Positions 1-50,234 of a stretch of 50,234 nt of DNA are shown here, piece after piece. The stretch lies in assembly GCA_040220235.1 (NCBI GenBank), contig JAVJTO010000105.1; one strand, 5' to 3'. The notes under the pieces are model-generated. The model was not told the origin of the DNA, made no database searches, and was given only the letters and a program-made list of their open reading frames with translations. Source of the DNA: Coleofasciculus sp. B1-GNL1-01 (GTDB lineage: Bacteria; Cyanobacteriota; Cyanobacteriia; Cyanobacteriales; Coleofasciculaceae). The stretch's first letter is position 1. Each line of letters opens with the position of its first letter. A program made the translations under genes and the position numbers.

Positions 1-633
1 TCATGTCGTCACATCTTTACCTCCTTCTCAAATTACGCCTTCTCAACTTTATACTAAACAATATTGTCCGAGAGGAGAAATGGAAAATCGGATTAAAGAA
101 CAGCAATTAGACTTATTTGCTGACCGAACTTCTACCCAAACCTTTCAAAGTAATCAACTTCGACTCTGGCTATCTTCAATGGCGTATGTTTTAATGCAAG
201 CCTTTCGTTATCACGGTTTGAAGAAAACTTCTTTGTCCAAAGCAACTGTCGGAACAATTCGCCTCAATTTCCTTAAGTTAGGAGCGAGAATTACGGTTAG
301 TGTGAGAAGAATTGTTATTGCCATATCCAGTTCTTGTCCTTATCAAGAGATTTTAGCTATTGCTCATTCCAGAATTCAAGCTATTCCCAATACTTCTTAA
401 TTTTTCGGCTTCCATAAAAACTCAATGATTTTTGAGGTAACTGAATCTTATTTCAGTCTGTTTTGTCGTGGCAACTTGGCGTGATCAACTAAATTTTAGT
501 GAAAAAAACAGGTTAGAATTGGCAATTTCAGGATAATTTTGTTTGATAAATTGGATTTTTTATATTCTTCTTTAAAAATCTCAACTTTTAAGCGGCAAAT
601 TAACTTATAGAATTAGTTTGTGAGAAATGCGGG
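1..633 (+). mobile_element. Right part of an IS1380-family insertion sequence
   Basis: Transposase 3' end is followed by an AT-rich tail ending in GTGAGAAATGCGGG (620-633), which resembles IS1380-type terminal repeats. The left end is not in the window. Confidence 0.7.
2..400 (+). CDS. IS1380-family transposase, C-terminal part (5' end outside the window)
   Basis: Frame is open from base 2 (HVVTSLP...YCPRGEMENRIKEQQLDLFADRTS...NQLRLW). The Y-x-x-RG-x-x-EN-x-IKE motif is characteristic of IS1380 DDE transposases. Confidence 0.9.
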   Translation, partial: HVVTSLPPSQITPSQLYTKQYCPRGEMENRIKEQQLDLFADRTSTQTFQSNQLRLWLSSMAYVLMQAFRYHGLKKTSLSKATVGTIRLNFLKLGARITVSVRRIVIAISSSCPYQEILAIAHSRIQAIPNTS

Positions 634-660
634 TTCTATAAGTAAAATAAACCTTAGCAA

Positions 661-722
661 AGGGCGACCCGATACAATTAAGTGGATACCGTTTTTAATT
701 GGTGCAAGCGGGTCGCCCCTAC
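661..722 (-). repeat. GTAG-type REP-like palindromic element (GGGCGACCCG...CGGGTCGCCC)
   Basis: 10-bp inverted arms with a CTAC end. A related copy in opposite orientation lies at 11979-12041. Confidence 0.85.
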
Positions 723-762
723 TGTTACGATTACAATTCAATGCCACAAAATTCATTAGCAT

Positions 763-2361
763 TCACAACACAGGGGGAAGTCCCACATCTCTAGGCTTGA
801 CAAATTTACCATTAAACCCTAACGCTTTTCCCTCAATTGTTCTGGCTTCGGCTAATTCTCGCCGCAGTTCGGCTTTTTCCATCCCATCCTCTGTCCCCGC
901 AATAATATAAATCAGTAATCGGGCGGCTAAATCTCGTCCCGATACCATGATCCGCTTTTTATTCGGGTCAAATAACACCCCATACCACAGGGATTGCGGC
1001 GTCTCCATCTGACTAAATCCCCCTTCGGCGTCGTACTTACTGAGTTTCTTAAATACCGTTTTTAGCGATAACTTTTTCTGAAATACCACAATTCCTAAGG
1101 CTTGGGTAAAGGCAATTTGCCCCACGGGACGGAAAAGGATATTACCCTCACCGCCATTTTTCTCAAAGCTGAAACGGCGTAACTGGGGGGTTTCTTCTCC
1201 TTGGTCTAACCGTTGATAACTGGGTAAGCTGGCTAAGTAATCAAAAAATTGATTAAAGGTGTCAATTCCCGCCTCTAATTCCTCATCATCGGGACGCATC
1301 GGGATTAACCCTTTCTTCTCCGGCGGTTTCCAGTGGGGGAATTGATGGTCTAGATACCGTTGAGACATTTCATTTAACGCCTGGAGGGTGGTTAAAACGG
1401 TGGATTTGGCGGCGACGGTGGCGCTATCCCAATTAACACGGGGGTTGCGTCCAGGGACTTCTTTTAATAAGGGATGATTGACGGCGATTTTGCGGGCGAC
1501 GATGGAAAAGCCGTCATTTTCATTTAATAGGGCGAGTTGTCCTTTACTTAAGCGTAATGCCATTAAGTTGACGTGGACGAAAATAGACCGGACGCGCCGT
1601 CTTGCTTCGTCGCGGGTTTCACCTTTGGCGATGGCGGGGATGAATTCGATACCGATTTTTTCCTGGGCGAGACTTTGCAGGTAGGCGGGCTTGAGTTGGT
1701 ATTCGTCGATTAGGTCATCTATGGTAATTACACTGCCGACGGGTTTCTTGTTTTTGTTGTAACGTTGCAGTCTCCCGGTTTTAAGTAACGTCATGAGTCC
1801 CTGAACACCCATGAGTCGGTGTTGACCATCGAGGGCGAAGATGGACACGGAGGGGGAGACATCCAGGAGTCCGACGGTTTGGTTTTGGTCGAGGGGAATG
1901 AAATCCGCCGCAGACTGGCGGGCGCGTCCTTGTTTATCCCATTCTTTGGCTTTGGGATTGTCTACCCAGGTGGGGCTGTGAACGACGAGAACGGCGGGGA
2001 ATTTGTGGGCTTGGCGGGCGGCGAGGTATTGGGTGAGGGGGGCTTGACGGGACCAGTCGAGGGGACGTTGCAGGATTTCATCGACGGTTTCTTCATCCCG
2101 GATGACGTTATCGGTTTGGGGGTCGAATTTTTGCCGGAATAGGGGGAGTTGGGAGGCGAAGCGGACGCGGCTATCTAACCATTCGAGGGTGACGGACCCG
2201 ATAAAGGCTTCGGTACTCCCCATCTGGGTTTTCTGGACAAGGAGGCGATCGCTTCTGGCTAAATGGCGATCCAATAGCAGGGCTAGCGCCTGTCGATCCT
2301 GGCTGTCTTGTTCCAGGATTTGGCTGGCGATGTCTGCTTTTGGCTTGTCGGGGCTACTCAT
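763..2361 (-). CDS. DGQHR-domain (DndB-like, ParB/Srx superfamily) protein
   Basis: Motifs ILQRPLDWSR, FPAVL, ALDGQHRL and IFVHVN. Divergent from the dnd cluster. Confidence 0.88.
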   Translation of the reverse strand: MSSPDKPKADIASQILEQDSQDRQALALLLDRHLARSDRLLVQKTQMGSTEAFIGSVTLEWLDSRVRFASQLPLFRQKFDPQTDNVIRDEETVDEILQRPLDWSRQAPLTQYLAARQAHKFPAVLVVHSPTWVDNPKAKEWDKQGRARQSAADFIPLDQNQTVGLLDVSPSVSIFALDGQHRLMGVQGLMTLLKTGRLQRYNKNKKPVGSVITIDDLIDEYQLKPAYLQSLAQEKIGIEFIPAIAKGETRDEARRRVRSIFVHVNLMALRLSKGQLALLNENDGFSIVARKIAVNHPLLKEVPGRNPRVNWDSATVAAKSTVLTTLQALNEMSQRYLDHQFPHWKPPEKKGLIPMRPDDEELEAGIDTFNQFFDYLASLPSYQRLDQGEETPQLRRFSFEKNGGEGNILFRPVGQIAFTQALGIVVFQKKLSLKTVFKKLSKYDAEGGFSQMETPQSLWYGVLFDPNKKRIMVSGRDLAARLLIYIIAGTEDGMEKAELRRELAEARTIEGKALGFNGKFVKPRDVGLPPVL

Positions 2362-2381
2362 CGGTTTTATAATATTTTAGT

Positions 2382-2453
2382 CTGTTTTTAAAAATAACTG
2401 TTTTAATATTTTTATGTCAAATTGGTTTTTAAAAACCAAAATTGTGCCATACT
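2382..2453. promoter_or_regulatory. Putative divergent promoter region with an 18-bp perfect palindrome
   Basis: TTGGTTTTTAAAAACCAA at 2422-2439. Extended -10 TGcCATACT at 2445-2453 on +. TTGACA at 2420-2415 on -. Confidence 0.5.
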
Positions 2454-2479
2454 AGGGATGTCACCTGTGAGGGCTTGTC

Positions 2480-2594
2480 GGGATGGGTTTAGCCAACAGC
2501 TACAGCCCTCACCCCCAGCCCCTCTCCCAAGCTTGGGAGAGGGGAGTAAGAGAGGATCTTTCTTTTCACCGATAACCTATCAACAAAATCCGCC
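2480..2594. repeat. Nested repeats: degenerate GGGTTTAG...CACCGATAAC...ACAAAATCCGCC element containing a CCCCTCTCCC...GGGAGAGGGG hairpin
   Basis: Outer arms match the units at 18869-19112. The inner hairpin resembles 49981-50023. Confidence 0.65.
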
Positions 2595-2619
2595 ATGAAC
2601 CAATATTTTAATAACTACA

Positions 2620-2811
2620 ATGAGTCATCCAGTAAAGGTTTTAGATCCGAATTCTATTGAGGCGTATCGGACACGAGTGCAATGTCTCGCAGGTGAGTTG
2701 AAAGCTGCCAAAAATCAGGTTGCGCGTGTGAATATTGCCTTAATGTTAGCGGATGCAGCAACAACATTAGCACGACTGGAACACGATGAATGGCAAAACC
2801 CAAATTCCTAA
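2620..2811 (+). CDS. Small helical hypothetical protein (63 aa) upstream of dndB
   Basis: ATG start after an AT-rich leader, amphipathic helical composition, same orientation as dndB. Confidence 0.6.
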   Translation: MSHPVKVLDPNSIEAYRTRVQCLAGELKAAKNQVARVNIALMLADAATTLARLEHDEWQNPNS

Positions 2812-2860
2812 TCGGTAAATCAATGTAAATCAACCCAACTTTATAACTAAACCTATAACC

Positions 2861-2940
2861 AAGGACAAAGGACAAAGGACAAAGGACAAAGGACGAATGA
2901 CCAAGGACAAAGGACAAAGGACGAATGACAAATGACCAAT
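2861..2940 (+). repeat. Heptamer tandem repeat (AAGGACA/AATGACA, STRR-like)
   Basis: About 11 units running into the dndB start codon. Confidence 0.9.
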
Positions 2941-4356
2941 CACCAAGGACTGATTCCTTCTTTTGAGTACGTTTTACCCGCAATCCGAGGGATTCAAGCG
3001 GGACGGGAATATTATGTGTCGATGTGTCCAGTGCGATTTATTCCTAAACTGTTTGCGAGGGAGGATGAGGAGAATCCGCCGGATCAGAGAGTGGCGCGAT
3101 CGCTTAATTCTAAACGAGTCCCAGATATTGCTAACTATATTCTGAATAATCCTGATAATTACACCGTTTCCGCGATTACCGCCGCGATTGACGCTGATAT
3201 TAATTTTGAACCGATTGGTACTGAGAAAGAAGGGCGAAAAATGGGACGCTTACGAGTTCCCATGGATGCGCGGTTTCAGATTACCGATGGACAACATCGC
3301 TGCGCGGCGTTTGAATGGGCGCTGAAGCAGAATCCGGCGTTGGGGTATGAGACAGTGGCGGTTATTTTAGTGTTGGATATTGGGTTGCGCTATTCCCAGC
3401 AGATGTTTTTGGATCTCAACCGTTATGGGGTTCATCCCGATGCTTCCCTGGCGATTCTCTATGATCATCGCCATCCCCCGGCGACGGTGGTCAAAGCAGT
3501 GATTAGAAATATTAATGTGTTCCGAAGCCTAACCGATCAGGAACATCAGACATTACCCGTGCGATCGGGGAAGCTATTTACGCTGCATACCCTCTATAAT
3601 GCTACGTCTATGCTATTGGCGGATTGGCAAACGGCTGAATTAGAACAGCAGATTGATTTGGCAATCCGGTATTGGCAAGCTGTGAGTTATTGTATTCCAG
3701 ATTGGGAGGCGGTGAGACAACGGACTGTAAGCGCCAGGGAGATGCGACAGGATTATGTTCATAGTCACGAGATCGCACTTTTGGGATTGGGGGCGGTAGG
3801 GTCAGTGTTACTCTCGGTTTATCCCCATAGCTGGGAGGAAAGGTTGCAGGAATTGCGATGGATTGGCTGGTCGCGTTCTAATCCCGATTGGGAGGGGCTG
3901 ATTATGGTCAAGGGTCAGATTTCGCGATCGCGAACCAGTATAGGGCGGATGGTGGCTTATTTGAAAGAATATTTGGGTTTACCGTTAACTTCACAGGAGG
4001 AAGAGTTAGAAAATTCTAGTGGTTTAGTCGGGAGGGAGAATAGTCGTCAACAAGACCAGCAAAAACAACGGTTCATTCGGCGGAATACAGACCAATTTAT
4101 CGTGATTCTCTCGGCTTGTGGGAATCCGGACTTTAGACAGACTGAGGATATTGGCGTCCCTACTCTAAAATTACCTGTTCATTCCCTTGAGGAAGCCTCT
4201 CAAATCTGTCAAGGATACATTCTGGAGTATGAGTTAGGCGGGGGGAACTGGACAGGTGGGCAAGTTTTGGATGCTAGAACCAATGAACAAGTTGCTTATA
4301 TCGCCTGTAGTGGCAAGATTTGGACGGAGTTAGAAGATTGGATGAGATTAAAATGA
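2932..4356 (+). CDS. dndB: DNA sulfur modification protein DndB with an extra C-terminal domain
   Basis: PAIRGIQAGREYYVSMCP, ITDGQHR, QQMFLDLN and LGLPLT..EE are DndB motifs. About 110 further residues follow the usual end. Confidence 0.9.
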   Translation: MTNHQGLIPSFEYVLPAIRGIQAGREYYVSMCPVRFIPKLFAREDEENPPDQRVARSLNSKRVPDIANYILNNPDNYTVSAITAAIDADINFEPIGTEKEGRKMGRLRVPMDARFQITDGQHRCAAFEWALKQNPALGYETVAVILVLDIGLRYSQQMFLDLNRYGVHPDASLAILYDHRHPPATVVKAVIRNINVFRSLTDQEHQTLPVRSGKLFTLHTLYNATSMLLADWQTAELEQQIDLAIRYWQAVSYCIPDWEAVRQRTVSAREMRQDYVHSHEIALLGLGAVGSVLLSVYPHSWEERLQELRWIGWSRSNPDWEGLIMVKGQISRSRTSIGRMVAYLKEYLGLPLTSQEEELENSSGLVGRENSRQQDQQKQRFIRRNTDQFIVILSACGNPDFRQTEDIGVPTLKLPVHSLEEASQICQGYILEYELGGGNWTGGQVLDARTNEQVAYIACSGKIWTELEDWMRLK

Positions 4357-4458
4357 TCACCACTATTTATATCCAGCTTAACTTAGTCCAGGTTAATTAA
4401 TTTTTAGCTACAGAATAAAAAGGTGATCACAGACAAATGATTGAGTCAGGAGGCACAG

Positions 4459-5448
4459 ATGAGTCAAGGACAGCAATCAGAAACTCGGCGAACGCTTGCT
4501 TTCTACTGCGATTGCTTCCCTAAAATCAATGTATATAAGAATAAACAACGAGGAGGCAAAGCCCTAAATCAACCTGTACTGTTGTTGTCTGTCATTGATT
4601 TAATTGCCCAAGGATTAATCCAGGATAATAAAATTTCAATTTCAGACGAATTAATTGACACATTTCAAAAATATTGGAATTTGCTGAACGCTGAAGCGTT
4701 TAAAAATAGTGATTTTGCTTTACCCTTCTTTCATTTAAAGAATAGCGAAGGTCGATTTTGGCATCTGCAATTTAGTGCTGCTTACGATGGAGGTCGTCCG
4801 CAAACAATCAACACGTTAAGACGTGATGTTGATTATGCCTATCTAGATGATCAACTTTTTGAGTTAATCCAAGACCAGAATCATCGACAAGAATTAGTTG
4901 ATGCCCTTGTCGCCGCTTGGTTTTCATCCCAAGGAAAAGCATTAGAGGAGATTCTCAAAATTAATCAAGCATTTCAAGATAGTAGTCAAGAAGAAGAGGA
5001 AGTTGAACAAAGCAGCAGTTCTACCCAATCGGAGAAACAACCAAGATTTTATTTAAGGAAGTCTCTATTTAGAGATGCTATTTTTCGGAAAACGGTAGTG
5101 CATATCTATGATTATAAATGTGCCTTCTGTAGACTCAAAATTACTCGTACCTTTACTCAAAATATAGTAGATGGCGCACATATTAAACCTTTTTCCGAGT
5201 TTTATGATAGTCAAATAGACAATGGATTATCACTCTGCAAGAATCATCATTGGGCATTTGACCATGGTTGGTTTTGCCTAGATGACAACTACAAAATCAT
5301 AATCGCTAGTGATTTGCAGGAGGAATCACCACACAGTAGACCGATGAAGGATTTTCATGGCGAAACTATATTATTGCCGAGTTCTGAAGAATACTTTCCC
5401 CGACTTGAGGCACTTCAATGGCATCGCCAAACTAAGTTTGTAACCTAA
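4459..5448 (+). CDS. SBD-HNH endonuclease (phosphorothioate-reader-type N-terminal domain plus HNH)
   Basis: N-terminal PVLLLSVIDLI...LPFFHL...FWHL. C-terminal CAFC...DGAHIKPF...NGLSLCKNHHWAFD. AGGAGG at 4448-4453 precedes ATG 4459. Confidence 0.85.
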   Translation: MSQGQQSETRRTLAFYCDCFPKINVYKNKQRGGKALNQPVLLLSVIDLIAQGLIQDNKISISDELIDTFQKYWNLLNAEAFKNSDFALPFFHLKNSEGRFWHLQFSAAYDGGRPQTINTLRRDVDYAYLDDQLFELIQDQNHRQELVDALVAAWFSSQGKALEEILKINQAFQDSSQEEEEVEQSSSSTQSEKQPRFYLRKSLFRDAIFRKTVVHIYDYKCAFCRLKITRTFTQNIVDGAHIKPFSEFYDSQIDNGLSLCKNHHWAFDHGWFCLDDNYKIIIASDLQEESPHSRPMKDFHGETILLPSSEEYFPRLEALQWHRQTKFVT

Positions 5449-5487
5449 TCAGTAATCAATAACAGTAGCATTAACGAGATTTCAGGT

Positions 5488-7107
5488 ATGACAGATAACC
5501 AACAGATGTCACTCTTCCCACCACGTACTGTGGCTGAGTTAGTGGAAGATATAGAACAACTCACTCAAGAAATACAAGAGTTATATTGCGAGGATAATAT
5601 ACCATTTGTTATTGGCTGGTCAGGTGGGAAAGATAGTACAGTTGTATTGCAGCTAGTCTGGAATGCGATCGCAGCCCTACCCCCAGAAAAACGCACGAAA
5701 ACAATTCATGTTATTACTAATGACACGCTAGTAGAAAACCCCATTGTTACGGCTTGGGTACGTAAATCTTTGGATCGAATGAAGATAGCTGCCCAAAAGC
5801 AAGGAATGCCGATCCAACCTCATCTCACGTATCCGGCTATTCAAGATACATTTTGGGTTTGTTTAATTGGCAAAGGCTATCCCGCCCCCAGAAATCGATT
5901 TAGATGGTGTACGGAACGCTTAAAAATTAAACCAGCTGACTCTTTCATCCGCGAAGTGATTAGAACGAACGGTGAGGTGATTCTGGTTTTGGGAACTCGC
6001 AAAGCTGAAAGTGTCAAACGGGCGGCAAATATGGCTAAACATAGAGAGTGGCGAGTGCGCGATCGCTTAAATACGAATCCCAGTCGCCCTAACTCTCTCA
6101 TTTACCTTCCCATTGAAGATTGGCGAACTGATGAAGTTTGGCTTTATTTGATGCAGTGGCAAAATCCCTGGGGTAATAATAACAAAGACTTATTCTCCAT
6201 GTATCGGGGGGCAACAGCCGATAATGAATGTCCCTTGGTTATTGATACCTCAACCCCTAGCTGTGGGGATTCCCGGTTTGGTTGTTGGGTTTGCACTATG
6301 GTTAATAAAGATAAGTCCATGGAGGCGATGATCCAAAATGATGAGGAGAAAGAGTGGATGCAGCCTCTGCTGGATATTCGCAATGATTTGGATATTAAAG
6401 ATGATCACGATAAGAGAGACTTCCGCCGTATTTACGGTAAAGTTGAACTCTTTGAACGCAATGTTGATGGTGAAATCTCCGTTAAACCGATTCATGGTCC
6501 CTATACGAAATACTGGCGGGAACATTGGTTAAGGCGCGTCTTAGAAGCCCAAACCCATGTCCGAAATACCGCGCCCCCAGAGATGCGTGATATTACTCTG
6601 ATTACTCCAGAGGAACTTAGTGAAATTCGCCGTATCTGGTTAGAAGAAAAACATGAATTTGACGATAGCTTACCCCGTATCTATGAAGATATAACAAGCG
6701 AACCCTTCCAAGATTCCCGCCCTAGCGCCGAACGCAAACTTTTGGGTAGTGATGAATGGACAGTCTTAGAAGAAATCTGTGACCAGGATGAAATGCACCT
6801 GGAACTTATGGCAAAACTTCTGGACACTGAACGCCAATATCATACTAAATCCCGACGGGGTATCTATGAAGCCCTAGAAAAATGTTTTAATAGTAGTTCT
6901 CGTTCTCGAGAAGACGCGATTGACCACGCCTACTATCAGCGACATCTGAAAAATACGGTTCAAGATATCAAACAGGATTTGTCAGATGTTCACGAATTGA
7001 GACAGGCTTGGGATAAGCCGAAGCAAGAGAAACCTAAACAGCTATCCTGGGCGAGTTTAAAATTCCCCGAACCCGATTCAGAGGATACTGAAGATGTAGA
7101 TGGATAG
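5488..7107 (+). CDS. dndC: DNA phosphorothioation sulfurtransferase DndC (PAPS-reductase family)
   Basis: SGGKDS PP-loop, DTLVENP, FRWCTERLKI, ECPLVID...SCGDSRFGCWVCT. Confidence 0.96.
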   Translation: MTDNQQMSLFPPRTVAELVEDIEQLTQEIQELYCEDNIPFVIGWSGGKDSTVVLQLVWNAIAALPPEKRTKTIHVITNDTLVENPIVTAWVRKSLDRMKIAAQKQGMPIQPHLTYPAIQDTFWVCLIGKGYPAPRNRFRWCTERLKIKPADSFIREVIRTNGEVILVLGTRKAESVKRAANMAKHREWRVRDRLNTNPSRPNSLIYLPIEDWRTDEVWLYLMQWQNPWGNNNKDLFSMYRGATADNECPLVIDTSTPSCGDSRFGCWVCTMVNKDKSMEAMIQNDEEKEWMQPLLDIRNDLDIKDDHDKRDFRRIYGKVELFERNVDGEISVKPIHGPYTKYWREHWLRRVLEAQTHVRNTAPPEMRDITLITPEELSEIRRIWLEEKHEFDDSLPRIYEDITSEPFQDSRPSAERKLLGSDEWTVLEEICDQDEMHLELMAKLLDTERQYHTKSRRGIYEALEKCFNSSSRSREDAIDHAYYQRHLKNTVQDIKQDLSDVHELRQAWDKPKQEKPKQLSWASLKFPEPDSEDTEDVDG

Positions 7108-7119
7108 ATAGCCAAAATA

Positions 7120-7220
7120 TTGTAGAGACGTTTCATACAATGTCTCTACAATCAACATTCACATTCTATTTTGTTCGTAGTAGGCACGAAGCGTGCTATA
7201 AGCGCTTAAGCGCTTACTAC
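7120..7220. repeat. Two REP-like hairpins (GTAGAGACG...GTCTCTAC; GTAGTAGGCAC...GCGCTTACTAC)
   Basis: Inverted repeats at 7120-7151 and 7177-7220. The first family recurs at 9450, 17539, 18831 and 44155. Confidence 0.8.
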
Positions 7221-7271
7221 AAACTTACTATAAAGTGACATTTCTATTCGGTTAAAGATTATTCCTGATTT

Positions 7272-7374
7272 TAAGCTGTCATGCATTTAAATTGGGTATT
7301 AGTAGCGAGCAAGATGCTCGCACTACAAGGATTGCGCCATTCTTGATATTAAGGTTTAAATGCCGAACAGCTTA
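7272..7374. mobile_element. MITE-like element, TIR TAAGCTGTnnnGCATTTAAA
   Basis: Terminal inverted repeats. Related copies at 25613-25708, 33519-33648 and a partial one at 45802. Confidence 0.75.
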
Positions 7375-7400
7375 TCCCCCGTCTAAATTAGCCCCTGACT

Positions 7401-9386
7401 ATGATATTCCTGGAACTCGCCCTGCAAAACTTTGGTCCCTATCAAGGGCGACAAGTCATCAACCTCCGTCCCGAAACTAACAATTCTACCCATCCGATTA
7501 TTCTATTTGGCGGGATGAATGGGGGTGGAAAAACTACCCTGATGGACGCCATTCGCCTCACTCTCTACGGTTCCCGCGCCCAATGTTCCACTAGGGGAAA
7601 TTTAAGCTATAACGACTTTCTCAACCAATGCGTGAACCGGAACACTCCGCCCACAGAAAACACTCGGATTGAATTAGCCTTTGAAGTCGTCGAAGAGGAT
7701 AAACCTAGGACTCTGAGAATTGTCCGTTATTGGACAAAAGACCCCAAAGAGGGGAAAGACACTCTAGGTATTTTAGTGGATGAAGAGTGGCCCGATAAAG
7801 CCCTGGCAAATACCTGGGATGACTATATCGAAAATCTGCTTCCTCTGGGTATTTCTAATCTCTTTCTCTTTGATGGGGAACAAGTCAAAGAATTGGCAGA
7901 ACTAGAAACTCCACCTCCTTTGGTAGTAAGTGCGATTCAATCCCTGCTGGGGTTAGAACTGGCTGAACGCCTATCCACAGATTTAGATATTCTCGCCAGT
8001 CGCAAGCGCCGGGATATTGCCAATCAGAAAGAACTGGAAACCTTAGATAACATTGAAGCCAAACTTATTGACCAAAAAGAAAAACAAGAAGCGGCGACAC
8101 AAGACTTAAGCGCCCTAAAATCCAAACTGGACTATGCTGCAAAAGAACAACAGGTAGCGTCGGATAAATTTGTCTCCGAAGGCGGTAAACTTGCCAGCGA
8201 ACGCAGTCAACTGGAAGCCCAATCGAAAACACTGATTGAACAAGCGAATCAGGTGCGTCAAGAGATGCGAGATTTGGCGGCTGGTGTACTTCCCCTCTCT
8301 CTGATTTCTCCGCTATTGGAACAAGCGAAAGCCCAAGCGGAACAGGAACAAAAACAGCACCAAGTTAAACTGACACGAGATGTGTTGAAAGAACGGGATG
8401 TTCGGTTAATTCAGTATATCAAAAAAATCTCCTTAACCCCCAAGCGAGTCAATCAGATTCAATCGTTTATAGAGACTGAAAATCAAGAACTGGATCAAGA
8501 AATTGCCGCCCAAGAGGAACCGTGGTTATTAGCCGATGAAGCCGCCATCACTCGCCTAGAAACCCTGCTGAACTATGAACTCTCAACCGCACAAACCAAC
8601 GCCCAAAGCCAACGCGAACGCCTGCAAGCCCTAGAAACTGAAATTGATGCGTTAGATCGGCAAATTGCTACCGCCGCGTCTCCTGAAGCCTACAACGCCC
8701 TGAAACAGGCATTTACTGACGCCCAAAATCAAGTGATCAAGGTTAAAGCGGCTTACGAAAATGCTTCTCGCCGCTGTGATGAAATAGATCGTCAAATTAG
8801 GGAAACGAAAAAGGAGTTAGAAGATTATGCGGATGAAACGATTAAACTGAAAAATAATCAGCATATTATTAATTCGATTGCCAAGGTTAAAACCACATTG
8901 GAACTCTTTCGAGAGAAATTAACTCTGAAAAAACTCAACAAACTGGAAATCGAAGTTACCGAATGCTTCCGTTATCTGCTGCATAAATCCGACTTAGTTC
9001 ACCGCGTCGCCATTGACACCCACAGCTTCAGCCTGTCTCTCTATGATCCCGAAGGACAACCAATTCCCAAACATCGTCTCTCGGCGGGGGAAAAGCAACT
9101 ATTAGCAATTTCCTTTCTTTGGGGACTTGCCCGTGTTTCTGGGCGTCATCTTCCGGTAGCGATTGATACACCGTTAGGACGGTTAGATTCCTCTCACCGG
9201 AGTAATTTAGTGGAACGGTATTTCCCTACGGCGTCCCATCAAGTGATCCTGTTATCCACGGATACGGAAATTAGGGAAACTGAGGTAAAACGCCTCCGAG
9301 AATTAGACGCGATCGCCCAAGAGTATTGTCTGAATTATGACCCCCAAGAACGGCAGACGATTGTGGAACCGGGTTATTTTTGGTAA
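7401..9386 (+). CDS. dndD: DNA sulfur modification protein DndD (SMC-like ATPase)
   Basis: Walker A GMNGGGKTT, LFLFDGEQ, long coiled coil, LSAGEKQ, IDTPLGRLDS.HR, QVILLSTDTEI, C-terminal GYFW. Confidence 0.96.
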   Translation: MIFLELALQNFGPYQGRQVINLRPETNNSTHPIILFGGMNGGGKTTLMDAIRLTLYGSRAQCSTRGNLSYNDFLNQCVNRNTPPTENTRIELAFEVVEEDKPRTLRIVRYWTKDPKEGKDTLGILVDEEWPDKALANTWDDYIENLLPLGISNLFLFDGEQVKELAELETPPPLVVSAIQSLLGLELAERLSTDLDILASRKRRDIANQKELETLDNIEAKLIDQKEKQEAATQDLSALKSKLDYAAKEQQVASDKFVSEGGKLASERSQLEAQSKTLIEQANQVRQEMRDLAAGVLPLSLISPLLEQAKAQAEQEQKQHQVKLTRDVLKERDVRLIQYIKKISLTPKRVNQIQSFIETENQELDQEIAAQEEPWLLADEAAITRLETLLNYELSTAQTNAQSQRERLQALETEIDALDRQIATAASPEAYNALKQAFTDAQNQVIKVKAAYENASRRCDEIDRQIRETKKELEDYADETIKLKNNQHIINSIAKVKTTLELFREKLTLKKLNKLEIEVTECFRYLLHKSDLVHRVAIDTHSFSLSLYDPEGQPIPKHRLSAGEKQLLAISFLWGLARVSGRHLPVAIDTPLGRLDSSHRSNLVERYFPTASHQVILLSTDTEIRETEVKRLRELDAIAQEYCLNYDPQERQTIVEPGYFW

Positions 9387-9469
9387 GGATTGGGGGAGAA
9401 TGGGTTGGGGGGGGGTTCGCGATCGCACGCCGCATCTCCCCCAGCTTCCAGACGCGCCGTGGTGCGTCT

Positions 9470-9640
9470 CTACTTGGCATCTCCCGGTTTATTCAATGCC
9501 GCCAAATATTTACTCAGCGCTTCTCCTAACTCTTGTTCTGGGGATTTCTTTTTCGCGGGAGGTTTTTTCTTCGGTGCAAAGCCGCCAAAGAACCACATCC
9601 AAAACAGGGCATACATTGCAATTATTACAAAACCAGACAT
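9470..9640 (-). CDS. Small single-TM membrane protein (~56 aa)
   Basis: Hydrophobic N-terminus (MSGFVIIAMYALFWMWFFGG), then a Lys/Pro linker and an amphipathic helix. Start uncertain (9640 or 9676). Confidence 0.55.
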   Translation of the reverse strand: MSGFVIIAMYALFWMWFFGGFAPKKKPPAKKKSPEQELGEALSKYLAALNKPGDAK

Positions 9641-9727
9641 GATAATAATAAATCCTAAAAGACACTCGTGAAACAAGTCTGCTGAGATTCTTCAGGATAG
9701 AATTTATTCTATCCGGATAAAATTCAG

Positions 9728-11944
9728 CTAGTTAGCACCCTCTTTTAGCGATTTCAATACGATTTTATCCTCTATTATTTCAATAGTCTGGTTTTCCACC
9801 TGAATTCGGGGATTGAATCCAGGTCTTAAAACCTCAACCTCAGGCGCTGTCCCGGATTGAACGGTCATGACTACAATAAAGCGATCGCGCCCTGTGGCTT
9901 GAATCCTTCCTCCTGTCTCACTGGGGATAAATTCCAGGTTCACATCGGAGGGTGTAATAAAGGTTCCTTGCATCGTCGCCCCAGATTCCGCCTCTAGGGT
10001 AAACTGTTGACCCTGAATCGTCACCTTTTCCTGGGTATGCATAATCCAGGTTTGATCTGCTTCTGCGGCGTCAACCACCTGATCCACCAAGACAAACAAC
10101 CCCGGTACACCAGATGCGCCACTATAATCCACCGCGAGCGATCGCAACCAGTTCTGGTGGTGTAAACTAACCATACCCGACCCATCCGGATTTGCCTGAA
10201 ATCCCGTCACTTTCGCCGTCTTCCCCGCTTGTTTTTCCGGTAGCAACACCACATTTTCATCCCTCTGTGTCCCATCAGATGCCGATCCTGCTGTCGCCCA
10301 GCGCCCTCCTAAGCCCCAAATCCGGAAACTTCCCGCATCGGGAAATGACCAATGTCCGCCTCTGGGTTTTTCTCGCTTGACAAAAATACTGGTGACAAAA
10401 TCATTCTCATCTCGCCATTGATTGCGGAACGTAAAGAAGCCTTTTTGGGCATCCACTATTACCCGCCCCCATACCTCTGCGGGGTTCTGGAGGGTTACGT
10501 CTTGAGGATATCCGGCGAAAATATACGCCGCTTCATGGGGTAACTCTATGCCAAAACTGTTATCCCCCTTCCTCCCCCAATGACGGTTAAAGAACCACAT
10601 AACTCCCGGTAGCAGCCGTTCCGGGACTATCCCCAATCCCACCGCAAAGATAGAACCCGTGGGGCTTAAGCGATGACGCCCATAGGTGGGAATCGCCACC
10701 TCCCCGTCTTCACCCACCATTCGGGTTACATACTGAGGTAGAAACCAAGCCGCGTGCGATCGCGTGACCAAATCTTCCCCCAATACAGTCTGGTAAGCTT
10801 GTAAAAAGGGCATTACCGTGAGAAACCAGGGTTCGGTACTGTAATGATCACCCTCCGACCCAAAACCGCGATCGCCAATGCCAATCGTCAGATAGCGTTT
10901 AATATTCCGTTCCGCCACTTTCAGCCAACGCCAACTCTGGGCATCCCCCTCCTCCAGTAGCGCCAACGCCGCTAACCCCGCCGCCCCTCGCGCCCTCGCA
11001 TTCCAGTTACTCGCCGGGTTAGGATTCCAGCCATCACCCGCCGTTCCTTTCACCAGCAGGGCGGTTTGAGTCCCTAACCAATCGGCGACTTGTTGGATCT
11101 GTTCCTGATCCCAAGCCGGATAACACAAATCATACGCCAACGCCACGCCTGCAACTACTGTAGAATGTTCTAGTAAACGGCGTCCGGGTTGGTTCATGGA
11201 ATTAACCGTAATCTGCCAAGCGGTTGCAGCAGCAGCTTGATCCTGCTGGATTAGGGAGAGGAAGCAGTAACCAGCCGCGTGATAGCCACCAGTTGGCACA
11301 TAGCCATCGTAATAGATGGGTTGGTCTAGACTCCGTTGCAACTGTGCCAGAATTGCCTCACCCCTGGGGGTTTTAGCCTGCTGACGCAATTGGGGAAGTT
11401 GATCTGGGCGAAAAATTAATCGAGGATGTTCCTGGGGGCGCAGAGGACGATGATTTGCCACAGGTTTTGACCAATGGGGACGAATAATTCCCTGGACTTC
11501 TCCCTTGACAGGTTGGTCATTTAGGGTTCCAGAATAAGTGCCAATTAGTTGATTATCGTCATGCAAGCGCACTTGGATATCATACTCTGCTTGTCCTTCT
11601 AGGGATTGCCAAGGATCAGGACTAATTTGCATCTGCACATCCAGGTTCCATAACCGTCCCCGTTGACTTGTCTGGAGAACTCCCTGATGATCCGCCTGAT
11701 TGAACTTCGGCGCAAATCCCCATACTTCGCGATCGCACTTATTCGCATCACAGACTAAATCGAGGGTAATATCCTGATAAACAGGTTCCCCTTCCCAGGT
11801 TTTCCACACGCCACGTTTTAGGGTTAAACGGATATCCCCGGATAACATAGCTGGATCAATCATTCCTGCTGGGGAAGGATGAGAACCGCCTAGCCAAAAT
11901 AGAAATGACGCGGTGATTAAATAAAGGATTTTGTTATTAGTCAT
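9728..11944 (-). CDS. Secreted protein with heparinase II/III-like (polysaccharide lyase-type) architecture
   Basis: Signal peptide, HPRLIF, Ala-rich helical repeats, SNW, EGDHY, PDAGSF and a beta-rich C-terminus. Confidence 0.6.
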   Translation of the reverse strand: MTNNKILYLITASFLFWLGGSHPSPAGMIDPAMLSGDIRLTLKRGVWKTWEGEPVYQDITLDLVCDANKCDREVWGFAPKFNQADHQGVLQTSQRGRLWNLDVQMQISPDPWQSLEGQAEYDIQVRLHDDNQLIGTYSGTLNDQPVKGEVQGIIRPHWSKPVANHRPLRPQEHPRLIFRPDQLPQLRQQAKTPRGEAILAQLQRSLDQPIYYDGYVPTGGYHAAGYCFLSLIQQDQAAAATAWQITVNSMNQPGRRLLEHSTVVAGVALAYDLCYPAWDQEQIQQVADWLGTQTALLVKGTAGDGWNPNPASNWNARARGAAGLAALALLEEGDAQSWRWLKVAERNIKRYLTIGIGDRGFGSEGDHYSTEPWFLTVMPFLQAYQTVLGEDLVTRSHAAWFLPQYVTRMVGEDGEVAIPTYGRHRLSPTGSIFAVGLGIVPERLLPGVMWFFNRHWGRKGDNSFGIELPHEAAYIFAGYPQDVTLQNPAEVWGRVIVDAQKGFFTFRNQWRDENDFVTSIFVKREKPRGGHWSFPDAGSFRIWGLGGRWATAGSASDGTQRDENVVLLPEKQAGKTAKVTGFQANPDGSGMVSLHHQNWLRSLAVDYSGASGVPGLFVLVDQVVDAAEADQTWIMHTQEKVTIQGQQFTLEAESGATMQGTFITPSDVNLEFIPSETGGRIQATGRDRFIVVMTVQSGTAPEVEVLRPGFNPRIQVENQTIEIIEDKIVLKSLKEGAN

Positions 11945-11978
11945 TTGTCATTTGTCATTTGTCATTGGTAAGGCGCTT

Positions 11979-12041
11979 GTAGGGGCGACCCGCTTGCATT
12001 AATTAACAACTCTTGTCCACCCACTTGGATCGGGTCGCCCT
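11979..12041 (+). repeat. GTAG-type REP-like palindromic element
   Basis: GTAGGGGCGACCCG...CGGGTCGCCCT; same family as 661-722. Confidence 0.85.
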
Positions 12042-12272
12042 CTCCTCAAATTTAACTTGACACAATAGCACGTTAGTAATAGAATATTTATTCGCAAATT
12101 TTTCTGTTATTCATAACCGATACAACTCCTCTCCGGAAAACGTTCAGATGTAAATTAAAATTAATTAAACCTAAATTAGCTATCGTTTTTTATAATTTTA
12201 TAACTTCAAGGAAAAAAATACTGGCATAAGCGAAAAAATTGAGCTATAGATCCTTCCTTAACTCTTACTCCC

Positions 12273-15200
12273 ATGAAATCTGCTCAATGGTGCTTTAGCT
12301 GGTTGTTTCTAGTTGCGGGTTTAATTTTGGTGGCGAAGACAGCGCCGACTACGAACGCTGAACCGATTACCGCCGCCCCTGATGGTACGGGGACAGTTAT
12401 CACACCGGAGGGGAATCAGTTTAACATTTCCGGGGGGAGTCTGGATGCAGATGAGGCGAATCTCTTCCACAGTTTTCAGGAATTTGGCTTAGATGCAGGG
12501 CAAATTGCCAATTTTCTGGCGAATCCGAATTTGAGGACTATTTTGGGGCGAGTGGTTGGCGGAAATCCCTCACTGATTAATGGCTTGATTCAGGTGACAG
12601 GAGGAACGCCGAATTTATATTTGATGAATCCAGCCGGGATTGTATTTGGCACAAATGCTCAATTAAATGTTCCCGCCGATTTTATCGCAACAACGGCGAC
12701 AGGGATTGGCTTTAATCAGGGGAATTGGTTCAATGCATTTGGAGATAATAATTATCAGCAGTTGGTAGGAGATCCCAACCAATTTGCCTTTGATTTATCC
12801 CAACCGGGAACAATTATCAATGCTGGGAATTTAACTGTTTCTCCAGGACAGACGTTAACCCTATTAGGGGGAACCGTGATTAACACCGGGGAACTAACAG
12901 CACCTGGGGGACAGATTACAATTACGGCAGTTGAAGGGTCAAATCGGGTCAGGATTTCTCAGCCGGGACAGTTACTCTCATTAGAGATTGTTGCGCCTCG
13001 GAATCAAGACGGGGTATTAGTGCCAATCACGCCATTAAATGTCGCCGAGTTGTTAACGGGTTCAGCGGACAAGGTAGAGACTGGCGTTGATGTTACCGCA
13101 TCGGGAGAGGTACAGTTAGCGGATTCTCAGATAACTGTACCAAACGAAACAGGAGTTGCAATTATTTCTGGCACAATTGATGTTTCCACGATTGACGAAA
13201 CCATTGGCGAAACCGTAGGGGCGCACCGACGTGCGCCCTCCTCCTCCTCACCATTAACTGGCAATGAAATCAATGTTATTGGTAAAAAAGTTGGGTTACT
13301 TTCCGCCAATCTTGACGCCTCTGGTATCAATGGTGGCGGTACGGTGAGAATTGGTGGCGATTATCAAGGTGAAGGCACAATTCCCAATGCTGATATCACC
13401 TTTGTTAGCGAAGATTCAACCATTAATTCAGATGCTTTAACTGATGGGAATGGTGGACAGATTATTGTTTGGGCAGATGAAGCCAGCCGTTTTTATGGAA
13501 CACTTACAGCACGAGGCGGTAGCGAAAGTGGTAATGGTGGCTTTGCTGAAATATCGGGCAAACAGTATCTAGATTATGCTGGCACTGTTAATTTACTAGC
13601 GATGCAAGGTCAATTGGGTCAGTTGCTCTTAGACCCCGAAAATATAACCGTTATCGTAGGTGAAAACACTCCTAATCAACTAGCCGCAAATGATGCATTT
13701 AATGATCCTGGAGAAGATAACACGATTAATAATGGCACGATTAATGCTGCCGTGGCAAACGTGATTCTGCAAGCGACTAATAATATTACATTTGATGCAC
13801 CGATTAATATTAGTGCAAGCGGAGTCGGATTTACCGCTCAAGCCAATAATGAGATTGTCGTTAATCAGAACATTAGAACGAATGGTGGGAATGTCACCCT
13901 TAATGCTGATTTCGATAATATAAATGGTGGTCTTCTCGACATCACCAATGCCACTATTGATACAGGGGGTGGCAATTTCATCGGCACTGGCAGGGGTAAT
14001 GCTGCCTCTACTTCTGGCGTTACTATTAAGAACAGTACCATTAACACTGGAGATGGCAGTATTGATATTACAGGTACGGGAGGTGACGGTGGTGACGATA
14101 ATTTCGGTATTGTTGTGAACGATGGTAGTGTAATAGAAACAACTGGAATAGGTGCGATTAATCTAACAGGTACAGGTGGAAATGGGATAGACAATAATGA
14201 TGGAATTAGTATTAGTAATTTAAACTCCCGTATCTCTTCAGTGAATGGAACGATTAGTTTGACAGGTACGGGTGGTGCGGGAACGGGAGAATTTAACGAT
14301 GGTATTTCTATTGTCGAGGGGAGTACGGTGACATCCTCCGGAAACGGAAATATTACTCTCGTGGGAACAGGTGGACAAGGAACGATAAGTAATCAAGGTA
14401 TTGTCATCTTAGAAGAAAACTCCAGAGTCACTTCAGTGAATGGCGCTATTTTTCTCCAGGGAACCAGTCAAGGAACGGGAACAGATCATTATGGAATTTG
14501 GGTGGGCGGATTTACTGGTTTAGGGTTTGGTGGCGGTGTTGTCCAAACAACGGGGACAGGTAATATTAGTTTAGAAGGAATTATTAATGGTTCAGACAAC
14601 ACCAGCGAGGGAATTTTAGTTGGAGATGATGGTGGAATTGCGGCTATCGGACTGGGTAATATCAGCCTCACCGCGAATGAAATCAGATTAGGGACAATTC
14701 AAGGCAATACTCTACTTCAAGTACAACCCCTAGACGCCAATTTAGGGATTACAATTGGCAACACGATTAATGATACTCGCTTGAATCTCAATACCAACGA
14801 ACTCAATCGTTTACAAAACGGATTTACTCAACTTATTATCGGACGCGACAATAACACAGGTACAATAACCTTGGCGGGTGATGCGACATTTAATGACCCC
14901 GTTACCTTACAAGCCAATTCGATTAACTACACAAGCGGTACATTATTCGGAGATGATAACGCCACATTAACGCTATTGGCAAACCAAGATATCACCACAG
15001 GCGATATTTTAAATCCTAGTCGGGACATTACTTTAACCAGCGATAATGGAACCGTTACTACCGGAAACCTGAATAGTTCTGGAAACAGCGGCGGTAATAT
15101 CGTAATTCAAGCAGAACAGGCGATTACAACAGGCGAAATTAATACCAGTGGGAGTATTGGTGATGGTGGTAATGTTATTTTAGACCCCAGTGGCGATATT

Positions 15201-16934
15201 CAGGTTAGCGTGATTAATGCCCAAGGTGGGAGTAATGGAAACGGCGGTAATGTTGATATCACCACAGAGCGATTTTTCCGCGCTACGAATGATTTTACTG
15301 ACCAAAATGGGACTCTTACCAGTATCTCCACAGCAGGCGGAATCGAAGGTGGTGATATTACAATTCGTCACTGGGGTGGTTTACGGGGAACATCGTTTGA
15401 TGTAGGAGATGGAACAACCAATGGGACAAGTGCAGGGATTAGCAGTGGTGAGTTTACTATCTTCCCATTTGAATCGTTTCCGGGTAGTTTCACGTTAGGA
15501 AATATTCAGATTATTACCCCGACAATTACGGGAACTTGTCCACCTTATTGTTCCCAGACTGATGACACTGACGATATCACAAAAGAGAGTGCGATAGTCG
15601 CGAGTTCCCCGGTTTTCAATCCCGTTGCTGAAGCTGAAGCGGCGTTTACAAATCAATATGAGGAGTATTTTGGGTTAGGGGATACGCCAATTATTACCTT
15701 GGCACAAGCCCAAGCCACGTTACAACGAATTGAACGGGTGGCTGGGGTAAAACCTGCGCTGGTTTATGTCATGTTTGTGCCGACAAATGCGTCAGTTAAG
15801 CATTTAGGGAAACGCAGAGGTTCGCAGAGGGTAGCGCAGAGGTTCGCAGAGGGGGATGGCGGTTTGGTGGCGATGTCTGAGGAGGATTTGTTGGCTTCTT
15901 CAGGGGAACAATTGGAGTTGATTTTGGTGACGGCTGAGGGGGAACCGATACGATTTCCTGTGCCGGGGGCGACGCGAGAGAAGGTTTTGAATAGGAGTCA
16001 ACAATTGCGTCGCGCTGTGACGGATGTGCGGATTCCTCGTCCTTATCTTCCGGTGTCACAACAGCTTTATCAGTGGTTAATTGCGCCTTTGGAAGCAGAG
16101 TTACAGAGGCGAGAGATTAATAATTTGGCGTTTGTTGTGGATGTGGGGTTGCGTTCGTTACCAATGGCGGTTTTGCATGATGGAAATGGGTTTATTTTGG
16201 AACGCTATAGTATTGGGTTGATGCCGAGTTTATCGCTGACGGATACCCGCTATGTGGATGTGCGAAATCTGGAGGTGTTGGCGATGGGGGCTTCGGAATT
16301 TCAAGATCAAAATCCTTTACCGGCTGTCCCGATTGAGTTGGCGACGATTACTGATAAATTATGGCAGGGTGAATCCTTTCTAAATTATACGTTTACTCCC
16401 CAAAGATTGAAAACAGTTCGCAATCGAACCCCGTTTGGTATCCTCCACTTAGCCACCCATGGGGAGTTTAAATCGGGTAAGCCGGAAAACTCTTATATCC
16501 AGTTTTGGGATACCAGACTATCCTTGAACCAAATTCGAGAATTAGGGTTAAGTAATCCACCTGTGGAACTGATGGTATTAAGCGCCTGTCGCACAGCGTT
16601 AGGCAATGAAGAAGCTGAGTTAGGATTTACTGGGTTAGCGGTACAAGCGGGAGTAAAATCTGCCTTGGGAAGTCTCTGGTATGTTAGCGATGATGCGACG
16701 TTGGGGTTAATGACTACCTTTTATTCCCAGTTAAAGCAAGTTCCGATTAAAGCTGAAGCATTGCGACAGGCACAGTTAGCGATGATTCGGGGTGAGGTGC
16801 GAATAGAAAATGGTCAATTGGTTACTCCGAATCAGACTATTCCTTTACCGCCCCAGTTAGCGGATTTACCCGATAGAGAATTGACGCATCCGTATTATTG
16901 GAGTGCGTTTACATTAGTGGGAAGTCCGTGGTAA
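12273..16934 (+). CDS. Filamentous haemagglutinin (TPS) N-terminal domain and beta-helix protein with a C-terminal CHAT peptidase domain
   Basis: Signal peptide, [21 protein letters not shown]-rich repeats. CHAT dyad motifs LHLATHG and VLSAC, ending [15 protein letters not shown]. Confidence 0.93.
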
Positions 16935-16995
16935 AAATTAGGATAAGGCAGAGGGCAGAAGGAAGGTTGCAAGATGAAAGGAAATGATATTACCG

Positions 16996-17155
16996 ATGAC
17001 GGAGGGCGGGTTTTGTTGGGAAGTTATCAGGAAGTATCAAGATGAAACGGCTAAACCCGCCCCTACAATTGACTTTTCACGATATGACGGAGGGCGGGTT
17101 TTGCTTAAAGGTTATCAGTGGGCATTACAATTAAGCGGCTAAACCCGCCCCTACA
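16996..17155 (-). repeat. Two tandem REP-like elements GGGCGGGTTT...AAACCCGCCCCTAC
   Basis: Two ~70-bp units with conserved arms and variable loops, between convergent genes. Confidence 0.85.
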
Positions 17156-17175
17156 CTGTATCTACACTTGACTGA

Positions 17176-17472
17176 TTACTTTTTTTTCAAGGCTTGTGAA
17201 ATCGCACCTTCTAATTCTCGCTTACTCAACTCAGTAACAATAAACACTTCTTGAAAGGTTTTACCAGAGCGAGCTATAATTTTATATCCACCCCGAATGG
17301 GTACAGACACTTTTAACTCTAAGCGAGGACGATGGCTTCTCGCCCGTCCAATGACAGCCGGCGTAATCGTTTGAATCCCAGTATAGCTAGTGAGACGTTC
17401 TAGAACCGGAATCAACCCGGGTAAGTGAGTTGAGTGATTCCAAACCAGTCTACCGCCATTGGACTTACCCAT
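17176..17472 (-). CDS. DUF2103 family protein
   Basis: GRLVWNHSTHLPGLIPVLE...QEVFIVT matches this conserved cyanobacterial family. Confidence 0.8.
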   Translation of the reverse strand: MGKSNGGRLVWNHSTHLPGLIPVLERLTSYTGIQTITPAVIGRARSHRPRLELKVSVPIRGGYKIIARSGKTFQEVFIVTELSKRELEGAISQALKKK

Positions 17473-17564
17473 GATATATTTTTGTCTATCTAAATTGCAT
17501 GTCGATCAGTTTTGTGCAAAATCATTACCCCCTCTCCCAGACGTAGCATTCTACGTCTCTACAT

Positions 17565-17891
17565 TTACGCCGCCTCCAAAGGAGCCATAGTTAATCCAGC
17601 CCGACTTAGCTGTTGGTGATAGAGTTCAGCTTGTTCCTGAGGACCAACCCAAACAATGGCTTGACCTTCAAAGTGAACCTGATTTGTCAGTTTCCAAGCG
17701 TAATCGCTGCTCATTCCGGGAATATACTTCACCAAGCAGTCATGGACGTGCTGAAAGGTGTTGAAATCATCATCGAGAACAATAACCTTATAGTTGGGAT
17801 AAGGCTTGCGGGTAACTTGACGCGATTTTTCAGGAGCTTGAGTTGGTGCAGCAGATGTCGCTGAACGAGCTGCTGAAATTACCACAGTCAT
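17565..17891 (-). CDS. clpS: ATP-dependent Clp protease adaptor ClpS (ClpS2-like)
   Basis: YKVIVLDDDFNTFQHV...VHFEGQAIVW...AELY. Confidence 0.92.
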   Translation of the reverse strand: MTVVISAARSATSAAPTQAPEKSRQVTRKPYPNYKVIVLDDDFNTFQHVHDCLVKYIPGMSSDYAWKLTNQVHFEGQAIVWVGPQEQAELYHQQLSRAGLTMAPLEAA

Positions 17892-17958
17892 AGGGCTTGT
17901 AACAAAATTCTGCTAAAAAAGTCAAAAACGTATTATTCTAGTTTACCGCAGTTTGGCA

Positions 17959-18825
17959 TCAGTTACTCATATTCATCACGGAAATCCACCAGAGAAAGCC
18001 ATCAACCAGATAAAATCCGCCGATGAGCAAAAGCACAATACTGCCAAACCGAATAATTGCGTCAGAGTAGCCCAACAAAAAGCGGGTTTGTTTGACCAAA
18101 CTGGTGAAGAGACTGGCGAAAAAAATGATCGCCGTGTAACCCAAGGCATAACACACCATTGCCAAGGTACTCTGAATCGGGGAACCTGTGGCTGCACCCG
18201 CCGTGAGAACGGCAAACATGACGGGGCTGGTGCAGGGAGAACTCACTAAGGCAAAGGTTACGCCAACGCCATAGGGTCCTGCGATCGCACCGTTAAAACC
18301 CATCTGAGGTAAAGGTAGGCGTATTATCCCCAACAGCATCAACCCCATGAGGATAATCACGACACCGACAACAATCTGTACATAGCCTCGGAATTGAATC
18401 AATATAGCCCCTGCCCAAGAGGAAAATAAACCAAACAGACTCAGCATGGTTACCACTCCCAAGACAAATAACCCCGCTTTGACCAAAGCATCCCGGCGTG
18501 AGGTAATCTCACGGGTGCCAATGTAACTCAGATTGACAGGGAGTAGGGATAAAATGCAGGGAGAAATACTAGCGATTAATCCCCCAGCAAAGGACAAAGC
18601 CAGTAAAATTAAGGGATTATCAGTACGTTGTTGCTCAAACCATTGTCGATAGTTATTGCCAACCTCGAAGGCAAAATTCGTCAGTTCTTCTCCCAAAGGA
18701 CTTTGCCAAGATTGGCTAACCGCTAAAATCAGAATCACCGTTGTGCTAAAGACTAATCCGAGTAAGAGAAATTTAGAACGGTGGCGCTGGGCAGAGTGTG
18801 TCGTTAACGGTTTAGAATGTTTCAT
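17959..18825 (-). CDS. CcdA/DsbD-family disulfide interchange membrane protein
   Basis: SISPCILSLLP and SSPCTSP cysteine motifs with multiple TM helices. Confidence 0.88.
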   Translation of the reverse strand: MKHSKPLTTHSAQRHRSKFLLLGLVFSTTVILILAVSQSWQSPLGEELTNFAFEVGNNYRQWFEQQRTDNPLILLALSFAGGLIASISPCILSLLPVNLSYIGTREITSRRDALVKAGLFVLGVVTMLSLFGLFSSWAGAILIQFRGYVQIVVGVVIILMGLMLLGIIRLPLPQMGFNGAIAGPYGVGVTFALVSSPCTSPVMFAVLTAGAATGSPIQSTLAMVCYALGYTAIIFFASLFTSLVKQTRFLLGYSDAIIRFGSIVLLLIGGFYLVDGFLWWISVMNMSN

Positions 18826-18868
18826 AGTATGTAGAGACGTGTTATGGCGCGTCTATCATCAATTGTAT

Positions 18869-19112
18869 GTAGGGGTAGGTTTAGGAACAATTGTAGGGGC
18901 GGGTTTAGGGAATCAATTGTAGGGGCGGGTTTAGGGAATCAATTGTAGGGGCGGGTTTAGGGACTAAATTCAGCTATTCACCGATAACGGAACAACAAAA
19001 CCCGCCCTCCCCACCGATAACGGAACAACAAAACCCGCCCTCCCCACCGATAACGGAACAACAAAACCCGCCCTATCTCACCGATAACTGAACGAACAAC
19101 AAAACCCGCCCT
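18869..19112 (+). repeat. REP-like element with both arms tandemly amplified four times
   Basis: 4 x ~26 bp GTAGGGGCGGGTTTAGG... (18869, 18893, 18919, 18945), then 4 x ~33 bp CACCGATAAC...AAAACCCGCCCT (18979, 19012, 19045, 19079). Confidence 0.9.
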
Positions 19113-19131
19113 TATTTAGGCACAGGCGCAG

Positions 19132-20088
19132 TTAGTTAAAATCATGAGAACCTGAATACCCTGACAAATTAGCCAGTTGTTCTAACTGCATTCCTCCCCG
19201 ATAAAATTGACCATTAATTTCCCAGGTTGGAAAGGCTTGAATTTTGGCTTGACGACAGAGTTCAGGTTGAGCATTTTTGCCACGGGGGTCACATTCAATC
19301 GTGGCAACGTAAGCATAAGCTTCGGGTCCAAACTGTTTTTCTTGCCAGCGACAAACAGAACACCAGTAGGCTTCATACATTTTGGCACCACTTTGTTGCA
19401 GATGTTGGGCTAGAGCGACGTTTGCCGAAATTGCTGGAGATTGGCTGGGTTGAGGGGATTGAGTCTGGGGTTGAGAGGATGGAGTCGTTGCAGGTGGCTG
19501 AGGGGATTGAGCCTGGGGTTGAGAGGATGGAGTCGTTGCAGGCGGCTGAGGGGATTGAGTCTCAGGTTGAGAGGGTGGAGTCGTTGCAGGCGGCTGAGGG
19601 GATTGAGTCTCAGGTTGAGAGGAGGAAGTCGTTGCAGATGGCTGGGATGCCACGATAATTTTGGGAGATGGTTTAGGTTGAGAACTTTTGACCGATTGTT
19701 GTTTGGCGTAAGCTAAGTTGCGCTGATACTCATCTATTTTTTGGCTTGCCAGTTGTTTTTTCGGATGAGAGGATGGCGTTTTCTCCAAAAGTGCGATCGC
19801 TTCTTGCCAGCGATTAACAACTAGATTCCAGTCATCCGGGGATACAGCCGATTGTGTAATTGTCGCTGCACTCATCGCGGTATCCAGGGCTTGGGAGAAG
19901 GGATCAGGTTCCGGCGAAGCGGCTGGGGATGAAACAGATGTAGGAGACGCGGGAATCGGTGTTGCTGGTGTGTTCGGTTGTGCTGTGGGTGGAGGCGGTT
20001 CCACTTGAGAACACCCCGTCGCCAAAGTCAGTAGCGTTGCGGTTATTATTGGGTAAAGCAGGGGTAGATGGATTCTTGAACGTTGCAT
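19132..20088 (-). CDS. Lipoprotein with a helical domain, Pro/Gln/Ser linker and C-terminal thioredoxin-like domain
   Basis: Lipobox LATGC. AKMYEAYWCSVC...IEC...LC...FPTW resembles the Trx-like domain of cyanobacterial VKOR. Confidence 0.8.
   Translation of the reverse strand: MQRSRIHLPLLYPIITATLLTLATGCSQVEPPPPTAQPNTPATPIPASPTSVSSPAASPEPDPFSQALDTAMSAATITQSAVSPDDWNLVVNRWQEAIALLEKTPSSHPKKQLASQKIDEYQRNLAYAKQQSVKSSQPKPSPKIIVASQPSATTSSSQPETQSPQPPATTPPSQPETQSPQPPATTPSSQPQAQSPQPPATTPSSQPQTQSPQPSQSPAISANVALAQHLQQSGAKMYEAYWCSVCRWQEKQFGPEAYAYVATIECDPRGKNAQPELCRQAKIQAFPTWEINGQFYRGGMQLEQLANLSGYSGSHDFN
19451..19642 (-). repeat. Coding tandem repeat, 4 x 48 bp (QPETQSPQPPATTPSS)
   Basis: Units start at 19451, 19499, 19547 and 19595. 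Confidence 0.92.
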
Positions 20089-20162
20089 GGCTAGGGTTGA
20101 GGTAAGGGATCAGAAATCACGCATTCGTAGAGGAGAAGCATTAACATCCAGATTTTTCGATT

Positions 20163-21857
20163 TTACCTAACCCCTGAATTAGGTAAAGCCTCCATCCCAT
20201 TGGGAGTTTGTAACTTTTGCATGACAAACTCTTGATTGACCAATGCTTGCGGATGAGATGGATTCAATTCTAATGCCGTTTGCAAGGCTTCCAAGGCTTG
20301 AGGATATTGCTCTAAAAACCGCAGCGCAATACCTTTCCCTGCCCAAAAATCAGCATTCTCTGCATCGATCGCGATCGCGCGGTTGTAAGTCATCACGGCA
20401 TCACGGTATTGATCTAATGCCATTAACGCTAACCCCCTATTATACCATGCGGCTGCCGAATCGGGATTAATCCCAATCGCTCGTTCGGCTGCGGTGATCG
20501 CCTCTTGATAGCGTTCCAGACGGAAGTCTAAACCACTCAAATTTACCCAAATCTCTGCCAACGTTAGTACATCACCCACATTCGCATCCCCTAACAGCGC
20601 CCGTTGATAAGCAGCACGGGCTTCCTGATAGTCTCCCAATGTGGTGAGAATTCGGGCATAGTTAAACCACGCCTTCGAGGAATTAGGATTAATCACAATC
20701 GCCTGTTCTGTCGCCCCTAGCGCCTCTTCAAACCGCCCCATAAACCACAGCGTCGCCCCCCGACTACTCCAGGGATCAGCATAGTCGGGATTGAGTGCTA
20801 CCGCCCGATTAGCGGATGCCAAAGCCTCTTGAAATCGACCTAAACCCGTCAGCGCATCCGCCCGATGACTCCACGCATACGCCGCCCCTTCGTCTCCCCA
20901 GCGCCCATCTCCCTCTTGAATCGCTTGATCACAGGCGGCTAAAGCATCTTCGTATTGATCCAGTTGATTCAAAGTGGCACATTGATTAGCTAAGGCTAAC
21001 GAATAATCGGGACGAATTTTCAGCGCCCATTCCTGAGAAGTTAACGCTTCACCCGGTTGACCAATAATTAATAATACTTTACCTTGTTCCGTCCAAGCGG
21101 TTGCATCCTTAGGATCAATTGCCAAGGCTTGATCATAAGACTCCAAGGCGGCGTCATACTGTCCCAACTGAGTCAGAATTTTACCGCGATTTGTCCAGGC
21201 GATCGCAGGAGTCTGATTTCCCCAATCCCCATTCACTTGTAATGCCCGTTCACAAGAGTTAAGGGCATCATACGTCTGATCAAATTGGGATAATAACAGA
21301 CAGCGTTGCGCCCAAGCTAGGGAATAATTGGGATCACTTTGAACCGCTAAATCAAAAGAAAATAGAGCTTTTTCTCGTTCTGCTTGTCCCCAAAGAGCTA
21401 ACCCTTGATGATACAACGCATAAGCCCGTGTCACCTGATTCCAATTTTCATCAAGTTGCAACGCTGTTTCACAGTCAGTGATTGCGGCTTCATAGTTTGC
21501 CAACTGGATATTTGCCGCGCAGCGCTTTGCCCAAGCTTCAGAATGTCTCGGTTCTAGGCGAATCACTTGCCCATAAGAGGCGGCGGCTTCGGCATAATTG
21601 TCTAATGCCCGTTGAATATCACCTCGGTCAATCCAGGCTTGAGGTTCATTAGGATTCAACGCGATCGCTTGATCACAGGCTTCTAGGGCTTCTTCATAGT
21701 TTTTCGCCTCTTTTTGGGAAGCACAGAGGTTAGCCCAGTAACTAAAATCTTGTAACTGTAATCCCTCTTCACCTTGAGCGTTTAGACTCTGGGGGGAGGA
21801 TACAGTTACCCATAAAAAGGTACTTAGAAAAATAGAAATAATTTTGTTATTTGTCAT
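20163..21857 (-). CDS. Secreted tetratricopeptide repeat protein
   Basis: Signal peptide and many AW.nrG..L..LG.Y..A...YD.AL...P repeats. Confidence 0.92.
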   Translation of the reverse strand: MTNNKIISIFLSTFLWVTVSSPQSLNAQGEEGLQLQDFSYWANLCASQKEAKNYEEALEACDQAIALNPNEPQAWIDRGDIQRALDNYAEAAASYGQVIRLEPRHSEAWAKRCAANIQLANYEAAITDCETALQLDENWNQVTRAYALYHQGLALWGQAEREKALFSFDLAVQSDPNYSLAWAQRCLLLSQFDQTYDALNSCERALQVNGDWGNQTPAIAWTNRGKILTQLGQYDAALESYDQALAIDPKDATAWTEQGKVLLIIGQPGEALTSQEWALKIRPDYSLALANQCATLNQLDQYEDALAACDQAIQEGDGRWGDEGAAYAWSHRADALTGLGRFQEALASANRAVALNPDYADPWSSRGATLWFMGRFEEALGATEQAIVINPNSSKAWFNYARILTTLGDYQEARAAYQRALLGDANVGDVLTLAEIWVNLSGLDFRLERYQEAITAAERAIGINPDSAAAWYNRGLALMALDQYRDAVMTYNRAIAIDAENADFWAGKGIALRFLEQYPQALEALQTALELNPSHPQALVNQEFVMQKLQTPNGMEALPNSGVR

Positions 21858-21955
21858 TCGTCAAAACACTGATTTCGCAGATTTATTGGAGAGATAGGGG
21901 TAGGGGGTGAGAGGTTGGTCACACTGATTACACGGAAAGGTTATTTCTCTCATCT
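21843..21955 (-). repeat. Dispersed ~113-bp repeat forming the leader and first codons of the TPR gene
   Basis: Close match to 29847-29961 on the + strand. Confidence 0.85.
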
Positions 21956-22062
21956 TGAGAGAGAGGATGATGACGATTTTAAAGCACCGGAACGTCTCTA
22001 CAAGTGTCTCTTTCTTCCCCATTGCCTATTGCCTATTGCCCATTGCCCATTCCCCATGACAC

Positions 22063-23523
22063 CTATTTCCGACAATTATCACAATGTCCACATTTTAATC
22101 CCATCGCCTCCTTTTTAAACCCAAATGCCTTGAGTAAAAACTGCCAACGACATTGGCGAGTTGTCAGGTATTGTGTCATCAGTTTCTGTACCTGAACTTG
22201 GTGGGAACTTAAATTAGCCAAAGCGCGGGAATCGGGGGATGGGTGTTTGTGATAGTGAAAGGGATCTTGCCATTCCAATTGTTCAGCACTGTGTAGCAGG
22301 GCTAATGCAACCTCACCCTGGCGAAATTGTTGGCTGACAGCGGCTACATTTCCCTGTTCAGGTAGCTTTTTGACTAAACGCTGGGCATCTTGGTATTGCG
22401 ATCGCATCTGATCGACAAAAAATTGACGCTTTTGCTTATCCTCTGAATTTAACCACCCCGTTGGCTCACTGATCAACGTCAGCGCATCTGCGGGTTTGCC
22501 ATCTCGTCCACCCCGACCGACTTCTTGAATATATTCTGATAATAATTGGGGGGGCTGAAAATGGACAACCCACCGCACATTGGGCTTATTGATGCCCATC
22601 CCAAAGGCGCAGGTACACACCACAAATTGAGTTTTGCCACTTAGCCAACTCTGTTCAATCTCTCGCCGTTCTTGGGAACTTAACCCGGCGTGGTAGGCGG
22701 TTGTTGTATACCCCCGTTCCCCAAACCATTGGGCTAATTCCTCACTATCTCGCCGCGAACGGACATAAACTAACCCCGATTGCCGATTTCTGGCTTGGAT
22801 GAAGCGTAACATCTTCTGGCGGCGTCCCCGTGGTGTCCAGACGATTTGCACGTCTAGGTTGAGATTTTGGCGATAGGGACTGATTAAAAAGGCTTGGGGG
22901 TGTTGTAATTGCAACACCTGGCTGATGGTGTCTTGGGCGCTGGGATCAGCCGTCGCCGTAAATGCGGCGATCGGGATTTGGCTACCGGGTGGTTTAGATT
23001 TGAGTAGGGTGGGTCGTACTGCCCCTAGGCGTCGATACGCGGGTCGAAAGGTATCCCCCCATTGAACCAGACAATGTGCCTCATCGAGAATTAATCCATT
23101 AATTTTCAGATCAGGTTGAGAGAGTCGTTCCCAAACGGGCGCACTTAACAGGGTTTCTGGGGAAAGGTAAAGTAATCGCAGTTGCTGGTTTTCTAAGGCT
23201 TGCAGCGTGTGTCGCCGTTGTTGCGGGGTTAATTGACTATGTAACAGGGCGGCGGGTAAGTTGCGATCGCGTAATTCTTGTACCTGATTTTCCATTAGAG
23301 CAACTAATGGGGAAATCACCAAGGTTAATCCGGTTTGTAAAAGGGCGGGAAGTTGAAAACAAATTGATTTTCCCCCACCTGTGGGTAACACAATCAGTGC
23401 ATCTCGCCCTTCCAAAATACTCCGAATAATCTCACCTTGAGGTGGACGGAAATTATCATATCCCCATATTTTTTTAAAGGCGACGCGGACATCGTTCCAG
23501 GATGTGGTTTCGGTAATGCTCAT
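22063..23523 (-). CDS. recQ: RecQ-family ATP-dependent DNA helicase
   Basis: LPTGGGKS, DEAH, TATA, AFGMGINK, QEVGRGGRDG and C-terminal Zn ligands (CR...CGHCDNC). No HRDC domain. Confidence 0.9.
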   Translation of the reverse strand: MSITETTSWNDVRVAFKKIWGYDNFRPPQGEIIRSILEGRDALIVLPTGGGKSICFQLPALLQTGLTLVISPLVALMENQVQELRDRNLPAALLHSQLTPQQRRHTLQALENQQLRLLYLSPETLLSAPVWERLSQPDLKINGLILDEAHCLVQWGDTFRPAYRRLGAVRPTLLKSKPPGSQIPIAAFTATADPSAQDTISQVLQLQHPQAFLISPYRQNLNLDVQIVWTPRGRRQKMLRFIQARNRQSGLVYVRSRRDSEELAQWFGERGYTTTAYHAGLSSQERREIEQSWLSGKTQFVVCTCAFGMGINKPNVRWVVHFQPPQLLSEYIQEVGRGGRDGKPADALTLISEPTGWLNSEDKQKRQFFVDQMRSQYQDAQRLVKKLPEQGNVAAVSQQFRQGEVALALLHSAEQLEWQDPFHYHKHPSPDSRALANLSSHQVQVQKLMTQYLTTRQCRWQFLLKAFGFKKEAMGLKCGHCDNCRK

Positions 23524-23888
23524 GGGTATGCAGAGAGGTTAGGGACAGGTGTAGATATCTGAACCTGATACTTGTTTGTCTTTAAACGTTAATTTTTACT
23601 GACTAAGGGAACAATAGTTTAGAATTCCATAGTCAGTCACTACTTTAGCATAAGCCTGTTCCAAGCAAATCTCATCAAGTTGGCTTAAAGTTTTTGTTAA
23701 AACTCTTCTAAAATTCAGAGCAATAAAGCTTAATTATTTTTTAAGGTTAATGGTTGTTTTGTATGTCAATAAAACTGTGCTGATCACGACTGGCGTGATA
23801 ATAAGGCACGACACTGTTTCCGATCACAGCTTAGGCATAATTGATGCGGTAGGGACACGATACTATCGTGCCCGGATCTAGGTCGGTA

Positions 23889-25496
23889 TTAATTACCTAT
23901 TCGCAGTAAACGCTGAAAAATGCCCAAATTCTGATCCAGCCATCCTAACCACTCTAAATTACTAGAGAGCGATCGCGGCGGATCAGAAATCAGCGTATCT
24001 AGATCAATTAAGCGCCGGAAATCAACCCTCACCGGTCCGGAACGCTCACTTGTACCATCCCCCAGATAAAACTTGACTCCAGCCAGTTGCATAATAGTGA
24101 TTAACTCTTGTGCCATTAGTCCATAGCCAATCGTGGTGGGATGAATCCCATCTAACGAGAATAAACCCCCACTCACACGACCTGTACGATCCGAGACAAA
24201 GAAGCGAGAATCGGGGACAGGTGAGAGCATTTGCAGTTCTGGGGGCAATTCGTACTTTGTCCACCAATCAGGACGACTCTGGGGATCTTCAATGTAGCGT
24301 CGTGATGCTAACCGATCCAATAATCCACTCATTTCAAACACGTACCAATCGTGTCCTTGGTGGCGAGCGTCTTTGACGGTATCAACAATATAATTGTTGT
24401 ACTGGTCAATGGCGCTATCGATCGCACGCGCTTGCTGTGCCGTAATATTAGGGTCATCCTTGGGATCGAAATCCTTGTCGCTAATCCAAGGACGGGTATA
24501 GTAGGGGAAGTAGCGAGATCCGGGCGTAACCTTGGAACTGACCCCACGAGCGATGGGTGCGATCGTCACATGGGGAACTGTAGCCCAAATCACATGACGA
24601 GCGCGAATTTTTTTAACTTCTTTGACAACTTTATCTAGCTGATCTTTAAAGTGAATTGGACGCCAGACGGTGTATTGATTCGCCTGGTCTAAATCATCAT
24701 ATCCTTCATCACTCCAAACTACCTTGAGTTGGGAAACGCTACCCAGTGCATTATTCGCACCAATCAGGATAATCAGGGTTTCAATCCCATCTCCTTCACC
24801 ATTTTCCTGGGTTCCATCTGCGCCTAATGCGGCTGCGGCTTCTACAGGTGTCAGTGCTTGATTTTGTTGGTCTCGTGCTGAGTTTAATACCCTTAACGCT
24901 GCCCGTTCATTGGCATTTTCCACAATCTGTCGAAATAAATTATCCGTGGGTTGTTGTATCGCGGCTTGGCAAATATCGGCATTCCGAGTAATAATATCTC
25001 CCAGTTTCCAGCCATAAATGGCTAGATTGTGGTTAATTCCGATCGTATTGGGCGTAATCGAACCACGACCCCGTTCCCAATAATCTTCAACTTCATCCAT
25101 AAATTGACGGATGGCGAATACCGCAGAACCTAGTTCCCACCAATCCACGCGATCGCCAAATTCTCGTTCTAACCGCCGACTGAAATATTCCAGGTTTAGG
25201 GGTAGCCCTCCCAATCCCCCATAGGGCAAAGGATGACGGAACTGCTCATCCCAACCCATTTCCCAAGCAATCATCATCGGACAAGAGAGATTGGTATTAA
25301 AGATTGCCGCATTTTGAAAGCCTTGGGTGAGAGAATCGCCAATGGTTACCAGTCGATGTCGGGGAGTTCCTTGTCGATTTACGTTAACCGGAATACCCAG
25401 CGTCGGATCAGTAACCGGGACACGCGGTTGTGAGCGAATCATTACATCATCCGGTGTGTTGGGATCTCGCATTTGATCCGTAATTGATTCTGCCAT
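23889..25496 (-). CDS. SGNH/GDSL-type hydrolase-like protein
   Basis: Block I IGDSLTQG, block III IGANN, block V DGIHP. Confidence 0.75.
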   Translation of the reverse strand: MAESITDQMRDPNTPDDVMIRSQPRVPVTDPTLGIPVNVNRQGTPRHRLVTIGDSLTQGFQNAAIFNTNLSCPMMIAWEMGWDEQFRHPLPYGGLGGLPLNLEYFSRRLEREFGDRVDWWELGSAVFAIRQFMDEVEDYWERGRGSITPNTIGINHNLAIYGWKLGDIITRNADICQAAIQQPTDNLFRQIVENANERAALRVLNSARDQQNQALTPVEAAAALGADGTQENGEGDGIETLIILIGANNALGSVSQLKVVWSDEGYDDLDQANQYTVWRPIHFKDQLDKVVKEVKKIRARHVIWATVPHVTIAPIARGVSSKVTPGSRYFPYYTRPWISDKDFDPKDDPNITAQQARAIDSAIDQYNNYIVDTVKDARHQGHDWYVFEMSGLLDRLASRRYIEDPQSRPDWWTKYELPPELQMLSPVPDSRFFVSDRTGRVSGGLFSLDGIHPTTIGYGLMAQELITIMQLAGVKFYLGDGTSERSGPVRVDFRRLIDLDTLISDPPRSLSSNLEWLGWLDQNLGIFQRLLRIGN

Positions 25497-25612
25497 TGTC
25501 TTCTCGTCTTTTAGACTACGTTAAATATCAATTGTTACGGATTCCTGACTGCATTCACAATGTCCGGACGAGAAGATGTTAAGTTTTGCGTTTGATCCCA
25601 AATCCTAACGCA

Positions 25613-25708
25613 TAAGCTAAAACGCATTTAAATTGTGTATTAGCTGTTGCCTGTTGCCTGTTGCCTTTCAGGGTTTTAGGTATCCCAATTTAAATACCGA
25701 ACAGCTTA
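25613..25708. mobile_element. MITE-like element (TAAGCT...GCATTTAAA family) with TGTTGCC heptamer interior
   Basis: TAAGCTaaaacGCATTTAAA ... TTTAAATaccgaACAGCTTA. Confidence 0.7.
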
Positions 25709-25769
25709 ACGAATGACGTAGCTTGCTTCTCGATGAAAGCGAGTATGACGAATGACGATCCCCACCCAC

Positions 25770-26534
25770 TTACGCAGCTTCTTTGACGGATTCTCGGTTT
25801 TGATCGACCTGTTTGAGTGCCATTTCCAGATCGGTGGTTAGCTGTTGAGCGCCTTTTTTAGCTGACTGGTTGCAATACTTGGCGACATCTAAAGGAGATC
25901 CAATCTGAATATCAATATCAGAACCCCAGTGAGGAACAGGGTCACTATAACGGATACTAACGGGGACAATTTTTAATCCCAAACCCGGTTGATTAGATTC
26001 CGCTTGCAGGGCAATTCTCGCCATACCGGGTTTAAGTGGATTAACCTCACCATGACGAAAAATATTACCCTCAGGAAACATAACTAGGGCTTCGCCACGA
26101 CGCAGGAGTTCGACACTGTGGCGGATACTGCCAATTCCCGGTTGTTTGGTATTCACGGCAAATCCACCCATACGCCGAATAAACCAGCCTTGTAATCCTT
26201 TTATTTCATCTTGCGACACCATAAACCGCAAATCCCGTCCTGTGACAGGTTTCCCAGCCGCATAAGCCATGGTTAACCCATCCCAACGTGATCGATGGGT
26301 GGGTGCTAAGATAACTGGACCCGTTTGGGGAATGTTGGCTTGTCCCTTCACTTGCAGCCGCCCAAAATAAAGAGGCATGAGGATACGGCGACCCAAGGGA
26401 TAGAGGATGGAGGTTAACAAAGGGGAAACACTGGAGTTGACGGGAACTATTTTGGCGGAATTGACCGTCTTTGAATCAGGCTTGTCCAAGGTTGAGGAGG
26501 TTTGGTTCTGTTCACGGGATTGGAGTTGCATCAT
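25770..26534 (-). CDS. plsC: Lysophospholipid / 1-acyl-glycerol-3-phosphate acyltransferase
   Basis: HX4D motif (HRSRWD), FPEG, PLKPG. Confidence 0.85.
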   Translation of the reverse strand: MMQLQSREQNQTSSTLDKPDSKTVNSAKIVPVNSSVSPLLTSILYPLGRRILMPLYFGRLQVKGQANIPQTGPVILAPTHRSRWDGLTMAYAAGKPVTGRDLRFMVSQDEIKGLQGWFIRRMGGFAVNTKQPGIGSIRHSVELLRRGEALVMFPEGNIFRHGEVNPLKPGMARIALQAESNQPGLGLKIVPVSIRYSDPVPHWGSDIDIQIGSPLDVAKYCNQSAKKGAQQLTTDLEMALKQVDQNRESVKEAA

Positions 26535-26575
26535 AAGGGATTGTGTTTTTTGTGTTTCGACTCTCCACTTTTACC

Positions 26576-27136
26576 TTATGAGGTCTGACAACCCCTGTCG
26601 TCTACTGAAGGGACAGTTCTGTTAATGTCATGGTTAAGCGTTGATTGTCGATCGCGCTGGCGTCGTTGGGCAAACCAGGATTTCAGATATTCTCGACATT
26701 CGGTTTCCATAATTCCAGCCAAGACGGGTAAGCGATGGTTGGAGTAAGCGCTATCAGGACTATTAGCAACGGTGCGGATTGTGCCAGTTTTTGGGTCATC
26801 CGCACCATACACCAGCAACCCTAGCCGCGCCAAAATAATCGCCCCAGCACACATGGCGCAGGGTTCTAAGGTGACATAAAGGGTGCAGGTGTTTAAATGC
26901 CAGGTATTTAAGGCTTGTCCGGCTGCACGTAGGGCGAGGATTTCGGCATGGGCGGTGGGATCGCGATCGCGTTCTCGCCGATTTTCGCCAGTGGCGATGA
27001 GATTATCCTGATTATCAATAATCACTGCACCAACGGGGACTTCCCCCGCTTCCCCCGCCGATTTGGCGATCGCTAAGGACCTGTTCATCCAGTAGCGATG
27101 CTTTTGATAGGCAAGGTGATTAATAGGCGGTAACAT
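26576..27136 (-). CDS. tadA: tRNA adenosine(34) deaminase
   Basis: GEVPVGAV, HAE, TLEPCAMC, DPKTG. Confidence 0.92.
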   Translation of the reverse strand: MLPPINHLAYQKHRYWMNRSLAIAKSAGEAGEVPVGAVIIDNQDNLIATGENRRERDRDPTAHAEILALRAAGQALNTWHLNTCTLYVTLEPCAMCAGAIILARLGLLVYGADDPKTGTIRTVANSPDSAYSNHRLPVLAGIMETECREYLKSWFAQRRQRDRQSTLNHDINRTVPSVDDRGCQTS

Positions 27137-27189
27137 TTAGAGTAGATATATGAAGAAACTTTAAAACACCCCTTGGCGACTTTACCCTA

Positions 27190-28635
27190 ATGGGAACTAA
27201 AAGCGTGTACTCCCCGAATCAATTGAGTCATTCAGCGTCTGCGGCTTCCCCAGCTTCCCCTCACCACAATACTTATTCAGCAAGCCCTAACTATTTGGGT
27301 TTTCTGATGCTGTGGATTATTTTACTTGTACCGTCTCTCACTGGATGTGGCATTAGTCCCAAGACAGAAGCTGGGGCGCAACCCAAACCCCCTGGTGCAG
27401 AAGAGAAAACCAGTACAGCCGTAGATGTCGCGATCGCAGAAACGGGATGGGTGATAGAACCCATAGAGTATAAAGGTAACACTCAACCTCTGCGGGATGT
27501 CTCCCTGCGATCTCAAATTGAAGGGCGAGTGGTGAAGCTAACCGTTGATATTGGTGATCGGGTACAACAAGGACAAATTTTAGCCCAGATTGATGACGCC
27601 TTATTACAAACGGCTGTAACCGAAGCCCAAGCCGAACTCGCCGCCCTCAAATCAGAAGTCGCCCGCGCCCAAACCCAGGTTGGAAATGCCCAAGCCAGGG
27701 CAGAACAAGCCCGGTTAGAATTGCAGCAAGCTAAAGATGATGCAACACGGTTACAAAACCTGGCGCAAGAAGGTGCCATTTCTCGACAAGAAGCCGAATT
27801 AGCCCAAACCGCCGCCGCCACCGCCCAACAAAACCTGGAAGCCACCCTCAAACAAATTCACACCGAACAACAAGCCGTTGCTGCTGCACAAGAGAGGGTT
27901 AAGGCGCAGCAAGCTATTTTAGCTGAAAATAAGGAACGTCAATCCTATGCGTTACTCGCCTCCCCGATTAACGGTGTGGTATTAGAACGAGTCACCGAAT
28001 CGGGGAATTTGGTGACACCGGGAAGTGAACTGCTGAAGTTAGGGGATTTCTCTCAGGTAAAGGTAGAAGTTCGGGTTTCAGATCGAGCATTAGCGGATAT
28101 TCAGGTGGGACAATCGGTAACGGTGCAGTTAGACGCCCTTACCCATGAATCGTTTTCCGGAAAAGTGACCCGAATTTCGCCAGCAGCAGATAGTGAAGCC
28201 TTACAAATTCCTGTAGAAGTGACGATTCCCAACCCGAATCGTCAAATTGGGAGTGGACTTTTAGCCAGAGTTAGCTTCACCCCAAATACCCAAGCCCAAG
28301 TTGTGGTTCCGCAAACGGCGTTAGAGGTTGGTGGAGAGTCAGGGCGTGGAGATACTCAGATGGCGAAAACAAATAAAACCTCAGAGAAAGCGACGGTATT
28401 TGTTGTGGTTGAAAATGGGGGTGAGTCTACCGTTAAAGCCCGTCAAGTAGAAATAAGCGATCGCGCTAAGGGTAGAGTGGCTATTGTATCCGGTTTAAAG
28501 CCAGGAGAACGGTTTGTGGTTCGCAGTGATGCGCCGTTAAAAGATGGAGATACAGTGCGTTTGAGTATTTTATCAGCAAGTTATAGCAGTATCCTTTCGC
28601 GTAGTTACAGTACAAATGTTCTAAAGGACTCCTGA
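27190..28635 (+). CDS. Efflux RND transporter periplasmic adaptor (membrane fusion protein); start uncertain
   Basis: Lipobox LTGC, lipoyl half motifs (GDRVQQGQIL; SPINGVV), coiled-coil hairpin, SGLKPGE. Confidence 0.9.
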   Translation: MGTKSVYSPNQLSHSASAASPASPHHNTYSASPNYLGFLMLWIILLVPSLTGCGISPKTEAGAQPKPPGAEEKTSTAVDVAIAETGWVIEPIEYKGNTQPLRDVSLRSQIEGRVVKLTVDIGDRVQQGQILAQIDDALLQTAVTEAQAELAALKSEVARAQTQVGNAQARAEQARLELQQAKDDATRLQNLAQEGAISRQEAELAQTAAATAQQNLEATLKQIHTEQQAVAAAQERVKAQQAILAENKERQSYALLASPINGVVLERVTESGNLVTPGSELLKLGDFSQVKVEVRVSDRALADIQVGQSVTVQLDALTHESFSGKVTRISPAADSEALQIPVEVTIPNPNRQIGSGLLARVSFTPNTQAQVVVPQTALEVGGESGRGDTQMAKTNKTSEKATVFVVVENGGESTVKARQVEISDRAKGRVAIVSGLKPGERFVVRSDAPLKDGDTVRLSILSASYSSILSRSYSTNVLKDS

Positions 28636-28683
28636 TAAAGCCTCCATTTCTAATGTGTAAATACGCCAGCGCGTAGCGCTATA
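28582..28683. mobile_element. MITE-like element with an imperfect 28-bp TIR, overlapping the 3' end of the adaptor gene
   Basis: TATAGCAGTATCCTTTCGCGTAGTTACA versus the reverse complement of the right end TATAGCGCTACGCGCTGGCGTATTTACA (20/28 identical). Confidence 0.6.
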
Positions 28684-29191
28684 AATCGGCAAAGTCTTTG
28701 TCTTTGTATAATGTTCCTAATTTATAATACATTTTCATGTATACATTTCATGACAGGGAAAGATGCACGCGCTACTCTAACCGTTTCTTTTGGTACTTCC
28801 CAATAGTTTTGTGGATGTAGTGTCATCGCTGCCGACCATCAACTCTTCAACTTTTTGTATTATCTTATTTATTGCTCTTCGCCCCCTTTGGGGTCTGACC
28901 CCCCATTACCCCCTAGAGGGCGCAAGCTGATGGGTTCCTCTCAACGTGAACAATGAATGGACGTGAAGGAATAGAGCAGCGGAGTGATGGGGGTGAGGGG
29001 TCTGACCCCTGATTCGCCAGCAGTATCAAGGAAGGGGACTGGGGGGTTAGGTTTGATATCGATGGCGTGAAAAGTCAAATTCTCCAATCCCTCAATTCTG
29101 CCCCAAGGAAACTTGATGTAAACTCTAAAGGTCGTGTTTCTCTATTGGTAACTGAATCCACCCGCCTGATTAAATTTCTGACTCTAACGTT

Positions 29192-29782
29192 ATGCGCTCT
29201 ACCCTAAAGACGCCAACCTCGTCTCACGCTTGGCAGGATTTACCCCTGGCGCAAGTGCCAGACTCTATGCAACTGGATAATATTAAAACCCAGTTGGATT
29301 TAATCTTGCTGGCGCTGGAAGCCTTGGCGGGTATTGGTTCTGAAGCCATGCTACAAGCGGCGGCTGACTTAAACTTAGAGTCAGTGGTGTCCGATCGCGT
29401 CGGGTTATGGCGTCTGCGTCAGTCTAACCCTCAGCGTAAAAGTTCAGGGGGGCGCAAAAAGCTGGATGTGGAAGAAGCGCGATCGCTGGTTTTGATTATT
29501 TGCCATTTAGCCAAACAGCATCAGGAACTCCTCCGTCGGGCTGTAGCCCTATTGGAACAAATGACTGAACAAGATAGTGAACCCCATCGGACTGCCTTGT
29601 TAGGCGATTATCTCGATACATTTATTAACACCTATCAGGAACGGATGGAGCAAGGAGACAATGTATCTATGGATTTACTCAATCAACTGGCATTCAAATT
29701 ACTCATTGATTTACTCTTTTACAGTGATTCTCATGGTCATCGGCGTCTCTGGTTAGCCTTATTGGGTTCAGCGTCTGGCTAA
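29192..29782 (+). CDS. DUF3038 family protein
   Basis: QLDLILLALEAL...WRLRQSNP.RKS...KLLIDLLFYS...RRLW. Confidence 0.8.
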   Translation: MRSTLKTPTSSHAWQDLPLAQVPDSMQLDNIKTQLDLILLALEALAGIGSEAMLQAAADLNLESVVSDRVGLWRLRQSNPQRKSSGGRKKLDVEEARSLVLIICHLAKQHQELLRRAVALLEQMTEQDSEPHRTALLGDYLDTFINTYQERMEQGDNVSMDLLNQLAFKLLIDLLFYSDSHGHRRLWLALLGSASG

Positions 29783-29846
29783 TATCAGTTATCAGTTATC
29801 AGTTATCAGAGGCTGGGGGAGATGGGGAAGATGAGGGAGATGGGGA

Positions 29847-29961
29847 AGATGAGAGAACTTTCCTTGTCTGTGTAATCAGTGTCAATAAGCTCTCACCTCT
29901 CTACCCCTATCTCTCCAATAAATCCGTGAAATCAGTGTTTTGACAAATGACGAATAACAAA
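29847..29961 (+). repeat. Dispersed ~115-bp repeat in the DUF4335 gene leader
   Basis: Close match to 21843-21955 on the - strand. Confidence 0.85.
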
Positions 29962-31538
29962 TGATAATGCCTAGCTCAGTTCTACGCCGCTATACGCCAC
30001 CCACCTGCACTCTGGAAATCGTGGCAAAAACGTCACCCCTGTCGCGTTGGGTGGGGAAGTCTGTGGTGAAAGACTTACGGTTTGAATTACATTTTGATGA
30101 TCCGCGACAGCCTGACGAAAAGCTAGTTACGATAAAAGGCGATCGCACAGAACTGGATGTCTTATATGAGGCAGTAAGTCACTACGTCCAAAACTTCCTC
30201 AACACCTCTCCCCAACCCTTATCCTGGACTAATCTAACCTCTTCTGTACAACCTGATAATCCAGGTGAATTTGAATCTAATATCCCAGAACCCGCCTCTC
30301 CTATTTCATTAGTTACCTCTGATCAACCCCAAGACAATCAAGAGTCGAAGCTACCATCCACAAAATTACAACCTTTAAAACAGTGGGCAATTCCATTAGG
30401 CATTACGCTACAACCCAAAGGGTTAGTCACCCATGAATTAGTTCTGGGTCAACTCGCAAACGAAGACTCTGGATCAGTTGTTTACTTAAGTGTCCTCCAA
30501 CTGTTCGATTTAGCCACGGCTTTAGATGATTATGTCGCAGAGATTTTAGCCCTACCCAACCTCAATCGCGCTGGTAAAGCCAAAGTTTTACCCCTGTGGA
30601 CAAAAGCCGCCGCCGCCGTTGTATTAGCCGTAGGAGTAACGACGGCGGGTGTGAGATGGTTCAATCAATCCCAATTAACTCAGGAAACCGCAAGCCTCAG
30701 TTCAGCCTCAGATTCAGCCGAAGAAGTCCCCTCCAACCTGGCTCAAGAACTGCCCACACCAACACCATCCCCCTTACCTTCGCCACCTTCGCCAATTCCG
30801 ACGCCAACGGTACCACCCTCGTTAGCCAACGCGCCCACAGTACCTCCCCCCAAACCCGTTAAACCCCCAGCACCATCGACTCGGAGTTCGTCACCCGCAC
30901 CCGCACCCCAACGTCAAGAGATTGCCATCACACCTCCACCCCAGCGCCCTCCGGCTCAACCTGCGCCGAGTACACCAGCCTCTCCGTCAACTCCACCCTC
31001 TGCCCAAACCAGTCGCCCTACAGCGCCGACGGGGAATGTGCAAAAGTCCCCGAGTTCGACCCAAGTACCCGCGACACCCCCACCTCTGCCCGTATTTCCC
31101 CCTCTTGATGTCACTCCAGCTACACCAGAACTCCCCGACGTGATGAGTCGTCCATCAGTAACCGCCCGTCGTCCTTCTTTGCCAACGGATACGGAGATAG
31201 AGTCAACCGAATTAGATGATACCAATGATGCCGCCAGAGGTAGACTCTTTGATACAATTCCTCAAGTTGCCCAAGCAAGAACCTACTTGCAACAGCGATG
31301 GCAACCGCCAGAAGACGTGACAAAAGCGCTAGAGTATCGGTTATTTATTGACCAAGATGGTTCCATTGAACGGATTATTCCTCTGGGACAAGCTTCACAA
31401 GTTCACATTGAACAAACAGGTATTCCCTTAGTCGGTGAACCGTTTGTTTCACCCGTTGAAGGAAACAGGAATCCCACAATTCGGGTTGTCCTGAATCCAA
31501 ATGGTCAAGTTGAGACATTTTTAGAGGATATGCAGTGA
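29961..31538 (+). CDS. DUF4335 domain membrane protein with a Pro-rich linker
   Basis: RRYTPPTCTLE, QLFDLATALD, single TM, C-terminal FDTIPQV...WQPP...LEYRL. Confidence 0.8.
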   Translation: MIMPSSVLRRYTPPTCTLEIVAKTSPLSRWVGKSVVKDLRFELHFDDPRQPDEKLVTIKGDRTELDVLYEAVSHYVQNFLNTSPQPLSWTNLTSSVQPDNPGEFESNIPEPASPISLVTSDQPQDNQESKLPSTKLQPLKQWAIPLGITLQPKGLVTHELVLGQLANEDSGSVVYLSVLQLFDLATALDDYVAEILALPNLNRAGKAKVLPLWTKAAAAVVLAVGVTTAGVRWFNQSQLTQETASLSSASDSAEEVPSNLAQELPTPTPSPLPSPPSPIPTPTVPPSLANAPTVPPPKPVKPPAPSTRSSSPAPAPQRQEIAITPPPQRPPAQPAPSTPASPSTPPSAQTSRPTAPTGNVQKSPSSTQVPATPPPLPVFPPLDVTPATPELPDVMSRPSVTARRPSLPTDTEIESTELDDTNDAARGRLFDTIPQVAQARTYLQQRWQPPEDVTKALEYRLFIDQDGSIERIIPLGQASQVHIEQTGIPLVGEPFVSPVEGNRNPTIRVVLNPNGQVETFLEDMQ

Positions 31539-31915
31539 AAGAAATGAAGGATAGGATAGGGAACAGGGAACAGGGAACAGGTAAGGTAGAATTTCGAGTT
31601 AACTTCCTCATCTCCCCCATCTCCCTCACCTTCCCCATCTCCCCCTGCTTCCTCTGCTTCCCCTGCTCCCTCTGCTCCCCCTGCTTCATCGTATCTACGA
31701 AGCTGCTCAAGTATTTTTATGCCCGCTGCACTAGTGGTGCGATCGCACAGGGGATTTTATCACCGACTTTTCGCAACCCCACTGTATTGTGGAAAAATTC
31801 CCCCTATCAGAAGAATCGCGATCGCCCATCAAGGCGTATACTATGGGGAATTGGGAAGTGGAAGACCCTAAACCGGAGAATTCCCTGATTCCCATTGCCC
31901 ACTACCTAAACTACA

Positions 31916-33499
31916 ATGCGCGTTTTACTCCTCTATCCCCAGTTTCCCAAATCCTTCTGGTCTTTTGACAAAGCCATCGAACTGGTTGGACGCAAGGTAA
32001 CTCTGCCGCCCTTGGGTATGATTACAGTGGCAGCGATCTTGCCTCAGACGTGGGAATTTCGTCTGGTAGACCGGAATGCAAGGTTAGAAACTCAAGCCGA
32101 TTGGGATTGGGCAGATTTAGTCATTGTCTCCGGGATGATTGTGCAGAAACCTGATTTGCTGCATATCATTCGGGAAGCCAAGCGGCGCGGGAAGACAGTT
32201 GCAGCCGGAGGTCCCTATTTTACCTCTGTACCCGAAACAGCATTACAAGCGGGGGTCGATTTTCTAATTTTGGATGAGGGAGAAATTACCTTACCCAAAT
32301 TTGTCGAAGCGCTAGAACGAGGAGAAACCTCTGGTGTACTCCGTTCTGATGGAGAAAAGCCGGATGTCACCAATACCCCGATTCCTCGCTATGACTTACT
32401 GAATTTAAGTGACTACAGTGATATGTCGGTACAGTTTTCTAGAGGCTGTCCGTTTCAGTGTGAGTTTTGTGACATTATTGTCCTGTATGGGCGCAAGCCT
32501 CGCACGAAAAGCCCAGAACAACTGCTCGCCGAATTACAACGACTCTATGATTTGGGGTGGCGGCGTTCGATTTTCTTAGTGGATGATAACTTTATTGGCA
32601 ATAAGCGCAATGTCAAGCGATTACTGCGAGAAATGGGTCCTTGGATGGCGGAACGCGGCTACCCGTTCCGCTTAAGCACAGAAGCTTCGGTGGATTTGGC
32701 ACAGGATCAGGAATTGTTGGATCTGATGATAGCAGCTAACTTTACGGGTGTGTTTTTGGGAATTGAAACACCGGATACGGAAAGTTTATCCCTCACCCAA
32801 AAATTCCAAAATACTCGCAACTCTCTGATGGAAGCCGTACAAACGATAAATAAGACTGGACTGCGGGTGATGGCAGGCTTTATTATTGGCTTTGATGGGG
32901 AAAAACCCGGAGCAGGCGATCGCATTATCCAGTTTGTAGAAGCCACAGCGATTCCTCAAGCCATGGTGAGTATGCTTCAGGCTTTACCCAATACGGCATT
33001 ATGGCATCGACTTAAGCGAGAGGAGCGTCTGTTAGAAGAAAATAAGGAAGCCAATATTCACCAAGGAACCCTAATTAATTTTATCCCTACTCGTCCTGTC
33101 GAAGACCTGGCTCGCGAATATGTCAGTTGTTTCTGGGAACTGTATGAACCTCACCGCTATTTGGGGCGCGTGCATCGCCATTTCCTCCAGATGCAACCCA
33201 CGCCGCACAAGCGTAAATTTAAGATACCAGACTGGATGACTCTACGGGCGCTATTAATTATTATGTGGCGACAGGGAGTCAAGCGTTACACTCGGTTCCA
33301 ATTTTGGCGTCAATTCTTCTCCATTTTGCGAAACAATCCCCGCATCTTTGAGCGTTATATTGTTAACTGCGCTCATCTAGAACATTTTCTGGAGTACCGT
33401 CAAATTGTCCGAAATAATATAGAAGCGCAATTAGCGGAGTATTTAGCCGAAAAAGCCAAGCTTTCTGCTGAAGTGAGAGAAACCGAATTAGTCAGCTAA
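31916..33499 (+). CDS. B12-binding radical SAM protein (DUF4070, HpnP-like family)
   Basis: PPLG..TVAA B12 domain, RGCPFQCEFC, DDNFIGN, GFIIGFD. Confidence 0.9.
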   Translation: MRVLLLYPQFPKSFWSFDKAIELVGRKVTLPPLGMITVAAILPQTWEFRLVDRNARLETQADWDWADLVIVSGMIVQKPDLLHIIREAKRRGKTVAAGGPYFTSVPETALQAGVDFLILDEGEITLPKFVEALERGETSGVLRSDGEKPDVTNTPIPRYDLLNLSDYSDMSVQFSRGCPFQCEFCDIIVLYGRKPRTKSPEQLLAELQRLYDLGWRRSIFLVDDNFIGNKRNVKRLLREMGPWMAERGYPFRLSTEASVDLAQDQELLDLMIAANFTGVFLGIETPDTESLSLTQKFQNTRNSLMEAVQTINKTGLRVMAGFIIGFDGEKPGAGDRIIQFVEATAIPQAMVSMLQALPNTALWHRLKREERLLEENKEANIHQGTLINFIPTRPVEDLAREYVSCFWELYEPHRYLGRVHRHFLQMQPTPHKRKFKIPDWMTLRALLIIMWRQGVKRYTRFQFWRQFFSILRNNPRIFERYIVNCAHLEHFLEYRQIVRNNIEAQLAEYLAEKAKLSAEVRETELVS

Positions 33500-33518
33500 A
33501 TTAATTACTGGCGTGGTA

Positions 33519-33648
33519 TAAGCTGTTTTGCATTTAAACCTTAATGTCAATAATGACGAAATCCTTGCCGTAGTAGTGCGAGCATCTTGCTCGCTACATT
33601 GAGCATCTTGCTCGCTACCCATTCCCAATTTAAATGCGTGACAGCTTA
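33519..33648. mobile_element. MITE-like element (TAAGCTGT...GCATTTAAA family)
   Basis: Inverted homolog of 7272-7374 with a duplicated internal GAGCATCTTGCTCGCTAC. Confidence 0.78.
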
Positions 33649-33783
33649 GCTAAAATGGCGGATTAGATTTGACGATGGAATCGGGCGCACGTCTGTGCGT
33701 CCCTACAGTGGCTGGATATTAATCTATCAAATTAGATGTGCGACACCACTACATTAAAATCTGCTTACCCGTGCATAGTATAA

Positions 33784-35184
33784 ATGGTATCAGTTAAACC
33801 CAGCTTAGGTGAAATTGAACACCTAGACTCTAAATTAATAAAACACTTCGAGGGCAAGTTAATTGTCCATGAGCAGCTCAACCGCTCATTGGTTAGTTAT
33901 CAAGCCAATAAAACTCGCGCCATATATCGGTGGTATAAGTATAAAGAGGCGTTTTCTGCTGCTTTAGTGGACTATCTATTGCAGCGTTATGGGATTACTA
34001 ACGGCACAATGTTAGATCCATTCGCTGGGAGTGGTACAGCCCTATTTGTCGCAAGTGAAATGGGTATCAATGCCCAAGGAATTGAATTACTGCCGATTGG
34101 TCAGGAAATCATTACCATTCGGAAACTATTAGCCTCAGACATTACCACTGATGATATTACTACTTTAATCAATTGGTCAACCAAACAACCTTGGGAAAAG
34201 GTTGAGAGTCTCTGCTCTCTTCCCGAATTACGAATTACTAAAGGAGCATATCCCGAAGCAACGCGAAACGCCATCGAACAATACATGAGCGCATGGCAAG
34301 GTGAGAATAAACGAGTTCAGGCTATTTTACGCTTTGCCTTACTTTGTATTTTAGAATCCGTGAGTTACACACGCAAAGACGGTCAATATTTGCGCTGGGA
34401 TTATCGCTCCAACCGGAAAGCCGGAAAGAAGGCGTTTAATAAAGGAAACATTTCCAGTTTTGCTGAAGCCATTTGCAGTAAAATCGATGAAATTATTGCT
34501 GATTTACAGCCTCAACATGAACAGCTTGAACTTTTTACGGTAGAGAATGAGCGAGGTGAGATTAAGCTTGATAAAGGTTCATGTCTGGATTTAATGCCGA
34601 TGTTACCCGATAGTTTTTACAATGCTATTGTAACCTCGCCCCCCTATTGTAATCGCTACGATTACACAAGGACTTATGCCTTAGAATTAGCGTTGCTGGG
34701 CATCAATGAGCAGGAATTGGTCAAGTTGAGACAACAAATGTTGAGTTGTACCGTGGAAAATCGCCCCAAAGATTTACTCCAGATTAATCCTCAATGGAAA
34801 TCGGCGATCGCGGCGGCTGAGCAACAGGAATTATTACAAGCAATTCTGCACTATTTAGATGACCAGAAATGCCAGGGTATTTTGAATAATAAAGGAATTC
34901 CCCGCATGGTTCGCGGTTACTTCTATGAAATGGCTTGTACAATCGCTGAATGTGCGCGAGTTTTAAAATCTAATGCTCCCTTAATCATGGTGAATGATAA
35001 TGTTCGCTATGCTGGAGCTAGTATTTCAGTGGATCTGATTCTTTCAGACTTAGCAGAAAAACTGGGCTTTTTTGTGGAAACTATCCTCGTGTTGCCCAAT
35101 GGTAAAGGTAATAGTAGTCAACAAATGGGCGCTCATGGACGAGAACCATTGCGGAAGTGTATTTATGTGTGGAGAAAAGGCTAA
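33784..35184 (+). CDS. N4-cytosine DNA methyltransferase (M.AvaI/M.BsoBI-like)
   Basis: Motif I DPFAGSGT precedes motif IV TSPPY. The stop overlaps the endonuclease start (TAATG). Confidence 0.9.
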
Positions 35185-36162
35185 TGGCAGCGGATAAGCC
35201 CTATTATCAGCATTTGAATGCCAGTGATGACTTAGTGACTCCTTATGCAGCAATAAGAGCTGGTTTTGTCGCGTTAGCTTTAGAGAAGAATAGACGTGCT
35301 ACACCATTTGTTGAGCAAGCAAGAGTTTTGAAAGTGGCTGCGTCTAGAATCCAAACCCCTATAGAATTAGTGAATATTGAGGACATACAACCAGCATTAT
35401 TAACAGCAGCAGGTGTTTCAGATAAAGCAGCGAAGTATTTAGAGCAGCAGGATAAAATAGCTGCAATTCGGGGATTGATTGAAGATTTTCTTGAGCCAGC
35501 AGGCGCAAATTTTATAGAGGAGTTAGTCTTTCGATTTCTGCTGATACGGGGAGATACTCTGGGTGGTTCAATGCGAAATGTTGGTGGAATTTTGGCACAA
35601 CGTAAGTTAACGCGCATGTTGATATCGACTTTGAACGAACGTTGCAGGTAAATCTTATCAATGGCTGCACTCAAGCATGAACCGATGGGTTCAAATGACT
35701 GATGAAGACTCAGATATTGAATTGCACTTAAAAGGACTAAGCTGGAAAAACAATGATCAAAACAGGACTCTTATTTATAACTTAACTGTGCCTTTTATTA
35801 AAAACAATGTAGACTTATGTCTGTTAAACTGTAGTCCCCAAGAGTTGGCAACAAAAAAACTGGCTAAAGTGACGTACAAGCTTCCGACTGTTTACCTGGC
35901 GCTTGGAGAACTAAAAGGAGGTATTGATCCGGCTGGTGCTGATGAACATTGGAAGACAGCTCGTTCAGCACTACAGCGCATCAATCAGGCATTTCTAACC
36001 CATGGACTAAAACCCCATACCTTTTTTATTGGAGCTGCAATAGAAAAGAAAATGGCAAATGAAATCTGGCATCAGCTAGAAGAAGAAACGCTGACCAATG
36101 CGGCTAACTTAACGAATGACAATCAACTGGCATCTATATCACGTTGGCTATGCAGTCTTTAA
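35184..36162 (+). pseudogene. AvaI/BsoBI-family type II restriction endonuclease (CYCGRG expected), frameshifted
   Basis: [12 protein letters not shown]...[10 protein letters not shown] and NVDLCL...[19 protein letters not shown] lie in two frames. Removing one copy of the GAAC duplication at 35633-35640 restores a single ORF. Confidence 0.9.
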
Positions 36163-36247
36163 GTATATCTCATCAAGCTGCAAATGACTCTATAATCTAT
36201 AAATTGAGAAACCGATAAAATGCACGTCAATCGAAATCTAAGGAACA

Positions 36248-36302
36248 AAACCCAACGCCTAGAAGATTTTGTTGGGTTTCGCTATCGCTCTACCCAACCT
36301 AC
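36248..36302 (-). repeat. GTAGGTTGGG-type REP-like element
   Basis: AAACCCAAC...GTTGGGTTTCGCTATCGCTCTACCCAACCTAC. Confidence 0.75.
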
Positions 36303-36463
36303 TATTCCCAACTTAATCCAGTAGACGGATTGCCAGATAAGGAAACTCCTGCAATGATTAAATTATTTCTTATATTAAATACAGTATCCTTCAGTTGAGG
36401 GACTAGAGTACAACTTACCTGACTCTTAGACTAACCTCTGTTCCAAGCCTATCAGTATAAACT

Positions 36464-38122
36464 ATGTTCTCCTTAACTCAAAGCAACTCTCGACAACGCG
36501 AAATTCTAGAAGTCGTCTTCCGCAATGGTTGGGAGTACATGCGAAGACTGCTGACAGGTAGTAAAGCTGACGAACCGCAATTGCCTCCCCCAGAGGTGCT
36601 GCGGAACGTGCTAACGGAATTGGGACCGGTTTACGTGAAGCTAGGACAACTGCTGAGTACTCGTCCTGATTTGTTACCCGCTGATTACATTGACGCTCTC
36701 TCAGAACTCCAAGCTAAGGTGCCACCTGTGGCGTGGAGTGAGGTTGAAATATTACTGCGAAAGCAACTGCGAAAGCCTTTAGAAGAAACCTTTGCTAAGA
36801 TAGATCCTCGATCTGTGGCTGCTGGTTCTATTGCCCAAACCCATCGAGCCACCCTAAAAAATGGTCAGGAGGTAGCGCTTAAAGTTCAGCGTCCAGGAAT
36901 TGATAAGGTTGTTCCTCAGGATATTGCTATAATTAAAGGCTTGGCAGATTTAGTCTCGCGTACTGAGTTTGGACAAGACTATGATGTTGTAGCAATAGCT
37001 GAGGAGTTTACCAGCGCTCTACAAGCCGAACTCGATTTTACCCAAGAAGCCAGCTACACAGACCAATTGCGGCGCAATCTCTCCAGAAGTCGCTGGTTTG
37101 ATCCCACGCAAATCGTGGTTCCCGCTATTTATTGGGAGTTGACCACGGAGAAACTGATGGTGATGGAATGGTTAGAAGGTAAACCCATTCTAGACGCCCA
37201 CTTTTCTGCCGAGCAAAATGGCGAGGATAGCGGTAACGAGAAGAAAAAGCGCCAAGAAATTACGACGCTTTTATTTCGTGCCTTTTTTCAGCAACTCTAC
37301 GTCGATGGTTTTTTCCATGCTGATCCTCATCCAGGCAACTTATTCTATCTTCAGGATGGTCGCGTGGCGCTTTTAGACTGCGGGATGGTTGGGCGTTTAG
37401 ACCCACGCACTCAACAGATTTTAACCGAAATGTTACTCGCGATCGTAGATTTAGATGCTCAACGCTGCGCCCAGTTAACCCTGCAACTGTCTGAGTCCGG
37501 TCAACCCATTATCTTATCGCGGTTGGAAAATGACTACGATCGCATGTTGAGAAAATACTACAACCTCAGCATCTCACAAATCAACTTCAGTGAGGTCTTT
37601 TATGAAATCTTGGAACTTGCCCGAAATAACCGAGTCCGCTTACCCAGCAATATGGGATTATACTCCAAGTGTCTCGCCAACCTAGAAGGGGTGGCTCGTA
37701 CTTTTAATCCAGAGGTGAATCTCCTCGACGAAATCAAGCCCCTGATGACCGATTTATTTCGGCGTCAGCTTTTGGGTTCAAATCCCTTGCAAACCTTTCT
37801 CCGAACCGCTCTGGATGTCAAAAGTCTCTCGCTACAATCTCCCCGTCAGATGGAGTTACTGCTTGACCGGATCACTTCAGAAACTTTAAAGTGGAATATT
37901 ACTATTCGGGATATCGATCCTCTGCGCCGCAGTCTAGATGATTCAGCCAATCGGCTTTCATTTAGTATTTTGGTGGGTTCCTTGATTATGGGTGCAGCAA
38001 TTATCTCGACAGGAGCGCAAACGAGTGAGCTTTCGCTTCTGAGTAATATCCTGTTTGGTGTGGCGAGTTTTTTAGGGTTGTGGTTAATTGTCAGTATCCT
38101 CAAATCAGGACGATTGAAATGA
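36464..38122 (+). CDS. AarF/ABC1/UbiB family kinase
   Basis: LGPVYVKLGQLLSTRPD, VALKVQRP, FHADPHPGN, LDCGMVG, C-terminal TMs. Confidence 0.93.
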   Translation: MFSLTQSNSRQREILEVVFRNGWEYMRRLLTGSKADEPQLPPPEVLRNVLTELGPVYVKLGQLLSTRPDLLPADYIDALSELQAKVPPVAWSEVEILLRKQLRKPLEETFAKIDPRSVAAGSIAQTHRATLKNGQEVALKVQRPGIDKVVPQDIAIIKGLADLVSRTEFGQDYDVVAIAEEFTSALQAELDFTQEASYTDQLRRNLSRSRWFDPTQIVVPAIYWELTTEKLMVMEWLEGKPILDAHFSAEQNGEDSGNEKKKRQEITTLLFRAFFQQLYVDGFFHADPHPGNLFYLQDGRVALLDCGMVGRLDPRTQQILTEMLLAIVDLDAQRCAQLTLQLSESGQPIILSRLENDYDRMLRKYYNLSISQINFSEVFYEILELARNNRVRLPSNMGLYSKCLANLEGVARTFNPEVNLLDEIKPLMTDLFRRQLLGSNPLQTFLRTALDVKSLSLQSPRQMELLLDRITSETLKWNITIRDIDPLRRSLDDSANRLSFSILVGSLIMGAAIISTGAQTSELSLLSNILFGVASFLGLWLIVSILKSGRLK

Positions 38123-38266
38123 TGACTTTTCAGTATTGGAAATTCTAGTTTTTTGGGAACAGGAAACAGGGAACAGGTAGGTAGAGTTTTGAGTTAACTT
38201 CCCCATCTTCCCCATCTTCCCCAGCTTCCCCATCTTCCCCAGCTTCCCCAGCTTCCCCAGCTTCCC

Positions 38267-38812
38267 TTAATCCCCCGCCTCCGGAGAGGGTTGAAGTTTC
38301 AAGGCTTGCTGCAGTTGGGCAAGTTCATCGCGATGGGCGATAACAGTAACTAAGCTTTGCATATCCGTTTGCGGATTTGGCAAAGGTTCAACTTTTAGGA
38401 ACACCTGTTCATCGCGTCCCGCACCTTTCCAGTAAAAAATGCCAGCCACAGGAGCCAGTAAAACTAGCCCCAGGAAAACCTGGGATAGGTTTGGGTACAG
38501 TATGGATAGAACCAATGATAGGCAAAGAATACCACAGGCAGCCAGTGCGGTTAAAAAGATAGCCAGAAACCAACTAGGTCGGACAAAACCCTGAAATGTC
38601 ACTTGACCCGTGGCTGGGTCAACCCCAGCTACCCGGTATGCCCTTTGATCAAAATAGTTCTGCAACCGCTCTAAGAGGGAGGCTTCGGGTTCTTGGGCAA
38701 TGAGTTGAACTTTTTGAGTTCGGTCTTTAACCGAAGCACGGATGAAAAAGAACAAACCTACTGCTAACAACAAAGTCAGCAGGAATGTGGAAGACAGAAT
38801 TGGTGTACTCAC
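38267..38812 (-). CDS. ccb1: Cofactor assembly of complex C subunit B (CCB1-like)
   Basis: STFLLTLLLAVGLFFFIRASVKDR...FQGFVRPS...HRDEL. Confidence 0.82.
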   Translation of the reverse strand: MSTPILSSTFLLTLLLAVGLFFFIRASVKDRTQKVQLIAQEPEASLLERLQNYFDQRAYRVAGVDPATGQVTFQGFVRPSWFLAIFLTALAACGILCLSLVLSILYPNLSQVFLGLVLLAPVAGIFYWKGAGRDEQVFLKVEPLPNPQTDMQSLVTVIAHRDELAQLQQALKLQPSPEAGD

Positions 38813-39055
38813 AGATATTGACCAACAACAGGTATCCTTGGCTTACCACTTTACTGGGGTGAACCGATCATGATTCAACAGTTGAGTCGTAAGAGACTCA
38901 ACAGCTCCCCTGTCGTTGACAATAATAACTCATTTAGCCGAAGAACCCGTACATGACGGCAGAAACTGACCATCAGTTCACCCCACAAACCAGTGTTTGC
39001 ACCGAACTTGAGTTGGATCTGGTTGTTACTGATGGTGTAATTCTGCCGAAATGTG

Positions 39056-39409
39056 CTATATTGCTTGTTTCTCCTGAGTAATATAGCCACGCCAAAACCC
39101 TGCTAGTTCGCGGGCTTTATCCCGCCAATCGCTAGAGATCTGATACATACGACGGGGGCGTCCTCGTCCTTCCACTTTTTTCCAATACCCAGTAATTGCC
39201 CCAGCTTCTTCTAGAAACTTGAGGGCGCTGTAAAGAACTGTATCAGACAGTCGATAGGTTGGGTATTCGTGTTCGAGTTGTTGGATCAAGTGAGTGCCAT
39301 AGGATTCCCCTTCTATGAGGACAGACAACACATAACATACGGCTAATTCCTTGTTGAGATAGTTGGGAGGAGGGTCTTGAAAAAACTGATAGATATCCTC
39401 AAATTTCAT
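39056..39409 (-). CDS. pex: PadR-family regulator, circadian period-extender Pex
   Basis: MKFEDIYQFF..PPP.YL.KELAVCYVL...ESYGT...LSDTVLY...GRGRPRRMY. Start probably 39409 or 39415. Confidence 0.85.
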   Translation of the reverse strand: MKFEDIYQFFQDPPPNYLNKELAVCYVLSVLIEGESYGTHLIQQLEHEYPTYRLSDTVLYSALKFLEEAGAITGYWKKVEGRGRPRRMYQISSDWRDKARELAGFWRGYITQEKQAI

Positions 39410-39900
39410 CTGCATAGTCCGCTGAATATCCCAGTAAGTCAGATTTGCATGGGACAGTTTTCCTAAAACTAACCATGGTTTCAACACCCTGAAAAAATTC
39501 GGTGCAATGTATCGATCAGCAATGAGCAATCTCGGCTTGCTCATTCCTCTGGTACTTTATAACCTCAAAATATTGAGGTCGTCTAATGCACTCGTTAGTT
39601 TGGTTACGGCAGATGCAACAGCACTGAATAATCTCCATCAATTTTAGCTAAGTAATGGAGTAATTTTCCAAAAAAATCGAGGCTTCCAAGTCCAGATCCG
39701 GGGAAAATCGTCCCCTTAGTGTGCAACCTGAGTGCGTGATCGCATTGCTAGTATTAATAATTTCTACTAGCTTATTGAGCAATAGTCCGCAATATTTTGT
39801 TTTCAATTCCTTAACGTTTTCCCTAAGGGGGTTTCAGACCGTCTATTTTTCACGACTTGGAGATGCTACCCTATTTCCGGAGGGGTCTGGAAAACGTTAG

Positions 39901-40362
39901 TTAAACACCCAGTTCTGGATTCGTCTGCCAAACTTCTTTAATAATCTTACCCGTTTGATCGAAGTCAGCCTGGTAAGACATTGACCAAACCACCATCAGT
40001 CCCTGATCAGATTTGGCGGTGATCTGAATTTGAGCTTTAACCGTGCGATCGCGCCGTTGTTGCTCCAGTACCTGAAAGTCTTTGATATCATACTGGCGGA
40101 AAAAGTCCTGCCAAGCTGAGTAGATGGAGATCCCCTGATAGGTCTCATTCACATCAGGTACATTGTAGGAGCGCTTAAGAACGGCATGATCACTGTAGCC
40201 ATAGATTAACAGATCGGGATTAGCCGTTGCGATCGCCTGCCAGTGTTCTTGAGCTGCAGATAGGGGATTCGTGCTGACCTGATTTTTGTACAACGACAAA
40301 CTCCAGACTAGAGCAATGGCGCAGATGGCGTAGGATAAACGTTGTTTCCAATTCGGTTCCAT
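39901..40362 (-). CDS. Hypothetical exported protein, possibly SnoaL/NTF2-like
   Basis: N-terminal hydrophobic helix, HWQAIA...YSDHAVL...YQG..IY..W..FF, C-terminal KIIKEVW. Confidence 0.6.
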   Translation of the reverse strand: MEPNWKQRLSYAICAIALVWSLSLYKNQVSTNPLSAAQEHWQAIATANPDLLIYGYSDHAVLKRSYNVPDVNETYQGISIYSAWQDFFRQYDIKDFQVLEQQRRDRTVKAQIQITAKSDQGLMVVWSMSYQADFDQTGKIIKEVWQTNPELGV

Positions 40363-40633
40363 ACGCTTCCTCCATGAGCTGACGAGACGATGAGGTTCCC
40401 ACCGTAGGGCTAAAGCTTGGCTTTGGCTTTATACCTGACCTAACAGACGCACAACCCCCATTAAAAGTTCACTGAGGAATAAGCTAAAGATTATGAAAGA
40501 TAAATGATGAATTATGAAAATTTATAATGAGTGCAAAGATTCGTCGGAGTTAGCGTTTCGCTTGCACAAACAACAGTTTTCTAGTTCTCCTGGTTAAATA
40601 TGAAATAGGTGTCACTCACGGATTCGAGTCCCA

Positions 40634-41203
40634 ATGCGAGAATTGCCCGATACGTCCTCACTACCCACCCCCCTACAGCGCATTGCCTTGGTGCTGCGTA
40701 CCTTTGGCAGAATTGCTTTGTGGGTACAATTAATCCTCGGAGTTGTGTCGCTGGGGATCTTGCTCACCGGAATCGTTGGTCGTACCGTTGGACCGACAGA
40801 AGAGAAACAAGGGGTTGGGTTTGGCATATTTTTAGCAATATGTGGGTTAGTCACATTGGGTGTGGGTGTCTACATCGCATGGCGCTATACTCGCATTTCC
40901 CAACAGTTACTCGTTGGCAATACCGAAACACGACCCAGCAAAGCCGATACCCTTAAAACCATTAGACTAGGATTAATCGTCAATATGGCGGGCATGTTAT
41001 TGACGATTTTGGGTGCCCAAGCCATTATCGGCAGCATTGTGATCCGCTCGATTTCCCAACCCTCTGGCTTGACAGTGTATGACGCCAACCGATTCGTGCG
41101 ACCCTTAGACTTATTCTTGGTACAGGCGAATATCAACACCATTACGGCTCATTTTGCGGGTATCGCCATTGCCATTTGGCTGTTCAATCGAATTAATCGG
41201 TGA
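40634..41203 (+). CDS. DUF3611 (Tic21-like) membrane protein
   Basis: G..ALWVQL.LGVVS, LDLFLVQANINTITAHF, four TMs. Confidence 0.8.
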   Translation: MRELPDTSSLPTPLQRIALVLRTFGRIALWVQLILGVVSLGILLTGIVGRTVGPTEEKQGVGFGIFLAICGLVTLGVGVYIAWRYTRISQQLLVGNTETRPSKADTLKTIRLGLIVNMAGMLLTILGAQAIIGSIVIRSISQPSGLTVYDANRFVRPLDLFLVQANINTITAHFAGIAIAIWLFNRINR

Positions 41204-41365
41204 TTTGTCATTTGTCCTTCGTCCTTCGTCCTTGGTCATTTGTTGGCTCCCTCATCTCCCCCATCTCTTTCATCTCCCCCAACTACCCCATCTGATTGGT
41301 ATTCTGGAAAATGGTAATTTCACCCAGATGCCCAAGGCAATTTTGCCCAGTATCCCTAAAAATCT

Positions 41366-42652
41366 GTGCTTGACCTAAAGCAAATCCGAGAAAATCCCCA
41401 AAGCGTTCAAGAACGCCTAGAAAAACGCGGGGCGGGTCAGTATGACCTCCAGCCCATTTTGGACTTGAATCAGCGCCAACGGGAACTAGAGACATCCCGT
41501 AGTCGCCTGCAAGCCCGTAGTAACGAAATTGGTAAACTCATCGGTCAAAAAATTAAAGCCGGGAGTTCCCCTGATGCGCCGGAAATCCGAGAACTGCGAG
41601 AAGAAGGCAATCAGGTTAAAACCCAAATTAGTGAACTAGAACCTCAAGAAAAAGACCTGAAAGCAGAAATTGAGGCGCTATTACTCTCCCTACCCAATCT
41701 ACCTAGTCTTTCAACTCCTATGGGTGAGAGTGAAGCGGACAACGTGGAGGTGCGCCGTTGGGGTGACGAGTATATTCCCCAGAATGACAAGATTTTACCT
41801 CATTGGGAAATTGGCGAAACCCTCGGTATTCTCAATTTTGAGCGGGCGGTGAAAGTAGCACAAAGTCGTTTTGTCAGTCTAATCGGTGTCGGTGCTGCCT
41901 TAGAGCGGGCGTTGATTAGTTTTATGCTAGATCGACAAATTGCCGCAGGCTATGTGGAAGTGATCCCACCGATACTGATTAACAGCCGCTCATTAACGGC
42001 GACGGGTCAACTGCCCAAATTTGCCGAAGAAAGCTTCAAGTGTGATAGCGATGATCTATGGCTTTCGCCCACGGCGGAAGTCCCCTTAACTAATCTTTAC
42101 CGTGACGAAATTCTAGACGCCTCCCAACTCCCTATTTATCACTGCGCCTATACCCCCTGCTTTCGCAGAGAAGCTGGTAGCTACGGACGAGATACTAAAG
42201 GACTGATTCGACTGCACCAGTTTAATAAAGTTGAACTGGTTAAAATTGTTCATCCGAGTACCTCGGAAGCGGAACATGAAAAGCTGGTGGAAGATGCTGC
42301 TGCCATTTTAGAGGCGTTAAAACTCCCTTACCGTGTTATTGAACTCTGTACTGGAGATCTAGGATTCTCTGCCACAAAATGCTATGACTTAGAAGTGTGG
42401 CTTCCTTCTTCGGGAAAATACCGTGAAATTTCGAGTTGTTCCAATTGCGGTGATTTCCAAGCGCGACGCGGTAGTCTACGCTTTAAGGAAACGGGCAAAA
42501 AAGGAACTCAGTTTGTCCATACCTTGAATGGATCTGGATTAGCCATTGGGCGCACCCTGTCGGCAATTTTAGAGAATTATCAGCAACCTAACGGTACAGT
42601 AAAAATACCAGAGGTTCTACACTCCTATATGGGGGGACGCGAGGTGTTATGA
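41366..42652 (+). CDS. serS: Serine--tRNA ligase
   Basis: [44 protein letters not shown] start. Confidence 0.98.
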
Positions 42653-42688
42653 GCCTTAACCCGCCTTGGCTTGAACGCGATGTTTTCT

Positions 42689-42747
42689 GTAGGGGCAGGT
42701 TTGACTTTTATCGTTCCTTGTTCATCCAAAGGCGACTAAACCTGCCC
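42689..42747 (+). repeat. REP-like element GTAGGGGCAGGTTT...AAACCTGCCC
   Basis: Variant of the 17.0 kb and 18.9 kb family with a compensatory base-pair change. Confidence 0.75.
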
Positions 42748-42892
42748 AGCCTAAGTGCAACAATTAACCAGAGAACTCCTTGATCTTCCGGGTTTTGCCT
42801 TGCTTGGCTAACGCTAACGCTAACATCTTCCCAAGTATTGAAAGCGGCAACGTACAATAGAAAGGACGCAAGCAATCGTTACATTACTTCTT

Positions 42893-43993
42893 ATGTCAAT
42901 TTTGGCGGCGATCGCAGTCTTGGCGGTTTTGATTGTGGTGCATGAGCTGGGTCACTTTATGGCAGCTCGTTTGCAGGGCATTTATGCAAATCGCTTTTCC
43001 CTGGGTTTTGGTCCGATTCTGTGGAAATACCAAGGACCTGATACGGAATATGCGATACGCGCTTTCCCCTTGGGCGGATTTGTTGGTTTTCCCGATGATG
43101 ACCCCGATAGCGAGATCCCTCCGGATGACCCAAATTTACTTCGCAATCGACCCGTTTTAGACCGAGCGATTGTAATTAGTGCTGGGGTCATAGCCAACCT
43201 GATCTTTGCTTACTTTTTACTGGTGGTGCAGGTGGGAACAGTAGGAATTACTGATTTCAATTACCAGCCGGGAGTCCAGGTTCCAGAAATTGCCGCAGAA
43301 AGTAGCTTAGTAGCCAAACAAGCCGGGATTAAACCCGGTGATGTTATCTTAGCGGTTGAGGATCAACCCTTGGGAGCCAGTCGGAATGCGATCATTACCC
43401 TGATGACCGAAATTCAAAACTCTCCCAACCAACCCCTAGAACTGTCGATTAAGCGGGGTGAACAAACCTTGTCTTTGGACGTGACGCCAGAAGCCGGAGA
43501 CGATGGCAAAGGTAGAATTGGCGTACAACTGGCACCCAATGGTGAAATAGTCCGCAATTACGCTGATGGACTTGTCGAGATGTTTACGATTGCGGCTGAC
43601 GAATATCAGCGCCTGAGTACTGAAATTGCCAAAGGCTTTGGTCAACTGATTAGCAACTTTAGTGAAACGGCTGAACAAGTATCGGGTCCGGTAGCGATTG
43701 TGGCAATTGGCGCGAATATTGCCCGTTCTGATGCGGGAAATCTGTTTCAGTTTGCGGCGTTGATTAGCATCAATTTGGCGATTATTAATATCTTGCCCTT
43801 ACCCGCATTGGATGGGGGTCAACTGGCATTTTTAGCGATCGAAGGAATTCGCGGTAAACCTATCCCCACAGAAGTTCAGCAAAATATCATGCAAACTGGA
43901 TTGGTTTTGCTTTTAGGGTTAGGTATTTTCTTGATTGTGCGGGATACGGCAAATTTGGTTCCCTCAAGTTGGGTACAAAATTTGTTTCAATGA
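42893..43993 (+). CDS. rseP: RIP metalloprotease RseP
   Basis: HELGH, PDZ domain, NILPLPALDGG. Confidence 0.95.
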   Translation: MSILAAIAVLAVLIVVHELGHFMAARLQGIYANRFSLGFGPILWKYQGPDTEYAIRAFPLGGFVGFPDDDPDSEIPPDDPNLLRNRPVLDRAIVISAGVIANLIFAYFLLVVQVGTVGITDFNYQPGVQVPEIAAESSLVAKQAGIKPGDVILAVEDQPLGASRNAIITLMTEIQNSPNQPLELSIKRGEQTLSLDVTPEAGDDGKGRIGVQLAPNGEIVRNYADGLVEMFTIAADEYQRLSTEIAKGFGQLISNFSETAEQVSGPVAIVAIGANIARSDAGNLFQFAALISINLAIINILPLPALDGGQLAFLAIEGIRGKPIPTEVQQNIMQTGLVLLLGLGIFLIVRDTANLVPSSWVQNLFQ

Positions 43994-43997
43994 GGAT

Positions 43998-44154
43998 TGT
44001 CATTGGTCATTTGTCATTGGTCATTGGTCATTTGTTAGGGAACAGGGAACAGGGAACAGGGAACAGGGAACAGGGTAATGGGCTATAGAAATTTTGTCTC
44101 TCATCTCCCTCATCTCCCCCATCTCCCTCATCTCCCCCAGCTCCCCCAGCTTCC
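43998..44154. repeat. Mixed 7-mer and 9-mer tandem repeats (TTGGTCA, GGGAACA, CATCTCCCC)
   Basis: Similar tracts at about 11940, 22020, 29785, 31558-31690, 38200, 41205, 44855 and 46950. Confidence 0.9.
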
Positions 44155-44198
44155 AGACGTAGCATGCTACGTCTCTACATTGCTTCCCTAAATTCTTC

Positions 44199-44852
44199 AT
44201 GAGCATCACCCGTAAATGGTCAGCCCAACAGCAACGAGCCTTGGAGATTTTGATTCGCCTGAAGCGACTGTATCCAGATGCTCACTGTACGCTCAACTAT
44301 GACACTCCTGTACAGTTACTGGTGGCGACGATTCTCTCAGCCCAATGTACGGATGAACGAGTGAATCAGGTGACACCGGAGTTGTTTCGCCAATTCCCTA
44401 ATGCTAGAGCGATCGCGCAGGCGGATATTGAGGTGCTGGAAGCCTTGGTGCGTCCGACTGGATTCTATCGCAATAAGGCGAAAAATATTCAAGGGGCTTG
44501 TCGGATGATCGTCGCCGAATTTGGCGGTCAGATTCCTAGACGTATCGAACTGCTGATGAAATTACCGGGTGTAGCTCGCAAAACTGCTAATGTTGTGCTA
44601 GCCAATGCCTTTGATATCCACGAAGGAGTGACGGTGGATACTCATGTCAAGCGTTTGACTCAGCGTCTGGGTTTGACGGAACATAGTGACCCAATTCGCA
44701 TCGAACGTGATTTAATGCGACTGTTGCCTGTGGAAGACTGGGAAAACTGGTCAATTCGCTTAATTTATCATGGTCGGGCAATTTGTCAGGCGAAGAAGCC
44801 GAAGTGCAACGCTTGCGTACTGGCTGATTTATGTCCCAGTGCTAGGATTTGA
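44199..44852 (+). CDS. nth: Endonuclease III
   Basis: LSAQCTD, HhH LPGVARKTAN, VDTH, C-X6-C-X2-C-X5-C. Confidence 0.96.
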   Translation: MSITRKWSAQQQRALEILIRLKRLYPDAHCTLNYDTPVQLLVATILSAQCTDERVNQVTPELFRQFPNARAIAQADIEVLEALVRPTGFYRNKAKNIQGACRMIVAEFGGQIPRRIELLMKLPGVARKTANVVLANAFDIHEGVTVDTHVKRLTQRLGLTEHSDPIRIERDLMRLLPVEDWENWSIRLIYHGRAICQAKKPKCNACVLADLCPSARI

Positions 44853-45032
44853 GGGATGATGGGAAGCTGAGGGGGCTGGGGGAGCTGAGGGAGCTGGGGG
44901 AGCTGGGGAAGATGGGAGACAAAATTTCTATAACCCATTACCCTATTGCCTGACCAATGACCAATGACAAAGGACGAATGACAAAGATAAGATAGGAAAC
45001 AGTGTCTTTATTTAGGGAAACGCCAAAGACTC

Positions 45033-45335
45033 ATGGCTAAAAAAGGAATGATTGAGCGCGAGAAAAAGCGCCAGAAGCTGGTTGAGAAGTATGCGGCTAA
45101 GCGAGCAGCACTGAAAGAACAATTTGATAATGCATCCTCTCCGGCTGAAAAACTAGAGATTCACCGGAAGATCCAACAGCTACCCCGCAGTAGTGCGCCG
45201 AATCGGGTACGGAATCGCTGTTGGGTAACTGGGCGTCCCCGAGGCTACTATCGGGATTTTGGTCTATCTCGTCATGTGCTGCGGGAATGGGCGCATAAAG
45301 GATTACTACCAGGAGTAGTCAAGTCGAGTTGGTAG
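45033..45335 (+). CDS. rpsN: 30S ribosomal protein S14
   Basis: [10 protein letters not shown]...[12 protein letters not shown]...LPGVVKSSW. Confidence 0.98.
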
Positions 45336-45398
45336 ATTTGGGTCATTGGTCAATCGTTCTTAACGAAAGATAAAGGACAAAAGACCAATGACTGATGA

Positions 45399-45728
45399 CT
45401 AATTCCCACAGCAACGGTCAATACCCAGACTGTCGAGGAGCAAATCGCTAACCGCGTTGGCGATCGCGAATTCACTATAGAAGCTTTCTCGGAAGTCGAA
45501 GGCTTGCATTTCGGTGACAATGGCAATGACTAAAGCGCCGACATCGTTTTCGCCTTCTAAGCGTTGGCGGACAAAGATTTGGGAGGCGCGATCGGCAATG
45601 TCCTGATTGGCTGGTTCTGGTAAAAATTCATGATCCAGCCAGTACACCAAAGCGTCTCGCAACCATTTTCCTTCCTGCTGGGCATTTTCAGCAGGGGGAA
45701 GGGTAACTGGGGGAATGGGTTCAGCCAT
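45399..45728 (-). CDS. Conserved hypothetical protein
   Basis: WLDHEFLPE...RQRLEGE.D...FAIANAV; acidic helical protein. Confidence 0.75.
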   Translation of the reverse strand: MAEPIPPVTLPPAENAQQEGKWLRDALVYWLDHEFLPEPANQDIADRASQIFVRQRLEGENDVGALVIAIVTEMQAFDFRESFYSEFAIANAVSDLLLDSLGIDRCCGN

Positions 45729-46151
45729 AAAATGTCAAAAGTTAACTGTCTACAGTCAAAATGTTTATTGTCGGGATGGGAAAGCTACTATTCTGGGAAC
45801 ATAAGCTGTTCGGCATTGAAACCTTATTGCCAATACTTGCGAAGTCCTTGTAGTGCGTTTAGCGAAGCCATGCCGCAGGCTTTACAACTTTCTCACTACT
45901 GATACTTTCTATCTCCCTTGTCTCCCCTATATGCTACTTATGACCACAACTTGGTATTAACAATGCATACTATTTCAAATTTGTCAACCTCAAAAATTAA
46001 GGTCGTGTGAGCAGCATAATTGAGAAATTAATCTTTGATTTAATCAGGGAGATGTCACTTTTAAGCATAGCGAAATTATGTCTGATCAGGAAAATTTTAA
46101 AATGGTGTTTAGCGATTCGAGAACAGGGACTCTCAACCGAGTTCTAGTGCT

Positions 46152-46739
46152 ATGGAGTTAAATATTCCGACAATAATTCAAGGATATGCTCAAGGCTATT
46201 TTTTGATGGCGGATGAAACCGGATCACTAGGGTGGTACTCTAGTCGCCAGCGAGCAATCATTCCCTTAGACGAACGGTTTCGCTATCCTAAATCTCTACA
46301 ACGGGTTCTCAATCAGAAGCGGTTTAGCACGGCAATTAACCGAGACTTTAAAGGCGTTGTGGCAGGTTGTGCCAATCGGGAAAGCACCTGGATTTCTCCA
46401 GAACTCCAGGAAATTTATTGGTTACTTTATCAGGAAGGTTGGGCGTATAGCTTTGAAACGTGGCAAGGAAATGAACTAGCGGGTGGGATTTTAGGGATTG
46501 TGATTGGCGGCGCGTTTATTGGCGAATCCATGTTTTACCGGATTCCCGAAGGCTCGAAGGTGGCGTTAGTCAAATTAGTCGAGCGGTTGCGATCGCGCGG
46601 CTTTTTGTTGTTTGATGTACAAATGATGAATCCTCACTTGGCTCGCTTTGGCGCTTGTACGATAGAGGAGCAAAAGTATCAGGTGCTACTACGGCAGGCG
46701 TTGCGACGGCGATGTTATTTTGATCGGATTCCGGTATGA
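46152..46739 (+). CDS. aat: Leucyl/phenylalanyl-tRNA--protein transferase
   Basis: [32 protein letters not shown]. Confidence 0.93.
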
Positions 46740-46812
46740 ATCAGGAAATTGGGAATTAGAAAAAGGCAACAGCCAGGGATTGAGGGTTTTTACAATTCTT
46801 AACTTCGTTAAC

Positions 46813-47029
46813 TAGGGCTTGCTGCAAAAACCCGAAACCCATATCAAGCAATGCTTTGAGCCATATTGACAGTGGATAAAGTGCAAGGAAATGGGGTAGC
46901 ATCCTTCATAAGTATGGCATCACCTTGCTCAGGGAAAATGTACCCTTGCTCCCCCAGCTCCCCCAGCTCCCCCAGCTTCCCCAGCTTCCCCAGCTCCCCC
47001 TCACCACAACACTTATTCAGCAGCCCCTA
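46813..47029. mobile_element. MITE-like element, TIR TAGGGCTTGCTG...CAGCAGCCCCTA, containing a 9-mer tandem repeat
   Basis: Terminal inverted repeats. The right-end sequence recurs at 27246-27289. Confidence 0.7.
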
Positions 47030-47066
47030 AATCCCCTTAAACCTAGAGTCCCTGGCTGTCGAGGGC

Positions 47067-49694
47067 TTAACCGGATTGCGTGGTTAACAACTCTGCGGGT
47101 AAGCGCTTGAAGGTTAGCCGTTCGTTCTCCACATCCACAAATATGGTATCGCCATCACTAAACTCACCCCGCAGCATGGCTTTAGCCAACTGGGTTTCTA
47201 ATTCTCGCTGAATCGCCCGCTTCAAGGGACGTGCGCCGTACACCGGATCATATCCGACTTCGGCTAAGTAATCGATCGCCTCTTCCGATAACTTCAGTGA
47301 CATTTGCCGTTCGGCTAACCGTGTTTCCAGTAGCTGGGTTTGTAGGGAGACGATATGGCGTAACTGGTGTTTTTGCAGGGCGTGGAAGATAATTACTTCG
47401 TCAATCCGGTTCAAGAACTCTGGACGGAAGCTGGTTCGCATCGCATCCATGACTCGTCCCCGCATTTCGTCATAGTGGGTATCATCGCCAGCTAAGTCGA
47501 GAATGTACTGTGACCCAATATTACTGGTCATGATAATCACGGTATTCTTGAAGTCTACCGTATGCCCTTGAGCATCGGTGACTCGACCATCATCGAGGAT
47601 TTGCAGCATTATATTGAACACATCATTATGTGCCTTCTCGATTTCGTCGAAGAGAATCACCGCATAAGGGCGTCGCCGGATTGATTCAGTTAACTGACCC
47701 CCTTCTTCATAGCCAACATAGCCAGGAGGCGCACCAATGAGGCGAGAGACGGCGTGTTTTTCCATGTATTCCGACATATCAATCCGCACCAAGGCGTCTT
47801 CAGTGTCGAATAGATACGCGGCGAGGGCTTTTGCCAATTCGGTTTTCCCGACACCCGTCGGACCGAGGAAAATGAAGCTAGCGGTGGGACGATTGGGGTC
47901 AGCTAACCCTGCACGCGATCGCTGAATCGCATCGGCGACGGCGGTAACGGCTTCTTCTTGTCCGACGACTCGTTGATGTAGTTCCTCTTCAAGTTGTAGG
48001 AGTTTCTCTTTCTCGGATTCGACCAGCTTGCTGATCGGAATTCCGGTCCACTTGGAGATAATTTCGGCAATATCAGACTCGGTGACTTCTTCCCGCAACA
48101 GGGACTTACCACTGGTTTGGGTTTCGTTTAGCTGTTGTTCAGAAGCTTGTAGGGATTGTTGTAACTGGGGGAGTTTCCCATATTTAAGTTCAGCCGCCCG
48201 ATCCAGCTTGTATTCCCGTTCGGCTTGAGAGATTTCTACGTTCACTCGGTCAATTTCTTCTTTAATCCCTTGAATCCGATCCAGAACGTCTTTTTCGGAT
48301 TGCCATTGGGCGTTTAAGGTGCGTTGGTCTTCTTTGAGGTTTGCTAGTTCTTGTTCCAGACGATCTAAGGGTTCCATGGAGGCTGGATCACTGTCTTTTT
48401 GGAGGGACAGCTTCTCCATTTCCAGTTGTAGGATTTTGCGATCGATTTCGTCGAGTTCTTCCGGTTTGGAGGTAATCTCCATTTTTAGTCGGGCGGCGGA
48501 TTCATCGACTAAATCAATGGCTTTATCCGGGAGGAAGCGATCGCTAATGTACCGGGTGGAGAGGGTGGCGGCGGCGACTAAGGCGCTATCGGAGATTTTA
48601 ACGCCGTGGTGAACTTCGTAGCGTTCTTTTAACCCTCTGAGGATGGAGATGGTATCCACGACACTGGGTTGATCGACGAAGACTTGTTGGAAACGCCGTT
48701 CTAAGGCGGCATCTTTTTCTAAATATTTGCGATACTCATCTAAGGTTGTCGCCCCAATACAGCGCAACTCGCCTCTAGCTAGCATGGGTTTGAGTAAATT
48801 CCCCGCATCCATTGATCCTTGAGTCGCCCCTGCACCGACAACGGTATGGATTTCATCAATGAACATGATGATTTGTCCTTTGGAGTCGGTAACTTCTTTA
48901 AGAACCGCTTTTAATCGTTCTTCAAATTCGCCTCGGAACTTCGCCCCGGCGATTAACGCCCCCATATCCAAGGCGATTAATTTTCGATCTTTGAGGGATT
49001 GGGGAACATCGCCAGCGACAATACGTTGTGCCAATCCTTCGGCGATCGCGGTTTTACCCACTCCGGGTTCCCCAATCAAAACGGGGTTGTTTTTGGTGCG
49101 ACGGGAGAGAATTTGGACAGTGCGGCGAATCTCATCATCTCGCCCAATCACCGGGTCAAGTTTGCCTTCTCTAGCGGCTTCGGTTAAATCCCGTCCATAT
49201 TTCTCTAGGGCTTCGTATTTGCCTTCTGGGTTTTGATCAGTCACAGTTTGGTTCCCCCGAATCTGGGTAATCGTATTTCTCAGTGTTTGTTCGTCTAGTT
49301 TAAATTCCTGAAATAAGCTTTTGCCAAAGCGATCGTCTTTCACATACGCTAACATCAGATGCTCGACGGAGATGTAGTCATCGTTAAATTCTTTCCGGTA
49401 GCCATCCGCCCGATCTAATAAGGTATCCAGGCTACGCCCCATATAAACAGAGGAACTACTCCCAGACACCTTGGGTTGACGCTGGATAAAGGCGTCGGTG
49501 GCTTCCCGGATGCGCTGCACTGGGATTTGGGCTTTATTGAGAATGCTGATTGCCAGCCCTTCTTGATCTAGGAGGGCTTTCATCAAATGTTCGCTTTCAA
49601 TTTGTTGTTGCTGGGCGGCTTTAACCACATCTGGGGTTTGGGCGAGGGCTTCCCAGGCTTTTTCGGTAAATAGATTGGGATTATTGGGTTGCAT
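47067..49694 (-). CDS. clpB: ATP-dependent chaperone ClpB
   Basis: Two AAA+ modules ([16 protein letters not shown]), middle coiled coil, GARPLKR. Confidence 0.97.
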
Positions 49695-50234
49695 AGTCAG
49701 TCGTTACCGTAGAGAATTTTTTTAACTGACCTCATTTTAGAAAGTGGCTGGCGATAGCTGGATCGGTGTTCACGGCTTTTTTACGGCGTATTTCAGCACC
49801 ACGGAGGTATGCCAGAAATCAGAAGGCAGTGGTTCGACAGGCTCACCAACCAGGCAGGAGGCAACAATACTCTATTTTATTTCACCGTAGGGGCACGGCA
49901 TTGCCCATTGGTATCAACTTAAGGTCGAAAACCAATGCTGGTAAGGTTTTCAGCTATGTCTATCTACTGCTCAACATTTTCCCCTCATCCCCTAACCCCT
50001 TCTCCCACCGTGGGGAGAAGGGGGATCGGATGCTCTTGCTCCCCTCTCCCGTGCCAAAAAAGCGAAGCATCATCTGTCCTCCCCCCTCTTGTAGGCAGGG
50101 CTAATTCATTGTGATGAGAGAAAATTAGGGCAACCAGGACTATTCATACCAAATCCGATTGCGAGAACCACCTTATAAATTAGAACAGCAAAATGCCATC
50201 AACAATGTTACATAAGGCTTTTACCGTTTTCAAA

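Follow-up and report, generated by a model that had tools for sequence, protein, structure and literature searches.

The window, meaning here the whole 50,234-nucleotide stretch of DNA analysed from Coleofasciculus sp. B1-GNL1-01, carries a PT-writing dnd locus in which a nuclease gene resides among the writer genes. On the + strand, the nuclease ORF (4459..5448) begins 102 nt downstream of dndB (2932..4356; TIGR03233, 422 bits) and ends 39 nt upstream of dndC, the gene for the PT writer (5488..7107; TIGR03183, 709 bits), which is followed by dndD (7401..9386), a gene that follows host lineage. The nuclease is 329 amino acids long from its ATG, which lies 5 nt beyond an AGGAGG ribosome-binding motif (4448..4453, + strand), and it joins a sulfur-binding domain (SBD) of the winged-helix (wHTH) type, here of the allele called type A, to an HNH domain. 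A sequence-only reading of this DNA had placed an SBD-HNH gene with a strong ribosome-binding site inside a dnd writer locus, and the family matches, the structure matches and the slot between dndB and dndC all bear this out. A DGQHR-domain gene on the - strand (763..2361), which in family f5 is located between the nuclease and dndC, serves as a linkage control.

Other Dnd/Pbe-type parts are scattered in this genome (C170:3767-5110, C19:54352-54807, C88:115212-115523 and C74:20858-22288). Each of dndE, dnd_assoc_4, a dnd-associated methyltransferase and a TIGR04095 helicase resides on another contig, with dndE on C88; the helicase is 458 amino acids long and begins at its helicase motifs, without an N-terminal nuclease. 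No match to the three DndFGH families, for which the nuclease had been proposed to stand in, was found in this 100% complete genome, where control queries were likewise silent, and the nuclease itself matches no DndF, DndG or DndH family. Several repeats and fragments also were observed. An approximately 103-bp repeat with internal symmetry lies between dndC and dndD (7272-7374); it is MITE-like, has 162 genome matches of at least 90 nt and shows very high depth in all four runs. Directly before dndB are 7-nt tandem repeats (2860-2935), within a wider stretch (2641-2935) that has 190 genome matches. The contig starts with an IS1380 transposase fragment (80-400), and dndD is followed by a gene (9728-11944) for a secreted-looking protein of 738 amino acids with weak heparin-lyase similarity.

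The N-terminal domain (residues 11-158; 4489..4932, + strand) matches SBDHga in sequence searches (E 5e-16, 33% identity), and its AlphaFold model superimposes on that domain with a Z score of 20.7 (rmsd 1.9, 142 residues aligned). Scores of 13.6 and 12.9 were obtained with the SBDs of ScoMcrA and SprMcrA, and thus the overlay on ScoMcrA proposed in the sequence-only reading confirms that the domain models as an SBD. The C-terminus matches HNH family PF13391 (39.8 bits), and the nuclease core (5119..5283, + strand) retains its zinc and catalytic residues and tracks host lineage, not SBD type. All 98 dnd-side homologs compared share residues C221, C224, D238, H241, N255, C260, H263, H264 and D268 without variation, so the HNH residues are intact, as had been stated. 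Values of dN/dS range from 0.05 to 0.43 in nine type A pairs, one value being undefined. Therefore, both the SBD fold and the HNH site are intact and under purifying selection. The protein scores 98.1 bits against NCBIfam NF045808, for which the cut-off is 180, and a type B relative also falls below it (132 bits). A family search for an SRA domain between SBD and HNH gave no match, and a helical or disordered linker of approximately 45 residues occupies this place.

The GC content of the nuclease gene is 37.5%, which is in the 2nd percentile among 990-bp genome windows and compares with 47.5% for dndB and 45.5% for the genome, in agreement with the earlier remark that the gene is AT-richer than dndB. 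It also lacks a HIP1 site, as had been pointed out, but 47% of the 990-bp windows in this genome are HIP1-free, and foreign origin on the basis of this absence was therefore rejected. Contigs from three RNA runs span the nuclease gene but also intergenic DNA. In runs X3 and X4, contigs that join position 4388 to 5499, and thus dndB to dndC without the nuclease, occur alongside contigs with an intact copy, which hints that a gene-less haplotype coexists in one mat habitat.

Known SBDs provide a frame for examining the sulfur pocket. The pocket of ScoMcrA is formed by H116, R117, Y164, P165 and A168, and the changes R117A and R117G are reported to abolish binding (PMC6224610). Those of SprMcrA, which binds PT DNA (PMC7470945), and SBDHga (PMC10602919) comprise Y31, Q32, Y78, P79 and A82 in the former and H25, K26, L75, P76 and H79 in the latter. 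Residues N37, Q38, L88, P89 and H92 of the window nuclease align to the five SBDHga positions. The pair N37/Q38 is part of the pocket wall, lies within an A-L-N-Q-P motif (residues 35-39; 4561..4575, + strand) and is equivalent to H116/R117 of ScoMcrA, Y31/Q32 of SprMcrA and H25/K26 of SBDHga. The other three residues, which serve as lid, floor and wall, belong to the LPFFHL motif (residues 88-93), which is intact as had been described. Thus, there is solved precedent at four of five positions (Q38, L88, P89 and H92), whereas N37 and the full combination are without one, and no tested precedent for a His-to-Asn change at position 37 was found in the portion of the literature on SBD nucleases that was available.

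The window nuclease shares its two-domain layout, fold and pocket positions with the SBD-HNH enzymes SprMcrA and EcoWI (PMC7461809, PMC7470945). SprMcrA also has Gln at the R117 position (PMC7470945). ScoMcrA resembles the window protein in its SBD fold, its A-L-x-x-P motif and an Arg-Pro L4 loop, but it carries an SRA domain and its host is dnd-minus (PMC6224610). The closest solved domain is SBDHga (PDB 8H0L), which has the same L/P/H half of the pocket; however, it belongs to a PD-(D/E)XK nuclease, has H25/K26, and is sequence-promiscuous with a short, neutral L4 loop (PMC10602919), whereas the type A L4 loop bears an Arg.

The sequence-only reading treated A-L-N-Q-P as an altered motif and proposed that this alteration allows the nuclease to coexist with a PT writer. 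The motif is real and was present in 55 among the 120 best matches, but its 'A-L' is no departure, as ScoMcrA has A-L-H-R-P. The pocket pairs in the 106 dnd-side cyanobacterial copies, of which 46 come from the phylum sample and 60 from new loci, are YK (41), NQ (22), NK (21), HK (16), YQ (4) and HQ (2), whereas among 131 clusters of distant relatives HK accounts for 106 and NQ for none. All 22 NQ copies seen are dnd-side, consistent with the anticipated association with dnd. However, NK and NQ interchange inside one clade (21 versus 22 copies), and 50 of 53 type B copies in the same slot have a fully canonical pocket (HK or YK with Y-P). Because canonical pockets sit beside the writer, NQ is not required for coexistence. 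In SprMcrA, for which PT binding is proven, the pocket is lined by Tyr31 and Gln32 (PMC7470945). On these two grounds NQ was rejected as the cause of coexistence, and it is one tolerated pocket variant rather than a switch. The pocket-floor Pro is lost in three of 49 type A copies whose genes are still intact, and A-P-Y-K-P occurs together with window-type L3-L4 loops in L068, L220 and L227. Judging from these alignments, the writer is tracked by the base-reading segment (approximately residues 80-120) and not by the two pocket residues. In the window, this segment comprises L3, helix A4 and L4 (4699..4809, + strand), including L88, P89, H92 and the base-reading loop YDGGRPQT.

Among 401 genomes of the phylum, 64 match the nuclease protein and 115 carry dndC. 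Of 58 places examined in this sample, 46 are dnd-side, within approximately 5 kb upstream of dndC, so that the nuclease is present at dndC in 46 of the 115 dndC-positive genomes. The places examined exclude eight weak matches, of which seven cover HNH alone and one is the G127 fragment, encountered again in L094. The coupling counts given below omit the remaining 12 places, which lie outside a standard dnd locus (three are on contigs shorter than 8 kb, and L052 is ambiguous). The slot just upstream of dndC is fixed in most families. A second scan had dndC in view for 78 of the 80 best genome matches (best 80 of 574). Broken nuclease copies number five of 46 in the phylum sample and four of 80 in the second set of best matches, where three of 78 dndC genes are broken. 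A DndB-like DGQHR gene of 390 amino acids fills the nuclease slot in 33 loci (L088-L147), three of which have both genes, and rarer occupants include 417- and 664-amino-acid DGQHR genes, AIPR genes and LAGLIDADG genes. A single-protein query of viral contigs revealed no relative of the nuclease, and a search for cyanophage DndC gave no close match.

The N-terminal half of DndC falls into approximately six alleles, based on a tree of 106 N-halves (105 loci plus the window) that lacks 10 of the 115 dndC genomes. The nuclease is present with 13 of 15 alpha, 16 of 16 gamma-group and 14 of 17 beta-group alleles, versus none of 23 delta and one of 22 zeta alleles. The SBDs on the dnd side are mainly of two types, namely type A, which is window-like (F-A-L-P, GGRPQT), and type B (L-H-Y-P, GLQPKT). 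Loci were labelled by SBD type alone, and their neighbours were then tested for the label. In DndC, 24 columns separate type A loci from the rest, all within residues 44-207 (5617..6108, + strand, allele alpha in the window), whereas there are none in DGQHR or DndD. This region includes the segment named the specificity loop in PMC12193691, which in the window reads G-Y-P-A-P-R-N-R-F-R-W (5875..5907, + strand); its R-x-R fits the rough GpsGCC pattern published there. All 13 type A loci, which represent five families, have R-N-R or R-R-R in this loop. No relative of DndC with a solved structure was found, and the specificity loop has a pLDDT below 50 in the predicted model.

The SBD label requires one change on the tree of DndC residues 20-215 (support 99, 45 rows), compared with 10 on DndC residues 216-500, 11 on DGQHR and 10 on DndD (45, 40 and 41 rows), the partial DndC of L075 being absent from these trees. 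A tree of the whole DndC protein blends host and allele signals. With the naming columns removed from either protein, the label needs two changes, versus a mean of approximately 11 for shuffled labels. Independent pairs on host-proxy trees agree in 8 of 8 (p 0.008) and 6 of 6 cases (p 0.03), and AU tests reject the label group on the HNH domain (p 3e-8) and on the DndC C-half (p 4e-4), with 25 rows each. DndE was rejected as the co-varying partner because the alpha allele needs nine changes on the DndE tree (65 rows) versus one on that of the DndC N-half; within a genus, DndE is 98-100% identical across DndC alleles, and like the HNH domain it tracks the host. On the reader side, 25 SBD columns separate A from B, among which those of L4 and residue 88 are circular. 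They cluster on L1, A2, L3, A4 and L4, the DNA-contact elements of SBDHga (PMC10602919), and none lies in residues 200-329.

In family f5, the gene order is SBD-HNH, DGQHR, dndC. Two loci of the same genus, L067 and L031, are 49% identical in the SBD, 98% in HNH, 97% in DGQHR, 70% in the DndC N-half, 87% in the DndC C-half and 93% in DndD. At the DNA level, identity is 50-64% over the SBD, 93-100% for approximately 2.3 kb and 61-76% over the DndC N-half. The L065/L083 and L068/L085 pairs repeat this two-tract pattern. The exchanged part of the L068 SBD has its centre at residues ~80-120, and this locus retains its A-P-Y-K-P pocket; therefore the relevant part of the SBD in such swaps is L3-A4-L4, its lid and base-reading loop. 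Thus, the DNA-contacting segment of the SBD and the DndC N-half have been swapped between strains as two separate tracts while staying matched, and the intervening and surrounding DNA tracks the host.

This pattern is repeated in a hold-out set of 60 new loci (the best 80 of 574 matches minus 20 duplicates), which is biased to close matches, mostly Nostoc and Microcoleus, and whose rows are not independent. Loci with alpha DndC carry a type A or A-like SBD in 33 cases (one, L176, with a frameshifted DndC) and another type in one case, with type B in none of 34. Non-alpha DndC is accompanied by type B in 22 loci and by type A in two, L160 and L220, both of them intact mismatches; two further loci have no dndC in view. 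Type B pairs with three DndC alleles, namely beta, gamma1 and gamma2.

Because two swapped tracts flank approximately 2.3 kb of 93-100% identical DNA, it is unlikely that the nuclease is simply a passenger co-transferred with dndC and without functional match. The two genes are neighbours, the nuclease is dispensable (present at 46 of 115 dndC-positive genomes, with five of 46 copies broken), and in genus g5 a single tract could cover the whole nuclease gene together with the DndC N-half. However, the HNH domain (f5, g57) and the 1.6-kb DGQHR gene (f5) intervene without co-varying, and these controls largely refute such hitchhiking, to which we assign only a very small probability.

We propose that the nuclease may be a modification-dependent (type IV-like), allele-matched partner of the cyanobacterial Dnd writer. 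Each DndC allele would write PT in its own sequence context, and the matched SBD would still bind Rp-PT but with L1, L3 and L4 loops that miss the host context and bind the contexts of other alleles. The HNH domain would then cut near foreign-allele marks, such that phage or plasmid DNA arriving from a strain with another DndC is restricted. A PT-dependent nuclease that is blind to its host's mark and cuts the marks of other alleles is a function to which we give roughly an even chance of being correct. A strain gaining an alpha writer would have to take type A loops or lose the nuclease gene, because a type B reader would cut the alpha-writer chromosome. In the sequence-only reading, altered specificity for a foreign PT motif was one of the branches; it corresponds to this proposal, which does not retain NQ as the switch.

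Avoidance of the host's mark is favoured over a cognate fit because type B, with its canonical pocket in 50 of 53 copies, serves three DndC alleles. It is ranked first because alpha DndC with type B is never seen (none of 34 in the hold-out), because partial PT marking makes protection by PT hard, and because characterised SBD nucleases are PT-directed, being described as binding or cutting PT DNA, a few weakly (PMC7461809, PMC10602919, PMC6224610). Differing specificity is also listed by Lutz et al. among explanations for the co-occurrence of SBD nucleases and dnd (PMC7461809). SBDHga, the closest solved relative, is reported to bind all five natural PT motifs (PMC10602919). Under a three-residue loop rule, the R-x-K/R shared by alpha, beta, gamma1 and delta would predict a single motif, GpsGCC, and therefore a distinct motif for each allele is an assumption. 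In type A, Arg113 of the L4 loop is invariant and lies near the position of the GGCC-reading R190/R191 of ScoMcrA. This would suggest that the predicted motif of the host itself is read and is a counterpoint to avoidance, as are the mismatched L160 and L220 and the type A copies that are without the pocket-floor Pro yet intact. Literature searches yielded neither PT maps nor nuclease assays for the organisms concerned.

A cognate reader-writer pair also predicts a near one-to-one match. Reader and DndC would then form a two-gene, allele-switching restriction-modification system, in which either the sulfur-reader spares PT sites or the writer tags unmethylated invaders behind host methylation; we regard this as possible but doubtful, and in either branch it would represent a logic not yet described for PT. 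In the first branch, which seems rather unlikely, the SBD reads the DndC-modified sequence and PT protects the site or holds the nuclease off. This is the 'inverted' branch of the sequence-only reading, is close to the model of Rakesh et al. and is akin to ordinary restriction-modification. The tight match of reader and writer, the fixed slot just upstream of dndC, the Arg113-bearing L4 loop and the variability of positions 37-38 here (HK in 16 of 106) relative to distant relatives (HK in 106 of 131) are consistent with it, as is the proposal that wHTH-fused nucleases are the true restriction partners (PMC10853773). However, in over-expressing E. coli only ~20% of the sites are reported to carry PT (PMC7461809), so that host sites would go unprotected. 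In addition, type B readers with canonical pockets pair with three alleles, and GGCC depletion in the fetched loci follows genus, not allele.

In the other branch, GGm4CC would shield the host, and unmethylated incoming DNA would be marked by DndCDE and then cut by a cognate PT-dependent reader. GpsGCC is the motif predicted from the R-N-R loop, two PF02086 methyltransferases that might supply the methylation are encoded in the genome, and ScoMcrA contacts N4 of the first C in GGCC, the atom that is methylated by the cyanobacterial M.Ssp6803II/DmtB (PMC6105098). In addition, GGCC is the lowest of all 4-mers in this genome (579 sites in 8.66 Mb, ratio 0.024, ~40-fold depleted). However, the N4 contact comes from a Tyr lid that is missing in type A (Leu88), and relatives that carry other alleles or lack an SBD gene show the depletion as well. 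We judge this arrangement unlikely. Ratios in relatives vary by genus from 0 to above 1, and group ratios are 0.36-0.57 for all DndC alleles (13-17 kb per genome); GGCC depletion was thus rejected as an allele-specific footprint of the nuclease. Matching at the protein level, wherein the SBD binds the DndC N-half and the nuclease is recruited or restrained in a guard or antitoxin logic, would explain why two domains co-vary across separate tracts. We nevertheless consider it quite improbable, given that the type-defining SBD columns sit on DNA-contact elements, that the DndC columns flank the predicted DNA-reading loop, and that related SBD-HNH genes occur away from dnd loci, plasmids included.

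In type I restriction-modification systems, hsdS and its target-recognition domains are specificity modules exchanged by recombination inside conserved frames. The dnd loci likewise exchange modules, but here writer and reader modules belong to two genes and must swap in step. SBD-HNH enzymes and their rare dnd neighbours are already known, with fewer than 3.6% of such nucleases reported near dnd by Lutz et al. (PMC7461809), whereas this clade is beside dndC in 78 of the 80 best matches and is allele-matched. In 698 taxa, Rakesh et al. (2024) describe Dnd loci with wHTH+SAD+HNH genes, to which they assign the role of restriction partner as a proposal (PMC10853773). These are likewise SBD/wHTH nucleases at dnd loci mostly without DndFGH, but the proteins have three domains and target choice is attributed to DndE, whereas here the protein has two domains, DndE is constant and the reader is coupled to the N-half of DndC. 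The available text of that study was found to report no allele matching. Literature searches, largely of openly accessible papers, found no report of allele-level SBD-DndC coupling.

PT restriction systems were described as absent from cyanobacteria by Jian et al. (PMC8569181), and the view that cyanobacterial dnd genes are solo writers without a restriction part is repeated in PMC12707154 and is the ground on which an antioxidant origin of PT has been proposed (PMC8569181, PMC12707154). Our findings suggest that reader and writer form a matched pair for defence in a group described as lacking restriction partners, and reader loops that are swapped in step with approximately six DndC alleles suggest a conflict role rather than an antioxidant one. 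The mosaic also bears on whether DndE (PMC10853773) or DndC (PMC12193691) chooses the PT site. These alleles combine an unchanging DndE with a switching DndC N-half and so offer natural material for testing this question; they could also be a source of further PT motifs and of PT readers with novel specificities for use in mapping.

Some copies away from the standard locus have pockets of their own. In Nostoc, Tolypothrix, Calothrix and Chondrocystis, free SBD-HNH genes on plasmids (L236-L238, L240, L241, L243 and L244) carry A-P-N-K-P in seven of seven cases, and this group is a second lineage with the His-to-Asn change. Four other free copies, from genomes in which dndC gave no match, have A-P-H-K-P or are missing that part. 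Two Picosynechococcus plasmids (L239, L242, L245 and L246) carry an A-P-H-Q-P nuclease near a dndC that is missing approximately 195 residues at its start, and further genes separate the nuclease from the shortened dndC.
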